Shown here: positions 1 to 64,000 of the stretch, piece by piece
Layout of the letters: the number at the start of each line of letters is the position of its first letter
Position numbering within the stretch: the stretch's first letter is position 1
Origin: Gemmatimonadota bacterium
GTDB taxonomy: Bacteria; Gemmatimonadota; Gemmatimonadetes; Palauibacterales; KS3-K002
Length of the DNA stretch: 64,000 bases
Assembly (NCBI GenBank): GCA_039586795.1
Contig: JBDHJS010000015.1
Span: forward strand, 64,001 to 128,000
Reading direction: 5' to 3'
Translations under genes and position numbers: made by a program
The notes under the pieces: model-generated
The model's input: the letters and a program-made list of their open reading frames with translations, nothing else
What the model was told of the DNA's origin: nothing
Databases searched by the model: none

Positions 1-22
1 CATTCCGTGCTCAGGAGCGGAG

Positions 23-382
23 CTAGGCCTCTTCGAGGAGCCGAATCTCGTCAGGCAGATTCGGGACTACGCATAGGAACTCGAACGGCTCGTCTCCCTG
101 GGTTATGTAGTAGTGGGGTGTGCCCGCCGGGATGTACACCACGTCGCCCTTTCGCACCCGGTGGACTTCTTCCCCGATCCCGACCTCCGCTTCGCCGCGC
201 AGCACGTACTGTTCGTGCTCAACGCTGTTCGAATGCAGCGGCATGGAGCCTCCCGGCTCGATGATGAAGCGACGCATGGCGAAGTGCGGGGCTTCGTCGG
301 CCCCGATCAACACCTGTCGCCGCGTCGCGGTTCCCGCTTTGACCTCTTCCGTAGGCACGTTCGCGGCGGCTCTAATGGGCAT
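23..382 (-). CDS. Cupin-domain protein
   Basis: Cupin motifs PLHSNSVEHEQYVLRG and GDVVYIPAGTPH; start placed at MPIRAA (ORF track starts at 412). Confidence 0.85.
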   Translation of the reverse strand: MPIRAAANVPTEEVKAGTATRRQVLIGADEAPHFAMRRFIIEPGGSMPLHSNSVEHEQYVLRGEAEVGIGEEVHRVRKGDVVYIPAGTPHYYITQGDEPFEFLCVVPNLPDEIRLLEEA

Positions 383-559
383 GGCAATCGCTCCGGGTAA
401 ATGGTCACGCAACAGAGATCTTACTATGAAGTAGGGAGGGCAAGATGGAGCGGGTCCGTGTCAGTGGCAAATCGGCCACACGAAACCAGGGTCGGTCATG
501 GCTCGTACTCTTGAGCGAGGAATGGCTGTCTTATCGTCAGTATCAGGAGGGAGTGGCGA

Positions 560-1519
560 GTGGTAAATGAACCGGTCATCCGCGTGCGAGATCTCAGCAA
601 GACATACAAAGGAGTCGAGGCGCTGAAGTCTCTTGATCTCGACGTTCTTCGAAACTCGATCTTTGGTTTCTTGGGCCCGAACGGGGCCGGCAAGACAACG
701 ACGATCAAACTCTTGCTCGGGTTGGTACGACCGACGGCGGGCTCAGCGAAGGTCTTCGGACACGATATTGTCGGCGACACGATCGACGTGCGGCGACGAA
801 TCGGGTATTTGCCACAGGAACCCCGCTATTACGAGCACATGAGCGCCCGGGAGACTCTGCGTTTTACGGCGCGATTCTTTTACCAGGGTCCGGCTCCGGC
901 GATCGAGAAACGAGTCGACGAAACGTTGGAGCTGGTAGGCCTTTCCGACAAAGCGGATCGTCCCATCAAAGGCTTCTCTTCCGGCGAACGGCAGCGACTG
1001 GGAATCGGTCAGGCACAGGTCAGTGACCCCGATCTATTGATCCTTGACGAGCCCGCGGCTTCTCTCGATCCGATGGGTCGGCGCGACGTGCTCGAGATCA
1101 TGGAGCGCCTGCGCGAGAAAGCCACCGTGTTCTACTCGACGCACATCCTCGACGACGTTGAGCGGGTCAGCGACACCGTAGCGATACTCGACAGCGGGGA
1201 GCTGGTTGCGTGTGCGCCGATCGAGGAACTGCTGGTGGGTAGCGACGGGATCGTCTATACGATCGATGTGGTCGGCGATGGAAAAAGCGCTGCCAACCGA
1301 GTGGCGGCTGAGCCGTGGGTCTCGGATGTTCAAATCTCACGTGACGGCGACCGCTCGCACTGGACGGTGAGCGTCACGGATGCCGAGGCCGCCGAGGCGC
1401 GACTTCTGCGCCTGTTGCTCGCCGACGAGCATCTCGCCGTCAGCGCCTTCGGCCGCAAGACCTACGAACTGGAAGAAGTGTTCATGAACCTGGTAGAGGA
1501 GAACGGAAATGGCCGCTAG
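560..1519 (+). CDS. ABC transporter ATP-binding protein (ABC-2/multidrug type)
   Basis: Walker A GPNGAGKTT, signature FSSGERQR, Walker B LLILDEP, H-loop STH. Confidence 0.95.
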   Translation: MVNEPVIRVRDLSKTYKGVEALKSLDLDVLRNSIFGFLGPNGAGKTTTIKLLLGLVRPTAGSAKVFGHDIVGDTIDVRRRIGYLPQEPRYYEHMSARETLRFTARFFYQGPAPAIEKRVDETLELVGLSDKADRPIKGFSSGERQRLGIGQAQVSDPDLLILDEPAASLDPMGRRDVLEIMERLREKATVFYSTHILDDVERVSDTVAILDSGELVACAPIEELLVGSDGIVYTIDVVGDGKSAANRVAAEPWVSDVQISRDGDRSHWTVSVTDAEAAEARLLRLLLADEHLAVSAFGRKTYELEEVFMNLVEENGNGR

Positions 1520-2294
1520 CATTCCGCTGCAGCCGGTCGAGAAGAGCGGGTGGCTGGTCGGTTTTGGCAACATGCTGGACAAGGAGTACGGGTCCTGGTG
1601 GCGAACGAGGCGCGCCCTGGTTCATCACATCCTCTGGTTCTGCGTGATCAACGGGTTCCTGTTCTTGGTCGGCGTCGATGAGGGGCGTCGCAATCCCTTC
1701 TATGCTATCGACGAGCTGATCCAGGTGTTCTTCCAGGTCGGAGGTCTCTTCGCGACAATCGGGATTATCGTGGTCACTCAGAGCGCCGTCTTCGGCGAAC
1801 GCCAACTGGGCACGGCCGAGTGGGTCTTGTCAAAACCGGTGACCCGTGAGGCCTTCTTGCTGTCGAAGTTCATCGTTAACGGCCTCTCCTTTCTCTTCCT
1901 CGCCATCGCCATACCGTCGGTTGTCTTCTTCCTGCAATCGCTTCTTCACACAAACCTGCAGCCCGACCTCGGGCCATTTCTGGTCGGCCTGGCTATCCTG
2001 ACTCAGCATTTGATCTTCTACCTCGCGCTCACCATTGCCCTGGGCACCTTCATGCGATCCCGTGGGCCGGTCTCGGGCGCCGGTATCGGCCTGCTGTTCG
2101 CGGGGCTCATCCTGCCCAACTTCTTCCCGTGGCTGATCGAGTTCACTCCGTTCGGGCTGCTCAGTTTCGCCGGTCAGGTGGCACGTGAGCGACCGCTCCC
2201 GCCTTGGGTCTGGCAGCCGATCCTGCACACCGCCCTGTGGACACTACTGGCCGTGCTGGTCGCGCTATGGCGGTTCGATCGGGAGGAGTTCTGA
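1509..2294 (+). CDS. ABC-2 type transporter permease
   Basis: About 6 TM helices, GERQLGTAEWVLSKPVTR motif; overlaps the ATPase stop. Confidence 0.9.
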   Translation: MAASIPLQPVEKSGWLVGFGNMLDKEYGSWWRTRRALVHHILWFCVINGFLFLVGVDEGRRNPFYAIDELIQVFFQVGGLFATIGIIVVTQSAVFGERQLGTAEWVLSKPVTREAFLLSKFIVNGLSFLFLAIAIPSVVFFLQSLLHTNLQPDLGPFLVGLAILTQHLIFYLALTIALGTFMRSRGPVSGAGIGLLFAGLILPNFFPWLIEFTPFGLLSFAGQVARERPLPPWVWQPILHTALWTLLAVLVALWRFDREEF

Positions 2295-2520
2295 GAGTCG
2301 AGCCAACGCCTCTGGGCAGCTAACCGGGCAAGGCGCGCGTCTGATACATCTGGTAGCCGTATTGGGGGCGGGCCACGAGGTCAGCGATGGCTGAAACCTC
2401 AGGCCCCTATCTCTCCGTATTGCTTCAATGTGAAGCCCGCCGGGTCGGTGGGAACTGCCGGTCGGGCTCCTTAGTTGTAGGACAGTCAAGACCCGAGTTG
2501 CAAGACCCAATTTGTATTAC

Positions 2521-2548
2521 TATTGTCCTAGAGATGTCATGGACAATA
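2521..2548. promoter_or_regulatory. Inverted repeat TATTGTCC-N12-GGACAATA, putative operator upstream of the RND operon
   Basis: Perfect 8-bp inverted repeat in an AT-rich patch about 45 nt upstream of the adaptor start codon. Confidence 0.55.
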
Positions 2549-2594
2549 ATTGAACGGTGAACGAGGCTGATCCCCGTACTGAAGGGCTACGGAT

Positions 2595-3833
2595 ATGAAA
2601 AAGAGCACGGTTCTTAGGGCAGCGGCCGTACCGGCGATACTGGCGGTGGGGTTTGTGGCGATGAGCGCGTTGGGCTCGACGGAGCGCCAGAGCAATCGCC
2701 GGGAGGTGAAGCCGGAGGCGCGGGCGGTGGAGACGGAGTTGCTGGCGTTCGGCGACATAACCCTGCAGGTGGAGGGCGACGGCGTGGTGGAATCAGAGCG
2801 GACGCTGGAGATCGTCGCGGAGGCTAGCGGCCGGGTCTTGTTCGCAAAGAACGACCTGAAGGACGGCACGTTTGTAAGTGTTGGCGAGCTCGTGCTGCAG
2901 ATCGATTCGCGGGATGTGGAGAACGACCTGTACGCGTTGCGGTCGGACTTCCTGAACGCGGTCGCGTCTGTGCTTCCGGAATTGCAGCTGGACGATGCGC
3001 GAATCTACAAGCGTTGGTTCGACTATTTCCGCAGCCTGGACATCAACTCGTCGGTCCCGGAGCTACCGGAGATCACGAATCCGCAAGAGAAGATCAAGGT
3101 CAGCTCGAAGGACATCATCGGGAAGTACTACGCGGTGAGGAACCAGGAGATCTTGCTTTCGAAGCACTCGATTCGGGCGCCGTTCGACGGTTTCATCAGT
3201 TCGAACGGTGTGATCGAGAACAGCTTCGTTTCTACGGGTCAGCACTTGTTCACGTTGGCGGACCCGAAGAACCTCGTGGTAACGGTGCCGTTGCTGGTAG
3301 GAGAGAGCCAGTCGATCGACTTCTCGGCGGTGCCCCGGGTAGCTGTATTTGCGGATGAGGGCAGCGACGAGGTGACTTACGGTCGAGTCACGCGAAAGCA
3401 GACGATGGTCGACCGCAACTCTCAGACACTAAACGTCTACGTTACGTTCAAGAACAACAACCTGAATCCACATTTCCTGCCGGGCAGCTACGTGCATGTG
3501 AGCATCGACGGACGGGTGTTACACGACGTAGCGCCGGTACGTCGGCATTTGTTGGATGCGGGCGACCAAGTGTACACGATGAAGGACGGTACTCTGGGTC
3601 GTCAGCAGCTGGAGGTTGTGGCCTATCAAGGCGACCTCGCGATCGTTCGGAACAGCTTTGCGGATGAGACCGCGATCGTAACGACGATCTTGCAGAAGCC
3701 GCTGGTGGGGATGGATATCCGCTCCATCAACATGCCCGAGTTAAATCCCGAAAGCGAGCTAGCGGAAGACGAGGCAGAGTCGGGGTTAGCTGAGAAGGGT
3801 GCCGCGAGTGAGACGGTAGCCGCGGGTGGCTGA
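2595..3833 (+). CDS. RND efflux periplasmic adaptor (membrane fusion protein)
   Basis: N-terminal anchor, lipoyl half-motifs (AEASGRV...G..V..GELVLQID; IRAPFDG); directly upstream of the RND permease. Confidence 0.9.
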   Translation: MKKSTVLRAAAVPAILAVGFVAMSALGSTERQSNRREVKPEARAVETELLAFGDITLQVEGDGVVESERTLEIVAEASGRVLFAKNDLKDGTFVSVGELVLQIDSRDVENDLYALRSDFLNAVASVLPELQLDDARIYKRWFDYFRSLDINSSVPELPEITNPQEKIKVSSKDIIGKYYAVRNQEILLSKHSIRAPFDGFISSNGVIENSFVSTGQHLFTLADPKNLVVTVPLLVGESQSIDFSAVPRVAVFADEGSDEVTYGRVTRKQTMVDRNSQTLNVYVTFKNNNLNPHFLPGSYVHVSIDGRVLHDVAPVRRHLLDAGDQVYTMKDGTLGRQQLEVVAYQGDLAIVRNSFADETAIVTTILQKPLVGMDIRSINMPELNPESELAEDEAESGLAEKGAASETVAAGG

Positions 3834-3881
3834 TAGCTCTGAGCGCGAGACGCAATCTCTAGATAGATAGGTGCCGGCAAG

Positions 3882-6800
3882 ATGCGAAACGTCATCAATT
3901 ATTTCATAAAGCACTCGGTTGTTACGAACTGGGTGATGCTAGCGGTAATGCTGGCGGGTGTATTCGCCCTCTTCAATCTCGAACGTCGTCTATCGCCGAA
4001 GCTCGAGATCGAAGAAGTAAACGTCAACGTGGCCTATCCCGGGGCGTCGGCGGTCGAGGTCGAGGAAGGTATAACGATCAAGATCGAAGAGGCACTGCGG
4101 GGCATCGAGGGGATCCAGCGGGTCTACTCCTGGTCGTCGGAGAGCTTCGCCTCGCTGAACGTCGAGATCAGGCCCGGCTACGACATGAACAAGGCGCTCC
4201 AGAACATCAGGAACGCCGTCAACTCGATCAATTCATATCCGACCGGGGCTGAGATACCCGTCGTCTTCCAGCAGCCGATGTGGAATCGAGCCGTGATGCT
4301 GAGCATATACGGCCCAGAGGACCTGTACGCGCTGAAACGGATCGTTGAGGAGTTCCGGGATGAGCTGCTGGCGACGGGCGAGATCTCTGAAGTACGGTGG
4401 TGGGGACTACCGGTGCGCGAGATTACGATCGAGGTTTCTCCGAAGAACCTGCGGCGCTACAAACTGACGGTTGGCGATATCGCCCAAGCGGTGCGCAACT
4501 CGAACCTGAACATCTCATCGGGCTCGGTTCTGACCGATCAGGAAGAGATCCTGATTCGCTCGTACAATCGGAAGTACGAGGCGGTAGACTTCCAGAACAT
4601 CGAGGTCGTGTCGTCGATTGATGGCACGCGCATTCGGCTGGTCGACATCGCGGATGTCCAGGAGCAGTGGCCCGAGAACCTGTTCTACGCGGAGTACAAC
4701 GGGCGCCCATCGGTCGGCTTCAACGTGATGTACAACAACACCGAGGACGTGATCGAGATCACGAAGATCACGGAGAACCTCGCGGCCGAATACGAAGCAC
4801 GGTACGCTGGGCTGGTCCAATTCAACACGTTCATCAAAGACACGGATGAGCTGGAGGAGCGGTTGTCCCTGATGACGATGAACGGGATGATCGGCCTGAT
4901 TCTCGTGCTCACGTTGTTGGGTGTCTTCCTGAACGTGCGGCTCTCTTTCTGGGTGGCGCTTGGTATTCCATTCTCGCTACTCGGGATGTTCTTCGTCCTA
5001 TGGCTTCTCGACATCACGATCAACGAAATGAGCCTTTTCGGGATCATTATGGTGATCGGGATCCTGGTGGACGACGGGATTATCATCGGGGAGAGCATCT
5101 ACTCGCAGTACGAGAAGTACGGGAAGAAACCGGTACAGGCGGCTATCGATGGGACGATGGACGTCATCAAACCGGTGACGATCTCGATTGTGACCACGAT
5201 GGTCGCGTTCATACCGTATTTCTACTTCTATGGCATGCTGGGCAAATACGTCTGGCAGATCGCTGCGGTGATGATCATCGCCCTCGCTTTCTCGCTGATC
5301 GAGGCGTTCATCATCCTGCCGGCGCACCTCTCACATTCGCGGGCGCTGGAGGATCGGCCGGACGCCAAGAAATTCCTCTCCGGAATCAGGGACAAGACCG
5401 ACGCCGCGTTGCAGGGCCTGATCACCAAGGTGTACAGCCCGGTCCTGAGGTTCTGCCTGGCAAACCGGTGGTCGGTCACCGCAGTGATGATCGCCGTGAT
5501 CATGGTGATCGCCGGGATGTTTCAGGGGCAGTACGTGAAGGCTCAGTTCTTTCCGCAGATCGAGCCACCGTACGCCCGAATGCAGATCGAGGTGCCAGCG
5601 GGTACTTCATCCGAGGTTGCGGACGCTATCCGGACCGATTTGATCGCAAAGGCTCTGAAGTTTGCCGACGAGTGGGATCATCCTGGGGTCGGTGAGGCCA
5701 AGCCGATCAAGGACTACACGTCGTGGATGAATGGCGGAACGATCAACGTATTCTTCGTCTTGCCTTCGGCCGCCGTGCGGGAGTTCGAGGTGGGAGAGTT
5801 CTCCGACGCGCTGGCCGAGTACATCGGCGAGGTGCCGGAGGCTGAAAACGTGATCGTTGGCGGCTTCTCATTCGGTGGCACGCCGATCTCGGTTCGTTTT
5901 CAGAGCAGCGACTACCAGCAGCTCATACAGGCCAAGGAACTGCTCAAGGATGAGCTGAGGCTGATCGCCGGAGTCAAAGACATCCGCGACGACACACCGG
6001 CCGGGAACAACGAATTCGTGGTGACCCTGAAGCCGAAGGGTCAGGCGCTAGGCCTCACGGTGCGCGACCTGACGACTCAGCTCCGCCAGGGGTTCTACGG
6101 CGACGAGGTGATGAGGCTGCAGAAGGGTCGTGACGAGGTGAAGGTTTGGGTTCGCTTCCCGAAAGAGGACAGAGTATCGATCGCTCAGATCGAGAACCTG
6201 AAAGTGCGGACGCCATCCGGTGATTACGTGTCGTTCAAGGAAGTTGCCGAGTATCGGATCGAACGCGGCATGCGGAGGATCCGTCACGACAACGGGATGC
6301 GGGCCGTCACCGTCTACGCCGATCTTGACTACTCGCAGAACGACCTCAACGTCGTGCTCTCCGAAGTCAACGGCGAAGTCGTGCCGCGAGTCCTGGCGCA
6401 GGTCGACGGCGTCCAGCGGGCGGTGGGCAGCGGTCAGCAGGAAGAGGTCACCAAGATGGTGAACTCGATGACGTACACCATGACTCTGGCGTTGGTCGTG
6501 ATGTTCACGATTCTGCTGTTCCTGCTGAAGTCGCCGATCCAAACCCTTCTGATCATGGGTCTGATACCGGCGGGTGTGATTGGCGCTGTCTTCGGTCACT
6601 TCGTGATTGGAATTCCGGTGTCGATCCTGTCGTTCTTGGGTATAGTGGCGCTGGCGGGGATCATCGTTAACGACTCGGTGGTGCTGGTCGACCGATATAA
6701 CAAGATGATCGCCCGCGGTGTGGAAGTAGGAGAGGCGCTCTACGAGGCGGCGATGTCCCGCTTCCGACCCATCGTGCTGACCACCATCACCACCGCCGGT

Positions 6801-7010
6801 GGGCTGGCGCCGATCATCTTGATGCGCAGCGAACAGGGACAGTTCCTTGTCCCGATGGCGATATCGGTGGCGGCGGGCCTGGTCTTCGGTACTTTCCTGA
6901 CCCTGCTGCTGCTACCGTCCGCGCTTTATGTGGTGAGTGACTTGCGGGTGTTGCTGCGTCGGAAGAAATCCCGGCAAGAGCTGGAGCCGGCGTACACGTC
7001 GGGAGACTGA
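3882..7010 (+). CDS. RND efflux permease (AcrB/AcrD/AcrF family)
   Basis: 1042 aa; YPGASAVEVE, GILVDDGII, GIIVNDSVVLVD and RFRPIVLTT motifs. Confidence 0.95.
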   Translation: MRNVINYFIKHSVVTNWVMLAVMLAGVFALFNLERRLSPKLEIEEVNVNVAYPGASAVEVEEGITIKIEEALRGIEGIQRVYSWSSESFASLNVEIRPGYDMNKALQNIRNAVNSINSYPTGAEIPVVFQQPMWNRAVMLSIYGPEDLYALKRIVEEFRDELLATGEISEVRWWGLPVREITIEVSPKNLRRYKLTVGDIAQAVRNSNLNISSGSVLTDQEEILIRSYNRKYEAVDFQNIEVVSSIDGTRIRLVDIADVQEQWPENLFYAEYNGRPSVGFNVMYNNTEDVIEITKITENLAAEYEARYAGLVQFNTFIKDTDELEERLSLMTMNGMIGLILVLTLLGVFLNVRLSFWVALGIPFSLLGMFFVLWLLDITINEMSLFGIIMVIGILVDDGIIIGESIYSQYEKYGKKPVQAAIDGTMDVIKPVTISIVTTMVAFIPYFYFYGMLGKYVWQIAAVMIIALAFSLIEAFIILPAHLSHSRALEDRPDAKKFLSGIRDKTDAALQGLITKVYSPVLRFCLANRWSVTAVMIAVIMVIAGMFQGQYVKAQFFPQIEPPYARMQIEVPAGTSSEVADAIRTDLIAKALKFADEWDHPGVGEAKPIKDYTSWMNGGTINVFFVLPSAAVREFEVGEFSDALAEYIGEVPEAENVIVGGFSFGGTPISVRFQSSDYQQLIQAKELLKDELRLIAGVKDIRDDTPAGNNEFVVTLKPKGQALGLTVRDLTTQLRQGFYGDEVMRLQKGRDEVKVWVRFPKEDRVSIAQIENLKVRTPSGDYVSFKEVAEYRIERGMRRIRHDNGMRAVTVYADLDYSQNDLNVVLSEVNGEVVPRVLAQVDGVQRAVGSGQQEEVTKMVNSMTYTMTLALVVMFTILLFLLKSPIQTLLIMGLIPAGVIGAVFGHFVIGIPVSILSFLGIVALAGIIVNDSVVLVDRYNKMIARGVEVGEALYEAAMSRFRPIVLTTITTAGGLAPIILMRSEQGQFLVPMAISVAAGLVFGTFLTLLLLPSALYVVSDLRVLLRRKKSRQELEPAYTSGD

Positions 7011-7015
7011 CGTTG

Positions 7016-7185
7016 ATGGAAAGTGGACAGTGGACAGTGGACGGTGGATGGTAGACGGTAGACGGTAGACAAGTAGACGGTGGAAAAGTAGAAGAGGCCA
7101 GTGACTGGAAAGGTCTATGCCCGTCCGTCAGTTGGCCTCTTCTTCTACGGTCAACCTGTCTACTATCTACCGTCCACCGTCTACC
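7016..7185. repeat. Fold-back element with heptamer tandem-repeat arms (GTRGACR)n ... (YGTCYAC)n
   Basis: About 11 degenerate heptamers on the left and about 6 inverted copies on the right; inner stem AGAAGAGGCCA/TGGCCTCTTCT; lies between convergent genes. Confidence 0.85.
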
Positions 7186-7624
7186 TAATCTGATCCAGCG
7201 CTCGCTCGCCTCCCCATTTCTCAACGATGATGTCGTCGTAGTCGTCGGCGGTACGGGCCACGTGGATGACGGAGGACTCGAGTTCTTTCTGGTCGCAAGT
7301 CGATCCCACGATGGTGTGCTCGAAGATGACATCGCCCTCGTCATCGATTCCAAACGCCCCGAAGCGCATGCCCACATTCTCATGCAAGAGGTAATGCATC
7401 AGCTCTGGCGTGAGCTGGACGTCTGTGACTACGTAGGAGCGCGTGGTGATCACTGCGTCGTGTTCGCCCCAGGGGAAGATTCCAATCTGGGCAAAAGCTG
7501 AACCGTACATCACGCCGATGACCGGAGAATCCGGCTTTCGGAGAACCGATCCTCCGAAAAGCTCTGTGACCCAGGGCAGCACCCTTTCGTAGATCTCTTG
7601 CTGAGGCTTCGTGTCGAACTGCAT
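7181..7624 (-). CDS. YbjN-like / T3SS chaperone-fold protein
   Basis: ELMHYLLHEN..MRFGAFGIDDEGDVIFEHTI pattern; GAGAGGA RBS before MQFDTK. Confidence 0.75.
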   Translation of the reverse strand: MQFDTKPQQEIYERVLPWVTELFGGSVLRKPDSPVIGVMYGSAFAQIGIFPWGEHDAVITTRSYVVTDVQLTPELMHYLLHENVGMRFGAFGIDDEGDVIFEHTIVGSTCDQKELESSVIHVARTADDYDDIIVEKWGGERALDQIR

Positions 7625-7940
7625 TTGAAACGTCCTCTCGTGCAGCGACGAAACTGCGATGGAGCTGGGCAGCGGCGCCACGGTGGTTCGCAACCGACAG
7701 GCTCTGTTTCGGATTGATGAACCACAACGATGGGCAGTGAACAGAGGCCGGGCAAGGCGTGTGGGAGCGATCCCGGAGCCGGGTCCGGCGTCGGCGAGGC
7801 GGCGGTGGTGTAACCAGCGACGTAAATATCTGAGCGACAGTAACTTACGATGATCTGGCGTGCGTCAGACTTGGCGCCTAGTTTGTGGGCCACCCAACCG
7901 TCAGCCGAATTGAGCAACTCGAACGGACAGGGAGTTGGCT

Positions 7941-10413
7941 ATGCGACGTGGATTGTCAGCAGCGATCGTATTGCTGGCCGTTGTGGCGATGAGTGCTTGC
8001 GCGAAGGGCCAGGCGCAAACTCAGCCTTCGCCACAAGCTCGGCCGGGGCAGAACAACAACCAGAAGCCGAAGGTCAAACCGTACAGCGAGGTGATCACGT
8101 CCGCCGCGGTGACCGACGAGGGGTTATTCGCGGTCCACAAGGTGGAGGACAAGTGGTATTACGAGATCCCGCTGGAGTTGCTCGATCGAGAGATGCTGCT
8201 CGTGTCGCGGCGAGCGCGTACGGCGCAGAACATCGGCTATGGCGGTGAGAAGAACAACACGCAGACGGTCAGGTGGCAGAGGCATGACAACAAGGTGTTG
8301 CTGCGTCTGGTGGGCTACACGAACGTGGCAGCCGACTCGCTGCCGATCTATGAGGCGGTAGTCAACTCCAACTTTGAACCGATCGTGAAGTCCTTTGACA
8401 TAGCGACGTTCAAGGTGGATTCGGCGGGGACGGATACGGCGACTACGGTGATCGATGTGACCGAGCTGTTCACGACCGATGTACCTGTGTTGGGACTGAG
8501 CAGCTTCAACCGCGAGCGATTCAGGGTGCGTAACCTGGACCGTAGCCGCACGTTCATTAATTGGGTGAAGAGCTTTCCTGAAAACATCGAAGCTCGGGTG
8601 ATTCTGACCTACAACGCGTCGCAGCCGCCATCCAACTCATCGTCAGGATCCATCTCGCTGGAGATGAACCACTCGATGGTCTTGCTGCCGGAGAACCCGA
8701 TGGAGCCGCGCATCTGGGATGAGCGTGTCGGATTCTTCAGTCTACAGCAGGTGGACTATGGACTTAGCGACCACAAGGTAGTGACGAGACGGTACATAAC
8801 GCGCTGGCGTCTGGAACCTAGCGACACGGCGGCATTCCGGCGCGGTGAGTTGGTGGACCCGGTCAAGCCGATCGTCTACTACATCGATGCGGCTACCCCG
8901 GAGAAATGGCGACCCTATCTAAAACAGGGTGTCGAAGACTGGAATGTTGCGTTTGCTGAAGCTGGCTTCAGCAACGCGATTATCGCCAGAGACGCGCCGA
9001 CGCCGGAGGAGGACCCGGAGTTCAGTCCTGAGGACGTTCGCTACTCGGTGATTCGCTGGTTCTCATCGCAGGTGCAGAACGCCTATGGCCCGCACGTCCG
9101 GAGAGATCCTGGAGAGCGATATCGGCTGGTTCCACAACGTGATCAACCTGCTTCGCAACTGGTACTTCATCCAGACAGCGGCGGCGAACCCAGAAGCGCG
9201 TCGCGTGATGTTCGACGACGAAGTGATGGGTGAACTCATCCGTTTCGTGGCGGCTCACGAAGTGGGTCATACACTGGGCTTGCCGCACAACATGAAGGCG
9301 AGCTCGGCCTACCCGGTGGATTCACTGCGCTCGGCCAGCTTCACTTGCAGCATGGGTACGGCGCCGTCGATCATGGACTATGCTCGTTTCAACTACGTGG
9401 CACAGCCGGAGGATGAGGGCGTTTGCTTCATGCCGGGGATCGGCCCGTACGACAAGTACTCGGTCATGTGGGGCTACAAACCGATCATCGGCGAGTCGCC
9501 GGACGAGGAGCGTGTCACGCTCGATAGCTGGGTGCTGGAGCACTACGGTGACCCAGTATACTACTACGGCGGGTCCAGCGCCGTCGATCCGACCTCGCTG
9601 ACCGAAGCGATCGGCGATGACGCGATGCGAGCCAGCGAGTACGGTATAGAGAACCTGAAGCGAATCGTTCCCAACCTGGTCGAGTGGACCTACCAGGAAC
9701 GAGAGGACTATGGCGAGCTTCAGGAGCTCTATGGCCAGGTGCTCGGCCAGTGGAACCGCTACATGGGTCACGTGGCGGCGGTGGTAGGCGGAGTCGAACA
9801 GGTTCGCAAGACGTACGACCAGGATGGCGCGGTATATACGTTCGTCGACAAGGAAACTCAGCAGCGCGCCATGCAATTCTTCAACGAACAGGCGTTCACG
9901 CCGCCGACTTGGATGATCAACGAGGACATTCTGGGTCGTATCGAGAACGTCGGCACAGTCGAGCGGATGCGTTCTGTGCAGGTGCGCGTGGTCAACATGG
10001 TGCTCGACCCTGGCCGTATGCAGCGCCTGATCGAGAACGAGGCGCGGAATGGGAGCAGCGCTTATACGCTGGGCGAGATGCTTACCGACACGCGGGAGTA
10101 CGTGTGGGGCGAGGTAACGCGCAGTCGAAACATAAACGTGTATCGCCGCAACCTGCAGCGCGGATACCTGGAGCGGATGGAATGGCTGATGACGGAGGAG
10201 CCGCCGCCGATCACGAACCCGTTCTTCCTTGCGTTCATCACTAGCGTTAACGTGTCCCAGTCGGACATTCGGCCCTACGTTCGTGGCGAGCTGGAGATAC
10301 TCAAGCGGGACATCAACAGGGCGCTCAATCGTGGTGGATTGAATCGGGCGACGGCCCTCCATCTACGTGATGCCGTCGTGTCGATTGACAGGATCCTGGA
10401 TCCCGAAGACTAG
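7941..10413 (+). pseudogene. Zinc-dependent metalloprotease (EcxA-like, DUF5117/DUF5118/DUF4953 architecture), frameshifted near 9096
   Basis: ORF 7935-9233 gives the lipoprotein-like N-half to NAYGPHV; ORF 9085-10413 resumes at SGEILESDI and carries AHEVGHTLGLPHN and the SIMDY Met-turn; the expected DPR between them is missing. Confidence 0.85.
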
Positions 10414-10436
10414 GATGGAGTCCACGATCTGTTGCG

Positions 10437-10470
10437 CGAGGCCCGGCGATGACCGGGCCTCGTTGCTTAT
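10437..10470 (+). terminator. Hairpin terminator
   Basis: CGAGGCCCGG-N6-CCGGGCCTCG followed by TTGCTTAT, after the protease stop. Confidence 0.55.
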
Positions 10471-10535
10471 CAGAGGCATAGTGAGCGACGAGTGGAACGA
10501 TCCGGATGGTAATGATCTGATGCAAAGGGGGCCGC

Positions 10536-10772
10536 GTGCGAGACTGGTTGAAGATACTACTGCTGGTAGAAGCGATTGCCCTGGTCATAGCGCTCGTCGT
10601 GCCGCTGACACCAAGTAAGACGGGCGGAGACGTACGCCTCGGGAAGTACTTTTTTGCAGAGCCCACCTACCTTCACGAAGTGCTGGTGGGCTTTGTGCTG
10701 GTTAACGGGATTATCATGGTATTCGCGATCGCGTTCTGGATCTACAATGCTCGCAATCCGGGCGACGAATGA
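10536..10772 (+). CDS. Small two-TM hypothetical membrane protein
   Basis: Two hydrophobic segments; fills the gap between terminator and peroxiredoxin. Confidence 0.65.
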   Translation: MRDWLKILLLVEAIALVIALVVPLTPSKTGGDVRLGKYFFAEPTYLHEVLVGFVLVNGIIMVFAIAFWIYNARNPGDE

Positions 10773-10847
10773 CCCATTGTCGGGCAAAAGTGGACGCTCT
10801 AGTATGCGGAACATCCTGTTAAGAGATTGTGGAACAAGGAGATAGAG

Positions 10848-11510
10848 ATGGGCGATCAGTTGGAGCATCATCAGAACGTGGTGGGCATCCCGCGGCTTGG
10901 TATGCCTGCACCACAGTTCGAAGTGGCGACGACGCATGGGGATTTGCGGCTGGAGGACTTCAAGGGAAGCTGGCTCATCCTGTTCTCCCATCCCGCCGAC
11001 TTCACGCCCGTGTGCACGACCGAGTTCATTGCCTTCGCCGAAATACATAGTCAGCTGCGGGAGATGAACTGCGAGTTGATGGGCCTGAGCATTGACAGCA
11101 CGTACTCGCATATCGCTTGGGTCAGGAACATAGAAGAGAAGATGGGAGTCAAGATCGAGTTTCCCGTCATCGCCGATCTCAACAAAGAGACCGCGATGCG
11201 TTACGGGATGATCATGCCTAGCGAGAGCAAGACGGAGACATCGCGCTGTGTCTTCGTGATCGATCCGGAGCAGGTTCTTCGAGCCATGGTCTACTACCCG
11301 CTGACTACGGGCAGGAACATGGACGAGTTGTTACGCCTTATCCAGGCGCTGCAGACAACCGACGAGCATCAGGTGGCTACACCAGCGAACTGGCGGCCGG
11401 GTGACAAGGTGATCTTGCCGCCGCCGGCAACACAGGAGGCTGCAGAAGAGCGCCTGAGGGACTCGAGCCTGGAGTGTACGGACTGGTACTTCTGCAAGAA
11501 GACATTATGA
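10848..11510 (+). CDS. Peroxiredoxin (Prx6/AhpC-TSA family)
   Basis: FSHPADFTPVCTTE, YYPLTTGRN, ATPANW and C-terminal DWYFC; AAGGAG RBS. Confidence 0.95.
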   Translation: MGDQLEHHQNVVGIPRLGMPAPQFEVATTHGDLRLEDFKGSWLILFSHPADFTPVCTTEFIAFAEIHSQLREMNCELMGLSIDSTYSHIAWVRNIEEKMGVKIEFPVIADLNKETAMRYGMIMPSESKTETSRCVFVIDPEQVLRAMVYYPLTTGRNMDELLRLIQALQTTDEHQVATPANWRPGDKVILPPPATQEAAEERLRDSSLECTDWYFCKKTL

Positions 11511-11531
11511 ACGGCGCAGGGATCCGCATGT

Positions 11532-11753
11532 ATGGGCTGTATCGATCCGAATGATCCGCTGTCTGAGGCGGGTAAGAGGCTATTGGGAGCGCTGGAAGTT
11601 CCGCGGACGGCGGAGGAAGTACGCGAGCTGACGGGGGAGCCGCTGTTCCGAGTGCGTTACAACTTGAGGGAGATGGTGAAAGCGGGGCTTGCCACGAAAG
11701 ATGGCGAGCGCTACAGCGTGAGCGAGGCGGGCGAGAAGATGTTGGAGCGCTAG
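11532..11753 (+). CDS. Small winged-helix protein with N-terminal Cys (copy 1)
   Basis: MGCIDP..., HTH-like TAEEVRELTGEPLFRVRYNLREM and wing RYSVSEAG. Confidence 0.75.
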   Translation: MGCIDPNDPLSEAGKRLLGALEVPRTAEEVRELTGEPLFRVRYNLREMVKAGLATKDGERYSVSEAGEKMLER

Positions 11754-11793
11754 CGCCCGGGAAACCCTACAAATCGAAGATCCCAAGACACTC

Positions 11794-12018
11794 ATGCCCT
11801 GTCTACGTCCAGATGGTAGTCTGACTCTCGCGGCTCGTGACGTCCTCGGCGCGATGGACGAGCCACGTCCGGTCGAGGAGATTCGTGAGCTGAGTCGGCA
11901 GCCGATATACCGAGTTCGAGGGAGTCTCAGAGAACTGCAAGAGGTGGGGTACGTAAGGCCGGAGGACGACCGCTGGATGATCACCGAGGAAGGTCGTGAT
12001 GCCCTTGCCCGCGCATGA
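11794..12018 (+). CDS. Small winged-helix protein with N-terminal Cys (copy 2, paralog)
   Basis: MPCLRPDG..., PVEEIRELSRQPIYRVRGSLREL, WMITEEG; aligns end to end with copy 1. Confidence 0.75.
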   Translation: MPCLRPDGSLTLAARDVLGAMDEPRPVEEIRELSRQPIYRVRGSLRELQEVGYVRPEDDRWMITEEGRDALARA

Positions 12019-12063
12019 TGAGCGTGAAGACCTGCGAGTCGACCGTTCGAAATGGGAGGAAAC

Positions 12064-12606
12064 TTGCGATACTACACACTGTCGACGATCGCCTCAGCGG
12101 CGTTTGCCGTAGCGGCCGCAGCACAGGGCGCCGCAGCCCAGGACCCCGCTCACCCGGATCCGAATAGCGAACCGATCGCACAGTTCTGTTCAGCGACCGC
12201 TAATCGGCAGGTCGATTTCTGGATTGGCGACTGGGAGGTAACCGATAGCACGGGAGCGGTGGTAGGCACGAACGTCATAACCCGGGTGGCGGCGGGCTGC
12301 GGCCTGTATGAGTACTGGCGCGGCGCGGGTGGCGGTACTGGCACGAGCATCAACTGGCACGACCCACAAACTGGCGAATGGCGTCAGGTATGGGTCGGCC
12401 TGGGTCTGTACCTGGACCTGAAGGGTGGTATAGTAGACGGTAGTATGGTGCTGTCGGGAGAACGCGAGACCCAGCAAGGTGTCGTGGTCGACCGGATAAC
12501 ATGGACGCCTCTGGGAGACGGTCGGGTCAGGCAAGTGTGGGAACAATCCTCTGAAGATGGAACGACCTGGCAAGTACTCTTCAACGGACTCTACGCGAAG
12601 CGGTGA
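12064..12606 (+). CDS. Secreted hypothetical protein (DUF1579-like beta fold)
   Basis: Signal peptide; DFWIGDWEV, WRQVWV and VRQVWEQSSEDGTTW...F.G.Y motifs; TTG start after GGAGG. Confidence 0.7.
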   Translation: MRYYTLSTIASAAFAVAAAAQGAAAQDPAHPDPNSEPIAQFCSATANRQVDFWIGDWEVTDSTGAVVGTNVITRVAAGCGLYEYWRGAGGGTGTSINWHDPQTGEWRQVWVGLGLYLDLKGGIVDGSMVLSGERETQQGVVVDRITWTPLGDGRVRQVWEQSSEDGTTWQVLFNGLYAKR

Positions 12607-13044
12607 ATGATGTCGGATAAGAAGGCAACGGTCACTTGTCAGTTCTGTTTGACGCCGAATAGGGTGAAGCTGGGCAAGGTCGATGCAGGACCGAAGTGCG
12701 GCGAGTGTGGTAAGCCTATTCTGTTGGACCGTCCGATCAAGGCCACAGACGATGATTTCCAGCGCGTGATAAGCGACTGCGACGTGCCTGTTGTGGTCGA
12801 CTTCTATGCCGACTGGTGCCCGCCCTGCAAGGTGATGGCGCCGGTCCTCGATGATTTCGCGCACACTCACAAAGGTGAAGTGCTGGTTGTGAAACTCGAC
12901 ACGGAGTACAACCAGCGCACCGCTCAGCAGTACGAGATCCGAGCGATTCCTACGCTGATCGTATTCAGGGATGGCGTGGAAGTCTCGCGCCAGACCGGAG
13001 CGGTACCTCGCGAAGTACTCGAGAGTCTCCTGACGTCGGCCTGA
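12607..13044 (+). CDS. trxC: Thioredoxin 2 (zinc-ribbon thioredoxin)
   Basis: N-terminal CxxC...NR...CxxC zinc ribbon; VDFYADWCPPC active site; IPTL cis-Pro. Confidence 0.9.
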   Translation: MMSDKKATVTCQFCLTPNRVKLGKVDAGPKCGECGKPILLDRPIKATDDDFQRVISDCDVPVVVDFYADWCPPCKVMAPVLDDFAHTHKGEVLVVKLDTEYNQRTAQQYEIRAIPTLIVFRDGVEVSRQTGAVPREVLESLLTSA

Positions 13045-13068
13045 GAACTCGCCCAGGATGAATACTCG

Positions 13069-13563
13069 GTGACCCGAGCAGACACGCGCGCAGCCCAGCT
13101 GATCGAGGCGCTCTCAATGCAGCCTCACCCCGAAGGCGGCCATTTCCGGGAGATGTTCCGTTCAGCGGCGCAGGTTGTCCCGGGCGATGAGCGTGACCGA
13201 CGCTCGGCGCTGACGAGTATCTATTTTCTCTTGACGGCGGGCGAAAAGAGCCGCTGGCATCAGCTCCGCTCAGACGAGGTCTGGCACTTCTGTGAGGGCG
13301 ATCCGCTGGAGCTGTGTTGGCTGGACGAGGAGCAACGTTGCAGCGAGCGCATCGTTCTGGGGCCGATCGAGGAGGGGTACCAGGGCGTAGCCACTGTCCC
13401 GGCCGGATCATGGCAGGCGGCGTGCAGCAAGGGCGACTTCACTCTGGTTGGCTGCACGGTCGCGCCCGGGTTCGAGTTCGCCGATTTCCGGTTGCTGTCC
13501 GATTGCGGGGATAGAGCGCAGGCGATATCGGAATGGTACGCCGAGTTGAGTCAGTTCCTTTAG
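13069..13563 (+). CDS. Cupin_5 (DUF985) family protein
   Basis: PHPEGG.FRE, TSIYFLL, SDEVWHF.EGDPL and LVGCTVAPGFEF motifs. Confidence 0.9.
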   Translation: MTRADTRAAQLIEALSMQPHPEGGHFREMFRSAAQVVPGDERDRRSALTSIYFLLTAGEKSRWHQLRSDEVWHFCEGDPLELCWLDEEQRCSERIVLGPIEEGYQGVATVPAGSWQAACSKGDFTLVGCTVAPGFEFADFRLLSDCGDRAQAISEWYAELSQFL

Positions 13564-13570
13564 TCGGCAT

Positions 13571-14344
13571 CTACTCGCCGGGCAGTCGTCCGGCGCTCTC
13601 CGTAGTGTCCAGAGGCGGTTCAACTGTCGCCGCCAGCACCTCTTCGGTTAGCCTGTCGAGCAGATCTCGCAGAACACGCTGTCGTTTCCGGACAGAATAT
13701 GTGAAGCTCGTGCGGGCCACGATGTAGCTGCCGGTGAAAGCAGCGAGGGGAAACGCGATGGTGAACAGGACGGAGCCCAGCGCCCCGATACCGACCCCCA
13801 GACCGACCCCTAGACCTACGCCGCCACCCACGCCGCCGATCGCGCCACCGAAAAGGCTCCAGGCGAGATTCTCGCAACGCTCCTCGATTCGGATGCGAGT
13901 TCGCCCGGTTCGCGAAACGACGGTAACCTGTAGCGAACGTACATTGTCTCCGGTTGAGGACTGCCACGTGAGCGTCCGCCCAACGAGGCTCAGCTGGCCC
14001 TGACTTCCGGCGGCTCGCTGAATCTCGGGGATCAAGTGCTCGAACGCATCCTCCGGAAGTTCGCCGGCGATGCTCCGCTCGAACTCCACGGACAGAGGGG
14101 CCCCGGTGAATCGAGAGATCCCGTCCCTTTGGGTGGTAACAGCGTCCAGATCGGCGGCGGCGCGGGCGATGTAAATGGGGTTGATACCAGCCTCGGCGGC
14201 GACTTCTTCCAGATCGGCGAGGCTAAGGCCGCCGCCCTCCACTTCGGACCGGGGTTCTTGCTGATGCAGTTCGGCAGCCCGTTTCAGGATCAAGCCGACT
14301 TCCTTGTCACCGTAGCGCCGCCGTCGGTCTCGATCGTCAGTCAT
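13571..14344 (-). CDS. Hypothetical membrane protein (RRY..EV..IL.RAAEL family)
   Basis: RRYGDKEVGLILKRAAEL...LSLADLEEVAAEAGI, Gly-rich TM hairpin; start at MTDDRD. Confidence 0.75.
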   Translation of the reverse strand: MTDDRDRRRRYGDKEVGLILKRAAELHQQEPRSEVEGGGLSLADLEEVAAEAGINPIYIARAAADLDAVTTQRDGISRFTGAPLSVEFERSIAGELPEDAFEHLIPEIQRAAGSQGQLSLVGRTLTWQSSTGDNVRSLQVTVVSRTGRTRIRIEERCENLAWSLFGGAIGGVGGGVGLGVGLGVGIGALGSVLFTIAFPLAAFTGSYIVARTSFTYSVRKRQRVLRDLLDRLTEEVLAATVEPPLDTTESAGRLPGE

Positions 14345-14364
14345 GGAAGTGGGGTGGCTTGAAG

Positions 14365-15282
14365 CTAGTTCGGCGCCACGGGCTCGAACGGTGTCAGCAC
14401 GTCCACGATCACTCGCCAGCTTTCGTCGGAGACTCGTCGCCAGGCCTTCACGTAGATACCGCGCTGCGTGGTAGCCTCCGAGTCCGGTGCCGAGTAGGCC
14501 CATTCACCGTAGGTGTAGCCCAGATCGCCTGAGAGGGACACATCGCCGCCTTGTGGCTCCCACAAGAAGGTGCCGGTCAGGTCGGCGGCCAGGGCTCGCA
14601 GCTTCTCCGCGCCGGTTTCAGGCTGCATTCCGTTACGCAGTACGCGGACATCGGAACTGACGTAGCTGGTGAGAGACGCGACCAGTCCGTCCGCTACAGA
14701 CGCGGCGCTGAAGGCGCGATCAATCTCGAGCAGCCTGTCGAGCGCGTTCTGGCGCTGACGCGGCCAGAGGGCCCAGCGGTCATCGTAGCGCGGTCGTTCG
14801 GGCGTCACGACTTCCTCAGGGGGCTGAGCGGGCGGCGAGTTCGAGATACCGTGATCCAGGGCGACTTTCCAAGAACCGTCGTCCTGTAGCTTCCAGAACG
14901 AGAAATAGTTGCCGAACGCAATGGCCTCGGCCGCCGGATCCTGCCTAAACTCCCATGGACCGGTGGTGAAACCGAGATCGCCCGCCTCGGAAATGTCGGC
15001 AAAAGCCGGTCCCCATGAGAGAAGCCCGGGCGTCGATTCCCGACTGGCCAGGTCCTCCTGCGCATTCACGGCGCGAGGTCGAAAGAGGATGCCATCAGCA
15101 GCCAGGTAGGCGATGAACGCATCGCGCGTCCCCAGTTCTGCAGCGGATCTCGAGAAGTCCCGTTCAGATTCGATCAGGGCATTCAAGTTGGATTCCCGAG
15201 TGTCGGTCGAACAGGCTGTGCTGAGCGAGCAGCAAATCAGGATCAGGGCGGCGCCAGTCGATATTCGGTCAATGATTTTCAT
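14365..15282 (-). CDS. Lipoprotein with tandem NTF2-like (DUF4440) domains
   Basis: Lipobox LSTAC; two repeats of ER.FS...W.P...D.S..GDLG(F/Y)T.G.W...W.....D. Confidence 0.85.
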   Translation of the reverse strand: MKIIDRISTGAALILICCSLSTACSTDTRESNLNALIESERDFSRSAAELGTRDAFIAYLAADGILFRPRAVNAQEDLASRESTPGLLSWGPAFADISEAGDLGFTTGPWEFRQDPAAEAIAFGNYFSFWKLQDDGSWKVALDHGISNSPPAQPPEEVVTPERPRYDDRWALWPRQRQNALDRLLEIDRAFSAASVADGLVASLTSYVSSDVRVLRNGMQPETGAEKLRALAADLTGTFLWEPQGGDVSLSGDLGYTYGEWAYSAPDSEATTQRGIYVKAWRRVSDESWRVIVDVLTPFEPVAPN

Positions 15283-15371
15283 ATCTAAAGCTATCCCCCG
15301 AAATCGTGGCCCACAATCGTTCTGCCTACTACCTTGCTGAACATGCGGACAGTTGACGAACAGGTGACGAG

Positions 15372-16436
15372 ATGACTCTGGGGCCTGGAAGAACCTTCAG
15401 GTTCGTCGCAGTGCGGGTTCTCGTGGCCGGGTTCTTGGGATCATCGTCAGCGACGGCGCTTGTGGCACAGCAAGCGCGGGATTCCACCTCTCACCTTCAG
15501 GTCGTCTATCCTGCTGACGAGCGCGCCGCGGCCCGAGCGTTCTTGGGTTATGCAGAGGGCGTGTACGAATACATTGACACTCTGTTTGGTGGCGCGCTCC
15601 CAGAAAAGCTCCACGTCACGTTGCTGAAAGACGCAAGGAGCGGCTCTTCGGGTCCCGAGCTTCACCTCAGTCTGCACCATGGTGCGGCGCTGCAGGCGGT
15701 GTACGCAGCTGAGCTCAGCCGCGTGGCTGAGCGCGAGATCCTAAAAGAGTCGTACGAGCTGCAGGGCTATCGGTTCGTGACGGAAGGGCTGGCAAACTGG
15801 GTGGAGGCGCGGTACGAGCGCCAGCTAGGTATTGAGAAGTCGAGAGACATCTGGGCGGCATACGCCTACGTGCTCGAGGCGACGTACCCGGAATACCTGG
15901 CATCGTACGAGCTGGCGGAGGAAGAACTGGGCAAGAACGTGGTCGATGCGGTAGGGTACAGCTTCGTGTCACACGTCTTCCAATTGCATGGTATGGAAGG
16001 TGTGCGATCGTTGCTGGACGCTATGGCGGTGAACGTCGACGTATGCTCGTCCCTTTCCGATTCCGGCGCGGACTGCGAGGAATTCGTGGACGGCTGGCAG
16101 TCCGCCTTGGCTGAACAAGCAAGGCGATACGATTTTGCGAGCTTGCCAGAGATATGGTCGTTGATCGAGGTGAGCGGACAAGGAGACCTCCGTGAGGTGG
16201 GGCTCCGCGTCTACATACAGAACCCGGAAAGCAGCGAGTTCACATTTTTCGTCTCATACATGATCGACGGTGAGCACTTCGAGGAGGCGTTTCCGGCTGA
16301 CAGGAGCGAGTTCAGGGCGATCGTACCGCTGGGGACGATGAGGGAGGGGACCAAGCTGTTGTGGGAGGTCTCGGTCTGGTCGAGTACCGTGTTGGCGTGG
16401 AGAAAGAGCGGGTGGCAGGACCAGGTGATCCGCTAG
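15372..16436 (+). CDS. Secreted peptidase MA/gluzincin-like protein with a degenerate zinc motif
   Basis: Signal peptide; FVTEGLANWVE and GYSFV motifs, but AELSR where HExxH is expected. Confidence 0.6.
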   Translation: MTLGPGRTFRFVAVRVLVAGFLGSSSATALVAQQARDSTSHLQVVYPADERAAARAFLGYAEGVYEYIDTLFGGALPEKLHVTLLKDARSGSSGPELHLSLHHGAALQAVYAAELSRVAEREILKESYELQGYRFVTEGLANWVEARYERQLGIEKSRDIWAAYAYVLEATYPEYLASYELAEEELGKNVVDAVGYSFVSHVFQLHGMEGVRSLLDAMAVNVDVCSSLSDSGADCEEFVDGWQSALAEQARRYDFASLPEIWSLIEVSGQGDLREVGLRVYIQNPESSEFTFFVSYMIDGEHFEEAFPADRSEFRAIVPLGTMREGTKLLWEVSVWSSTVLAWRKSGWQDQVIR

Positions 16437-16505
16437 GGTGTTCGTATTGGGAATCGGGGAATTATTGAAGGTGAGTCTGGAATCGAGATACGGGAGTTTA
16501 GAAGT

Positions 16506-17408
16506 TCACTTAGTAAGGGATTCGTCCTCAGTGAAGACGGTGTCCATCACCAGTTTGGGGTGGATGTCGGCGAGCTCGTTGGCGATCTTGCGGCGAATAT
16601 CGTCTAGCGTCTTGACGCGGTCGAGGCGGAAGCTCTGGGGTACGACGATCTGGATGAGCACGTAAAAGTAGCGACCCACCTTTGACATCCGCACGTACGT
16701 CTTCTCAACAGCCAGTCCTTGCATCGCTCGGTTGAATCGACCCCTCACCTCATGTTGCAGGGGAGGGGGCGGAGCGATCACCAGCAGCTCGGCCACATTG
16801 TCTTTCACGGTCTTGACCGGCACCCAGATGAGCACGATCACGAGGACGGCCAACAGTACCGGATCGACGTAAGGCACGAGATTCGACCAGCGGGTGCCTG
16901 CCAACAAGAAAGCGAGTAGGAATGCGGCTCCGACGCCGGCGTTCACGAAGAAGTCGAGCGTCCAGTTCTTCACGTCGACTTCGAGCAGTGGGGAATGTGT
17001 CTTCTTCGCCCAGGACCGCTCGAGAAAAGCGATCAGTAAGCAACCGCTTGCGGCGACAACAGCGTAGACGACCGCCCAACCCGCGTCGAGTGAGCGCCCG
17101 CCTTGGAACAGGGACCTGACGGCGGAGGCGAGGGCGAGGGCGCAGACGACGAGTATGAGCAGTCCTTTGATCGTGTTTAGAAACGGCTCGAAGTAGGCGT
17201 ACCCGAAGTGGAAATGTTCGTCGTCTGGCCCCTCCACAAGCTCGGCCACTTTGAGCGTTAGGAGTCCGATGACGAACGAAATAAGAGAGAAGATACCGCT
17301 CAACATGATGGCGTCTGAGCTCGTCAGGATAGCGAAGCTGATGCCGAGGATGGCCATGCCAAGGTAGGCGAACGCCGAAAGCCGTAGAGCAAGTATCTCT
17401 TTGTTCAC
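16506..17408 (-). CDS. Cation diffusion facilitator family transporter
   Basis: 6 TMs; PDDEHFHFGY..FEP, W.LD, YVDP motifs; C-terminal domain LDDIR. Confidence 0.9.
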   Translation of the reverse strand: MNKEILALRLSAFAYLGMAILGISFAILTSSDAIMLSGIFSLISFVIGLLTLKVAELVEGPDDEHFHFGYAYFEPFLNTIKGLLILVVCALALASAVRSLFQGGRSLDAGWAVVYAVVAASGCLLIAFLERSWAKKTHSPLLEVDVKNWTLDFFVNAGVGAAFLLAFLLAGTRWSNLVPYVDPVLLAVLVIVLIWVPVKTVKDNVAELLVIAPPPPLQHEVRGRFNRAMQGLAVEKTYVRMSKVGRYFYVLIQIVVPQSFRLDRVKTLDDIRRKIANELADIHPKLVMDTVFTEDESLTK

Positions 17409-17444
17409 TTAGGGACCGCGTTGCTGGTGTTCATCTGCGGTGGC

Positions 17445-18443
17445 TCAGAAGAAGTAGCGCAGGTTAATGGTCGTGCCAGTGGTCTTCGAGCTTTCCTGGT
17501 TCCGCAGAGGTGTAAGCGCCCCAAAGATGTCGATGCTGAAACTGAATTGGGGACGTCCAGTGTAGGCGATGCTCAGACCGAGCGACTGCACGTCGCCAGT
17601 GATGTCTTCGCCGCCTTCCGGGAACGAATCCAGATCGTAGCTGAGCACGAAGCCGATCGGCACAGCTGTCAGAACGCCAAGATCGGCGTCGACGGCGATT
17701 CCGAAATCATAGAACCATTCGCTGTCGCTCGTTCGGGTTACCGATTCGCCATAACCCGTTCCCCCGTTTGCGACCAGACCGAAAGCCGGGCTGATCGCCC
17801 AGGCGAAGCGGAGGCCACCACCGCCGCGCGTTGCCGGAACGTTCCTGACTAGGCTGGCGGGGTTACCGTTGATGATATCGTCGACAAAACGCTCAATACT
17901 GATCGCAGTATATCTTCGATTCGCTAGCTTCAGCTCGCCGGAAAGCATCGTCCGGTTGCTTGTGAATAGCTTGAACAGCCACCCGAACTCGAACCCCGTA
18001 GCCGCGGTTATGCCCTGGGTCAAGAGCGCCTGAACACCACTGCCCAGGCGGCCGACGATGCGGAATTGCGCACGCACGGCGAGCCAGGAAGCGATGGCTT
18101 GCTGGTACTCGAAGTCCAGGTTGGCGAATATGAGATCGCCCTGAAGGCCGAGAACCTCGACTGTATCGATTTCGATCACCGGGATATTGACGTCGAGGGC
18201 CTTCCCGATCCCGACGGAGTTGCGCAGAAACGTCTTAATGAACGGGTTGGGCACATGTTCCGTAGGAATGAACGTATGGCCGCCAAGCCGTGGCAGTCTG
18301 ATGTCAGCTTCGGCGTATCCGCCGCCCGTCGTTTGCGCACTCACCGGGTGCGGGAGTGCCAAGTAAGGCAGAGCAATGAAGACGAAGGACCAAGGGGCCG
18401 ACATCCGCGATGACAGTCGTCCGGCCTGTGGAACGTTCTTCAT
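17445..18443 (-). CDS. Putative outer-membrane beta-barrel protein (paralog A)
   Basis: Signal peptide, amphipathic beta strands, C-terminal INLRYFF; paralogous to 19169-20200. Confidence 0.7.
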   Translation of the reverse strand: MKNVPQAGRLSSRMSAPWSFVFIALPYLALPHPVSAQTTGGGYAEADIRLPRLGGHTFIPTEHVPNPFIKTFLRNSVGIGKALDVNIPVIEIDTVEVLGLQGDLIFANLDFEYQQAIASWLAVRAQFRIVGRLGSGVQALLTQGITAATGFEFGWLFKLFTSNRTMLSGELKLANRRYTAISIERFVDDIINGNPASLVRNVPATRGGGGLRFAWAISPAFGLVANGGTGYGESVTRTSDSEWFYDFGIAVDADLGVLTAVPIGFVLSYDLDSFPEGGEDITGDVQSLGLSIAYTGRPQFSFSIDIFGALTPLRNQESSKTTGTTINLRYFF

Positions 18444-18447
18444 GAGA

Positions 18448-19098
18448 TCACTCCCGCCCCAGTGGAAGTAAGACACCGGCGTAGAACTGGAAGCCGCTGG
18501 TTCGGAATCTGACCGGCAACGACTCCTCGTCGGGGTTCTCTTCCGAGTTGGCAATGTTGAGGATCGCCTGCTCGTATCGCAGCTCCAGCGTCAGGAGCGG
18601 CGAGCCGATGGGCAATTGCACGCCGAAGGCGAAGTCGGCGGACAGATCGATCTCATGAAAGAGACGGCTGACGTCGGATGACCCGGTGCTCGTGGTTGCC
18701 GTGGCATCGACCAAGTACCCCAGGTTGACCCCGCCGGAGACGTAGGTCTTACCACTACCGGTGACGACCTTGAGCAGAATCGGCATCGTGACGTAGTCGA
18801 GCCTGAAGTCGACGCTGTCGCGCTCCTCTTCCTCCTCCGGGAGCTTCACGGCAAGCGTGAATGGGCGCTGCAGGTACATCGGCTGCAGGCTCAGCTTCAC
18901 GTTCTCGGCCAGCGGAATCTCGCCGACAATTCCAGCCGCGAAGCCCGTTCCGCTCTTATACGAGGTGTTGGAAGGTGCATCACCACTGAGGCTCGTAAGG
19001 TTCACGCCAACTTGCGCTCCGACGGCGAATTGGGCGTTAGCCGATGTCGCTTCGACCAGGCTCAGAACACACGCGGCTAGCAGGAGGTATCTTGTCAT
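18448..19098 (-). CDS. Porin-family / PorT-like small outer-membrane beta-barrel
   Basis: Signal peptide ANA-QF; G.Q.GVN.TS, LDYVTMPILLK, LELRYEQ motifs. Confidence 0.75.
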   Translation of the reverse strand: MTRYLLLAACVLSLVEATSANAQFAVGAQVGVNLTSLSGDAPSNTSYKSGTGFAAGIVGEIPLAENVKLSLQPMYLQRPFTLAVKLPEEEEERDSVDFRLDYVTMPILLKVVTGSGKTYVSGGVNLGYLVDATATTSTGSSDVSRLFHEIDLSADFAFGVQLPIGSPLLTLELRYEQAILNIANSEENPDEESLPVRFRTSGFQFYAGVLLPLGRE

Positions 19099-19168
19099 GG
19101 TCGATCTCGTTGCTTTTGCGGTGCAGGAGTTGGGGAAGAATAGTGCGTTTCGTCAGGTCGGGCTACGG

Positions 19169-20200
19169 TCAGAAGTAGTAGCGAAGGTTGATGGTCGTGC
19201 TGCCGTTCTTGGAGGGATCCTCCTGGCCGCGCAGCGGTGTGATCGCCAGGTCCATGTCAATGCTCAGGCTGAACTGGGGCCGTCCGGTGTAGGCGATCTT
19301 CAGAAAGAAGGTGTGAACATCGCCCGTGACATTGGCACCTCCCTCCGGGAAAGAATCGACTTCGTATCCGAAGACGAAACCGATCGGCAAGGTGGTAGGG
19401 ACCCCGACGTCGACATCGACGGCGATACCAGCCTCATAGAACGCCTCGTCGTCGTCCTCGCGATCGACGGATTCGCCGTAGCCGGCGCTGGCATCGGCTG
19501 TGAAGCCGACAGTTGGGCTGATCGCCCACGCAAAGCTGCCCCCAGCGCCGCCCCTCATCGAGGGGGTCGTCTTCACCAGGCCGGCCGGCCGACCGGCCAC
19601 GATGTCTTTGAGGAACTGTTCAAGGTTGATCGTCGTGAAGTGTCTGTTGGTGAGACTGAGAGTGCCGGACAGCATCGTCCGCTCGCTGGCGAACAGCTTG
19701 AAGAGCCAGCCTAACTCGAAGCCTGTGGCGGCTGTTATTCCCTGGGCGAGGAGCGCTTCCACGCCGTTGCCGAGGCGGCCCACAACACGAAACTCGCCGC
19801 GCACTGCTAGCCACGGTGTGACTTCTTGCTGGTACTCGAAGTCCAGGTTGGCGAAGACGATATCGCCGGTCAGACCGAGAAGTACAAGCGTATCGGTATC
19901 GATGAGTGGGAACGTGACGTCGTAAGCTCTACCCAATCCCACCGAACTACGAACAAACGTGTTGATTAGTGGGTCCGGCACACGGCGCGTTGGGATGAAC
20001 GTATGCCCGCCGAGGCGCGGCAGTCGTATCTCCTCGCTCTTCACGCCGCCACCTGTCTGTAATGTTGCGGGAACAGCGCTCAAATGCAGTGCCAACAAAG
20101 CCAGCACGGTGCCGCGCTGAACTAGTCGGCACCTTGAAGCCCCGTCGCTGACGGTGATCGTGCTCTTCAAATCACTTCTCCACTCTACTCCATAGCGCAA
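19169..20200 (-). CDS. Putative outer-membrane beta-barrel protein (paralog B; start uncertain)
   Basis: IRLPRLGGHTFIPT...NLDFEYQQ...QGITAATGFE.GWLFKLF...INLRYYF shared with paralog A. Confidence 0.7.
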   Translation of the reverse strand: MRYGVEWRSDLKSTITVSDGASRCRLVQRGTVLALLALHLSAVPATLQTGGGVKSEEIRLPRLGGHTFIPTRRVPDPLINTFVRSSVGLGRAYDVTFPLIDTDTLVLLGLTGDIVFANLDFEYQQEVTPWLAVRGEFRVVGRLGNGVEALLAQGITAATGFELGWLFKLFASERTMLSGTLSLTNRHFTTINLEQFLKDIVAGRPAGLVKTTPSMRGGAGGSFAWAISPTVGFTADASAGYGESVDREDDDEAFYEAGIAVDVDVGVPTTLPIGFVFGYEVDSFPEGGANVTGDVHTFFLKIAYTGRPQFSLSIDMDLAITPLRGQEDPSKNGSTTINLRYYF

Positions 20201-20622
20201 CGCAGTTGGACTGCAAAGCGCACTGGCGTCTAAGCGGGTTGGGGAAGAGTAGAATACTCGGCCAGGCGGGTGCTGCTACCAGAGTACGGCGTGGGGAGCG
20301 AAGAGAGTAGTAAATACGGAAGGCGACGCCGGGTGGGGCAGCAGCTTTAGAGCGGAGAGTCCCTGGCGCTGCCGCGGGAACTTGAGCGTCCCACCACCCA
20401 CCGACCTGGCACCGCCTGACGGCGGCCGGCCCCGTATACCGGCGGCGTCACCCGTGTTGGGGCCGTCGTCGCGAACATCTTAGTCGACGATCAGCCTGCA
20501 GCTGCTGTACAAAAGCACCCTGGCGTCAAATCAGCGTCAAAAGCCAGGCGGGCTGCCGTCTCAGAACCCGTGGACGTGGCTAAAGTGTCAGCGAAGGCCA
20601 GGGCAAGTGTGACTTGATCCAC

Positions 20623-20676
20623 AAAAAGCGCCCGACACCACAAGGAGAATGCGCTCTTCTCCCGGGCATCGGGCGC
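20623..20676 (-). terminator. Long intrinsic terminator
   Basis: Minus strand GCGCCCGAUGCC...GGUGUCGGGCGC (12 bp, two G-U) followed by UUUUU; inner GGAGAA/UUCUCC stem. Confidence 0.75.
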
Positions 20677-20681
20677 AACAC

Positions 20682-20743
20682 GGGGCACCCGGAATAGCAA
20701 GGGTACCATCTCATAGAACCCTCGGCCTCCGGGCCAGTTCCCC
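20682..20743 (-). ncRNA. Candidate structured RNA / 3' UTR stem-loop
   Basis: Nested stems GGGG/CCCC, CCCGGA/UCCGGG and GAGGGU/ACCCUU directly upstream of the terminator. Confidence 0.35.
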
Positions 20744-20748
20744 AGGTC

Positions 20749-21696
20749 TCAACCGAGTTTTTGCCAGGCCGCCTCGGCAATGGCCGCATCTTGGGCGCCG
20801 ACGCCGGTGAGGTCACAGATGATAAGCTCGTCAGCCTCGCGACCCGGCTTGGCACCGATCACGATTTGGCCGAGCTCGGCGTGGACGGAGTCGGAGCTCA
20901 AGGCCCCCTCTTCGATGGCGTGGTGGAGCTCGCCGAGGCTGGCGCATTGAGCGAGACGGTCGACGACGATCTTGTCCGCCCTGGTCAAGGCGGCCGTGGG
21001 TAGCTCCCGCTTGTCGGGGCCGTCGGAGCCGACGGCGACCACAGTGGCGTGTGACTGAAGGCTGTCGGCGGCGATCAGCGGCTCGCGACTGGGGGTCACG
21101 GTGATGATCAGGTCTGCCTCTCGGACAGCATCATCGGGCGTTTCGGCAGCGGTGAACGGGATGTCCAACTCGGCTTGCATCTCGCTGCAATAGCGGGAGA
21201 GGCGCTCCGGGTTTGGACTCCAGGCCGCGGTCGCGGACCACTCGCGGACGCCTGCCAACGCTCGGAGCTGGAAACGAGCTTGAACTCCGGAGCCGAGGAC
21301 GGCGACCGACTCGAGCCGTTCGTGGCTGAGGAGCTTGGCCGTGAGCGCTCCAGCTGCGGCCGTACGGAGGTCGGTCAAATAGGCGTTGTCCTGAAGCAGG
21401 ACGGTGGGGAAGCCAGTCTCAGCGTCGAAGACGAGGATCAGTCCTGCACCGCTTGGCAGGCCGCGCTCGACGTTCCGGTAGAAGCCGCTGGCGATCTTGA
21501 TCGCGAAAACCGGGGCTCCGTCCAGATGAGCCGATTTAACGTGGACCTCTCCGTGGGCGTCTGAGAGGTGAAGCCCCATAGGGGGAGGCAGATTGACGGC
21601 ATCGGCACCCAAGGCACGGAACGCCGCTTCGGCCGCAGCGAGTGCCTCCGGCTCTTTAATGGCGCCGCGGATCGTGGCCTCGTCTATCGTTTTCAC
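20749..21696 (-). CDS. Ornithine cyclodeaminase / mu-crystallin family protein
   Basis: LTDLRTAAAG, GSGVQA, ADLIITVTPS, GSD...KRE and DLTGVGAQD motifs. Confidence 0.92.
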   Translation of the reverse strand: MKTIDEATIRGAIKEPEALAAAEAAFRALGADAVNLPPPMGLHLSDAHGEVHVKSAHLDGAPVFAIKIASGFYRNVERGLPSGAGLILVFDAETGFPTVLLQDNAYLTDLRTAAAGALTAKLLSHERLESVAVLGSGVQARFQLRALAGVREWSATAAWSPNPERLSRYCSEMQAELDIPFTAAETPDDAVREADLIITVTPSREPLIAADSLQSHATVVAVGSDGPDKRELPTAALTRADKIVVDRLAQCASLGELHHAIEEGALSSDSVHAELGQIVIGAKPGREADELIICDLTGVGAQDAAIAEAAWQKLG

Positions 21697-21887
21697 AGGC
21701 GTTCTCCAACGTTTCGTGGGGCTTGGCTGTCTTTAGTTTGAAGCGTAGATCGGGATATGTCCATGCGGGTTGCCCGAAGGGCTGCAGCCCGCCGTGGACT
21801 ATCCTCATGGATTGACCGGAGTTGGAGTCTGGAAGAGATTCCAGCAGTATCTCATGAGCTGCCACATTCTATGAGGGGAGAGACGCA

Positions 21888-22784
21888 ATGTTGAGGAATC
21901 TCGGCCGGGGCGCGTTTGCCGGCCTCGTAGTGCTAGCCGGCGGAGCCTGCGGAGATGACGAGCAGCAGCAGATCAACAACCCGCCGCCTCAGGTCGCGCT
22001 GATGACGGCGTACGTCGAGTCGATCAAGACATTGGACGGGTCTGTAGCGGGCACGTTCGTCTCCGATAGCGCACCCACACCCGACGGTGGCCCGACCGCT
22101 ACGGTTGGAGCCAACGGAACCGTGGTGTGGGGTGGCGCGCAGCAGACGTCGTTGAGCGGTTCGGGCGACTTCAGGAAAGTGATCGTCTCGGTTGACGGCG
22201 CCGCCGGACACTACAGCATCGATCTTGGAGCGGACACGGCAGACGTGGAACTTGTGCTAACTTATGCGACGCGTATCCCGGCCACGAACTTTGACCTCAG
22301 GTTCCAGCTGGAGACGCAAGATGGCACGGTGGGTGATGTAGTCGCGCAGAACATGGATCGTGTTGCCGTCGGAACGGGCGTCGTGCAGGTCACCGTGACC
22401 TGGAACACGGGCGCCGACCTCGACCTTCACCTGGTTGAACCGAGTGGGGAAGAGATCTTCTTTGATCATACGGCGGGGGACAAGGACATATTCCCGTCGG
22501 GTGCCCCTTCATCGGCATCGGGCGGCGAGCTCGATCTCACTTCGAACCTGGACTGCGCGGATGGGTCTCGTAACGAGAACATCTACTGGTCGAACAACGC
22601 GCTTTCGGGTATGTACACCGTTCGGTTGGCGCTCATAAGCCCGTGCGGAGCTGCGGCGAGCGACTACGTGGTGACGGTCCGCATGCAGGGACGCGCCCCG
22701 CTGCAGTTCAAGGGCACGATTGACGGACCGCCGACCGGCGGAAACCAAGGAGCGGGCTACCAGGTTGGCACGTTCCTATTCTAG
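21888..22784 (+). CDS. Lipoprotein with YfaP/DUF2135-like C-terminal domain
   Basis: Lipobox GGAC; VQVTVTWNTGADLDLHLVEPSGEEI, GGELD and NENIYW motifs. Confidence 0.75.
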   Translation: MLRNLGRGAFAGLVVLAGGACGDDEQQQINNPPPQVALMTAYVESIKTLDGSVAGTFVSDSAPTPDGGPTATVGANGTVVWGGAQQTSLSGSGDFRKVIVSVDGAAGHYSIDLGADTADVELVLTYATRIPATNFDLRFQLETQDGTVGDVVAQNMDRVAVGTGVVQVTVTWNTGADLDLHLVEPSGEEIFFDHTAGDKDIFPSGAPSSASGGELDLTSNLDCADGSRNENIYWSNNALSGMYTVRLALISPCGAAASDYVVTVRMQGRAPLQFKGTIDGPPTGGNQGAGYQVGTFLF

Positions 22785-22830
22785 ATGACTTCGAAGCAGG
22801 CTTGGCGGTCTCAAGTCGAGCTGAGTGAAC

Positions 22831-22868
22831 GGGGCCGCTGGCATCGAGTCAGCGGCCCTTACTTTTGT
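22831..22868 (+). terminator. Intrinsic terminator
   Basis: GGGCCGCTGGC/GTCAGCGGCCC stem followed by TTACTTTT. Confidence 0.65.
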
Positions 22869-22964
22869 GGCTCGGCTGACTGGACGGCACCGCCCTGACG
22901 TCCCATCTTGCGTGCGGCTGATCTGCCGCGCCCAACCAGCCCACCGCAAAAGTACACAGGAATC

Positions 22965-24641
22965 ATGACGACGAAGACGAGCCCATTGAAGAGCGTGACT
23001 CCGGCGGAGTACCAACCGGATCTACCCTTGGAGCGATTGGTGTTGGAGTCCGAACCCGGCGAAGAGGCGGTTCCGGTGGATGTGTTGTTCGTCGGTGGCG
23101 GACCCTCCGGTCTGGCGGGGGCGATAGAGCTTGCCCGGCTAGTGAAGGCGGATAATGAGAATGGCGACGGGATCGGGGAGGTCGAGATCGGGGTCCTGGA
23201 GAAAGCAGGATCGCTGGGCGAGCATTGTCTCTCCGGGGCCATCGTAAATCCGGGCCCATTCCGTGAGCTGTTTCCTGAAGTGAGCGAGACAGACCTTCCT
23301 TTTTGCCGCCCGGCGCCGAAGGATCATGTCTACATGCTCAAGGCAAAGGGCGGCCGTCGGATTCCGACACCGCCAACGATGCACAACAAGGGCAACTACG
23401 TTGCCTCGATTTGCGAGATCGTACGCTGGATGGGCGATCGGGCGGAAGCTGAGGGCATAAACATTTTCACGGGTTTCCCCGCGGAAGCGCTGCTGGCGGA
23501 CGGCGGGCGCGTGCTTGGTGTTAGAACGGTTCCGATGGGCCTGGACCGCGACGGCAACGCCGGCGGGGGCTACGAGCCGCCAGCGGACGTCACGGCGCGT
23601 GTCACGGTGCTCTGCGAGGGTACGCGGGGACCGCTGACACAGGCGTGGCTGGAGCGGGAGCAGGTACGCGCGCAGAACCCGCAGATCTTCGCGCTGGGGG
23701 TGAAGGAGCTCTGGCAGGTGAAGCGGCCGCTGGAGAACGTGATCCACACGATGGGTTGGCCGCTGCCCAAGGATGCGTTCGGCGGTAGCTGGCTGTACCC
23801 GATGGCGGACGATCTCATTTCGATCGGGCTCGTCGTCGGCCTCGACTACCGCCAGACGACGCTTGATGTCCACGTTCTGCTTCAGCAGTTGAAGGAGCAT
23901 CCGCTTGTCGCGCCTTATCTGGAAGGCGGCGAGCTTCTGGAGTGGGGCGCGAAGACGATCCCGGAGGGCGGGTACTACGCATTACCGCAGCGGATGCACG
24001 GCGATGGCCTGCTGATCGCCGGCGACGCGGCGGGATTCGTGGATGTGCCGTCACTAAAGGGGATACACTATGCGGTGCAATCCGGGATGTTCGCGGCCCG
24101 GGCGATCTTCAAAGCCCTGAAAGCAGATGACACTTCAGCCTCCGGGCTGGCGGATTACGACGCGATGGTACGTGACAGCTTCGTCGGCAAAGACCTCTAT
24201 CAGACTCGCAATATGCGGCTGGCCTTCAAGTCAGGGTTCTATGGCGGCGGGTTGAAGGCGGCGCTGATGTCGATGTCGCGCGGCGCGATCTTCGGCGGTC
24301 GAATCGAAGTGCCGGCCGATGCGGATGAGCCGCGGGACGTGACGCCCGCGCCTGAGTTCTCTGCCGATGGCCAGCGCACGATCAGCAAGGTCGACGCGGT
24401 GTTCCGTTCCGGCAACGCAACGCGTGACGACATTCCGTCCCATCTCATCGTAGGGAAGGATGTGCCACCTGAGGTCGCCGATCTTTACGTGCACATGTGT
24501 CCAGCAGGCGTCTACGAGCGCGATGGCGACAAGCTGGTGGTGAACGCGCCGAATTGCGTCGATTGCAAGGCGACCGACGTGATCGGGCCCCGGTGGACGC
24601 CTCGCGAAGGCGGCAGCGGTCCAGCCTATAAGCGGATGTAG
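22965..24641 (+). CDS. Electron-transfer flavoprotein:quinone oxidoreductase
   Basis: FAD motif VGGGPSGL, H.LSGA, GAKTIPEGG, KGIHYA; C-terminal Fe-S motifs CPAGVYE...NCVDCKAT...W...EGGSGP.Y. Confidence 0.93.
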   Translation: MTTKTSPLKSVTPAEYQPDLPLERLVLESEPGEEAVPVDVLFVGGGPSGLAGAIELARLVKADNENGDGIGEVEIGVLEKAGSLGEHCLSGAIVNPGPFRELFPEVSETDLPFCRPAPKDHVYMLKAKGGRRIPTPPTMHNKGNYVASICEIVRWMGDRAEAEGINIFTGFPAEALLADGGRVLGVRTVPMGLDRDGNAGGGYEPPADVTARVTVLCEGTRGPLTQAWLEREQVRAQNPQIFALGVKELWQVKRPLENVIHTMGWPLPKDAFGGSWLYPMADDLISIGLVVGLDYRQTTLDVHVLLQQLKEHPLVAPYLEGGELLEWGAKTIPEGGYYALPQRMHGDGLLIAGDAAGFVDVPSLKGIHYAVQSGMFAARAIFKALKADDTSASGLADYDAMVRDSFVGKDLYQTRNMRLAFKSGFYGGGLKAALMSMSRGAIFGGRIEVPADADEPRDVTPAPEFSADGQRTISKVDAVFRSGNATRDDIPSHLIVGKDVPPEVADLYVHMCPAGVYERDGDKLVVNAPNCVDCKATDVIGPRWTPREGGSGPAYKRM

Positions 24642-24699
24642 TCCGGTCCGGAGCGAGCTTGGGGCGTAACGACGACTTGGGCTGTCATTTGGGGGAGCG

Positions 24700-26717
24700 T
24701 TGAACTGGTTCAAGCGGCTGGTCGTCGACATACATCGCCGCTCAATGTGGCAGGTTCTGGGCATCTACCTGCTGGGCGGCCTCGCGGCCTACCAGGTTGT
24801 TCAGAGCCTGACCGAGGGGCTCGGTCTGCCCGCCTACTTTCCGGGGCTGGCCGTCGTCCTGCTCATCATCTTCTTCCCAGTCGTCCTGGCTGTCGCGATG
24901 GTGCGCGAAGAGAAACCTCCCGCACAACCGGCAGACGACGGTCTGGAACGGTCGGCGGAGGGCGGTTCGGAGCTGCCCCCATCCTCTGCGGCCGTCGGGC
25001 GGCGCAGTAGGTTCAGCCTGCGAGGCGCGGCGTTCGGCGTCGTAGCCGTGCTGGCGCTATGGGGAATACTGGCCGGTGTGTGGTTCGTCATCGGGCGTTC
25101 TCCGGCCATGCCGCCGACCCCGGCGACGGGATCACCGAAGAGATCACATCGCGTTTGGCGGAGATCCCCGAGCTTGGGGTGATATCGCGGAGCAGTGCGA
25201 TCACCTACAAGAGGACAGACAAGGACCTGCCGACCATTGCCGCCGAACTTGATGTTGACTTTGTGCTCGAGGGAACGGTCCGCTGGGAGCGCCGGGGCGA
25301 GGGCCAGAACCGGGTGAGAGTCACACCGCAGCTGATTCGCGTCAGCGATGACACGAACGTCTGGACCGAGCGCTATGACGCCGTGCTATCCGAGATCTTC
25401 GCGGTGCAGACCGACATAGCGGAGCAGGTAGCACAGGCTCTCGATGTCACGTTGCTCGAGAGTCAGCGACAAGCGTTCGAGCAGGCGCCGACCGCCAACG
25501 TGGATGCCTGGGATTATTACCTGCAGTGCCGGGACTACTTCTCGAGGGGAACTACATTCGAGCACACGACGATCACGATCGAGATGTGTGAGCGCGCGGT
25601 CGACCTCGACCCGACGCTGGCGCAGGCCTGGGCGCAGCTCGGCATAGCCCATGCGGATATGTACTGGTTCTACTTCGACCGCAGTCAGGCTCGGTTAGAG
25701 ATGGCGGAGGCGGCGGTTAATCGGGCGCTTGACATAGCCCCCGCGTTACCGGAGGCGCACCTAGCTCGCGGTTGGTACTACTACCACGGCAGGCTCGACT
25801 ACGATCGCGCGTTGGAGGCATTCGACGTCGCTCGTCGCAGCCGACCCAACGATTCCGACTTGCTAGCGGCAATCGCATACATGCAGCGAGCGCGGGGTGC
25901 CGAGACGTTCGGCCAGTCTCTCGATAATCTGCGACGGGCCATAGAGTACGATCCTCGAAACCAGACGAAGATCGTGCAGCTGGGGATCAGCTACTTCTAT
26001 ATGCGTCAATTCGCAGAGGCGCTCCGTTACTTTGATCGAGCGATGTCGCTGGCGCCGGATGTGATTCGCCCATATGCATGGAAGGCTCGCCTGTATGTGA
26101 GTTGGCAAGGCGATACTGCGATGGCGCGGCTGGTGTTGGACGAAGCCTCTCGGCGCATCGACCCACGTGTGCTCGACACTCGTGTGTGGGAACACTGGAC
26201 GCTGTTGAGACTGCTCGAAAGGAGCGAGGAAGCGGCGCTGGCTAGGCTGCGAACGTTCGAGCTCGACAGCGCCTACCGGCATCTTGCGGCCGCCGAACTG
26301 TACGGGTTGATGGGGCGGCAAACGGATGCGCGCGCCGAGTATGATTCAGCGCGGCTGATCCTGGAGACGCGGGTCGCCGACATGCCGGGCGAGCCTCGGT
26401 TTCGTGCCAACCTGGGATTGGCCTATGCGGGACTGGGGCGGGCCGATGACGCTGTGCGCGAGGCCCGACGGGCCGTGGAGATCATGCCCTATACGGAGAA
26501 CGCCTTCCACTCCTCGGAGTGGGTCCTGAAGCTGGCCCAGGTCCATGTCATGCTCGGCAACTATGACGAGGCAATAGAGCAGCTGGAATTCGCGCTCTCG
26601 GTGCCTGGCCCGATTTCCGGGCACTGGCTGCGTCTCGATCCCGTCTGGAACCCGCTTCGAAACCACCCACGCTTTCCGGCGCTGCTCGACCGTCCGCACA
26701 GGAGCTTTAGCGACTAG
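24700..26717 (+). pseudogene. Membrane-anchored TolB-N-like/TPR protein, frameshifted near 25123
   Basis: ORF 24700-25182 gives the HRRSMWQVLGIY TM domain; ORF 25059-26717 resumes at DGITEEI...VISRSS...EGTVR followed by TPRs and LRLDP.W.PLR.HPRF; the expected VLPFEN...EYFA segment is absent. Confidence 0.8.
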
Positions 26718-26795
26718 GTTTGCGGACCGGTGTGTGCCGGATATCTTGTCGGCTGTCCCAACATTCCTCGACCCAACCCTCTCAGGAGGTGGAGT

Positions 26796-27410
26796 ATGCG
26801 ATTGGCCCATGCAGTACTGGCAGCTTTGATCATCGCCGCGCCGGCGCAGGCGCAGGATGAGAAGCGCCCGGCAGATTGGCAGGTGCGATTCGATCGCCCG
26901 AATCCGGACGCGGAGATCTATTTCGTCGACATGCCACCGGGTTGGCACGTGACGACGGGACCTGCGGCGATCCTCTACAATCCATCCCACACCGCCAACG
27001 GTGCGTACCGCGTCGAATCGAAGATCTATTTGTTCCCCGGCCAGACGCGCGAGGGCTTTGGTGTCTTCGTCGGTGGAAAGGATCTGGAAGGATCTGGCCA
27101 GTCCTATGTGTATTTCTTGATTCGTGGTGACGGACGCTACCTGGTGAAGCTTCGAACCGGCAGTCAAACCGAGAACGTTATCCCGTGGACGGCGCACGAG
27201 GCCATCGTCCCACACGAAGGCCAGGATGGGACCGCGGAGAACGTGCTTGCTATCGAGTGCGGTTCGGAGAACGTCGACTTCTTCGTGAACGGCGCGAAGG
27301 TGAATACCCTGGAACGGGGGAATTTGGGAGTCGATGGAATTGTGGGGTTGCGGGTGAATCACTCGTTGAACCTTCATGTTGCTGAGTTGAAGGTCGAATC
27401 GGGGAGCTGA
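26796..27410 (+). CDS. Secreted beta-sandwich (DUF1080/ConA-like) hypothetical protein
   Basis: GGAG RBS, signal peptide AQA-Q, PPGWHVTTGPA, FFVNG and GIVGLRVNH motifs. Confidence 0.7.
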   Translation: MRLAHAVLAALIIAAPAQAQDEKRPADWQVRFDRPNPDAEIYFVDMPPGWHVTTGPAAILYNPSHTANGAYRVESKIYLFPGQTREGFGVFVGGKDLEGSGQSYVYFLIRGDGRYLVKLRTGSQTENVIPWTAHEAIVPHEGQDGTAENVLAIECGSENVDFFVNGAKVNTLERGNLGVDGIVGLRVNHSLNLHVAELKVESGS

Positions 27411-27412
27411 TC

Positions 27413-27585
27413 TCGACAGCCGACAGCCGACAGCCGCGTGCCAACGACCGAGGACAATTCGGCGACGAACTCCCGATCCCCGATGTTCGTCGTGCGACTG
27501 TCGCTCGATTTAGGTCGTGCGTCGGACGTCGGTCGCCGAAGAGGACTCGGTCGCCGATGCGCGGCTGTTGGCTGTCGGCTGTCGA
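27413..27585 (+). repeat. 173-nt fold-back element with (GACAGCC)3/(GGCTGTC)3 terminal arms
   Basis: Terminal 26-nt inverted repeat with one G-U-type mismatch, plus four further nested stems. Confidence 0.85.
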
Positions 27586-27615
27586 AACAGTCTCCCACAG
27601 GGAGTCCACTAACTC

Positions 27616-28311
27616 ATGCGCATTATAGGCCTGCTCGGAGGCATGAGCTGGGAGTCGACGGCAGAGTACTACCGGATGATCAACCAGGAAGTGCGCCGTC
27701 GTTTGGGGCGGCAGCACTCGGCGAAGATCGTCCTGTACAGCGTCGACTTTGAAGAGATCGAGCAACTACAGAGCGAAGGTAACTGGGAGGCTGCAGGTCG
27801 CATGCTGGCCGATGCCGCTCGAGGCGTGGAGCGAGGCGGTGCGGATTTCCTGGTTCTCTGTACGAACACGATGCACAAGGTGGCGCCGGCCATCGAGGAT
27901 GCGATCGATATCCCTCTCATCCATATCGCGGATGCCACGGGCGAAACCGTGGTGGAGGCTGGCTTGCGGTGTGTCGGGCTGTTGGGGACCCGGTTCACCA
28001 TGCAGGAGGACTTCTACAGGGGCCGCCTTGAAGAACGGCACGGGCTCGAGGTGCTCGTGCCGCCGGTTGCGGATCAAGCGCTCGTCGACCGGGTGATCTA
28101 CGACGAGCTTTGCCGCGGCGAGATCCTCGACGAATCGAGGCGCGAGTACGTGAGGATCATCGGCGAGCTAGGTGAACGCGGCGCCGAGGGCATCGTTCTT
28201 GGCTGTACAGAGATCGGTCTGCTGGTGCGACCTGAAGACTCGCCGCTGACGGTCTTCGACACGACGCGAATACACTCGGCGAAGACCGTCGAGGCGGCGC
28301 TATCGGGCTAG
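27616..28311 (+). CDS. Aspartate/glutamate racemase family protein (YgeA-like)
   Basis: IGLLGGMSWEST, LCTNTMH, LLGTRFTM and LGCTEI two-cysteine motifs. Confidence 0.95.
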   Translation: MRIIGLLGGMSWESTAEYYRMINQEVRRRLGRQHSAKIVLYSVDFEEIEQLQSEGNWEAAGRMLADAARGVERGGADFLVLCTNTMHKVAPAIEDAIDIPLIHIADATGETVVEAGLRCVGLLGTRFTMQEDFYRGRLEERHGLEVLVPPVADQALVDRVIYDELCRGEILDESRREYVRIIGELGERGAEGIVLGCTEIGLLVRPEDSPLTVFDTTRIHSAKTVEAALSG

Positions 28312-28314
28312 GTT

Positions 28315-28872
28315 CTACTCGCTTCCGCTGCCAGCGTCGTAGACCCGGGTGTACTGCATCGGACCCCCACGACCCTCGGTCAGCATCTTCACATAGAGCT
28401 TCCGACCCTCGTCCTCCAGCCAATAGGTCGTGATGACTTCCGTAGCGCCTCGGCTGCCGCGGCTGACGGTCGCCCCGGCCGTTCGGCGCTCCACCTTGAG
28501 TTTCCCGCCGTCCCAGCTGCACTTCGTCGTGACGGTCGCTCCGTTCCGTAGCTCGCGAGAAACCGCACGCCCGTCGGTGAAGAGTTCCATCGACTGGCCG
28601 GCACCAACGGGTCTGATGGTCAACGTCGAGTCGGTCTGTTCGATGCGCAGGGCCATCCCCATGTTAGCGCCACCGCCGCCAAACCCTCCCGGGCGGCCCG
28701 GCATGCCGCTGAGCCGCGTCGGGTCGTCGCTCTCGTCTTCGTTGAGCGTGTAAAAGCCGGTGAGATCTGGCTGTTCCGGGGCCACGGCCGACCCCCCGCT
28801 TGAGCACGCAGTAGACACTGCGACTAGAGGAACAAGAAACAAGATCAGGAGGGCGCGTGTGCTCATCGGCAT
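28315..28872 (-). CDS. Lipoprotein, lipocalin-like beta-barrel (paralog of 29827-30390)
   Basis: Lipobox STAC; PDLTG.Y.LN...S.DP, W.G.KL.VE and FTRVYD-like C-terminus. Confidence 0.7.
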   Translation of the reverse strand: MPMSTRALLILFLVPLVAVSTACSSGGSAVAPEQPDLTGFYTLNEDESDDPTRLSGMPGRPGGFGGGGANMGMALRIEQTDSTLTIRPVGAGQSMELFTDGRAVSRELRNGATVTTKCSWDGGKLKVERRTAGATVSRGSRGATEVITTYWLEDEGRKLYVKMLTEGRGGPMQYTRVYDAGSGSE

Positions 28873-29201
28873 TCTCCGTATCTGTGGGTTGGTGGTTTGG
28901 GCCCGAGTAATATACAAACAGCGATGCCGGTCGGCAGCCTTGCGGGGCGGCGCTGGCCGATCACAATATGGGCGACCCTGCTGTCCACTGTTCAACGCCC
29001 TATTCGCCTGGCGCCATGCGTGCTTGCCGTGGTGACGGTGGCGTCTTCCAGCGTGCTGGTGCAGCAGTACACGGCGGCCTGATCGGCGTCGAGGACAAGG
29101 CGGTCAGGGTGGCAACGCGAGCCGACTGTCCTGGATCTTCTACTTCGACTTCTGACCTAATCACGCCTCAAGGAACACAATTCTGGTGCGCCCTTCGAAG
29201 A

Positions 29202-29231
29202 TTGACATATTAATTGTCATAGTGGTATTAT
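29202..29231 (+). promoter_or_regulatory. Sigma70 promoter (TTGACA-18-TATTAT, extended TG) overlapped by a TGACA-N7-TGTCA palindrome
   Basis: Consensus -35 at 29202-29207; inverted repeat 29203-29219; just upstream of the MarR gene. Confidence 0.65.
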
Positions 29232-29258
29232 AATTGTCGACTCGCGCTTGAAGGAGGG

Positions 29259-29801
29259 GTGGTTGTGCCAAGTTTTGGGCTCAGGACGCTCGGTGAGTTA
29301 GGGAGATCACAGGAAACGGAACCTCCTCGCCCATCGCGTTACCGGGCGGTAGGGCGGCGCCGCGGTCCAGCGCTCGGGGCGCTGGTCGATGAGACGGTGG
29401 GTCTGTTCAGGGAATTGCGACGCGCGGTAATGGAGATCCATGCAGAGGGGCTACTGTCAGGCGGTCAACGCAAAGTGCTGGCCGAATTGGAGCGAATGGG
29501 ACCGAGGACGGTACCGCAGATGGCGCGAGCCCAATCGGTCAGTCGACAGAACGTACAGTCGCATGTGAACGAGCTCGTCGCCGGGGGGTTGGTCGAGACG
29601 ATCGAGAACCCGGAGCACCGGCGGTCGCGTCTGGTGAGGATCACTGCGGAAGGTGGGCGGCGGCTGCACGAGATGAATCGAGTCGAAACGCAGTTCTTTG
29701 ACGCGCTCGAGATTGAGGCCGATGCGGGTCACATCGAAATGGCAACAGAGGTGTTGCAGGGAGTGCGCAACGCGCTTCGCATTCCCCGGGTAGGAAAGTG
29801 A
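29259..29801 (+). CDS. MarR family transcriptional regulator (start uncertain)
   Basis: GPRTVPQMARAQSVSRQNVQ...L...GLV...NP.HRRS.LV.IT.EG. Confidence 0.9.
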   Translation: MVVPSFGLRTLGELGRSQETEPPRPSRYRAVGRRRGPALGALVDETVGLFRELRRAVMEIHAEGLLSGGQRKVLAELERMGPRTVPQMARAQSVSRQNVQSHVNELVAGGLVETIENPEHRRSRLVRITAEGGRRLHEMNRVETQFFDALEIEADAGHIEMATEVLQGVRNALRIPRVGK

Positions 29802-29826
29802 GAGATGACTGCCATGAATGAAATGG

Positions 29827-30390
29827 TCAGTACGCGTCCGCCAAGTCGTAGACCCTAGTGAACTTGATGGTCCGATAGGCGGTGATCCGTATCTCGACGT
29901 GCAGCTGACGGCCGTTCTCTTTCAGCTCGTAGGTCTCGGTGATCTTGGCGCCGCTCTCCAGCTGGCGTTCGACAACCAGCTTTTCACCCTTCCACCCGGC
30001 CTTCGTCCTCAAATTGCCCATGCCTCCGACGGCCTCGATGTACTCGCGTCCGTCCTGGTACACACGGCGCTCGCGGCCCTGGGCATCGCTGAAGATCAGC
30101 GTGGAATCGTCCTCTTCGAGTCTGAAGGCGACGGACGGCATGATGCCATCCGCCGTGAGCGGGGTGCGAGTGCGGCTGGCGCCGGGCTCCGGCCGACCGC
30201 CGGACGGTTCGCCGCCGCCCGGGCGCCCCTGCGGCTCGGGATCCTGGCTGGCGTCGGCATTGAGCAGCCAGGTGCCCGTGAAGTCGGGGTGCGCGGGTAC
30301 GATGCCCTGGCTGCCGCCAGAACACCCTGCTACGAGTGATAGCAGGACGAGGGCTGTGGCCACGACGGTTGGGAAATTCCGGGTTCTCAC
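29827..30390 (-). CDS. Lipoprotein, lipocalin-like beta-barrel
   Basis: Lipobox VAGC; PDFTGTWLLN...SQDP, WKGEKLVVE, ITETYEL and FTRVYD; GTG start after AGGAG. Confidence 0.7.
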   Translation of the reverse strand: MRTRNFPTVVATALVLLSLVAGCSGGSQGIVPAHPDFTGTWLLNADASQDPEPQGRPGGGEPSGGRPEPGASRTRTPLTADGIMPSVAFRLEEDDSTLIFSDAQGRERRVYQDGREYIEAVGGMGNLRTKAGWKGEKLVVERQLESGAKITETYELKENGRQLHVEIRITAYRTIKFTRVYDLADAY

Positions 30391-30469
30391 GATCCATCTC
30401 CTGAGGGACGACGAAGAGCAGTCATATGACATCAAACAACGGCAGCAGCGGCCAACGTCAAGCCCGGCG

Positions 30470-30928
30470 TCAGAAGTTGGGCGGTGGTCCGCGTCGCGAG
30501 CCGCGGGGCATCGGACCCATGCGTCCCCGCCCGCGTCCCTTGTTCATCTCAGAGGTGAGGCTGTCCAGGACAGCCGCCTGCTCCGGCGTGAGGACCGCGC
30601 GGATCTCTTCACGCACCGAATCGGTGACGGCGCGCAGCCTGGGGAGCATCGCGTTAAGGAGAGAGTCGGTATTGGGCCGGCTATCTCGCAGGATTGTCAT
30701 GACTCGCCGATGCTGTTCGGCGGTCAAGTTGAGCTCGCGGAACATGCCGGGCATAAAGTCTTCGAATGGGGGACGCATCCCCATCGGCGCCTCGAACGGT
30801 GGGGCCTGGCGTGAGGCGCGAACGCGCTCGAACGCAACGCCGGCCAGACCGCCGACGACAAACGTTACGAGCAGCAGGGCGATACCCTGTGCGCGTATTC
30901 TGCCCAGTGACTCGAAGCCGTCCTTCAT
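30470..30928 (-). CDS. Spy/CpxP-like (LTXXQ) periplasmic protein
   Basis: N-terminal TM; ELNLTAEQ and IRAVLTPEQ motifs. Confidence 0.75.
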   Translation of the reverse strand: MKDGFESLGRIRAQGIALLLVTFVVGGLAGVAFERVRASRQAPPFEAPMGMRPPFEDFMPGMFRELNLTAEQHRRVMTILRDSRPNTDSLLNAMLPRLRAVTDSVREEIRAVLTPEQAAVLDSLTSEMNKGRGRGRMGPMPRGSRRGPPPNF

Positions 30929-31290
30929 CGATCGTCCTCCAGAGTCAGCCACAGCTCCGCCGGGTCCGGCGCCTCGTCACTGCGGACCCACTGAGCGATC
31001 TGTGCAGGCATCCCTATGGCCTCGGCGATGCCGGTCTGCGACTCGGTCGTCTCGGCTCTCGAGTCGACGCTGGCCAGCGCGGCAACAGAGACGATCCCGG
31101 TAAGTGCGGCCGCGGCGAGCAGCGGTCGCCACCAACTGACGACCTGGCCCAGGGCGTTGCTGCGGCGTCTTCGCGCCTGAAGCTCCGGAGAGGCAGCGGC
31201 CATAATAGAAGCCACGATCTTCTCGAAGTGCTCCGGGTCAGTCGTCGGGTCGAGTTCCCGGAAGTCGGTTCGATCGTTGCGCTCAATCAT
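30925..31290 (-). CDS. Putative anti-sigma factor (single TM)
   Basis: Overlaps the ECF stop; WWRPLLAAAA TM segment. Confidence 0.6.
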   Translation of the reverse strand: MIERNDRTDFRELDPTTDPEHFEKIVASIMAAASPELQARRRRSNALGQVVSWWRPLLAAAALTGIVSVAALASVDSRAETTESQTGIAEAIGMPAQIAQWVRSDEAPDPAELWLTLEDDR

Positions 31291-31855
31291 CTGAGTACTC
31301 CATGAAGACCTGCTCGCCCAATCGCTCTCGCAGAGTCCGCCGAGCGCCCATCAAGTGTTGGCGCGACATACCCTCGGAAATATCGAGGGTCTCGGCGATC
31401 TCGCGATGCTTCCAACCCTGAAGATCGTGGAGAAGGACAACGTCGCGCTGAATCTCGCTCAGTTCCTCCAAAGCCGTTTCCAGTTCGGTCCGTAGCTGCG
31501 CGCGCTCCGCATCTCGGTCGGGGTTGTCGGAGCTAGCGGCCGAGACCGTCTCGAGCGGCTGCGTTTCTCGCACCTTCTTATAGGCGCGATAGTTGTGCGC
31601 TCGGTTGCGGACGATCTGAAGCAACCAGGCGACGAATCGGGTCGGGTCGGGGTCGTCGATCCGTTCGAGAGCCCGGATGAACGCTTCCTGGCAGACGTCC
31701 TCCGCATCCATCGCATTTCCCAGCTTGGCCAGAGCCACGGCGTAGGCGGCACGATAGTGCCGCCGCACCAGCGTCTCGAACGCCGCCGCGTCACCGCGCC
31801 GGGCTCGCTTGACCAGGGATTCATCCGGCACATCCGATCTCCCGCCCGAGGCCAT
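31283..31855 (-). CDS. ECF RNA polymerase sigma-70 factor
   Basis: GD.AAFE.LV, DAEDVCQEAF, F.AWL.QI.RN and region 4 H.EIAE.L.IS.G. Confidence 0.95.
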   Translation of the reverse strand: MASGGRSDVPDESLVKRARRGDAAAFETLVRRHYRAAYAVALAKLGNAMDAEDVCQEAFIRALERIDDPDPTRFVAWLLQIVRNRAHNYRAYKKVRETQPLETVSAASSDNPDRDAERAQLRTELETALEELSEIQRDVVLLHDLQGWKHREIAETLDISEGMSRQHLMGARRTLRERLGEQVFMEYSDD

Positions 31856-31879
31856 GGCTCAGTCCGTCTGCACTAGTAA

Positions 31880-31906
31880 GACAGCGGGTTTGGCCAAACC
31901 GTTAGC
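31880..31906 (-). promoter_or_regulatory. Putative ECF autoregulatory promoter (CTAAC-N17-TGTC) with a perfect 14-bp palindrome in the spacer
   Basis: Minus strand GCTAAC GGTTTGGCCAAACC CGC TGTC, 25 nt upstream of the sigma start. Confidence 0.45.
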
Positions 31907-31976
31907 CAGCACGGGGTAGCCTGGCGCGGCGGCGAGCCGGGAGGCTTGGGTGGGGCCGGAGTCCACGGCTCGGAAC

Positions 31977-33740
31977 CTACAGACCGTATTGCTTCATCTT
32001 GCGCCACAGCGTCGTCCGGCTGACGCCGAGGACCTGGGCCGCTTCCCCCCTATTGTACTTGGCCTTCTCGAGAGCGGCACGGATCTGACCCAGCTCTGCC
32101 GAGTCGGCCACTGGGGGCTCGGCGCCGGCGGTCAGTTCCGCTGGTCGGATCCCGCTTTCGTCGCGAGCAGCGGTCGGGGCGCCGGTCGCACTTGGTCTGG
32201 GTGGATCTGAATAGTGGCGGCCGATTTCCTGCGGGAGGTCACCGATGTGAATGGTCTGTCCCTCGCAGACGGAGATGGCGTACTCGAGAGCGTTCTCGAG
32301 TTCACGCACATTGCCCGGCCACGGATAGGTGAGGAGCGCGCGGCTTGCGGACGGCGCCAACCTCAGCGAACGACCTCGTTCGCGCCCAATCACGTCCAGG
32401 AAGTGTCGAATGAGAAGCTCCAGGTCCTGGCGACGCTCCCTCAGGGGTGGAATCTCGATCGGAACGACCCGGAGTCTGTAATAGAGGTCTTCACGGAACC
32501 GTCGTTCGGAGACCGCCTGAACGAGATTGACGTGTGTCGCCGCGATCACGCGGACATCCACCTGTCGGGTCTTCGTATCACCGACTCGCTCGAAAGTATG
32601 CTCCTGAAGAAAGCGAAGCAGCTTGGCCTGGAGGCTGAGGGCGAGATCGCCGATTTCATCGAGGAATAGCGTGCCGCCATCCGCCAGTTCGAAGCGCCCG
32701 GGACGATCTCTAACCGCTCCGGTGAAGGCGCCGCGAACGTGGCCGAAGAGCTCGCTCTCGAGCAGTTCCGATGGGATGGCCGCGCAATTCACCGCGACGA
32801 AGGGTCCCTCAGCTCGGTGCGATGTGTCGTGAAGCGCCCGAGCGACAAGCTCTTTGCCAGTCCCGCTATCACCTGTGATTAGCACGGTCGAGTCGTTGTC
32901 GCGTAGAAGTTCAATGACGCGAAAGATCCGCTGCATGGCTGGAGACTTGGAGATGATGCCGCTGAACGATGGCTTCTCCTTGGTCTTCTCCTCCGGCCGA
33001 ATCATGACCACCACCCGGCCGTTCAGGCGGGTGCAGGCGTCCGTCGGATCGATCGGCCCTATGCTCAGCGAGACCGGGATCTGTTCCCCCGACGCGGTAT
33101 GCAGGAACGCCCACCACCCTTCGCGCCTTTCGCCAGCCAGTACGGCAGCGCGAACGGAACTGGTCTCCCCGAACATGTCCTCTCCGAGCAAACGCTCGAG
33201 TCGCTCGCCGACCAATTCGTCGGCACCCATGCTGACGAGCGCCGGAAGTCCTGCCGAGTGGCCAACAACCTTGAAATCATCGTCGGCAACGATGTATTCG
33301 CGGCCCAGCCCGTTCAGGAGTATGTCCAATTCGGGCGGCGGCCTTCGCGTTTTGTGCGCGGTTTCATCTGCCGGGCGGATCACCTCGATCGCACCGGTAA
33401 TATTGCCGTCTTCATCCCGGAATACCCGACCTGACTTGAGGATCTCGAACTCGCTGCCATCAGCTCGATAGATCGTCAGGCGCGCATCGCGCACTTCGCC
33501 ATGTTTGAAAACACCACAGCCCCGCAGGCACTCGGAGCAGCGGACAACTTCGAGGCATGAACTTCCCAGCACGTCCTTGGCCTTGAAGCCGGTGAGCTGC
33601 TCCAGAGCCGGGCTCATCGCCACGACGTTCCGGTCAGCGTCTACCTCGAAATAGGCTAGCTCCGCCAGGTCGACCAGCGTGCTCAATCCGCCGGGTTCCG
33701 GTTGGGCCACCGCTGTGAGGGGTTTTTCTGCTTCGCTCAT
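31977..33740 (-). CDS. Sigma54-dependent enhancer-binding protein with two PAS domains
   Basis: [36 protein letters not shown] and Fis [14 protein letters not shown]; Cys cluster in PAS1. Confidence 0.95.
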
Positions 33741-33878
33741 CTTCTTCGAACCGTTTCAAGTCGAGTTGTACAGCTTCACGCGCCGGTCTGTTGCAAGTTC
33801 GGTGCGAGCCGAACGACGCCTGAAGGTCAAGTCAGATCAAGGCGTTTCGACGCGCGTGAGGCCGGCGGCCGACCGTCG

Positions 33879-33930
33879 TGTCACACCATGTTGCAACATA
33901 GCGTAACACAATGTTTCATGCGTTGTAACA
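33879..33930. promoter_or_regulatory. Putative upstream activator sequence (overlapping TGTnnCA-N5/6-YGYAACA inverted repeats)
   Basis: TGTCACA-N6-TGCAACA, TGTTGCA-N6-CGTAACA and TGTTTCA-N5-TGTAACA, 100-150 bp upstream of the -24 box. Confidence 0.65.
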
Positions 33931-33982
33931 TAACATTTCAGACCACCGGTGCAATGAGCGGTGGTGGAGTCATGCTGACGAC

Positions 33983-33999
33983 ATAACTCTTTGTTTTTG
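33983..33999. promoter_or_regulatory. IHF-like binding site between the UAS and the sigma54 promoter
   Basis: ATAACTCTTTGTTTTTG (reverse AACAA-AGAG-TTA, resembling WATCAANNNNTTR). Confidence 0.4.
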
Positions 34000-34025
34000 A
34001 AGACCTTACGGGGTCGGATGGATTC

Positions 34026-34042
34026 TGGCACCGGCGTTGCAT
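34026..34042 (+). promoter_or_regulatory. Sigma54 (-24/-12) promoter
   Basis: TGGCAC-CGGCG-TTGCAT, consensus GG-N10-GC, 80 nt upstream of the SQR start. Confidence 0.85.
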
Positions 34043-34121
34043 TAGGGGGTGGACAGAAATGCACGGAAGACGAAGTCTCGATTTGCGACGACTTAGATAC
34101 GCGCAAGAGGAATACGAGGAT

Positions 34122-35354
34122 ATGAAGAAGCTAGTGATACTGGGTGCAGGGACAGCAGGTACGATGATGGCGGCGAAGATGCGGCGCGCACTGGCGGCGG
34201 ATGATTGGGAGATCACGATCATCGACCAGGACGATCGGCACATCTATCAGCCGGGCCTCTTGTTCATTCCGTTCAGTGTCTATCGAGCGCGGGACGTGAT
34301 CAAGCCGCGTTCGAGGTACATCCCGCTGGGCGTAGAGTTCATCGTGTCGGAGATCGATGCGATCGAGCCGGACGACAACCGGGTGCGGTTGATGGATGGC
34401 ACGAAGGTGGAGTACGACCTCTTGGTCATCGCCACGGGGAGCCGGATCGTGCCGGAGGAAACGGAAGGGCTAACGGGAACGGGTTGGCAGGAGACGGCCT
34501 TCGACTTCTACACGCTGGAAGGCGCCGTGGCGCTACAGAAGGCGCTCGACCGATTCGAGGGCGGTCGTTTGGTGCTCAACGTGGTCGAGATGCCGATAAA
34601 ATGTCCGATCGCGCCCCTCGAGTTCATCTTTCTGGCGGACGAGTATCTGGCCGAGAAAGGTGTGCGAGACAAGACGGAGATCGTGTACGCGACACCGCTG
34701 GAAGGCGCGTTCACGCGCCCGCGGGCGTCGGCGATGCTGGGCGACATGATCGAGCAGAAGAACATCAAGATCGAGACGCTGTATTCGGCAGGAGAGGTGG
34801 ACGGCGAGAAGCGGATCCTGTCGAGCTTTGACGAGCGCGAGATCTCCTACGACATGCTGGTGACGATTCCCACGCACATGGGAAGCGAAACGATAGAGAG
34901 GTCGGGTATGGGTGATCACGTTGCGTTCATTCCGACTGATCCGAACACGCTACGGTCGAAGAACTGGGAGAACATCTTCGTCATCGGCGATGCAACCGAT
35001 CTACCAACGTCGAAGGCGGGGTCGGTGGCGCACTTCGAGGGCGAGGTCCTGGAGGAGAATCTACTGCGGTGGATAGATGGGCGATCGCTCATCGATGAGT
35101 TTGACGGACACGCGAACTGCTTCATCGAGACGGGCTACGGCAAGGCGCTCCTGATCGACTTCAACTATGACGTCGAACCGCTGCCCGGGAAGTTCCCGAT
35201 GCCCGGGATCGGGCCGCTGAACCTGTTGGGCGAGAGCGAAATGAACCATTGGGGAAAGATGGCGTTCCGCTGGATCTACTGGAACATGTTGCTCAAGGGT
35301 TCTGAGATCCCCGGTATCGAGTCACGCATGTCGATGGCAGGCAAGTGGAGCTAA
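34122..35354 (+). CDS. sqr: Sulfide:quinone oxidoreductase (type III-like)
   Basis: GAGTAG, YQPGLLF.PF, IKCPIAP.EF, GDAT..P.SKAG, FDGHANCFIETG and NHWGK motifs. Confidence 0.88.
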   Translation: MKKLVILGAGTAGTMMAAKMRRALAADDWEITIIDQDDRHIYQPGLLFIPFSVYRARDVIKPRSRYIPLGVEFIVSEIDAIEPDDNRVRLMDGTKVEYDLLVIATGSRIVPEETEGLTGTGWQETAFDFYTLEGAVALQKALDRFEGGRLVLNVVEMPIKCPIAPLEFIFLADEYLAEKGVRDKTEIVYATPLEGAFTRPRASAMLGDMIEQKNIKIETLYSAGEVDGEKRILSSFDEREISYDMLVTIPTHMGSETIERSGMGDHVAFIPTDPNTLRSKNWENIFVIGDATDLPTSKAGSVAHFEGEVLEENLLRWIDGRSLIDEFDGHANCFIETGYGKALLIDFNYDVEPLPGKFPMPGIGPLNLLGESEMNHWGKMAFRWIYWNMLLKGSEIPGIESRMSMAGKWS

Positions 35355-35358
35355 GACG

Positions 35359-35871
35359 ATGACGACGATGACATTGAACGAACAGGACGTTGCCGCGCAG
35401 CTGGTCGAAGTCAATAGGAAGTTGGACCGTATCAGCATCGTGGTAGATGATCTCAGCCGCCGGTTGGAGAGCTTCGACGATCTGAAAGAGGACCTGGTCC
35501 CGATCGCTCACGGCGCGCTCACGATTGCGAACAAGAAGCTGCACGAGTTGGAGCAGGAAGGCGTGATAGACTTCGCCGGCGAATCGGTGAACGTGGCCCG
35601 GACGATAGCCACTTCGTTCTCGCGGGAGGACGTGAAGATGCTGGGCGATAACGTGGTGAGCATCTTGAAGACGGTGCGGAACCTGACCCAGCCGGGCGTG
35701 CTGGAAGTGGCAGACAAGGCGGCGACTGCTCTGCGTGGTGCGCCGGCGGAGGCGGAGAAGATCGGGCTGTGGCGGGCGATGCGCGACCCAGAGATCCGCA
35801 AGGGAATGAGCCTGATGCTCGGAGTACTGCGCGAATTTGGCGCCGAGGGTAGCAACGGAAGTAGTCGGTAA
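35359..35871 (+). CDS. DUF1641 domain protein
   Basis: Helical; C-terminal IGLWRAMRDPEIRKGM...LR.FG motif; usual SQR neighbour. Confidence 0.85.
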   Translation: MTTMTLNEQDVAAQLVEVNRKLDRISIVVDDLSRRLESFDDLKEDLVPIAHGALTIANKKLHELEQEGVIDFAGESVNVARTIATSFSREDVKMLGDNVVSILKTVRNLTQPGVLEVADKAATALRGAPAEAEKIGLWRAMRDPEIRKGMSLMLGVLREFGAEGSNGSSR

Positions 35872-35921
35872 CACTGGAAATAGAACTGTGGAAGCATAAA
35901 GCACGAACGAGGAGAGAGACG

Positions 35922-36239
35922 ATGAGTACGACGACACTAGCGGGAATCGAAGTCGAGGTTAACGAGGATGGGTTCATGTTGAACCCCGATCAGTGGACAC
36001 CGGAGATCGCGGCGGAAATCGCTAGGGAAGCCGGAATCGACCCGCTGACCGACAAGCACTGGGAAGTCATCGATTTTTGCCGACGCGACGCTGCCGAGAA
36101 GGGCGAGCCTCCGGGAGTCCGGCGTATCACGAAGCTGACGGATGTCTCGATGAAAGAGATGTACAAGCTGTTCCCGAAAGGACCCGGGATTCTATCGGCC
36201 AAGATCTCCGGACTGACGAAGCCGAAGAGCTGTATCTGA
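35922..36239 (+). CDS. TusE/DsrC family sulfur relay protein (single C-terminal Cys)
   Basis: NEDGF...QW.PEIA, LTDKHW.VI, LFPKGP...GL.KP.SCI. Confidence 0.9.
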   Translation: MSTTTLAGIEVEVNEDGFMLNPDQWTPEIAAEIAREAGIDPLTDKHWEVIDFCRRDAAEKGEPPGVRRITKLTDVSMKEMYKLFPKGPGILSAKISGLTKPKSCI

Positions 36240-36333
36240 GTTTGATAGAGGTTAATCAGATCACAAGGATAGACAGGGGGTTCGGTAGACCGGGCAGGTG
36301 GGACCGGCTCCCTCCAGGGAAAGACGGAACAAC

Positions 36334-36825
36334 ATGAGTGGAAATGGTAGTGGAAACGGCGCGAACGGTGCGCGCAAAGTCGCGATCATTTGTTCGAAGG
36401 GCAGCTTGGACATGGCGTATCCGGGCCTCATTCTGGCAAATGCAGCCCGCATGATGGGGATCGAGGCAGTTGTGTTCTTTACCTTCTGGGGTCTGGATAT
36501 AATCAGCAAGAAGCGTGTGGACAAGCTGCATGCCGGAATCGTTGGTAACCCGGCGACGCACATGCCGGCCATGCTAGCGGGTCTGCCCGGCATGGAATCG
36601 CTGGCGACGAAGATGATGAAGAAGAAGATCGATGAGATCGAGATTCCTACGGTCCGCGAGCTGCTCGAGATCCTCGACGACGCCGGTGCGGAGCTGTACG
36701 GCTGCCAGATGGCGATGGAGATGATGGAGATCGACAAGGATGACCTGGTACCGCAGGTCAAGGACATCATCACCGCGATGGACTTTTTCGAGAAGGCGGA
36801 AGGCGCGCAGACGATCTTTATTTAG
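36334..36825 (+). CDS. DsrE/DsrF/DrsH-like (DsrE2) sulfurtransferase
   Basis: SKGSLDMAYP.LILA, FFTFWGL and YGCQMAM motifs. Confidence 0.9.
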   Translation: MSGNGSGNGANGARKVAIICSKGSLDMAYPGLILANAARMMGIEAVVFFTFWGLDIISKKRVDKLHAGIVGNPATHMPAMLAGLPGMESLATKMMKKKIDEIEIPTVRELLEILDDAGAELYGCQMAMEMMEIDKDDLVPQVKDIITAMDFFEKAEGAQTIFI

Positions 36826-36846
36826 TAGTGGAAATTCCGAACTAGA

Positions 36847-36881
36847 GAGCTCGAGGGTCACACAAGGGGACTCTCGAGCTC
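36847..36881 (+). terminator. 13-bp hairpin ending the sulfur operon
   Basis: GAGCTCGAGGGTC-N9-GACTCTCGAGCTC; weak U tract. Confidence 0.5.
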
Positions 36882-37203
36882 GTCTATGTTGGGGATCATC
36901 GAAGCGGATTCCCCCATTCGGGAGCCGGGGATTGGCGGGGCTGTGAACGAGCTGGCGGCTGCCTGTCTGGTGTGTCAACTTGGGAACGCCCAGCCCTGAA
37001 ACCCGCAACCCCAACCCCCCCCGAATCATCGAACCCTCCACTCCCTATGGTGTACTACCCCTCAGATTGATAGATTTTGCCGTCCCCGTCGGTTCCAATC
37101 CTTGAACGTTTAGGGAGCTGAGGACATCGCGGAGCTCGCGGTGATCAGCGTACGGCATGAGCGCCGGGCCGGTCCTGCGCCCGGCGGCCCCCGATAGAGG
37201 AAG

Positions 37204-39051
37204 TTGTTTGGCTTGATAAGGAACATTGCCATCATCGCCCACGTCGATCATGGGAAGACGACGTTGGTCGACAAGATGCTGCGGCAGGCCGGCGTTTTTC
37301 GTTCTAATCAGCAGGTTGAGGAGCGAGTTCTTGACTCTAATCCTCTGGAGCGGGAGCGCGGCATAACGATACTGTCGAAGAACACCGCCGTGCGCTGGGG
37401 TGATGTGAAAGTGAACGTGGTTGATACGCCCGGGCACGCCGACTTCGGCGGCGAAGTGGAGCGCATTCTGAGGATGGTGGATGGAGTGCTGCTGTTGGTG
37501 GATGCCGCCGAAGGCCCCATGCCCCAGACTCGGTTTGTGACCCGAAAAGCCCTGGAATTGGGCGTTCAGCCCATTGTGGTCATCAACAAGGTAGACCGCC
37601 ATGACGCGCGGCCGCTGGAGGTTCATGACGCCGTGCTCGATCTGTTCATCGAGCTCGATGCGACCGACGCGCAGCTTGATGCTCTCTTTCTTTATGCGTC
37701 AGCTCGGGACGGCTGGGCTAGCTCGTCGGAGGAACAGTTCGGCGGGGACCTCAGACCGCTATTTGATGCGATCGTCGAGCACGTTCCGACGCCCGCCTGT
37801 ACGGTAGATGGACCGTTTCAGATGCTGGTGTCGACTATTGACTACTCGCCGTATCTGGGCCGAGTAGCGATCGGTCGAATCGAGCGCGGGGTAGCCGAGG
37901 TGGGCCAGCAAGTGGTGATGTTGTCACCGGGCGAGGCCGGGCTCGCAAGCGAATCGGAAGCTGAAGCCGGGCGGATCGTGAAGTTGTATGGATTCGAAGG
38001 CCTGAAACGAATCGAGATGAGCTCGGCGGAGGCGGGAGACATCGTAGCGATCGCCGGTGTGGATGGTATCGAGATTGGGATGACGCTGACGGACCCGGGT
38101 TCGCTGGAACGCTTGCAGGGAATCGCCGTGGAAGAGCCGACGATATCCGTCGATTTCATGGTGAACAACTCACCTTTTTCTGGGGAGTCGGGCCGGTTCG
38201 TTACCAGTCGCCAGGTGGGCGAGCGGCTGTTCCGTGAGGTGGAGAGCAACGTGGCGCTGAAGGTGGAGGAGACAGCCACGCCGGAAGTGCTTTCCGTGTC
38301 GGGCCGCGGCGAACTGCACCTGGCCATCCTGATGGAAACCATGCGCCGCGAAGGGTACGAATTCCAGGTGAGTCGGCCGCGAGTCATCCTGCGTGAAAAC
38401 GGGGACGGCAGGAAGAGCGAGCCATACGAGGAACTTGTGGTGGATGTCCCGGAGAGTATGACGGGCGCTGTGATGAAGAAGCTCGGCCCTCGGCGTGCGG
38501 AGTTGATCGAGATTCGAGCTCCAGGGCAGGGGCGGGCGCGAATGCACTTCAAGATCCCGGCGCGTGGACTCTTCGGGTATCGTTCTGAGTTTCTGACCGA
38601 TACGCGAGGGGAAGGCATCATGCATCACCGTTTCCTCGAGTACGGACCTTGGGCAGGCCCGCTGGAGGGCAGGCTACGCGGGGTACTCGTGGCAGATCGC
38701 GAGGGCACTACGTCGCCATACGCGCTATTCAACCTTCAGGAGCGAGCGACCATGTTCGTCGGTCCGCGAGAGCGAGCCTACCAGGGGATGATCGTGGGTG
38801 AGAACTCCAGGGTTGGTGACATGGAAGTGAACGTGTCGAAAGAGAAGAAGCTGACGAACATTAGAGCCGCCGCGTCAGATGATAATGTCTTGCTCGAACC
38901 CCCGCGGCGGATCTCTCTGGAGGCTGCGCTGGAGTATATCGAGGAAGATGAACTGATCGAGATAACACCCGACGCGATTCGACTGCGCAAGCGTGTGCTG
39001 GACTCCAACGAACGCAAGAAAGCTGCCCGCCATTCAAACAAACCCTCCTAA
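37204..39051 (+). CDS. typA: Translational GTPase TypA/BipA
   Basis: [52 protein letters not shown] and KKLTN.RA. Confidence 0.97.
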
Positions 39052-39064
39052 CGGAACGTCAACT

Positions 39065-40204
39065 GTGAGTACAATAGAGCCACTTGGCATACTTGAACTA
39101 AAGGACCGATATTCCGGCTTCATTCGTTGTCGCGAAGCCAGCTATCTGCCCTCCGACTGCGATGTACACGTTGGCCGAAAGATGGTCGACAAATACGATC
39201 TGCGGACGGGCGACGAGATCGCTGGTGAAGTCGGCAAGTCCCCCGGGCGGGGAAAGAGTCCTCCATTGCAGAAGGTCACCGCGATTAACGGCCGTCCGCC
39301 GGAGTCTCTCGATCGACGGCCGCAGTTCAGTCGACTCGGGGCTGTGCACCCAGACGAGCAACTGATCATCGATTGCGGTCGCCAGATGCTCGGAGCTCCC
39401 GACTACACCAATCGCGTCATCGATCTGCTTTGCCCGTTTGGGAAGGGACAGCGGGCGATGATCGTCTCGCCGGCAAAAGCGGGAAAGACGACAGTGCTCC
39501 AGGCCGTGGCGGAAGGTGTCGTGTCGAACTATCCGGACGCGACACTTCTGATCTTACTGGTGGATGAACGGCCGGAGGAAGTCACCGAGATGGAAATGTG
39601 TGGGTTTGGCGAGGTGGTATCATCGAGCTTCGACTTCCCAGCTGACCGACACGTGGCGCTGGCCGAGCTGACGTTGGAAAGGGCTCGGCGCCGCGTCGAG
39701 ATGGGGGAGGACGTCGTCATCATCCTGGATTCGATCACGCGGCTTGCTCGTGCCTACAACACCACGGAGCCGGGTACAGGGCGAACGCTGTCAGGCGGTC
39801 TCGACGCATCGACGCTGGACAAACCAAAACGATTCCTCGGTAGCGCTCGTAAGATCGATCCGGCGAAGGGTGGTGGATCATTGACAATCATATCCACCGC
39901 GCTGGTCGATACCGGCTCGCGGATGGACGATGTGATCTTCGAGGAGTTCAAGGGAACTGGCAACAGTGAGCTTGTCCTCAGTCGCGAACTCGCGGATCGG
40001 CGCATTTTCCCGGCCATCGATCTCACGGCCAGCGGCACGCGGCGCGAGGAGTTGCTGCTGTCGCCCGATGCTCTTGCTGTCTCGCAGGCTATTCGAAATC
40101 GCTTGGCTGATGCTTCACCCGTCGATGCGATGACTGAGTTGCTTGCGGTGATGAAGAAGACGGAGTCGAACGAAGAGCTTGTGAGGCAGGCCAGCGGGAG
40201 TTAA
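39065..40204 (+). CDS. rho: Transcription termination factor Rho (short, lacking the N-terminal helical domain)
   Basis: OB-fold LRTGD, G.GQR...SPAKAGKT, DERPEEVT, LDSITRLARAYN, FEEFKGTGN and SGTRREE. Confidence 0.9.
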   Translation: MSTIEPLGILELKDRYSGFIRCREASYLPSDCDVHVGRKMVDKYDLRTGDEIAGEVGKSPGRGKSPPLQKVTAINGRPPESLDRRPQFSRLGAVHPDEQLIIDCGRQMLGAPDYTNRVIDLLCPFGKGQRAMIVSPAKAGKTTVLQAVAEGVVSNYPDATLLILLVDERPEEVTEMEMCGFGEVVSSSFDFPADRHVALAELTLERARRRVEMGEDVVIILDSITRLARAYNTTEPGTGRTLSGGLDASTLDKPKRFLGSARKIDPAKGGGSLTIISTALVDTGSRMDDVIFEEFKGTGNSELVLSRELADRRIFPAIDLTASGTRREELLLSPDALAVSQAIRNRLADASPVDAMTELLAVMKKTESNEELVRQASGS

Positions 40205-40547
40205 CGCGACGCGATACGTCGTCCAGGTGCCCAACAAATAGTACGCCTATTCTGCAACAAGTGCTTTGGTCAGGCTTCGATAACTCGTATCATTCTCTCA
40301 TATCCCGCCAACTTGATGCCGACGATACCGTGGGGCAGCTAAAGCTGGAGCCGCTGTTCATGGTTGGCATTAACTACAACTTCTGATCTAGCGTGGCAGG
40401 GTGCCGACGGCACCCTGCCAGTCCCTCCTGCCTGTTGGGGCGAAACCGCGAAGCACCCTCTTCTCGTACTGATCATTGAACTCTATATAGATCTGTGGCC
40501 TGACTTCGAGCCGCGGACCCTCGTGCGCCACCCGGGAGGAAATCTCA

Positions 40548-41102
40548 ATGAAGCGTTTGTTGTACTCCGCCATGCTGATTGTATTCGCTACTCCTGCATT
40601 GGCCCAAGAAGAGACGCTAATATCGCCAGGCGGCATAGAGTCGGGCGGATTTGGTGCTCCCGTAGTTATGGTTAGCCAGGTTGTCGACAACTTTGCTGTA
40701 TTCGTGGGCGGCCGTGGAGGCTGGATCATCAACCACACCTTTGTGCTGGGTGCCGGAGGCTACGGGCTGGCCAATGACGTAGATAGTAGCATCAGTGGCC
40801 GCGGGCTCGAGTTCGGCTACGGTGGGCTGGAGCTCGAGTATATCAATAGCTCGAACAAGTTGATCCACTTCACGGTCTATGCTCTGATCGGCGCCGGCGG
40901 ACTTGGTGGGACGGCTGTGGCGGAAGAGTCCGTATTCGTGCTTCAGCCGGCACTGAACGGCGAGCTAAACATCACTCGCTATTTCCGCGTGAATATGGGT
41001 GCCGGCTACCGATGGGTCGCGGGTGTCGATCAAGTAGGGTTGAGTGACTCGGACCTCAGCGCGTTCTACGGTCAGATTGCCTTGAAATTCGGGTCGTTCT
41101 GA
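40548..41102 (+). CDS. Small outer-membrane beta-barrel hypothetical protein
   Basis: Signal peptide ALA-Q; GGRGGWIINH, FGYGGL.LEY, GAGYR; C-terminal KFGSF. Confidence 0.75.
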   Translation: MKRLLYSAMLIVFATPALAQEETLISPGGIESGGFGAPVVMVSQVVDNFAVFVGGRGGWIINHTFVLGAGGYGLANDVDSSISGRGLEFGYGGLELEYINSSNKLIHFTVYALIGAGGLGGTAVAEESVFVLQPALNGELNITRYFRVNMGAGYRWVAGVDQVGLSDSDLSAFYGQIALKFGSF

Positions 41103-41135
41103 ACGCACGCATCAGACGACCGGCGAGTGCCGGGC

Positions 41136-41405
41136 TCAAGGCACGGTGGCGCGAGCACGGATGAACGTCGCCAACTCCGGCACCGGTTCGTACCAGTCGC
41201 CATTGATATGGGCGCTGGAGAAGGTGGCCCGCAGCTCGTTAGCGAGCTTGCTCGCATTCGTTGCCGGGATGACACCGAGCAGCTTCAGCTGGGTCGGGTT
41301 GCCCAGCTGAAGCTGACTCAGCTTTTTATTAAGGCGGCGCGCGCCGGTCACGCCAAACGAGATCTCGCCGCCGCGGGTATCCTGTACGAAGTAGAGGACT
41401 TTCAT
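41136..41405 (-). CDS. GIY-YIG-like (T5orf172/MUG113-type) small protein, degenerate
   Basis: LYFVQ...LQLGNP..L.LL...F......GDWY pattern. Confidence 0.6.
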   Translation of the reverse strand: MKVLYFVQDTRGGEISFGVTGARRLNKKLSQLQLGNPTQLKLLGVIPATNASKLANELRATFSSAHINGDWYEPVPELATFIRARATVP

Positions 41406-41607
41406 TTCAGAGCCGGGTTAATTTCTCCATTCCACAGCACATCCTGAGACCTAAAGCTCCCGCGGGCAAGGCGCGTTTTGGGATATCGAGCCCCCCGAAC
41501 GAAAAGGGCCTCCCAGGCGTTGTCATATGGGTGGAATAGGGGCGCGCTTGCCTGTTCCGGGTTGCCGTGCCAGACTGGGAGCTTCTGTCGACCGGAATCG
41601 AGGGGTG

Positions 41608-42756
41608 ATGTCGGACCGAATCCATTTGCTGTTGTTGACCGCGCTGGCACTCGGCTGCGCCGACGGTCGTGCCGGTGACTCACAGGTTCCCGAGGCTTTC
41701 GCACACGCGGGCGGTATCTCGGACGCCGAGTTCGCCGAACTGGTGGAGCGATTGTCTGAACCTGGCGGCTATTTCGATACGGACAACCTCATCTCGAACG
41801 AGACTTCTTATTTGCACGTTGTGGGGAAGTTGCACGAACTGAGTGTCAGTGGTGGCGCCTACATCGGTGTTGGCCCGGACCAGAACTTTTCCTATATGAA
41901 GGAGATTCGGCCGGAGATCGCCTTCATCGTAGACATTCGCCGAGACAATCTGCTTCAGCATCTCATGTTCAAGGCGATGTTTGAGCTTGCCGACAACCGG
42001 ATCGAGTACCTCTGTCTGCTCTTTGCGCGACCGCTGCCGGAAGATGTTGGAGTCTTCAGAAAGCAACCTGCCCAAAGCCTTGTCGACTATATAGACAGTA
42101 CTACGCCAAGTGCTGACCTCAGAGAAGAAGTCATGGCCCGAGTGGCATCGACGGTAGCCGCGTTCGCCTTGCCTCTGACTGATCAGGATGTGAACACGGT
42201 ACGTCGCTTTCATTCCACATTCATCGATGAAGGGTTGGGCCTGCGATTCCGGAGCCACGGTCGTCGGCCGAACAGGCACTATCCCACGTACCGACAACTG
42301 CTCTTGGAAACGGATCTGGCGGGAAGACAGGCGAACTATCTGGCTGAGGAGGCCAGCTTTCAGTACCTGAAGCAGATGCAGGAGCGAAATCTGGTCATCC
42401 CTGTGGTGGGCGACCTGGCGGGGGACCATGCACTAGTGGCCGTTGGAGGCGAGATCTCGAAGCGCGGTAAAGTGATATCGGCGTTCTATACCTCAAACGT
42501 CGAGTACTATTTGGTTCAGGATCGATCTTTTCACAAGTACGCGCACGCTGTGGGGAGACTACCGTATGACAGTGCGAGCGTAATCATCCGCAGCTTCTTT
42601 GCTGCCAGATACGCCTACCAGCATCCTCAGGCGGTGCCCGGTTATCACAGCGTGCAACTGCTACAGCAGATGGCAACTTTCATTGACGACTACGAGGCGG
42701 ATCGCTACCGTAGTTACTTGGAACTCGTGTCGCTGAATGCCATCGATCTGAAATGA
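41608..42756 (+). CDS. Conserved hypothetical lipoprotein
   Basis: Lipobox ALGC; LSEPGGYFDTDNLISNE, GAYIGVGPDQNFSY and FYTSNVEYYL motifs. Confidence 0.8.
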   Translation: MSDRIHLLLLTALALGCADGRAGDSQVPEAFAHAGGISDAEFAELVERLSEPGGYFDTDNLISNETSYLHVVGKLHELSVSGGAYIGVGPDQNFSYMKEIRPEIAFIVDIRRDNLLQHLMFKAMFELADNRIEYLCLLFARPLPEDVGVFRKQPAQSLVDYIDSTTPSADLREEVMARVASTVAAFALPLTDQDVNTVRRFHSTFIDEGLGLRFRSHGRRPNRHYPTYRQLLLETDLAGRQANYLAEEASFQYLKQMQERNLVIPVVGDLAGDHALVAVGGEISKRGKVISAFYTSNVEYYLVQDRSFHKYAHAVGRLPYDSASVIIRSFFAARYAYQHPQAVPGYHSVQLLQQMATFIDDYEADRYRSYLELVSLNAIDLK

Positions 42757-42793
42757 GAATAGTCCGTGACTAGCAAGCCACTCAGGAGTTGCT

Positions 42794-43258
42794 ATGTCGA
42801 TCCAACTCACTAGCTCCGCGTTCGCAGACGGTGAATCGATCCCGGCTCGTTACACGTGTCAGGGCGAGGATGTCTCGCCGCCACTGCTGTGGACCAATTT
42901 GCCTGAGGGGACAAAGAGCCTGGCCCTGATCTGTGATGACCCTGATGCGCCGGTTGGGACCTGGGTTCACTGGGTAATGTATGATATCCCAGCCGGTTTC
43001 ACGGGCCTGACCGAGGGGATCGCGCCGACTGAAGTGACACCCTACGGAGCAAAGCAGGGTGTGAACGACTTTCGGCGGATCGGATATGGTGGACCGTGCC
43101 CGCCGCCGGGCGCTCCTCACAGGTACTTTTTCAAGATCTACGCGCTGGACATCGAGCCCGGCTTCCCGGCTGAAGCGACAAAAGCTGACTTGCTGCGAGC
43201 GATGGAAGGCCACGTTCTGGCCGAAGGTCAGCTGATGGGGATCTACGGAACGGAATAG
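42794..43258 (+). CDS. YbhB/YbcL (PEBP/RKIP-like) protein
   Basis: LTSSAF, SPPL.W, DDPDAP...HWV and GY.GPCPP....HRY.F motifs. Confidence 0.95.
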   Translation: MSIQLTSSAFADGESIPARYTCQGEDVSPPLLWTNLPEGTKSLALICDDPDAPVGTWVHWVMYDIPAGFTGLTEGIAPTEVTPYGAKQGVNDFRRIGYGGPCPPPGAPHRYFFKIYALDIEPGFPAEATKADLLRAMEGHVLAEGQLMGIYGTE

Positions 43259-43268
43259 TCGCCACAGG

Positions 43269-43802
43269 TCAGTCGTTCAATACGCGTAAGTACTGGCGCC
43301 AGGGTCCCACCTCAGAACCACAGCTTTTCGCCATCACACGAGCGATCTGAGCGATGTGGCCAAGATCGTGGACGACCCACGTGGCGAGCAGTTGGGCCGC
43401 TGTGACTACTCCGAGCTCGGGGTGAACGCCTGTCAACTCGAGCTGAGACTCTGTCAAACCCAAGTCTTCCAGAACACGCAAGTTCTCGGCGCGCAGTCGT
43501 TCGAACTCGTCAAGCAGGTCCGGCAGGGCCTTTCCGGCGCTCTTCTCGAACTGGGCAAACCGATCGAACGGCTCGAACCGTTGTGCTTCTCCGTGCTCGA
43601 GGATGTTGCGGAGGCGTGGAATCCAGTCGGTTTCTTCGCCGTGGATGAGGTGGCCAACGATATCGTAGGCACTCCAGGTGCCCTCACCCTCCGTCACGGT
43701 TACCCACGGCTCAGAAAGTTGGGCGAGCAGAGCTCGAAGCGTTCCCGGTGTCGACCGCAGGATCTCGACAGCATGGTCGGTATCGAATTCCATCGGACTC
43801 AC
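43269..43802 (-). CDS. DinB family protein
   Basis: WS..DIVGHLIHGE..DWIPR, HPELG.VT and WVVHDLGH motifs. Confidence 0.88.
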   Translation of the reverse strand: MSPMEFDTDHAVEILRSTPGTLRALLAQLSEPWVTVTEGEGTWSAYDIVGHLIHGEETDWIPRLRNILEHGEAQRFEPFDRFAQFEKSAGKALPDLLDEFERLRAENLRVLEDLGLTESQLELTGVHPELGVVTAAQLLATWVVHDLGHIAQIARVMAKSCGSEVGPWRQYLRVLND

Positions 43803-44419
43803 TCCTGTTCGACTGGATCTTTGGGTGAAGCGACGGCAGCCGGCGATGGTGCGGCGTCCCCGGCTCGCCTACGCAACCAGGCGACTATGATGAGAACCGT
43901 GAAGGCCAGCGATGTTACAGCCACGGCAATCAGCGGATGTCGTTCGTACAACCGCGCGAGTCCTTCTCCCGATAGAACGAAGAGAACGGTACCCGGAAGA
44001 ATTCCGATGGCTGTGGTCCAGAGGAATGTGCGGCGATTGCAGGAAGTGAGGCCGAGCCCCCAGTTGAGTGCGGTGAACGCAATAGCGGGTATGAGGCGGG
44101 CGATGAGGAGGCCCGGCCAGCTCGCTGCGTTAACGACCCCGTCGATCTTGTCTATCGCGGCGTCGGGAACGAATCGACAGACGAGCGGCCTCCCAAAGGC
44201 ACGCGCCAGCTCGAAGCTCAGTTGCGCGCCGATCACGGCACCGGTCCAGGTGATGAGTATGCCGGCGATCGGGCCGAATAGCATGCCGTTCATCGCGGCG
44301 GGTATCTCAGCTGGAATGGGAAAGACAGCGACGCCGGCCATCAGCGCTACGGCAAGCGGATATCCCCACCCGCCGAGGCCGTGCACCCAATAGCCAATCG
44401 ACTGGATCAGCTCGTTCAT
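43799..44419 (-). CDS. TVP38/TMEM64 (VTT/DedA) membrane protein
   Basis: PIPAE, G.LFG...G, ARLIP...F..LN..GLT and TAIGILP motifs. Confidence 0.88.
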   Translation of the reverse strand: MNELIQSIGYWVHGLGGWGYPLAVALMAGVAVFPIPAEIPAAMNGMLFGPIAGILITWTGAVIGAQLSFELARAFGRPLVCRFVPDAAIDKIDGVVNAASWPGLLIARLIPAIAFTALNWGLGLTSCNRRTFLWTTAIGILPGTVLFVLSGEGLARLYERHPLIAVAVTSLAFTVLIIVAWLRRRAGDAAPSPAAVASPKDPVEQE

Positions 44420-44480
44420 GCGGTCTCCACGGTGCCTGAGGTCCTCTTAGAGTAACCTTTACGTCGCCGTCCGCCATTAT

Positions 44481-44807
44481 GTGTCAGAGCTTGGTGGAGC
44501 GAGACCGGGAGCGGAGCGGCAACCTTTGGTGCCTGAGTGGCGTCTAACAGGATGATTGAGGGTAGAATGAAACCCCTCGGTCTGTAGAGACGTAAGGGAT
44601 CTTAAGGGCAGTCCAATACGTTTTTGTAGTAGAGTCGAACAGACGGAGATCCGAAAGGAGCTTTGTACATAACAGTAGGGCCATGAGCGCCGCAGCTTAG
44701 CATGGGCGCTCGATCCTCCACGCCCAGCCGACACTGGGCACTCCTACCTACGGAGTCCTACCTTACTCCGCAATTGGGAAAAGGCCGGCGAAGCCGGCCT
44801 TTTTTTT
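44481..44807 (+). ncRNA. Candidate novel large structured ncRNA (about 330 nt including terminator)
   Basis: No credible CDS; 5' end pairs with the 3' part; two long arms, one capped by GAAA; G-U pairs polarised to the + strand; own U8 terminator. Confidence 0.6.
44779..44807 (+). terminator. Intrinsic terminator, possibly bidirectional
   Basis: AAAA-GGCCGGC-GAA-GCCGGCC-TTTTTTTT. Confidence 0.9.
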
Positions 44808-44825
44808 AATCGGAAGTATCGTGAG

Positions 44826-45245
44826 CTACGTGGGGTCTCCGCGTTTGAACCGTTCCAGTTCGCGGCGTTCCTTCTTCGTGGGTCGGCCCTTGTCGCGAAA
44901 CGAATATGTAGGTGCGGCCTTTCGGTGGGCCCGCAGCCGTTCACGATTCTCCAGGCTCTCCGGGGTCTCTTCGTAGAGCTCGGCCGCCTCTCTGGCAGAG
45001 CGCCGCTTCTCCGACAGCCTGACGACGACCAGCTGAAACTCGATGGGGCCCTTGCGAATCCGGACGCGGTCGCCGGTATGGAGTACGGAGGATCGCTTGG
45101 CGCGGTGGCCGTTGACCTGAACCTTGCCGCCCACCACGGCTTTGGCGGCGAGGGAGCGCGTCTTGAAGAAGCGAGCTGCCCAAAGCCACTTGTCGAGGCG
45201 AACCTTGTCGGTTCCGAACTTGCGGTCAGGGGTTGTCTCCACCAT
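44826..45245 (-). CDS. hslR: Ribosome-associated heat shock protein Hsp15 (S4 domain)
   Basis: VRLDKWLWAARFFKTRSLA, A.ELYEET.ES and GRPTKKERR motifs. Confidence 0.92.
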   Translation of the reverse strand: MVETTPDRKFGTDKVRLDKWLWAARFFKTRSLAAKAVVGGKVQVNGHRAKRSSVLHTGDRVRIRKGPIEFQLVVVRLSEKRRSAREAAELYEETPESLENRERLRAHRKAAPTYSFRDKGRPTKKERRELERFKRGDPT

Positions 45246-45442
45246 GCCCCAATCGTCGTATCTGGGTGGGTTTGGCGCAACGCCTGGGGGCTTCCCCGAA
45301 ACAGCCAAACCGCTCATCTTTCCAGCCTCCAGACCACTACGACCTCGAATGGTCCAGTTGGCGGCGACAGTCGTGTGCGACGGGTGAGTGCGCCCGCCGC
45401 CTTGCCAAACATGGACCAGGCCTCAACCACGGTGGTGCCGCA

Positions 45443-48400
45443 GTGAAATTATCCGATACCTCCATCCGGAGGCCGGTGCTCACGACGATGATGAGCGCCG
45501 CCCTCATACTCTTCGGCGCTATAGGCTATCTACGGCTGTCGGTGCGTGAGTACCCGGATGTCGACCCGCCGATCGTCTCCGTCACCACGGTTTTGCGGGG
45601 AGCGAACCCGCGGGTGATGGAGTCGGCAGTGACGGACATTCTGGAAGAAGAGCTGAGCACGATTCCGGGGCTCAGAACGTTGACCAGCTCGAGCGCCGAG
45701 CAAGTGAGCAACATCACTCTGGAGTTCACGCTGGAACGGGATATTGAAGCTTCGGCGCAGGATGTGAGGGACAAGGTGTCCCGTGTGCGTGGGCGGCTTC
45801 CACAGGAAATCGAAGAGCCGGTAGTGACAAAGCAGGACGCTGACGCGCAGCCGTTCTTCTGGTTGGCGCTCACAGCGGAGAACTATGATCTGCTACAACT
45901 GTCGGACATCGGCGATCGCATCGTGAAGTCGCGGTTGCAGACGGTGCCGGGAGTTGGGCGAGCGCAGATTTTCGGCGAGCGACGCTATTCGATGCGGATT
46001 TGGCTTTCGCCGGCGGAGCTATCGGCGCGAGGGCTAACCGTACAGGACGTTGAATCGGCGATCCGAAGTCGGAACGTAGAGATTCCGGCGGGAAGAATTG
46101 AATCCGAGCGTCGGGAGTTCACGGTTCGCTCATTGGGCGAGCTGAAGACGCCGCAGGAATTTTCAGATCTGACGGTGGCCAACCAGAACGGTCAGCTAGT
46201 CAAGATTAGAGACATAGCGCGAGTGGAGCTTGGCCCGGAAAACGAGCGCAGTCTTCTGCGGTACAAGGGTACGCCGGCGGTAGCGGTGGGTGTGGTTCGG
46301 CAGTCGAAGGCGAATCTGATCGAAGTCTCCGACGCGATTCGGGCAGAGCTTCCGGCGATTAACGATGCGTTGCCGCCGGGCGTTGACCTGGAGCTCGCTT
46401 TTGATTCATCGGTCTTTGTACGTCGCTCCATTCAGGAGGCACAAGAGACGCTGTTACTGGCGGCTGGGTTGGTGGTGCTGATCATCTTCGTGGCGCTAAG
46501 GAACATCAAGGCCACGATAATACCTGGCCTGGCGATCCCGACATCGATCATCGCAGCGTTCGGCGCGATGTACTTCCTTGGCTTCTCGATCTACAATCTG
46601 ACACTACTCGCGCTGATACTGGCCATCGGTATCGTGGTGGACGATGCGATCATCGTCATGGAGAACTCGTACCGTCACCAGGAAGAACTTGGCGAAGATC
46701 CGACGACGGCGGCGATGAAGGGGACGAGCGAGATTGCGTTTGCCGTGATCGCCACCACAGTAGCGCTGGTTGCCGTCTTCTCGCCGCTGGCGTTTCTGCG
46801 CGGTACGACGGGCCGCCTGTTCAACGAGTTCGGAATCAGCATGGCGGTGGCGGTAGTGATTTCGAGCTTCGTCGCATTGACGCTCACTGCAACGGCGTCC
46901 GCGAAGATTCTCCGGGTGCCGAAGAGCCATGGGAAGGTTTTCATGGCATTCGAGCGCGGTTTCATCGGAATGGCTGAGGGATACAAGAACGGTTTGGCCT
47001 GGGCGATGAAGCACCGCTGGTGGATAGTCGGAGGTGCGGTCGCCACGGTCGGCCTGGCAGTTGTCGTGTTCGGCACGCTGAAGCGCGAGTTCGTGCCGCC
47101 CGAGGATAGGGGCTGGTTCATGGTGATCACGATCGCGCCTGAAGGAGCGACGCTGGACTATACGGATGGCTACCAGCAGACGATCGAAGGGATATTGGGC
47201 CGGACCGGTGACATCGAAGCCTATTTCAGCGTTCTCGGTTTCGGTGGCCGGGTGAACAGTGGGATCATTTTTACGCGGCTGGCCGATTGGGAAGACCGCG
47301 ACAGGTCGGTGCAGGAGATCATCGGCGAGATCCAGCCGCAGTTCTTTGCGATTCCCGGCGTGTTCGCGTTCGCGAACAATCCTCCCGCTTTCGGCTGGGC
47401 GAGCCCGGTACAGTTTGTGGTCAGGCACCCCGACTTCGATTCGCTGGCCACAGGTATGGATAGACTCACAATGCGAGCTCGCCAGATCCCGGGACTGATC
47501 AACGTCGATACCGATCTCCGGGTGAACAAACCGGAGTTGACCGTACGCTACGACCGGGATCGAGCCGAGGATCTTGGCGTTGAAATTCGTGATATCTCGT
47601 CGACTCTGCAAACGCTTCTGGGTGGGCGCCGCGTGTCTACGTTCACGCGGGCGAACAAGTTATACGATGTAATGGTGCAGCTCGACCGACCGATGCGAGC
47701 GACTCCGAGCCAGATGGAGGGGGTCTATGTGCGTGGCCGAGACGGAGCCTTGGTCAAGCTCGACGCAGTGGCGCATGTCGAGGAGGGCGTGGGTCCCCGG
47801 CAACTTAATCACTTCAATCGGGTCCGCTCGTTCACGATGTCGGGGAACTTGGCTCCCGGCTTCACGCTTGGCGAAGCGCTCGATTCACTAAGTGCCGCGG
47901 CAGCAGAGGTGTTGCCGCGGGGGAGCACGACGGCGTTGGCCGGCGAATCTAGAGAGTTGAATGAGAGCGGCAACGCGCTCTACTTCGCGTTCGTGCTGGC
48001 TCTCGTGGTGGTCTACATGGTGCTGGCCGCGCAGTTCGAATCGCTGATCCACCCGTTCACCGTGTTGTTATCCGTACCGCTGGCCGTGACAGGGGCGTTG
48101 CTGACGCTGCTACTGGCGGGATCGACGCTGAATCTGTACAGCCAGATCGGGATGATTCTGCTCATCGGAATTGTGAGTAAGAACTCCATCCTGTTGGTGG
48201 AGTACGCGAATCAGCTCAAGGCGAGGGGAATGAGCGCCGCCGAGGCGATGCTCGAGTCGGGCCGCATTCGGTTGCGACCGATCCTGATGACGGCGACGGC
48301 GACGATCATCGGCGCGATGCCGATTGCGCTGGGTCTCGGGGCAGGATCAGCGAGTCGGCGACCGCTTGGCTACGCCATCGTTGGCGGACTGTTCTTCTCG

Positions 48401-48511
48401 ACGCTGTTAACTCTTTTCCTGGTGCCGGTCGTGTACGTGTTGCTGGATGCGCTGAGAGAGCGCGTCGGAAAGCCAGCGCCGGCACTCGAGACGGCGGAAG
48501 CTGAAGGCTGA
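45443..48511 (+). CDS. RND efflux permease
   Basis: SIRRPV, REYPDVDPP, GIVVDDAII, GIVSKNSILL and RLRPILMT; GTG start at VKLSD. Confidence 0.95.
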   Translation: MKLSDTSIRRPVLTTMMSAALILFGAIGYLRLSVREYPDVDPPIVSVTTVLRGANPRVMESAVTDILEEELSTIPGLRTLTSSSAEQVSNITLEFTLERDIEASAQDVRDKVSRVRGRLPQEIEEPVVTKQDADAQPFFWLALTAENYDLLQLSDIGDRIVKSRLQTVPGVGRAQIFGERRYSMRIWLSPAELSARGLTVQDVESAIRSRNVEIPAGRIESERREFTVRSLGELKTPQEFSDLTVANQNGQLVKIRDIARVELGPENERSLLRYKGTPAVAVGVVRQSKANLIEVSDAIRAELPAINDALPPGVDLELAFDSSVFVRRSIQEAQETLLLAAGLVVLIIFVALRNIKATIIPGLAIPTSIIAAFGAMYFLGFSIYNLTLLALILAIGIVVDDAIIVMENSYRHQEELGEDPTTAAMKGTSEIAFAVIATTVALVAVFSPLAFLRGTTGRLFNEFGISMAVAVVISSFVALTLTATASAKILRVPKSHGKVFMAFERGFIGMAEGYKNGLAWAMKHRWWIVGGAVATVGLAVVVFGTLKREFVPPEDRGWFMVITIAPEGATLDYTDGYQQTIEGILGRTGDIEAYFSVLGFGGRVNSGIIFTRLADWEDRDRSVQEIIGEIQPQFFAIPGVFAFANNPPAFGWASPVQFVVRHPDFDSLATGMDRLTMRARQIPGLINVDTDLRVNKPELTVRYDRDRAEDLGVEIRDISSTLQTLLGGRRVSTFTRANKLYDVMVQLDRPMRATPSQMEGVYVRGRDGALVKLDAVAHVEEGVGPRQLNHFNRVRSFTMSGNLAPGFTLGEALDSLSAAAAEVLPRGSTTALAGESRELNESGNALYFAFVLALVVVYMVLAAQFESLIHPFTVLLSVPLAVTGALLTLLLAGSTLNLYSQIGMILLIGIVSKNSILLVEYANQLKARGMSAAEAMLESGRIRLRPILMTATATIIGAMPIALGLGAGSASRRPLGYAIVGGLFFSTLLTLFLVPVVYVLLDALRERVGKPAPALETAEAEG

Positions 48512-49812
48512 TGATACTAGCGCTGATTGCGTTGTTGCAGATCGCGGCCACGGATCCCGGGCCAGCGGTCGTCGAAGACACGATACCGGAAGTAACGCTC
48601 GAGGAAGCGTTACAGGCGGCGGCGATGCTGAATCCCGACTACATCGCCGCGCTGGGCCAGATCGACAACGCCAAGTGGGGCCGTCGAGCCGCGATCGCGG
48701 TATTCGTGCTGCCAGCGGTTGCTGTTCAGACCTCACTGACGAAGGCAACGGATCCGTTCTTCAACATTGGAACGGGCGGTGTCTCGGCGCAGATCGTCGA
48801 TGCTCAACTGGTGGCCTCCTATGAGCTGTTCAGGGGAGGCAGCAAGTTCTTCGAGCTCAGTCGAACTCGTGCCGAACTCGAGAGCGCGCAGGCCAACGAA
48901 TTACAAGCACGTTTCGCGATGGCCGTTTTGACCGAGTCGGACTACTACAACGTGTTGGCCGAGAAGGAGCTTACACGCGTTGCTGGCGATCGCGTGCGGC
49001 GCGCCGAGCAGCAGCTTTCCGTCGCCCGGGCCAGGGTATTGGCCGGCGCCGCGGTTCAGACGGATTCGCTTCAGCTGCTTTTCGAACTCACGCGTGCGCG
49101 GGTCGATCTGCTGCGGCAAGAGACTCTGTTCCGCGTATCTCAGGTCCAGTTAGGGCGGCGAATTGGATACCCGGGTCCGGTCGACGCAGCGCCGCTCGAT
49201 ACGGCTCCCATGCCGGCGCTGCCGATCAGCGAAGATAGCGCAGTTGCCGAGGCGCTGGTCCAGGGCCCCGACTACCTCAGGGCGGTTGCTGACGAAAAGG
49301 CGGCGAGTGCGGCAGTGAAGACGGCACGGGCCAGATACCTTCCGTGGGTCAGCCTGTTCGGGTCGTGGCAGGCGTTCGACGAGAAGTTCTTCCCGAGCGC
49401 GACATCTCGGACGCTGTACGGTTTCCGGGTAGAGCTACCCGTCTGGAACAACGCGCAGCGTGAGATTGCGGCCACCCGGGCACGGGTGAATCGCGATGTC
49501 GCGCGGGCTGCCATGAGGGATACGGAATTCGCGGTGCGCCGCGATGTTATTCAGGCCTATCAGGCGTACAACACGGCTCGCGCTGCGGAGGAGTTGGCCC
49601 TGCAGGGTGTGGTCGTTGCGCGTGAGAATCTAACGGTGCAGGAGACACGATACAGGGCCGGCGCGACGACGATCCTTGATCTACTCACGGCGCAGGTGTC
49701 GCTGACAGAAGCGGAGGCAGCGGCGGTGCAGGCAAGATACGCGACGCTTCTGGCCCTGGCGGGCCTAGAGGCAATCTTGGGACGACGACTCTTCACCGAT
49801 CGAGGGTACTGA
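48511..49812 (+). CDS. TolC family outer-membrane efflux protein
   Basis: VTLEEAL..A...NP, two OEP repeats, RYRAGATTILDLL.AQ. Confidence 0.9.
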   Translation: MILALIALLQIAATDPGPAVVEDTIPEVTLEEALQAAAMLNPDYIAALGQIDNAKWGRRAAIAVFVLPAVAVQTSLTKATDPFFNIGTGGVSAQIVDAQLVASYELFRGGSKFFELSRTRAELESAQANELQARFAMAVLTESDYYNVLAEKELTRVAGDRVRRAEQQLSVARARVLAGAAVQTDSLQLLFELTRARVDLLRQETLFRVSQVQLGRRIGYPGPVDAAPLDTAPMPALPISEDSAVAEALVQGPDYLRAVADEKAASAAVKTARARYLPWVSLFGSWQAFDEKFFPSATSRTLYGFRVELPVWNNAQREIAATRARVNRDVARAAMRDTEFAVRRDVIQAYQAYNTARAAEELALQGVVVARENLTVQETRYRAGATTILDLLTAQVSLTEAEAAAVQARYATLLALAGLEAILGRRLFTDRGY

Positions 49813-49814
49813 GA

Positions 49815-50879
49815 GTGAAAGCTCGTGTTGTGATAGCAGAACTGCTCGCCGCCGCCATGGTGGCGTGCTCGGGAGCCGAGTCCAACAGTGGTGGCGCGGG
49901 CGAAGGCGGTGGACCGCCGCCGGGTATGCCCGCCGAGGTAGCCGTCGCTCTGCTGGACACTGTGGTCGATGCGATCTTCTTGACCGGCGGAATCGAAGCC
50001 ATGCAGTCAATCGAACTCCGGCCCGAGGTCGATGGCCGCCTTGTTGACATTCTGATCCGCGAAGGGGCTGAGGTTGGCGCCGGTACCGAGCTCTTCAAGG
50101 TCGACGATGCGGAGGTTCGTGCTCAAGTAACACGTTTGGAAGCCGAGCGTGACCTGGCGCTGCAGGCGCTCGAGCGCACGCGGGAGCTGATTGATCAGAA
50201 CGCGTCGTCCGAGGCAGATCTTGAACAAGCCGAGGCGAACTTTCGTGTGGCAGAAGCTCAGTTGGCGCTTCAACAGCTGCGTCTTGAAAGAACGACGGTG
50301 CGGGCGCCGTTTGCGGGGTTGGTCGGCGAGAGATTCGTTAGCCTTGGCGACTACGTGAGCACGTCGACGCGCCTCGTCACGCTGCAGACTGTCGATCCAC
50401 AGCGCGCTGTCTTTCAGGTGCCGGAGCGCTATGCCCACAAGCTTGATATCGGGCAAAGCGTAAGTTTCAGGGTAGCGGCGTTTCCAGACGTGGAGTTCGA
50501 AGGGATCGTCGATTTTGTTGACCCGCTGGTACAGCTTCCGGCAAGAACCATCCTGGTCAAAGCCGAAGTGCCGAACCGGCGCCGCGAGTTGAAGGCCGGG
50601 ATGTTCATCGAGGCGCGTCTGGCGACCGAGGTTCGACCCGATGCCGTTCTCATCCCGGAGGACGCGCTGCTGCCACTGCAAGGAGCGACCTTCGTTTGGG
50701 TGGTCACCGAAGAAGGGACGGCGACGAGGCGGCAGGTGGAGATCGGAGTGCGGGTGCCAGGCTTCGTGGAGATCCTGGCTGGCGTGACGGTCGGGGAGCA
50801 AGTCGTGGTCGGCGGGCTCGAGCGTCTATCGGAGGGTGTCCCGGTGATGGCCACCGTGGTCGAGCGCACGCCCGGTTGA
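49815..50879 (+). CDS. RND periplasmic adaptor (lipoprotein)
   Basis: Lipobox MVAC; ELRPEVDG, VRAPFAG and LKAGMF motifs. Confidence 0.92.
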   Translation: MKARVVIAELLAAAMVACSGAESNSGGAGEGGGPPPGMPAEVAVALLDTVVDAIFLTGGIEAMQSIELRPEVDGRLVDILIREGAEVGAGTELFKVDDAEVRAQVTRLEAERDLALQALERTRELIDQNASSEADLEQAEANFRVAEAQLALQQLRLERTTVRAPFAGLVGERFVSLGDYVSTSTRLVTLQTVDPQRAVFQVPERYAHKLDIGQSVSFRVAAFPDVEFEGIVDFVDPLVQLPARTILVKAEVPNRRRELKAGMFIEARLATEVRPDAVLIPEDALLPLQGATFVWVVTEEGTATRRQVEIGVRVPGFVEILAGVTVGEQVVVGGLERLSEGVPVMATVVERTPG

Positions 50880-50915
50880 GTGGTCGGCGGCCGGTCTCGT
50901 GGAAAGGATACAAGT

Positions 50916-51809
50916 ATGTACGCCGTAGTTGGAGCGACCGGAAACACCGGAAGAGCTGTCGCCGAAGCGCTGCTGGCAGCGGGGAAGGATGTCACCGTAA
51001 TCGGACGCAGCGAGAAGCGGCTGAAGTCGCTGGTGGACAAGGGCGCGGAAGCGTACCTGGGGTCGGTGGAGGACGCGCAGGCCATGTCTCTCGCGTTCTC
51101 CGGTGCCGTTGGCGTCTATTGCATGCTGCCGCTGCGCTACCATGCCGAGGACGTCCGCGCCTATCAAAGGATAGTAAGCGAGTCGCTGACTTCCGCCGTC
51201 CACGAAGCGGGAGTCCAGCACGTCATATTTCTGAGCAGTGTTGGCGCGCATCTGACGGAAGGGACGGGGCCGATCGCCGGTTTGAGGGAAGCGGAAGACC
51301 GGATGGGGAGCCTGAACAAAGTGAACGTGCTGAGTCTTCGTCCAGCCTGGTTCATGGAGAACTTCTATTTCAGCATGGAAATGATTCGCAGTATGGGCAT
51401 GGTTGGAACCCCGGTCGTGGGGAGCATGCCAATGCCGATGATCGCAACTCGCGATATCGGTGCGTACGCAGCCGAACGCCTTGTCGCCTTGGATTTCGAA
51501 GGACTGGCGACTCGAGAACTGCTGGGTGCACGTGATGTGTCACTCAACGAGGCGACCCGCGCCATCGGAGCGGCGATCGGGCAGGATGATCTTCAATACG
51601 TGCAGGTCCCGTTTGAAGACTTCAAGCAGGCATCGCTCGCGATGGGCATGAGCGAAGGAGCGGTGCGTGTGTTCACGGAGATGTACCACGCTTTCAACGA
51701 TGGGATCGTTGTCGCAGAAGAAGCGCGTTCGATAGACAATACGACGCCAACGACGATAGAGGTGTTTGCCGGGGCGTTCGCTGAAGCGTACGCAGCGGCT
51801 AGCGGCTGA
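50916..51809 (+). CDS. NmrA family NAD(P)-binding protein
   Basis: VVGATGNTG, LSSVGA, LRPAWFMEN and IATRDIG motifs. Confidence 0.9.
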   Translation: MYAVVGATGNTGRAVAEALLAAGKDVTVIGRSEKRLKSLVDKGAEAYLGSVEDAQAMSLAFSGAVGVYCMLPLRYHAEDVRAYQRIVSESLTSAVHEAGVQHVIFLSSVGAHLTEGTGPIAGLREAEDRMGSLNKVNVLSLRPAWFMENFYFSMEMIRSMGMVGTPVVGSMPMPMIATRDIGAYAAERLVALDFEGLATRELLGARDVSLNEATRAIGAAIGQDDLQYVQVPFEDFKQASLAMGMSEGAVRVFTEMYHAFNDGIVVAEEARSIDNTTPTTIEVFAGAFAEAYAAASG

Positions 51810-51895
51810 TCGTCGGCGTTCGCCGGAGATCAAACTGGCCCTCCAGCGCTAGAGCGCTGAAGCGCCAGCTCGTGAGGGGATGTCGGCGCGCGCGA

Positions 51896-52507
51896 CTAAC
51901 CGCGGGCGGCTGCGTAGCGATCAGCTACCGCTACCCAGTCAATTACGTTCCACCACGCAGCGATGTAGTCGGGTCGTCGATTCTGATACTTCAGATAGTA
52001 GGCATGCTCCCAGACATCGATTCCGAGTATCGGCGTGCGTCCTTCGAGCAGCGGGCTGTCCTGGTTCGGCGTGCTCTCGACGACCAGCTTGCCGGCATCC
52101 ACCGAGAGCCAGCCCCAGCCGCTACCGAATCGAGTGGCTGCCGCATTGCTCAGCTGCTCCTTGAGGCTAGCGAAACCGCCGAGATCGGCTTCGATAGCTT
52201 CTGCCAGGTTTCCGCTCGGCTCACCGCCACCGTTTGCGCTCATGATCGTCCAGAACAGAGAGTGATTGGCGTGGCCGCCGCCATTGTTACGGACAGCTCC
52301 CTTGATGTCGTCGGGCACTTCCTGGAACCGACGGAGTAAGTCCTCGACGCTGAGCTCGGCAAGCTGTGGGTGCTTCTCCAAGGCGCCATTTAGCTTGGCA
52401 ACGTAACCGGCGTGATGCTTGCCATGATGGATCTGCATCGTCTGCTGGTCGATATGAGGCTCAAGCGCGCTATGGTCGTAGGGCAGCGGGGGAAGCTCGT
52501 ATGCCAT
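51896..52507 (-). CDS. sodA: Superoxide dismutase, Mn-type
   Basis: [31 protein letters not shown] and DVWEHAYYL motifs. Confidence 0.95.
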
Positions 52508-52670
52508 TGAAAACCTCCTGATCAAGATTGGGGCGACTATTGCCAGTAATAGTGTGACATATTGTATAGCGACCCCGTATTGCGTCGCAATCAGCCCGCT
52601 TGCGTGGCTGCCGCGTCGCGGGTCATGTTGATGTTAGGAGGTCAAGACCACTCAACGCAACGAGGGTACA

Positions 52671-53036
52671 ATGCTTTTAGGTCTCAGAACCGTGGCATAC
52701 CAGGTGGAGGACCTCGATAGGGCTAAGGAGTGGTACTCGAAGGTCCTGGGCTTCGCTCCGTACTTCGATGAGCCGTTCTACGTTGGATTTAACGTTGGCG
52801 GCTTCGAGCTGGGGTTGCATCCCGCTGAGCAGGACACGCCACTTGGGGCCGGAGGGACCCTGGTCTACTGGGGAGTCGATGATATCGAGTCCGTGGTCAA
52901 GCGGCTCGAGGAGTTGGGCGCACCGATCCACAGCGAGATCCAGGACGTGGGCGATGGGATTCTGGTCGCCTCGGTGATCGATCCATTTGGTAACCTGCTG
53001 GGGATCATTCAGAATCCACACTTCAAGATCGAGTAA
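52671..53036 (+). CDS. VOC/glyoxalase family protein
   Basis: AKEWYS..LG..PYFDEPFYVGF, YWGV.D and DPFGN motifs. Confidence 0.9.
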   Translation: MLLGLRTVAYQVEDLDRAKEWYSKVLGFAPYFDEPFYVGFNVGGFELGLHPAEQDTPLGAGGTLVYWGVDDIESVVKRLEELGAPIHSEIQDVGDGILVASVIDPFGNLLGIIQNPHFKIE

Positions 53037-53053
53037 AGGGCGACGAAGCGCCG

Positions 53054-53704
53054 TTACGGCGTCCAGGTCCAGAAGGTAGGTCCGATCCGCAGGTTGTGAA
53101 GCCACTCCGCTGGCCACGATGCGCGCAAGAGCACCGCCAGCCAACCGTGGGAGATGGCCAGCGTCAGAAGGTTGGGGTTTCGATAGAACAGCAAACACCA
53201 GAAGAACCCTCCCACCGCAGTTACCAGAGCGAGCGCCAGATTCGGCCAATGCGCGACGCCGAAAAGGATCCCGGTTAGCGCGGCGGCAGTCAGCGCGTTG
53301 TTCGTCGAGGCTCGAAGCCTTCGGAAGGTGAACGACTGCATCGCGTATTGCTGTGCTAGCCCCCATAACGGATAGAGGAGGATCGCTTGCACAATTCCCG
53401 GGCGCGATGCCGGTGCCTGACCGACCAACAGACCGATTATCACCACGATGATCGCGCCGAGCAGTGTCGCCAACCCGACCTCCCTGGCTGAAACCGCCAG
53501 GTTATCGATTCGAAGTCCCAAATCTCGCCAGCGATCACCATGTAGAAACGCCGATGCGAACGGGATTAGTACGATGCCGGCCATAACCGGCACACGAATC
53601 CAGTCATTTCGAGTCGGCTGGATCACCCAGATATAGAGTAGCGCGAGTCCCACGAAGAGCAGCGGCTCCACAGCGTTCAGCAATCTCCTGTTGCTCGCAC
53701 TCAT
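53054..53704 (-). CDS. CPBP/CAAX-like intramembrane protease homolog
   Basis: Multi-TM; QQY..Q, F...HWPN and L.ISHG motifs (EE position read as QQ). Confidence 0.7.
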   Translation of the reverse strand: MSASNRRLLNAVEPLLFVGLALLYIWVIQPTRNDWIRVPVMAGIVLIPFASAFLHGDRWRDLGLRIDNLAVSAREVGLATLLGAIIVVIIGLLVGQAPASRPGIVQAILLYPLWGLAQQYAMQSFTFRRLRASTNNALTAAALTGILFGVAHWPNLALALVTAVGGFFWCLLFYRNPNLLTLAISHGWLAVLLRASWPAEWLHNLRIGPTFWTWTP

Positions 53705-53929
53705 CAGGTTGTTCTCTCCTGTCGACGCTATCTTGGGCTTCAGCTTGGCATGTGATCTGCGCATCAACTTAGATGGACAGCCACTAATAGTGTGTTATCG
53801 TGCCAGGGACGCAACGTTTCGGCGCGGCCGAATGTGTGGCATAGATCACACGTTTGCGGGAAGCTTGTCAAGGCGCTATATGTAATGGAAGCAATCACAG
53901 CGTATCCCCGCATCCCAGGAGTTCCCGCT

Positions 53930-54460
53930 ATGGAGCGACGTGATACACGTATCGGTTCGACTGACGCGCAGCCGTCGGTCCGAACGGCACCGTCTCATCT
54001 TCGATTCCGAACGGAAATGGAGCCGAGCGGTGATCCGATGCGTCGTCGCTGGCAGGCAGTCTACTCCTACGGCGAAGGCTGGGCGCGATTCACCATGGCG
54101 GTGAATCTGAATCGGGGAACTCTGACTCTGCACAGGACGCAAGATGCGGACTACGCCCCTATGCTGCGCCAGCTCATGGGCAAACCTAGCTCGGTCACAC
54201 CGATTCCCCCGGCCACACCCAAAGTGGAGTCGATGTCATTCGACATCGAGATTCTCGGCTACAAGATGACGAGGATCAACGCGGGAGATTTTCAGGCGGG
54301 CGGGCTGGGAGACTGGCTCGTGGTTCAAGCATACGTGCCGCGAAGTGCGGAGTCGTTCGTTCTAGGTGTGAATGATCGGCTCAACGCGGGTGAGATCGTG
54401 ATCAAGAGAACGCAGTCGGTACCTGCGGTACTGCACGTTCTTTCGCAGATCTTCGGCTAA
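53930..54460 (+). CDS. Hypothetical protein
   Basis: AGGAG RBS before MERRDT; globular-looking composition; no recognised family. Confidence 0.55.
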   Translation: MERRDTRIGSTDAQPSVRTAPSHLRFRTEMEPSGDPMRRRWQAVYSYGEGWARFTMAVNLNRGTLTLHRTQDADYAPMLRQLMGKPSSVTPIPPATPKVESMSFDIEILGYKMTRINAGDFQAGGLGDWLVVQAYVPRSAESFVLGVNDRLNAGEIVIKRTQSVPAVLHVLSQIFG

Positions 54461-54531
54461 CCCCGACACTCCACAATTTGAGAGTTGGATACCTGCCACG
54501 GCGGGCGTCGTCGCCCCTTACGCGAGAGTAA

Positions 54532-56094
54532 ATGATACGCCCCGAGATCCAGGAAGTCGCCGCTGTCTTTCGCGGCGAGCTGAGGTGGATGTTCGGGCCA
54601 TACCCATCGCTCATCCCTGAATCTGGCTGGCCGTCCGTAGGCATTCTCGATGCCCTTTGTAGTGGCATGCGCCGTCGTAGTGATTGGACGCAGGGCGAGA
54701 AGGTATTTGTGGCGGGTGCCGCGGCACATCTGGGTGAATTGGTCAACAGCTGTTGGCAGAGGTTCGCCACAGACGTTCGCGTCGAATTCGAGCAAGGAAT
54801 CATCTGTTCAGGCCGGACCTCCGACGGCACCTCGTACCGGTTGCATCTCGAGAACGGGATGCTCGCCACATTGAGGAATCCTGATCTCCCGCACTATATG
54901 CCAGAACAGCTGCCCCTGCGCCCTGCCAGCGGGCGGTACGCTCTGGAGCTCTTCGGGCTCGCCGCCTGCTTGGGAGTGAGCGCGGTCGGCGAGGGGGACT
55001 GGACCACGTTGCATGGCGACCGTCTTCGCGAGCGCGTCGATGCGGTGGTTCCTCTTCTGGCGGAGATGTGCGCTGCGTACTACGCCGGGCTGTATCCCGA
55101 AGAGCCGTTGGGTCGAAAACCCGACCTATATCAGCGGCTGATCTGGCCGCTAACGATGTGCGAAGGAGTGCGAGCCTACGAAGAAGCCGGCGCCAACCTT
55201 CTCTCCTACCTGGATGGCGCTCTGGCCGTGGTTCGGGGCGCGCTGCCGCTACTAAGGAACCTGGCCCGGTTTCCCAGCGGGACGGTGAGGGGCGCTGCTC
55301 TGACTTGTCTGGCCCTCGATGAGGGCGTCCCGGTGTCGGGCGAACTAGTGGAGATAGCAGCGCACCATTTCAGAGGACGAGCGGCGGCCTACCGTGAGGC
55401 AGCGATAGACCTCGCCGCCGACCGCGGCCGTAACATCGATTGGCTGAGTGGCGCTGTGAATGGTAAGGCTCGCTTCCGACACGAGCGCCAGCTTTCTCTG
55501 TTGCCGTTGGTTCGGGTTCCTTACGAGACGTGCGTCGATCCAGCCAACCGAGATCTGGTGGTTGCACTCGTGAAGGGCGAAGCCGAGAACGCGGCGATGC
55601 TTCTGGGGTCGCGGTTGCAGGAGGCTGGGCGCGCAGCAGACCTATTGTTCCAGCAAGCGATACTGCAGCGGGAGTTGGCCGAGCACGAGCATTCGGAGTC
55701 GCTGATGCAGGAGTTGGTGCGCCTCCATCCAGACGGCCTCGGCTGGGACTTCTACATGGAGGCCGGGATCGGTGCCCTGGAACTGAACCGACTTGACGAC
55801 GCGATCGCCCGGTTGGAGCGGGCGAGAGAGATGACAACCTCACGGTTTAAGGTCTCGTCTATTCTGGGCAGCGCGTACGCGAGAGCCGGTCGTCGGGAAG
55901 ACGCGGTTATTGCGTTCGGCGAGGCTATCTCTCAAGGCCAGTCGCCATCCGATGTGCTGGTTAGCCGGGCCGACGTGCAGCGAGAGTTGGGTGAACAGGA
56001 GGGTTACTCTCGCGACCTGGCAGCTGCCGCAGCGCTCTACCCTTTCAATCCACGAGTCGTCGAGCGCGTGATGGCGGGCTACGTGGAGGCCTAG
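54532..56094 (+). CDS. Hypothetical protein with C-terminal TPR repeats
   Basis: 520 aa; TPR-like LGSAYARAGRREDA and DAIARLERA helices. Confidence 0.7.
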   Translation: MIRPEIQEVAAVFRGELRWMFGPYPSLIPESGWPSVGILDALCSGMRRRSDWTQGEKVFVAGAAAHLGELVNSCWQRFATDVRVEFEQGIICSGRTSDGTSYRLHLENGMLATLRNPDLPHYMPEQLPLRPASGRYALELFGLAACLGVSAVGEGDWTTLHGDRLRERVDAVVPLLAEMCAAYYAGLYPEEPLGRKPDLYQRLIWPLTMCEGVRAYEEAGANLLSYLDGALAVVRGALPLLRNLARFPSGTVRGAALTCLALDEGVPVSGELVEIAAHHFRGRAAAYREAAIDLAADRGRNIDWLSGAVNGKARFRHERQLSLLPLVRVPYETCVDPANRDLVVALVKGEAENAAMLLGSRLQEAGRAADLLFQQAILQRELAEHEHSESLMQELVRLHPDGLGWDFYMEAGIGALELNRLDDAIARLERAREMTTSRFKVSSILGSAYARAGRREDAVIAFGEAISQGQSPSDVLVSRADVQRELGEQEGYSRDLAAAAALYPFNPRVVERVMAGYVEA

Positions 56095-56107
56095 GGAGTT
56101 TGCCCCA

Positions 56108-56335
56108 CTAAGGACGCCAACGGCCCGCCGTATAGCCTGCCGCAGTCACCCGGGAGACGACTTCTCTGAAACTCTCGCCAAGCGTGTGCGCAGCGGCGTC
56201 CAGCGAGTCGAAGGTGAGCGTTCGCTCGCTGTTTCCGTCGGGCGTGGAGTACGTTGCGACCACAACGACGTAGCCGTCGTCGCCAATGCTCCACTTCGCC
56301 CAGATGATGTCGTTGGTTTGGTTGCTGGCCGCCAT
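56108..56335 (-). CDS. Small hypothetical protein
   Basis: GGAGAGGA RBS before MAASNQ; beta-rich composition. Confidence 0.55.
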   Translation of the reverse strand: MAASNQTNDIIWAKWSIGDDGYVVVVATYSTPDGNSERTLTFDSLDAAAHTLGESFREVVSRVTAAGYTAGRWRP

Positions 56336-56483
56336 GGTCCTCTCCGGAATCGCGGGGAAGTTGATACGATGGCGTCGATTTGACCGGGCGTCCAGATCGG
56401 TGCGGTACGCTTTCGGGCGGGCAGTTTCGCTTGCTAAGTTCGCCGCGTTGAGGGAAGAAGGCTGATCAACGGGATCCCACAAG

Positions 56484-57164
56484 ATGAACGACAATGAAAT
56501 GGCCAGCGGTCTGCCTGCGTTGAGGACGGAGGGTCTGTCTCGAGCCGTCGACGGCAAGATCCTCGTCGACGGGGTTAGCGTGAGCATTGGCAGAGGAGAG
56601 GCGGTAGCGGTTAGCGGGCCGAGTGGAAGCGGAAAGACGTCGCTGCTGCGATTGCTCAATCGATTGGACGAGCCGACGTCCGGTTCCGTGTTTCTCGACG
56701 GAACGGACTACCGCGACCTGGAGCCGCGTGTCCTGCGCCGGCGCGTTGGGATGCTTGCGCAGCGGCCGTACCTGTTTCCAGGCAACGTGGCGGACAACGT
56801 GATGTACGGTCCTGCTGCGCACGGCGAGACGATGGAGCGCGCACGGATCGAGCAGTTGCTGGATCAGGTTGGAGTTTCTGGTTACGGCGACCGGGATGTG
56901 AAAGGCTTGTCGGGTGGAGAAGCTCAACGCGTGTCGCTGGCGCGCAGCCTGGCAGTAGAGCCGGAGATCTTGTTGTTGGACGAGCCGACCTCGGCACTCG
57001 ACGATGCGGCGCGGCTCGGAGTGGAGGAACTGGTGTGCAGGATCATCGAAAGTCAGGGTCTCACGTGTTTGATCGTGACTCACGATCGAGAGCAGGCGGC
57101 GCGCATGGCGCGACGCACGATCGAGATGGAGTCCGGCAAGATCATTGACGATGGAAGAGGTTAG
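56484..57164 (+). CDS. ABC ATP-binding protein (FetA/YbbL-like)
   Basis: GPSGSGKT, LSGGEAQR, LLLDEPTS, VTH; next to a FetB-like permease. Confidence 0.9.
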   Translation: MNDNEMASGLPALRTEGLSRAVDGKILVDGVSVSIGRGEAVAVSGPSGSGKTSLLRLLNRLDEPTSGSVFLDGTDYRDLEPRVLRRRVGMLAQRPYLFPGNVADNVMYGPAAHGETMERARIEQLLDQVGVSGYGDRDVKGLSGGEAQRVSLARSLAVEPEILLLDEPTSALDDAARLGVEELVCRIIESQGLTCLIVTHDREQAARMARRTIEMESGKIIDDGRG

Positions 57165-57173
57165 GAGAAGGCG

Positions 57174-57953
57174 ATGTTGGCCGGATTATTCGAGGGTGAG
57201 ATCGAGCTGGGGCTAGCGCAGGCCGTAGCTACTGTGATTCTGGCGCTGATTGTCGTGTACGCGGCGCGGCGTGGGCGTGTCCACCTGGAGCGCGAGACGT
57301 TGGTGGCTCTGGTGCGCGGCTTCATCCAGATCGTCGTGGCGGGCTCGATTCTGGTCTTCCTCTTCACGGGACCATCCTGGGTCAGCGCTTTCGTGCTGAC
57401 CGGAATGATGGTCGCGGCGGCAGCCACGGCATCGAGGCGAGCGAGTGGCGTGCCGGGAGCGTTCGTAATTTCACTGTATGGCATCGCGGGTGGAGCGGGT
57501 GCGGTGATCGGCGCGATGACGTGGATCGGTGCGATCGATGCGCGCATGGCCTCTCTGATTCCGGTCGGCAGCATGATCATCGCCTCCTCAATGAACTCGG
57601 GAGCTCTGGCGCTGGAGCGCATTCGCGCTGAGCTGACGGCGAACGTCGGGTCGATCGAGGCGGGCCTTTCGCTGGGAGCCGCACCGGCTCAGGTCAGCGA
57701 ACCGTACGTGCAACGCGCTGTGATGGCGGGAATGATTCCGCGGATCGATACTCTGCGGGCGCTAGGGATCGTCTGGATCCCGGGCCTAATGGCTGGGATG
57801 GTACTGGCGGGCAGCGACCCGGTGTACGCGGCGATCTATCAGTTCGTGGTTGTGGGAATGATCTATGCCTCGTCGGGATTCACGTCGCTGATCTGCACGC
57901 TACTCGTCCGCGGTCGCGCATACACGGCGGCAGATCAGCTCGTGATTCGGTGA
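57174..57953 (+). CDS. ABC permease (FetB/YbbM, UPF0014)
   Basis: R..IQ...G, LIP.GSMII..SMN, LSLGA, G.V.IPG.M.G..LAG and A.YQ motifs. Confidence 0.88.
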   Translation: MLAGLFEGEIELGLAQAVATVILALIVVYAARRGRVHLERETLVALVRGFIQIVVAGSILVFLFTGPSWVSAFVLTGMMVAAAATASRRASGVPGAFVISLYGIAGGAGAVIGAMTWIGAIDARMASLIPVGSMIIASSMNSGALALERIRAELTANVGSIEAGLSLGAAPAQVSEPYVQRAVMAGMIPRIDTLRALGIVWIPGLMAGMVLAGSDPVYAAIYQFVVVGMIYASSGFTSLICTLLVRGRAYTAADQLVIR

Positions 57954-58061
57954 TCTAGAGGTGTAGGGTGGTGGCTGGTGACGGGCGTCATCATCTTAAG
58001 GGCCGGCTCGATTCCGATAGGTAGGGCCGATAGCTCGATCCGATCATTACGGAGGGTTTGA

Positions 58062-59579
58062 ATGCTTGAGATTGATGGCCGCACGCTGACCCTGGAGGAT
58101 GTCTGGCGGGTCGCGATGTCTGCTGAGGCGGAAGTTGGCTTAAGCTCGGCGGCTCGCGAAGCGATCGATGCCTCACGGCAGGTTGTCGAACGCTTGATGC
58201 AGGGCAGGGAGCCCGTGTACGGGGTCACCACGGGTTTTGGCCGGCTCTCGGAGGTAACCGTCCCGCGTGACCGTCGACTGGAGATGCAGGAGAATCTGAT
58301 CCGCAGTCACGCCAGCGGTTTTGGCAAGCCTCTGGATCGTAGTGTCAGTCGTGCGGTCATGCTGCTCCGCGCCAACTCTCTGGCTCGAGGGAACTCGGGC
58401 GTTCGAGGCGAGGTCGTTGATCTACTGATCGCGTTGATACGCAATGGGATCGACCCCGTGATACCGGAATTCGGTTCCGTTGGAGCCAGTGGTGATCTGG
58501 CCCCGCTGGCCCACGTCGCGCTGTGCTTGCTAGGCGAAGGGCGGGTGCACGGGGATGCGGGTCCTGAGGAGGCGGCGAGCGCTTTGAAACGAGCTGGGCT
58601 GGAGCCGGTTCAGCTGCATGAGAAGGAAGGGCTGGCCCTGATCAACGGGACCCAGGCGACAACAGGACAAGGCGTGCTCGCCTTGCTTCGTGCGGAGTCG
58701 GCTCTCGAGACCGCAGAACTAGCGGGTTGTATGTCGCTGGAAGGGTTGATGGGGACGCCTACACCCTTTGACGAAAGGGTTCATGATAACCGTCCACACC
58801 CTGGCCAGATCACCACCGCCGCCCGCCTGCGAGCGCTGCTTGCCGACAGCGAGATTCGCGAAGCCCATAGACATGGTGACCCGCGGGTCCACGATGCCTA
58901 TTCTCTGCGTTGCATACCGCAGGTCCATGGCGCTGCCCGGGAGGTGATGGGCTTCGTGCGACGGATTCTCGAAGTCGAGATCAACAGCTCGACGGACAAC
59001 CCGTTGGTGTTCGCGGATCAGGGGGACATCATCAGCGCCGGGAACTTCCACGCGCAGCTTCCATCAGCGGCGCTCGACTTCCTGACAATGGTGTGTACCG
59101 ACCTCGCATCGATCAGTCAGCAACGGATCGAGCGCTTACTCAACCCGGACCTATCGGGCCTTCCCCCATTCCTTGCCCATGACCCCGGCGTCGAGTCAGG
59201 ATTCATGATCGCCCAGGTTGCAGCCGTGGATGTTCTGTCGGAGATGCGAGTGCTTTCTCACCCGGCCAGCGTCGACTCGGTGACGACAAGCGCGAACAAG
59301 GAAGACCATGTGTCAATGGGCATGGAGTCGGCACGTAAGGTCTCCCGCGCGGTGGAGTGTCTGCAGTATGTGCTCGCGATAGAGCTGATGTGCGCCGCTC
59401 AGGCACTCGAGTTCCTCAAGCCGCTCACGCCGAGCCCCGGCGTGGCGGCGGGCCACGAGCTGATCCGCGATAAGGTGCCGCCTCTCGAAGGGGATCGCGT
59501 TTTGGGCGGTGACATAGAGAGCATCCGCACATTGATAGACGACGGTGCTTTCCGAGAGGTGGTCGAGCGTTTCGCGTAG
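58062..59579 (+). CDS. hutH: Histidine ammonia-lyase
   Basis: YGVTTGFG, LIRSH, GSVGASGDLAPL (MIO), KEGLALINGT, DAYSLRC, NFH and EDHVSMG. Confidence 0.95.
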   Translation: MLEIDGRTLTLEDVWRVAMSAEAEVGLSSAAREAIDASRQVVERLMQGREPVYGVTTGFGRLSEVTVPRDRRLEMQENLIRSHASGFGKPLDRSVSRAVMLLRANSLARGNSGVRGEVVDLLIALIRNGIDPVIPEFGSVGASGDLAPLAHVALCLLGEGRVHGDAGPEEAASALKRAGLEPVQLHEKEGLALINGTQATTGQGVLALLRAESALETAELAGCMSLEGLMGTPTPFDERVHDNRPHPGQITTAARLRALLADSEIREAHRHGDPRVHDAYSLRCIPQVHGAAREVMGFVRRILEVEINSSTDNPLVFADQGDIISAGNFHAQLPSAALDFLTMVCTDLASISQQRIERLLNPDLSGLPPFLAHDPGVESGFMIAQVAAVDVLSEMRVLSHPASVDSVTTSANKEDHVSMGMESARKVSRAVECLQYVLAIELMCAAQALEFLKPLTPSPGVAAGHELIRDKVPPLEGDRVLGGDIESIRTLIDDGAFREVVERFA

Positions 59580-59673
59580 ACGCGACTCACTGAAACTGAG
59601 GCATGCGGCGCACCGTAAGGTCTACTGTTGAATGAGCTGAGACCGTAAAGAATCACCGAACAGCGGACTTCAT

Positions 59674-59934
59674 ATGAGCTTCATCTCCTGGATCATATTC
59701 GGTCTGATCGCCGGCACAGTCGCCAAGATGTTGCACCCCGGGCGGAACCCCGGTGGCTGCCTTGTAACCGCTCTGTTGGGAATCGGCGGAGCTATGTTGG
59801 GTGGCTGGATTGGGACCCAGCTTGGATGGGGGCGCGTTGATGAGTGGTCATGGCGAGCGATGGGCCTGGCAGTGGTCGGATCGTTTGTGATCCTGATTGC
59901 CTACCGCATCTTGTTTGGCAAACCGCGGGACTGA
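59674..59934 (+). CDS. GlsB/YeaQ/YmgE (transglycosylase-associated) membrane protein
   Basis: WIIFGLIAG..AK...PG...GG...T.LLGI.GA..GG. Confidence 0.9.
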   Translation: MSFISWIIFGLIAGTVAKMLHPGRNPGGCLVTALLGIGGAMLGGWIGTQLGWGRVDEWSWRAMGLAVVGSFVILIAYRILFGKPRD

Positions 59935-60531
59935 GCGCGGCACCCACCGTTTGCCGGCTTCCGTAGCTGGCCGCAGGTTTGAGCATCAGACTCACTTCTT
60001 TGGCAGTCCGGGAGCTGTTTCTGTCTGAGCTTTGATGATCGCGAACGACTGCTCCGGCGACTGAAAGTTCTGGAGCGCGAATCGGCGAGCTTTCAACGTC
60101 AACTCGATGAGCTACGGCACGAACTGGCGCGTCTAGAGAGTCTGCCAGTCGAGGCTCGCGAGCGTGGCACCGATTCGGACGTCGCTTTCATAAGTGGTTG
60201 GGCGAATTACGGGCCTTGCCGCGTGCGATCAGCTACGACCTCTCAAATCTGGCCCGCCTCTATCGTATCGGCAGTTTCGTGCTTCTCGCCCTCTCGTTCT
60301 GGTATTAAAAGTTCCGGGGCTCGGAGGAATAGCGGGCCACATGGAAGACGTTGCGGTCGATTTTGTGAAATTCATGTTACAAATTCACCTGTGGCCGAGT
60401 TCCCGACTTTTCACTCCTACCCTAGCCAACTTGCCCGTCGAACGAGAAACGTTTGCGGTCAAGATGCAAACTCTGCCCGGTCAGTATGTCCGCACAAATC
60501 CTAAGTCGTTGCCCGCCTGACACCTGCCTGT

Positions 60532-60546
60532 TGGCATGAACATGGC
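60532..60546 (+). promoter_or_regulatory. Possible sigma54 promoter for the pilin cluster
   Basis: TGGCAT-GAACA-TGGC keeps the GG-N10-GC spacing; -12 box imperfect. Confidence 0.45.
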
Positions 60547-60603
60547 GCTTTGACCGGACCTGGACCCGCTGAAAATCCCGCCAACAAAGGAATCGAAGCA
60601 CGG

Positions 60604-61029
60604 ATGGTTTCGGTAAGATGTAGGCGAGGCTACACGATGGTGGACATAGCCGTCGTGCTCTTCTTGATCGGCGCCGCGATGTCGGTGAGCGGACCGCTCA
60701 GCCGACGTGTGGTAGCCAGCTACCAGTTGACCTCTGCGGTGCAGACGCTGGTATCGGATTTAGCGCAGACGAAGATCCGGGCCATCCAGTCGAACGCCGT
60801 GTCCACGGTGAGGCGCGAATCGGATCGAGACTACCGGGCGGCAAACCACCCGCGGCGTCTCCCCGGCATGGTACGGTTCGAGAGTTCGAGTACCGATTCC
60901 GTCGCTTACAACGGTCTGGGAGCTGTGACGGATGGCGCGGCGCACGTCTTCGTGTTGGAGAACGTGTTCGGTGAGGCGCGAGAGGTGAGGGTGTACGCTG
61001 CGGGCGGCCATGAGGTGAGGAAGCTGTGA
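60604..61029 (+). CDS. FimT/GspH-like minor pilin
   Basis: Type III signal RRG|YTMVD; AVQTLVSDLAQTKIRAI helix; YNGLG motif. Confidence 0.75.
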   Translation: MVSVRCRRGYTMVDIAVVLFLIGAAMSVSGPLSRRVVASYQLTSAVQTLVSDLAQTKIRAIQSNAVSTVRRESDRDYRAANHPRRLPGMVRFESSSTDSVAYNGLGAVTDGAAHVFVLENVFGEAREVRVYAAGGHEVRKL

Positions 61030-61433
61030 GGAACGCAGCCGGCTTCACTTTGGTCGAGCTGATGGTGGCGCTCGTCATCTTCGCGTTTGGTGTGTTGGCG
61101 GGCGTTGCGTTGCTAGGGGCGGGACACAAGTGGGAGGGGCAAGCGGAGCTGGCGACGCAGATGACGGTTGCGGGTGAGATGAAGATCGAGGAGTTGAAAG
61201 CGATTGCCGGCACCAACCTGCCGGACACGGTTGCCCTGGTCGTCGGTGGTGCTCTGGGATCGAACGTTACGGGATACTCGGACACGACGGATTTGGACGG
61301 TCGGACGTTCACGCGGCGTTGGCGAGTACAGGCGGGCCCGGCGGGGACGAGGCAGGTGACGGTGAGGGTTTTGCCCTTAGACCCGCCCGCGGCAGGGCAG
61401 GCCGAACTCTGGACGAACGTGATTCATGAATGA
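61026..61433 (+). CDS. PilV-like minor pilin
   Basis: AG|FTLVELMVAL; KIEELK, FTRRW.V and QVTVRV motifs. Confidence 0.85.
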   Translation: MRNAAGFTLVELMVALVIFAFGVLAGVALLGAGHKWEGQAELATQMTVAGEMKIEELKAIAGTNLPDTVALVVGGALGSNVTGYSDTTDLDGRTFTRRWRVQAGPAGTRQVTVRVLPLDPPAAGQAELWTNVIHE

Positions 61434-62034
61434 GATGGCGATGAGAGCGTTGACGAAGGGCGGCAAAGCCGGATTCACGACGATCGGGATGATCGTCGCC
61501 CTGCTGTTGTTGGGTCTGATGCTCTCTCCGCTGCTGGGGACGATTCTGTCAGCGCAGAACGGATTCGTGGCAAACCGTGAGCGTGCTCGCGCGGCGGGCA
61601 ACGTTCGGTACGCGCACCTCGCGCTGACCCGGTTCATGAGGCTTGCCGGCAGCAGCCCGGTCGGCCTCCCTCTCCCCGGAATAGATCCGGACCCTGACGG
61701 CAACGGATACTTCGACGATGTCCGCCTGCGCGCTGACTACAATCCTCCGGACGGTGACATCAACGACACGGGTGAGGATCTAGTCTTCTTCGTGCAGGCG
61801 GACACGATGTACGTACGTACAGGGGCAGGCGGCACGCCGGAGCCGTACTTGATTGGCGTCGATTCGTTAGCGTTCGAGTACTACGATCGGGATGGCGTTC
61901 TGATAACGGATCCATCTCTTGTGGCGACGCACGCAATATCGGCGCGCTTAACGATCCGCGCGCGGAGCGAACGGAGCTTCACCCCCACGAAGCGTCTGTT
62001 GAGTGGTGAGGTCAGACTGCGAAACGGGAAGTAG
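61426..62034 (+). CDS. PilW-like minor pilin
   Basis: KAG|FTTIG hydrophobic N-terminus; R.AGS, L.F.YYD.DG and EVRLRN C-terminus. Confidence 0.75.
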   Translation: MNEMAMRALTKGGKAGFTTIGMIVALLLLGLMLSPLLGTILSAQNGFVANRERARAAGNVRYAHLALTRFMRLAGSSPVGLPLPGIDPDPDGNGYFDDVRLRADYNPPDGDINDTGEDLVFFVQADTMYVRTGAGGTPEPYLIGVDSLAFEYYDRDGVLITDPSLVATHAISARLTIRARSERSFTPTKRLLSGEVRLRNGK

Positions 62035-62038
62035 CAAG

Positions 62039-63349
62039 ATGGCTAGAACAGTTCGAGGAAACGAATCGGGAATCGCACTGCTTGCGGTGCTTCTGGCTAT
62101 GGGCCTGCTCACCGTCGTGGGCGCGGCGGTCACGGCGGTTGGGATAGTGGAGTACCGGACGTCCGCGAACCATCGGTCGGCGACGCGGGCGCTGCTGTTA
62201 GCGGATGGCGCGGCCACTCATACGCTCGCTTTGCTGCGTGGCCCGCTGGCGCAGTACAGCTACACCGATGTTCTGCTTGGCGCGGATGGGGTTCCCGATA
62301 CGGACGATGACGGTCTGTTGGTGGGGTTCATGGGTCTGAACGGGGCGGATGCGCTTCCGGATACGGGGATTCAGCTGGAGCAAGGTCGCTATTCGGTATC
62401 GATCGTGAACGACGACTCGGATCCCAGCGGCGATCCTCACAGCGACACCAACAACAGATTCGTCGCGCGCTGTCGTGGCGAGACACCGGACGGCGGCATG
62501 GCAGAAGTGCGGATCATGCTGGCGGCGCCGAGCTTCCCGGCGGTCGCGACGAACGGAGATCTTTACTTACCCGGCACACCGAACATCGTAGGGCCGTGCG
62601 GCGGAGTGCACGCCAACCGGTTGATCGAAGTCAGCGGACATCCCGTGATATCCGGCGACGTAACGGCCGTGGAAGACGTTGTGATCAGCGGCACGATCTA
62701 CGATCCGGATGGCAATGTGGTCGAGCCGAAGTACGGGCCTCCAATGGAGATTCCGGAGTACGATCCGCTGGACTACTGTGGCCCTGCAGACTTCATACTT
62801 GCCGACGGCAAGATGCTCGTGGTCGGTCCGCCGGAAGAGGAGCACAACCTGACAGGCAAGAAGGTATTTGGTTGGCAGTACGACAACTCGACGAAGACTT
62901 ACAACCTGACGGCCAAGGACGCGATCGAGGGCACGGTCTGCGCCCACGGCAATGTGAAGGTCATCGGCGATCTTGGCACCATCGGCGACCCGTTCGGAAT
63001 CTCAATCCTTGCCACCGGATCGGTGCAGATGACAGGGACTCCCGCCATCGAGTCCACCCACCCGGATGGGATACTGATCATGGCAGCGGGCGATGTGCAG
63101 GCGGGTGGTAACGCAGCGGGTACGACGCCGTTCTATGAAGGTATGGTCTACTCTGGCAGCCAATGCCAGGTGAACGGTAACGCGCTGATCCAAGGTCACC
63201 TGCTCTGTTACGATGCACCGGACGGCTCTGGCATGGTCGACCTGTTCGATGACAACAAGATCAACGGTACGCCCACCATCACCTACGACTGTTCAGGCGA
63301 ACAGCGCCGCACGCTGGTCGCCTCGTGGTGGGAGTCTCGCACGCTGTAA
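62039..63349 (+). CDS. PilX-like minor pilin
   Basis: NESG|IALL N-terminus; ALLLADG; C-terminal beta-helix-like region ending SWWE. Confidence 0.8.
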   Translation: MARTVRGNESGIALLAVLLAMGLLTVVGAAVTAVGIVEYRTSANHRSATRALLLADGAATHTLALLRGPLAQYSYTDVLLGADGVPDTDDDGLLVGFMGLNGADALPDTGIQLEQGRYSVSIVNDDSDPSGDPHSDTNNRFVARCRGETPDGGMAEVRIMLAAPSFPAVATNGDLYLPGTPNIVGPCGGVHANRLIEVSGHPVISGDVTAVEDVVISGTIYDPDGNVVEPKYGPPMEIPEYDPLDYCGPADFILADGKMLVVGPPEEEHNLTGKKVFGWQYDNSTKTYNLTAKDAIEGTVCAHGNVKVIGDLGTIGDPFGISILATGSVQMTGTPAIESTHPDGILIMAAGDVQAGGNAAGTTPFYEGMVYSGSQCQVNGNALIQGHLLCYDAPDGSGMVDLFDDNKINGTPTITYDCSGEQRRTLVASWWESRTL

Positions 63350-63373
63350 GTCGAAGGAGGAGTTATACCCGCC

Positions 63374-64000
63374 ATGTCTATCTTCCAGCCACGTCGCATC
63401 CCGCGCGACGACTCAGGCATGGCTCTACTGGCCGTCCTCCTGGCGATGGCGCTGCTCACTGTGATCGGCGCTGCGATAACGGCTATCGGGATCGTCGAAT
63501 ACAAAGCATCGAACAACCATCGCTCGGCCACGCGGGCACTGTTGCTGGCGGACGCTGGCGCAACACACGCACTGGCTTTGATGCGCGGTCCGCTCAGTGA
63601 AGTGAGCTATAGCCAGGTCTTGTTGGGCGATGACGGCCTGCCGGCTACGGGTGACGAAGGCGTCCTCGCAGGTTTCGGCCTCACAGTTCTGGATGCTCTA
63701 CCCGACAGTGGAGTGCTGCTGGGTGATGGGCGCTACTTCGTGCAGCTGGTGAACGATGCTGCCGATCCTAGCGGCGATCCGCATGCGGACACGAACGAAA
63801 GACTGATGGCTGTGTGCCGCGGCGAACTTCCGGATGGAGGTCGGGCCGAGGTGAGGATGATCTTGGCGGCGCCGAGCTTCCCGGCGATCGTTGCCAACGG
63901 AGACCTTCTGCTGCCTGGGAACCCCGATGTACTGGGTCCGTGTGCTGGCGTGCACGCCAATGGAACACTGACAGCCAACGGATCGCCGGTGGTCGATGGT
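63374..64000 (+). CDS. Second PilX-like protein (runs off the window; not in the ORF track)
   Basis: AAGGAGGAG RBS; MSIFQPRRIPRDDSG|MALLAVLLAM...HRSATRALLLAD...DPSGDPH.DTN...AAPSFPA, colinear with 62039-63349. Confidence 0.85.
   Translation, partial: MSIFQPRRIPRDDSGMALLAVLLAMALLTVIGAAITAIGIVEYKASNNHRSATRALLLADAGATHALALMRGPLSEVSYSQVLLGDDGLPATGDEGVLAGFGLTVLDALPDSGVLLGDGRYFVQLVNDAADPSGDPHADTNERLMAVCRGELPDGGRAEVRMILAAPSFPAIVANGDLLLPGNPDVLGPCAGVHANGTLTANGSPVVDG

Follow-up and report, generated by a model that had tools for sequence, protein, structure and literature searches.

What does the gap between two minus-strand genes, dedA and hslR, encode in a Gemmatimonadota genome, when a strong plus-strand terminator closes the gap and no plus-strand protein gene stands before it? 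The gap lies in a window of 64,000 nucleotides (the whole stretch of DNA that was analysed) from a genome of 4.68 Mb that is 98% complete. A preliminary description had proposed a stand-alone, Y-shaped structured RNA of about 330 nt, without a recognisable family and possibly akin to the 6S or Ms1 RNAs. The setting that it gave is right: gene calls and domain matches place the gap between the minus-strand dedA/VTT gene and the minus-strand hslR, the stretch is richer in A and T than its surroundings (GC 52-57% vs 59-66% in the flanks), and the plus-strand terminator with its U8 tract is present in the sequence and in the predicted fold. In our analysis, the gap holds a lineage-specific non-coding RNA candidate that is smaller and less exotic than first proposed and is absent from Rfam 15, and we regard promoters followed by a shorter non-coding RNA as very probable. 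The neighbours and the end of the element are as follows.

43799-44419, minus strand: dedA/VTT-domain gene (PF09335 match), divergent neighbour of the RNA element
44779-44807, plus strand: intrinsic terminator, with its hairpin at 44783-44799 and U8 at 44800-44807
44826-45242, minus strand: hslR, encoding an Hsp15-like S4 protein (S4 domain), convergent neighbour of the RNA element

The best NCBIfam match of the hslR product is Hsp15, with a score below the cut-off of that family. A simple terminator scan did not have the terminator at 44783-44807 among its output. Elsewhere in the window, typA is followed by a Rho-like gene (together 37204-40204, plus strand) whose product has about 400 amino acids; this Rho-like gene (38993-40204), 4 kb from the RNA element, is probably a second or short Rho.

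The element indeed belongs to no recognised family. The cmscan search against Rfam gave eight matches at the locus, all far below the gathering score, and the best of them in Rfam 15 (sroD, 22 bits) covers the terminator only. At the locus, none reached the gathering score for tmRNA, RNase P, SRP, T-box, riboswitches, raiA, CsrB or RsaE, and in eight homolog loci no Rfam family fell on the element; likenesses to the raiA, SAM-I or cobalamin motifs were dropped, because cmscan gave no such match. tmRNA and an RNase P motif are present elsewhere in the genome. No Gemmatimonadota sRNA family was found in Rfam 15 or in the main-text literature searched, and supplementary motif catalogues could list the element. 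It should be mentioned that in two genomes (G010 and G002, loci L031 and L017) the space from the terminator to hslR contains an inserted palindrome of ~100 nt; it is probably a repeat element, and such palindromes are probably behind the miRNA-family noise in the Rfam scan of the homolog loci.

The sequence words from which the Y shape had been assembled are all found where they were reported, and the fold itself is not supported. Of seven helices tested, five reach a pair probability of at most 0.02, forcing them costs 16 kcal/mol (-110 vs -126), and the part from 44481 to 44734 is no better structured than shuffled sequences (z -1.66; 15/200 as good). The whole stretch 44481-44807 reaches z -3.26 because of its 3' core and terminator, the last ~100 nt, which fold far better than shuffles (z -5.5; 0/200 as good). 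When 21 homologs were aligned, the proposed helix GAUUGAGGG/CCCUCGGUC had only 1-14 rows paired per column and CGUCU/AGACG 6-19, whereas GCCCAG/CUGGGC, which had been overlooked, is kept in 20-21 of the 21; in this test, some of the proposed helices could not be aligned, and the two outer helices of the rod lie beyond the alignment and were judged by folding alone. A further hairpin, GGAG/CUCC, was rejected, as it is not family-wide.

What, then, are the conserved words in the 5' part? GUGUC, the outermost strand of the proposed rod, is the -35 box of a dedA-facing motif on the other strand, and CGUCU is the -10 box of the plus-strand motif P1. In other words, spaced promoter boxes can mimic conserved RNA helices, which is a trap for anyone who scans DNA for them. 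Three motif pairs of this type were recognised.

44460-44486, minus strand: Pd, TGACAC-N17-CGTA, ECF-type promoter motif pointing at dedA, 40 nt before the dedA start
44519-44547, plus strand: P1, GCAAC-N17-CGTC(TAA), ECF-type promoter motif with a predicted start at ~44551
44568-44594, plus strand: P2, (T)GAAAC-N17-CGTA, ECF-type promoter motif with a predicted start at ~44601

The hallmark of ECF sigma factors is described as AAC at -35 and CGT at -10 (PMC8103513), and the spacers of ECF promoters as 16-18 bp (PMC7776599); at the motif level, the element has these boxes at this distance. When spacers of 15-19 were allowed, 17 was found in 12/12 cases for the three motif pairs together, including 4/4 for Pd. 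P1 (GCAAC/CRTC) is present in all 21 loci with upstream DNA and P2 (GAAAC/CGTA) in 18 of these 21, and an extra plus-strand pair (GGAAC/CGTT) occurs in 10 of the 21; Pd is present in exact form at 11 of the 27 hslR loci and persists, with one letter changed, at locus L021, where the RNA unit is gone. The -35 boxes are 90-100% conserved (100% for the P1 columns) and the spacers 56-61% (61% for P1). The fixed 17-nt spacers, conserved boxes and variable spacer letters fit the form of ECF promoters, and the conserved 5' motif pairs are likely to be active promoters of ECF or stress sigma factors. The genome has 22 matches to sigma region 2. Assigning P1 to a SigW-like gene was rejected, since just one of the 29 loci has the full P1 motif upstream of it. 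In a sample of 301 genomes of the class, the P1+P2 tandem occurs at 18 places, 7 of them in front of an ORF; at two loci of another family of the class (L117 and L119), it is followed by another non-coding unit, ~100 nt long, whose hairpin and terminator the two loci share.

Genome-wide counts differ between the two plus-strand motifs. The peak of P1 is weak (9 vs 0-6 intergenic sites) and disappears in the total DNA. GAAAC-N17-CGTA has 52 intergenic sites in this genome, compared with 0-13 at other spacers, and the profile is flat inside genes; the spacing peak recurs in the related genome G012 (26 vs 4-16). Among the 52 intergenic sites, 42 face the next called gene, and 12 of these precede the gene of an ADOP permease (seven) or a PadR gene (five), which suggests an envelope regulon; 41 ADOP permeases over the cut-off were counted in the genome. 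GAAAC-N17-CGTA probably marks an ECF regulon with a minimum of 52 sites, in which ADOP permeases, PadR genes and small membrane proteins are frequent. Several of the sites classified as opposite to the next gene precede small ORFs that are absent from the gene calls. Near C68:50963 and C8:7565, both on the minus strand, an ECF-type motif is followed by a terminator after ~270-300 nt that contain no clear ORF, and these two places are further sRNA candidates.

The 5' 120 nt of the proposed 330-nt RNA contain promoter-type motif pairs, and the predicted RNA is shorter. With starts taken 7 nt after the -10 boxes, the predicted transcripts measure ~257 nt from P1 and ~207 nt from P2 (150-281 and 124-230 nt, respectively, among the homologs), and their parts are the following.

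44601-44711, plus strand: variable purine-rich 5' part, ~20-130 nt after P2 among homologs
44643-44666, plus strand: hairpin, probable in the fold of this genome
44685-44711, plus strand: hairpin H0, found in 4/22 loci and visible in L084
44712-44721, plus strand: motif A (UCCUCC), C-rich and anti-Shine-Dalgarno-like, with U and C columns invariant in 22/22
44722-44739, plus strand: core hairpin GCCCAG-CCGACA-CUGGGC, 8 pairs, 94.9% of cells paired
44740-44776, plus strand: C-rich, G-poor stretch with motifs B (UCCUACC), C (UCCUACC) and D (CUCCGCAA), the likely seed region

Conservation at the RNA level is seen in 44712-44807, a core of ~100 nt. The core hairpin has a pair probability of 0.98 and both-side changes at three pairs, and its loop letters are invariant among the homologs; the whole consensus structure, which comprises just two local hairpins, beats 500/500 shuffles on pairing and covariation (a test uncorrected for kinship). 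CCYACC and D are nearly invariant, with indels of all frames between them, and the unpaired core columns contain 42% C and 8% G. The mean unpaired probability is 0.72 for B, 0.63 for C and 0.54 for D, and motif A, at 0.39, is often paired; in the fold of this genome, B and D are mostly paired as well (unpaired probability 0.23 and 0.29). There is no conserved ORF, and a reading of the element as a small ORF was rejected, because no start or frame is shared across the homologs. The conservation of unpaired motifs together with frame-breaking indels indicates function at the RNA level. Four of eight RNA-seq runs were compared with the locus; their contigs, at a depth of 2-3, lay on dedA or hslR and none covered 44324-44898, which speaks neither for nor against transcription.

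A DNA search of 61 genomes returned eight matches: the window itself, three true syntenic copies, and four chance matches of 26-33 bases. Of the 31 genomes of the family, 25 have hslR matches, at 27 places in all, and the element faces the 3' end of hslR at 22 of these places, in 21 genomes, so that the proposed link with hslR is conserved. The five places without the element are a contig break (G021, in which the element was found on the other side of the break), a contig end inside the element (G014), an intron-like insertion (G011), the clean loss of the unit (G019) and an hslR fragment of 69 bases. At locus L021, P1, P2, the core and the terminator are jointly absent, and dedA, its motif and hslR are retained. 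Directly after hslR at L033 (G011), the end of a reading frame and an intron-like stretch, which we take to resemble domains V-VI of a group II intron, stand in place of the terminator of the RNA. A shortened version at L088 (G006) has P1 and the terminator, with ~90 nt between them in which motifs C and D are kept and the core hairpin is missing; this genome has no hslR match.

With a covariance model of the element, scores of 65-118 bits were reached at 23 places, in 22 genomes of the family, and 22 of these 23 were training sequences of the model. Outside the family, in 114 genomes of a sister family and a 151-genome sample of the phylum, all scores were below 30 bits, so that, within the genomes searched, the element is restricted to one family; nine inspected out-of-family matches (three from the sister family and six from the phylum sample) had no promoters of the P1/P2 type. 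With the query used, hslR was not found in five genomes outside the family. Among metagenome contigs, the one match was identical in sequence to a known homolog, and viral contigs gave none. A search for the core pattern among 185,579 species found 13 matching records, all Gemmatimonadota; one of them is Ca. Kutchimonas denitrificans, of a genus placed in the Palauibacterales (PMC10469786). The preliminary description is upheld in one part, a likely stand-alone, terminated plus-strand non-coding RNA gene outside Rfam, whose link with hslR is conserved; the proposed length of 330 nt, the Y shape, most of the helices and the 6S/Ms1 reading are not supported.

How might such an RNA act? On balance, we lean towards an ECF-induced, chaperone-free, trans-acting sRNA of ~200-260 nt that would repress translation by pairing with ribosome-binding sites; if the promoters and the shorter RNA are granted, base-pairing repression as the mechanism is rather probable. 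The stacked promoters would fire under envelope-type stress, the plus-strand RNA would end at its intrinsic terminator, and its C-rich stretches would pair with the G-rich ribosome-binding sites of mRNAs and block translation without a known RNA chaperone. In short, we infer active promoters, RNA production, the type of stress and the pairing with mRNAs. Hfq and ProQ were not found in any of the 31 family genomes, and CsrA (PF02599) and KhpA/B have no match in this genome. The element has the anatomy of RsaE-type RNAs, FoxI is an ECF-driven case without Hfq, and none of these chaperones was found; we therefore favour a role as the repressor arm of an envelope regulon under ECF control.

RsaE and other Rsa RNAs are described as placing unpaired UCCC motifs on Shine-Dalgarno sequences and blocking ribosome binding without Hfq (PMC2790875). 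Like the C-rich-box sRNAs of Staphylococcus and Bacillus (RsaE/RoxS and the Rsa group), the element has several conserved C-rich motifs, of which B and C are mostly unpaired in the predicted folds and A mostly is not, with a hairpin and its own intrinsic terminator and no conserved ORF; unlike them, it has no Rfam match, UCCUCC/CCYACC instead of UCCC, and ECF-type promoters. FoxI of Fusobacterium nucleatum, with which FoxJ may be grouped (PMC11005410), is reported to depend on sigmaE, as the element is predicted to depend on an ECF sigma factor, and to repress membrane-protein mRNAs in a bacterium without Hfq by pairing across their Shine-Dalgarno sequences (PMC9546586), a property that is only predicted for the element. 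The element belongs to another phylum, has up to three stacked promoter types and resides in a genome without KhpA/B; it is likened to FoxI and FoxJ by description, not by sequence.

MicL is a sigmaE-dependent "repressor arm" sRNA of Proteobacteria. MicA and RybB, also of Proteobacteria and dependent on sigmaE, are, like the element, non-coding members of an ECF regulon, and RybB is cited as using a 5' seed (PMC9546586). These three RNAs need Hfq, whereas the host of the element has no Hfq and the conserved part lies at the 3' end.

The two-genome prediction of targets was negative. It compared 1097 ortholog pairs between this genome (G000) and G012, with 2.4 of the 4.09 Mb of G012 included, and had low power. 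One gene ranked in the top 5% of both genomes for motif A, one for motif B and three for motif C, compared with 1-6 such genes for shuffled motifs, and real and shuffled motifs were about equally good at pairing with start regions. The top-ranked gene for motif C, presumably DivIVA-like, was not significant. A clustering of predicted duplexes at -10 to 0 in the single genome is not counted, as it is circular: start codons had been chosen with a Shine-Dalgarno bonus. Pairing with the mRNA of a sister small protein was rejected on inspection, because the arms do not co-vary, and so was an RNA mimic of the ECF promoter, because the complementary words are in the wrong order. Pairing with Shine-Dalgarno sequences leaves the invariant loop letters and CUCCGCAA unexplained.

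These results also bear on the main alternative, in which the same promoters would produce an RNA that serves as a protein decoy, its C-rich, G-poor single strand binding Rho, S1 or a cold-shock protein. Rho prefers pyrimidine-rich, rut-like (C-rich) single strands, and the composition of the unpaired core, the conserved letters of the hairpin loop, the Rho-like gene 4 kb away, the lack of a conserved mRNA target in the two-genome search and the missing chaperones (Hfq and ProQ in the family; CsrA and KhpA/B in this genome) would all suit such a decoy. A rut site, however, is composition-based and requires no exact motifs, and the exact conservation of motifs seen here is more than it needs; nor does this genome have a CsrA match or the conserved core an array of GGA loops. 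We consider a decoy unlikely as the main function. A decoy of the CsrB/RsmZ type is not supported, with no PF02599 match in this genome and a C-rich conserved core.

The constant position beside hslR raises a second alternative, a cis-acting unit that would be antisense to hslR read-through towards dedA or dinB, or would supply insulator or processing hairpins on the minus-strand mRNA. The element is convergent with hslR at every strong locus, including both copies in G026 and that of G021 across the contig break; a crude count (at least 5 U in 8) finds a U-tract on the plus strand in 20 of 22 loci and on the minus strand in only 3, so hslR transcripts may cross the element. An antisense role, however, would not require sequence conservation, which the core shows and its flanks lack; the neighbour opposite hslR varies (dedA adjoins only 9 of the 27 hslR loci), and the shortened copy in G006 sits in a genome without an hslR match. 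A cis-acting role is thus quite improbable.

The original proposal of a long, ornate 6S/Ms1-like RNA starting at 44481, perhaps with a pseudoknot between GUGUC and the hairpin loop, is highly improbable. In its favour, the loop letters GRCAC could pair with GUGUC, in most homologs with a single wobble, and RF00013 has no match at the locus or anywhere in the genome. GTGTC, however, keeps a fixed distance of 17 nt from TACG, persists at L021 without the RNA and is absent or altered at several loci that have the RNA; its helix has a pair probability of 0.01, it lies upstream of P1, and no sigma70-type site was found in 44000-45200. 6S RNA is described as a rod of stem, central bulge and stem of ~160-200 nt (PMC9788540, PMC11077062) that typically sits after zapA (PMC9788540). 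With 6S RNA and Ms1 the element would share a length of 200-300 nt, a stand-alone position between genes and a terminator; unlike them, it has two local hairpins in place of a conserved rod with a central bubble (the rod helices have probabilities of at most 0.02), and its length varies about twofold, with 124-230 nt after the inner promoter P2. zapA lies on contig C23 and is followed by a different, rod-like element of ~230 nt before rny (locus L178:1825-2058, plus strand), which is conserved in all five family genomes aligned and not in the one sister-family genome. Behind a sigma70-like motif, its predicted fold is a rod with a closing stem and central bubble, followed by a terminator; this is the better candidate and likely a 6S RNA overlooked by Rfam.

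Equally improbable is that the core is the remnant of a decayed or dual-function, ECF-driven small-protein gene with little or no RNA function: in its favour, 25 of 36 aligned positions agree between the core and the last codons of a second P1-driven locus. At the focal loci, however, there are stops and indels of every frame and the start is not shared, yet the compensatory pairs and motifs persist across ~9 genera, which is not expected of a decaying pseudogene, and this reading is already largely refuted. The second locus (C106, L305:1602-1772, minus strand) is a small ORF of ~40-57 amino acids with a conserved C-terminal end and no Pfam match to its peptide; P1 stands upstream in 10/10 loci read, the DNA matches in 14 of the 31 genomes, and the covariance model gives it only 19-24 bits, in two genomes only. 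From the alignment of the two, shared descent of the RNA core and this small-ORF locus is plausible. A fuller scenario, in which an sRNA was born from a duplicated ECF-driven small-protein gene, pooled up to three ECF sigma factors, works with none of the four known chaperones and possibly serves as a C-rich decoy of Rho or another pyrimidine-binding factor, is speculative and decidedly unlikely as a whole.

If the favoured reading of an ECF-induced, base-pairing sRNA is true, the non-coding arm of ECF stress regulons would extend to another phylum, in hosts in which neither Hfq nor ProQ (in the family) nor CsrA or KhpA/B (in this genome) was found. It would also provide defined candidate promoters and seeds, together with an ECF promoter motif for this lineage, and the second P1-driven locus would point to the possible origin of an sRNA from a small-protein gene.
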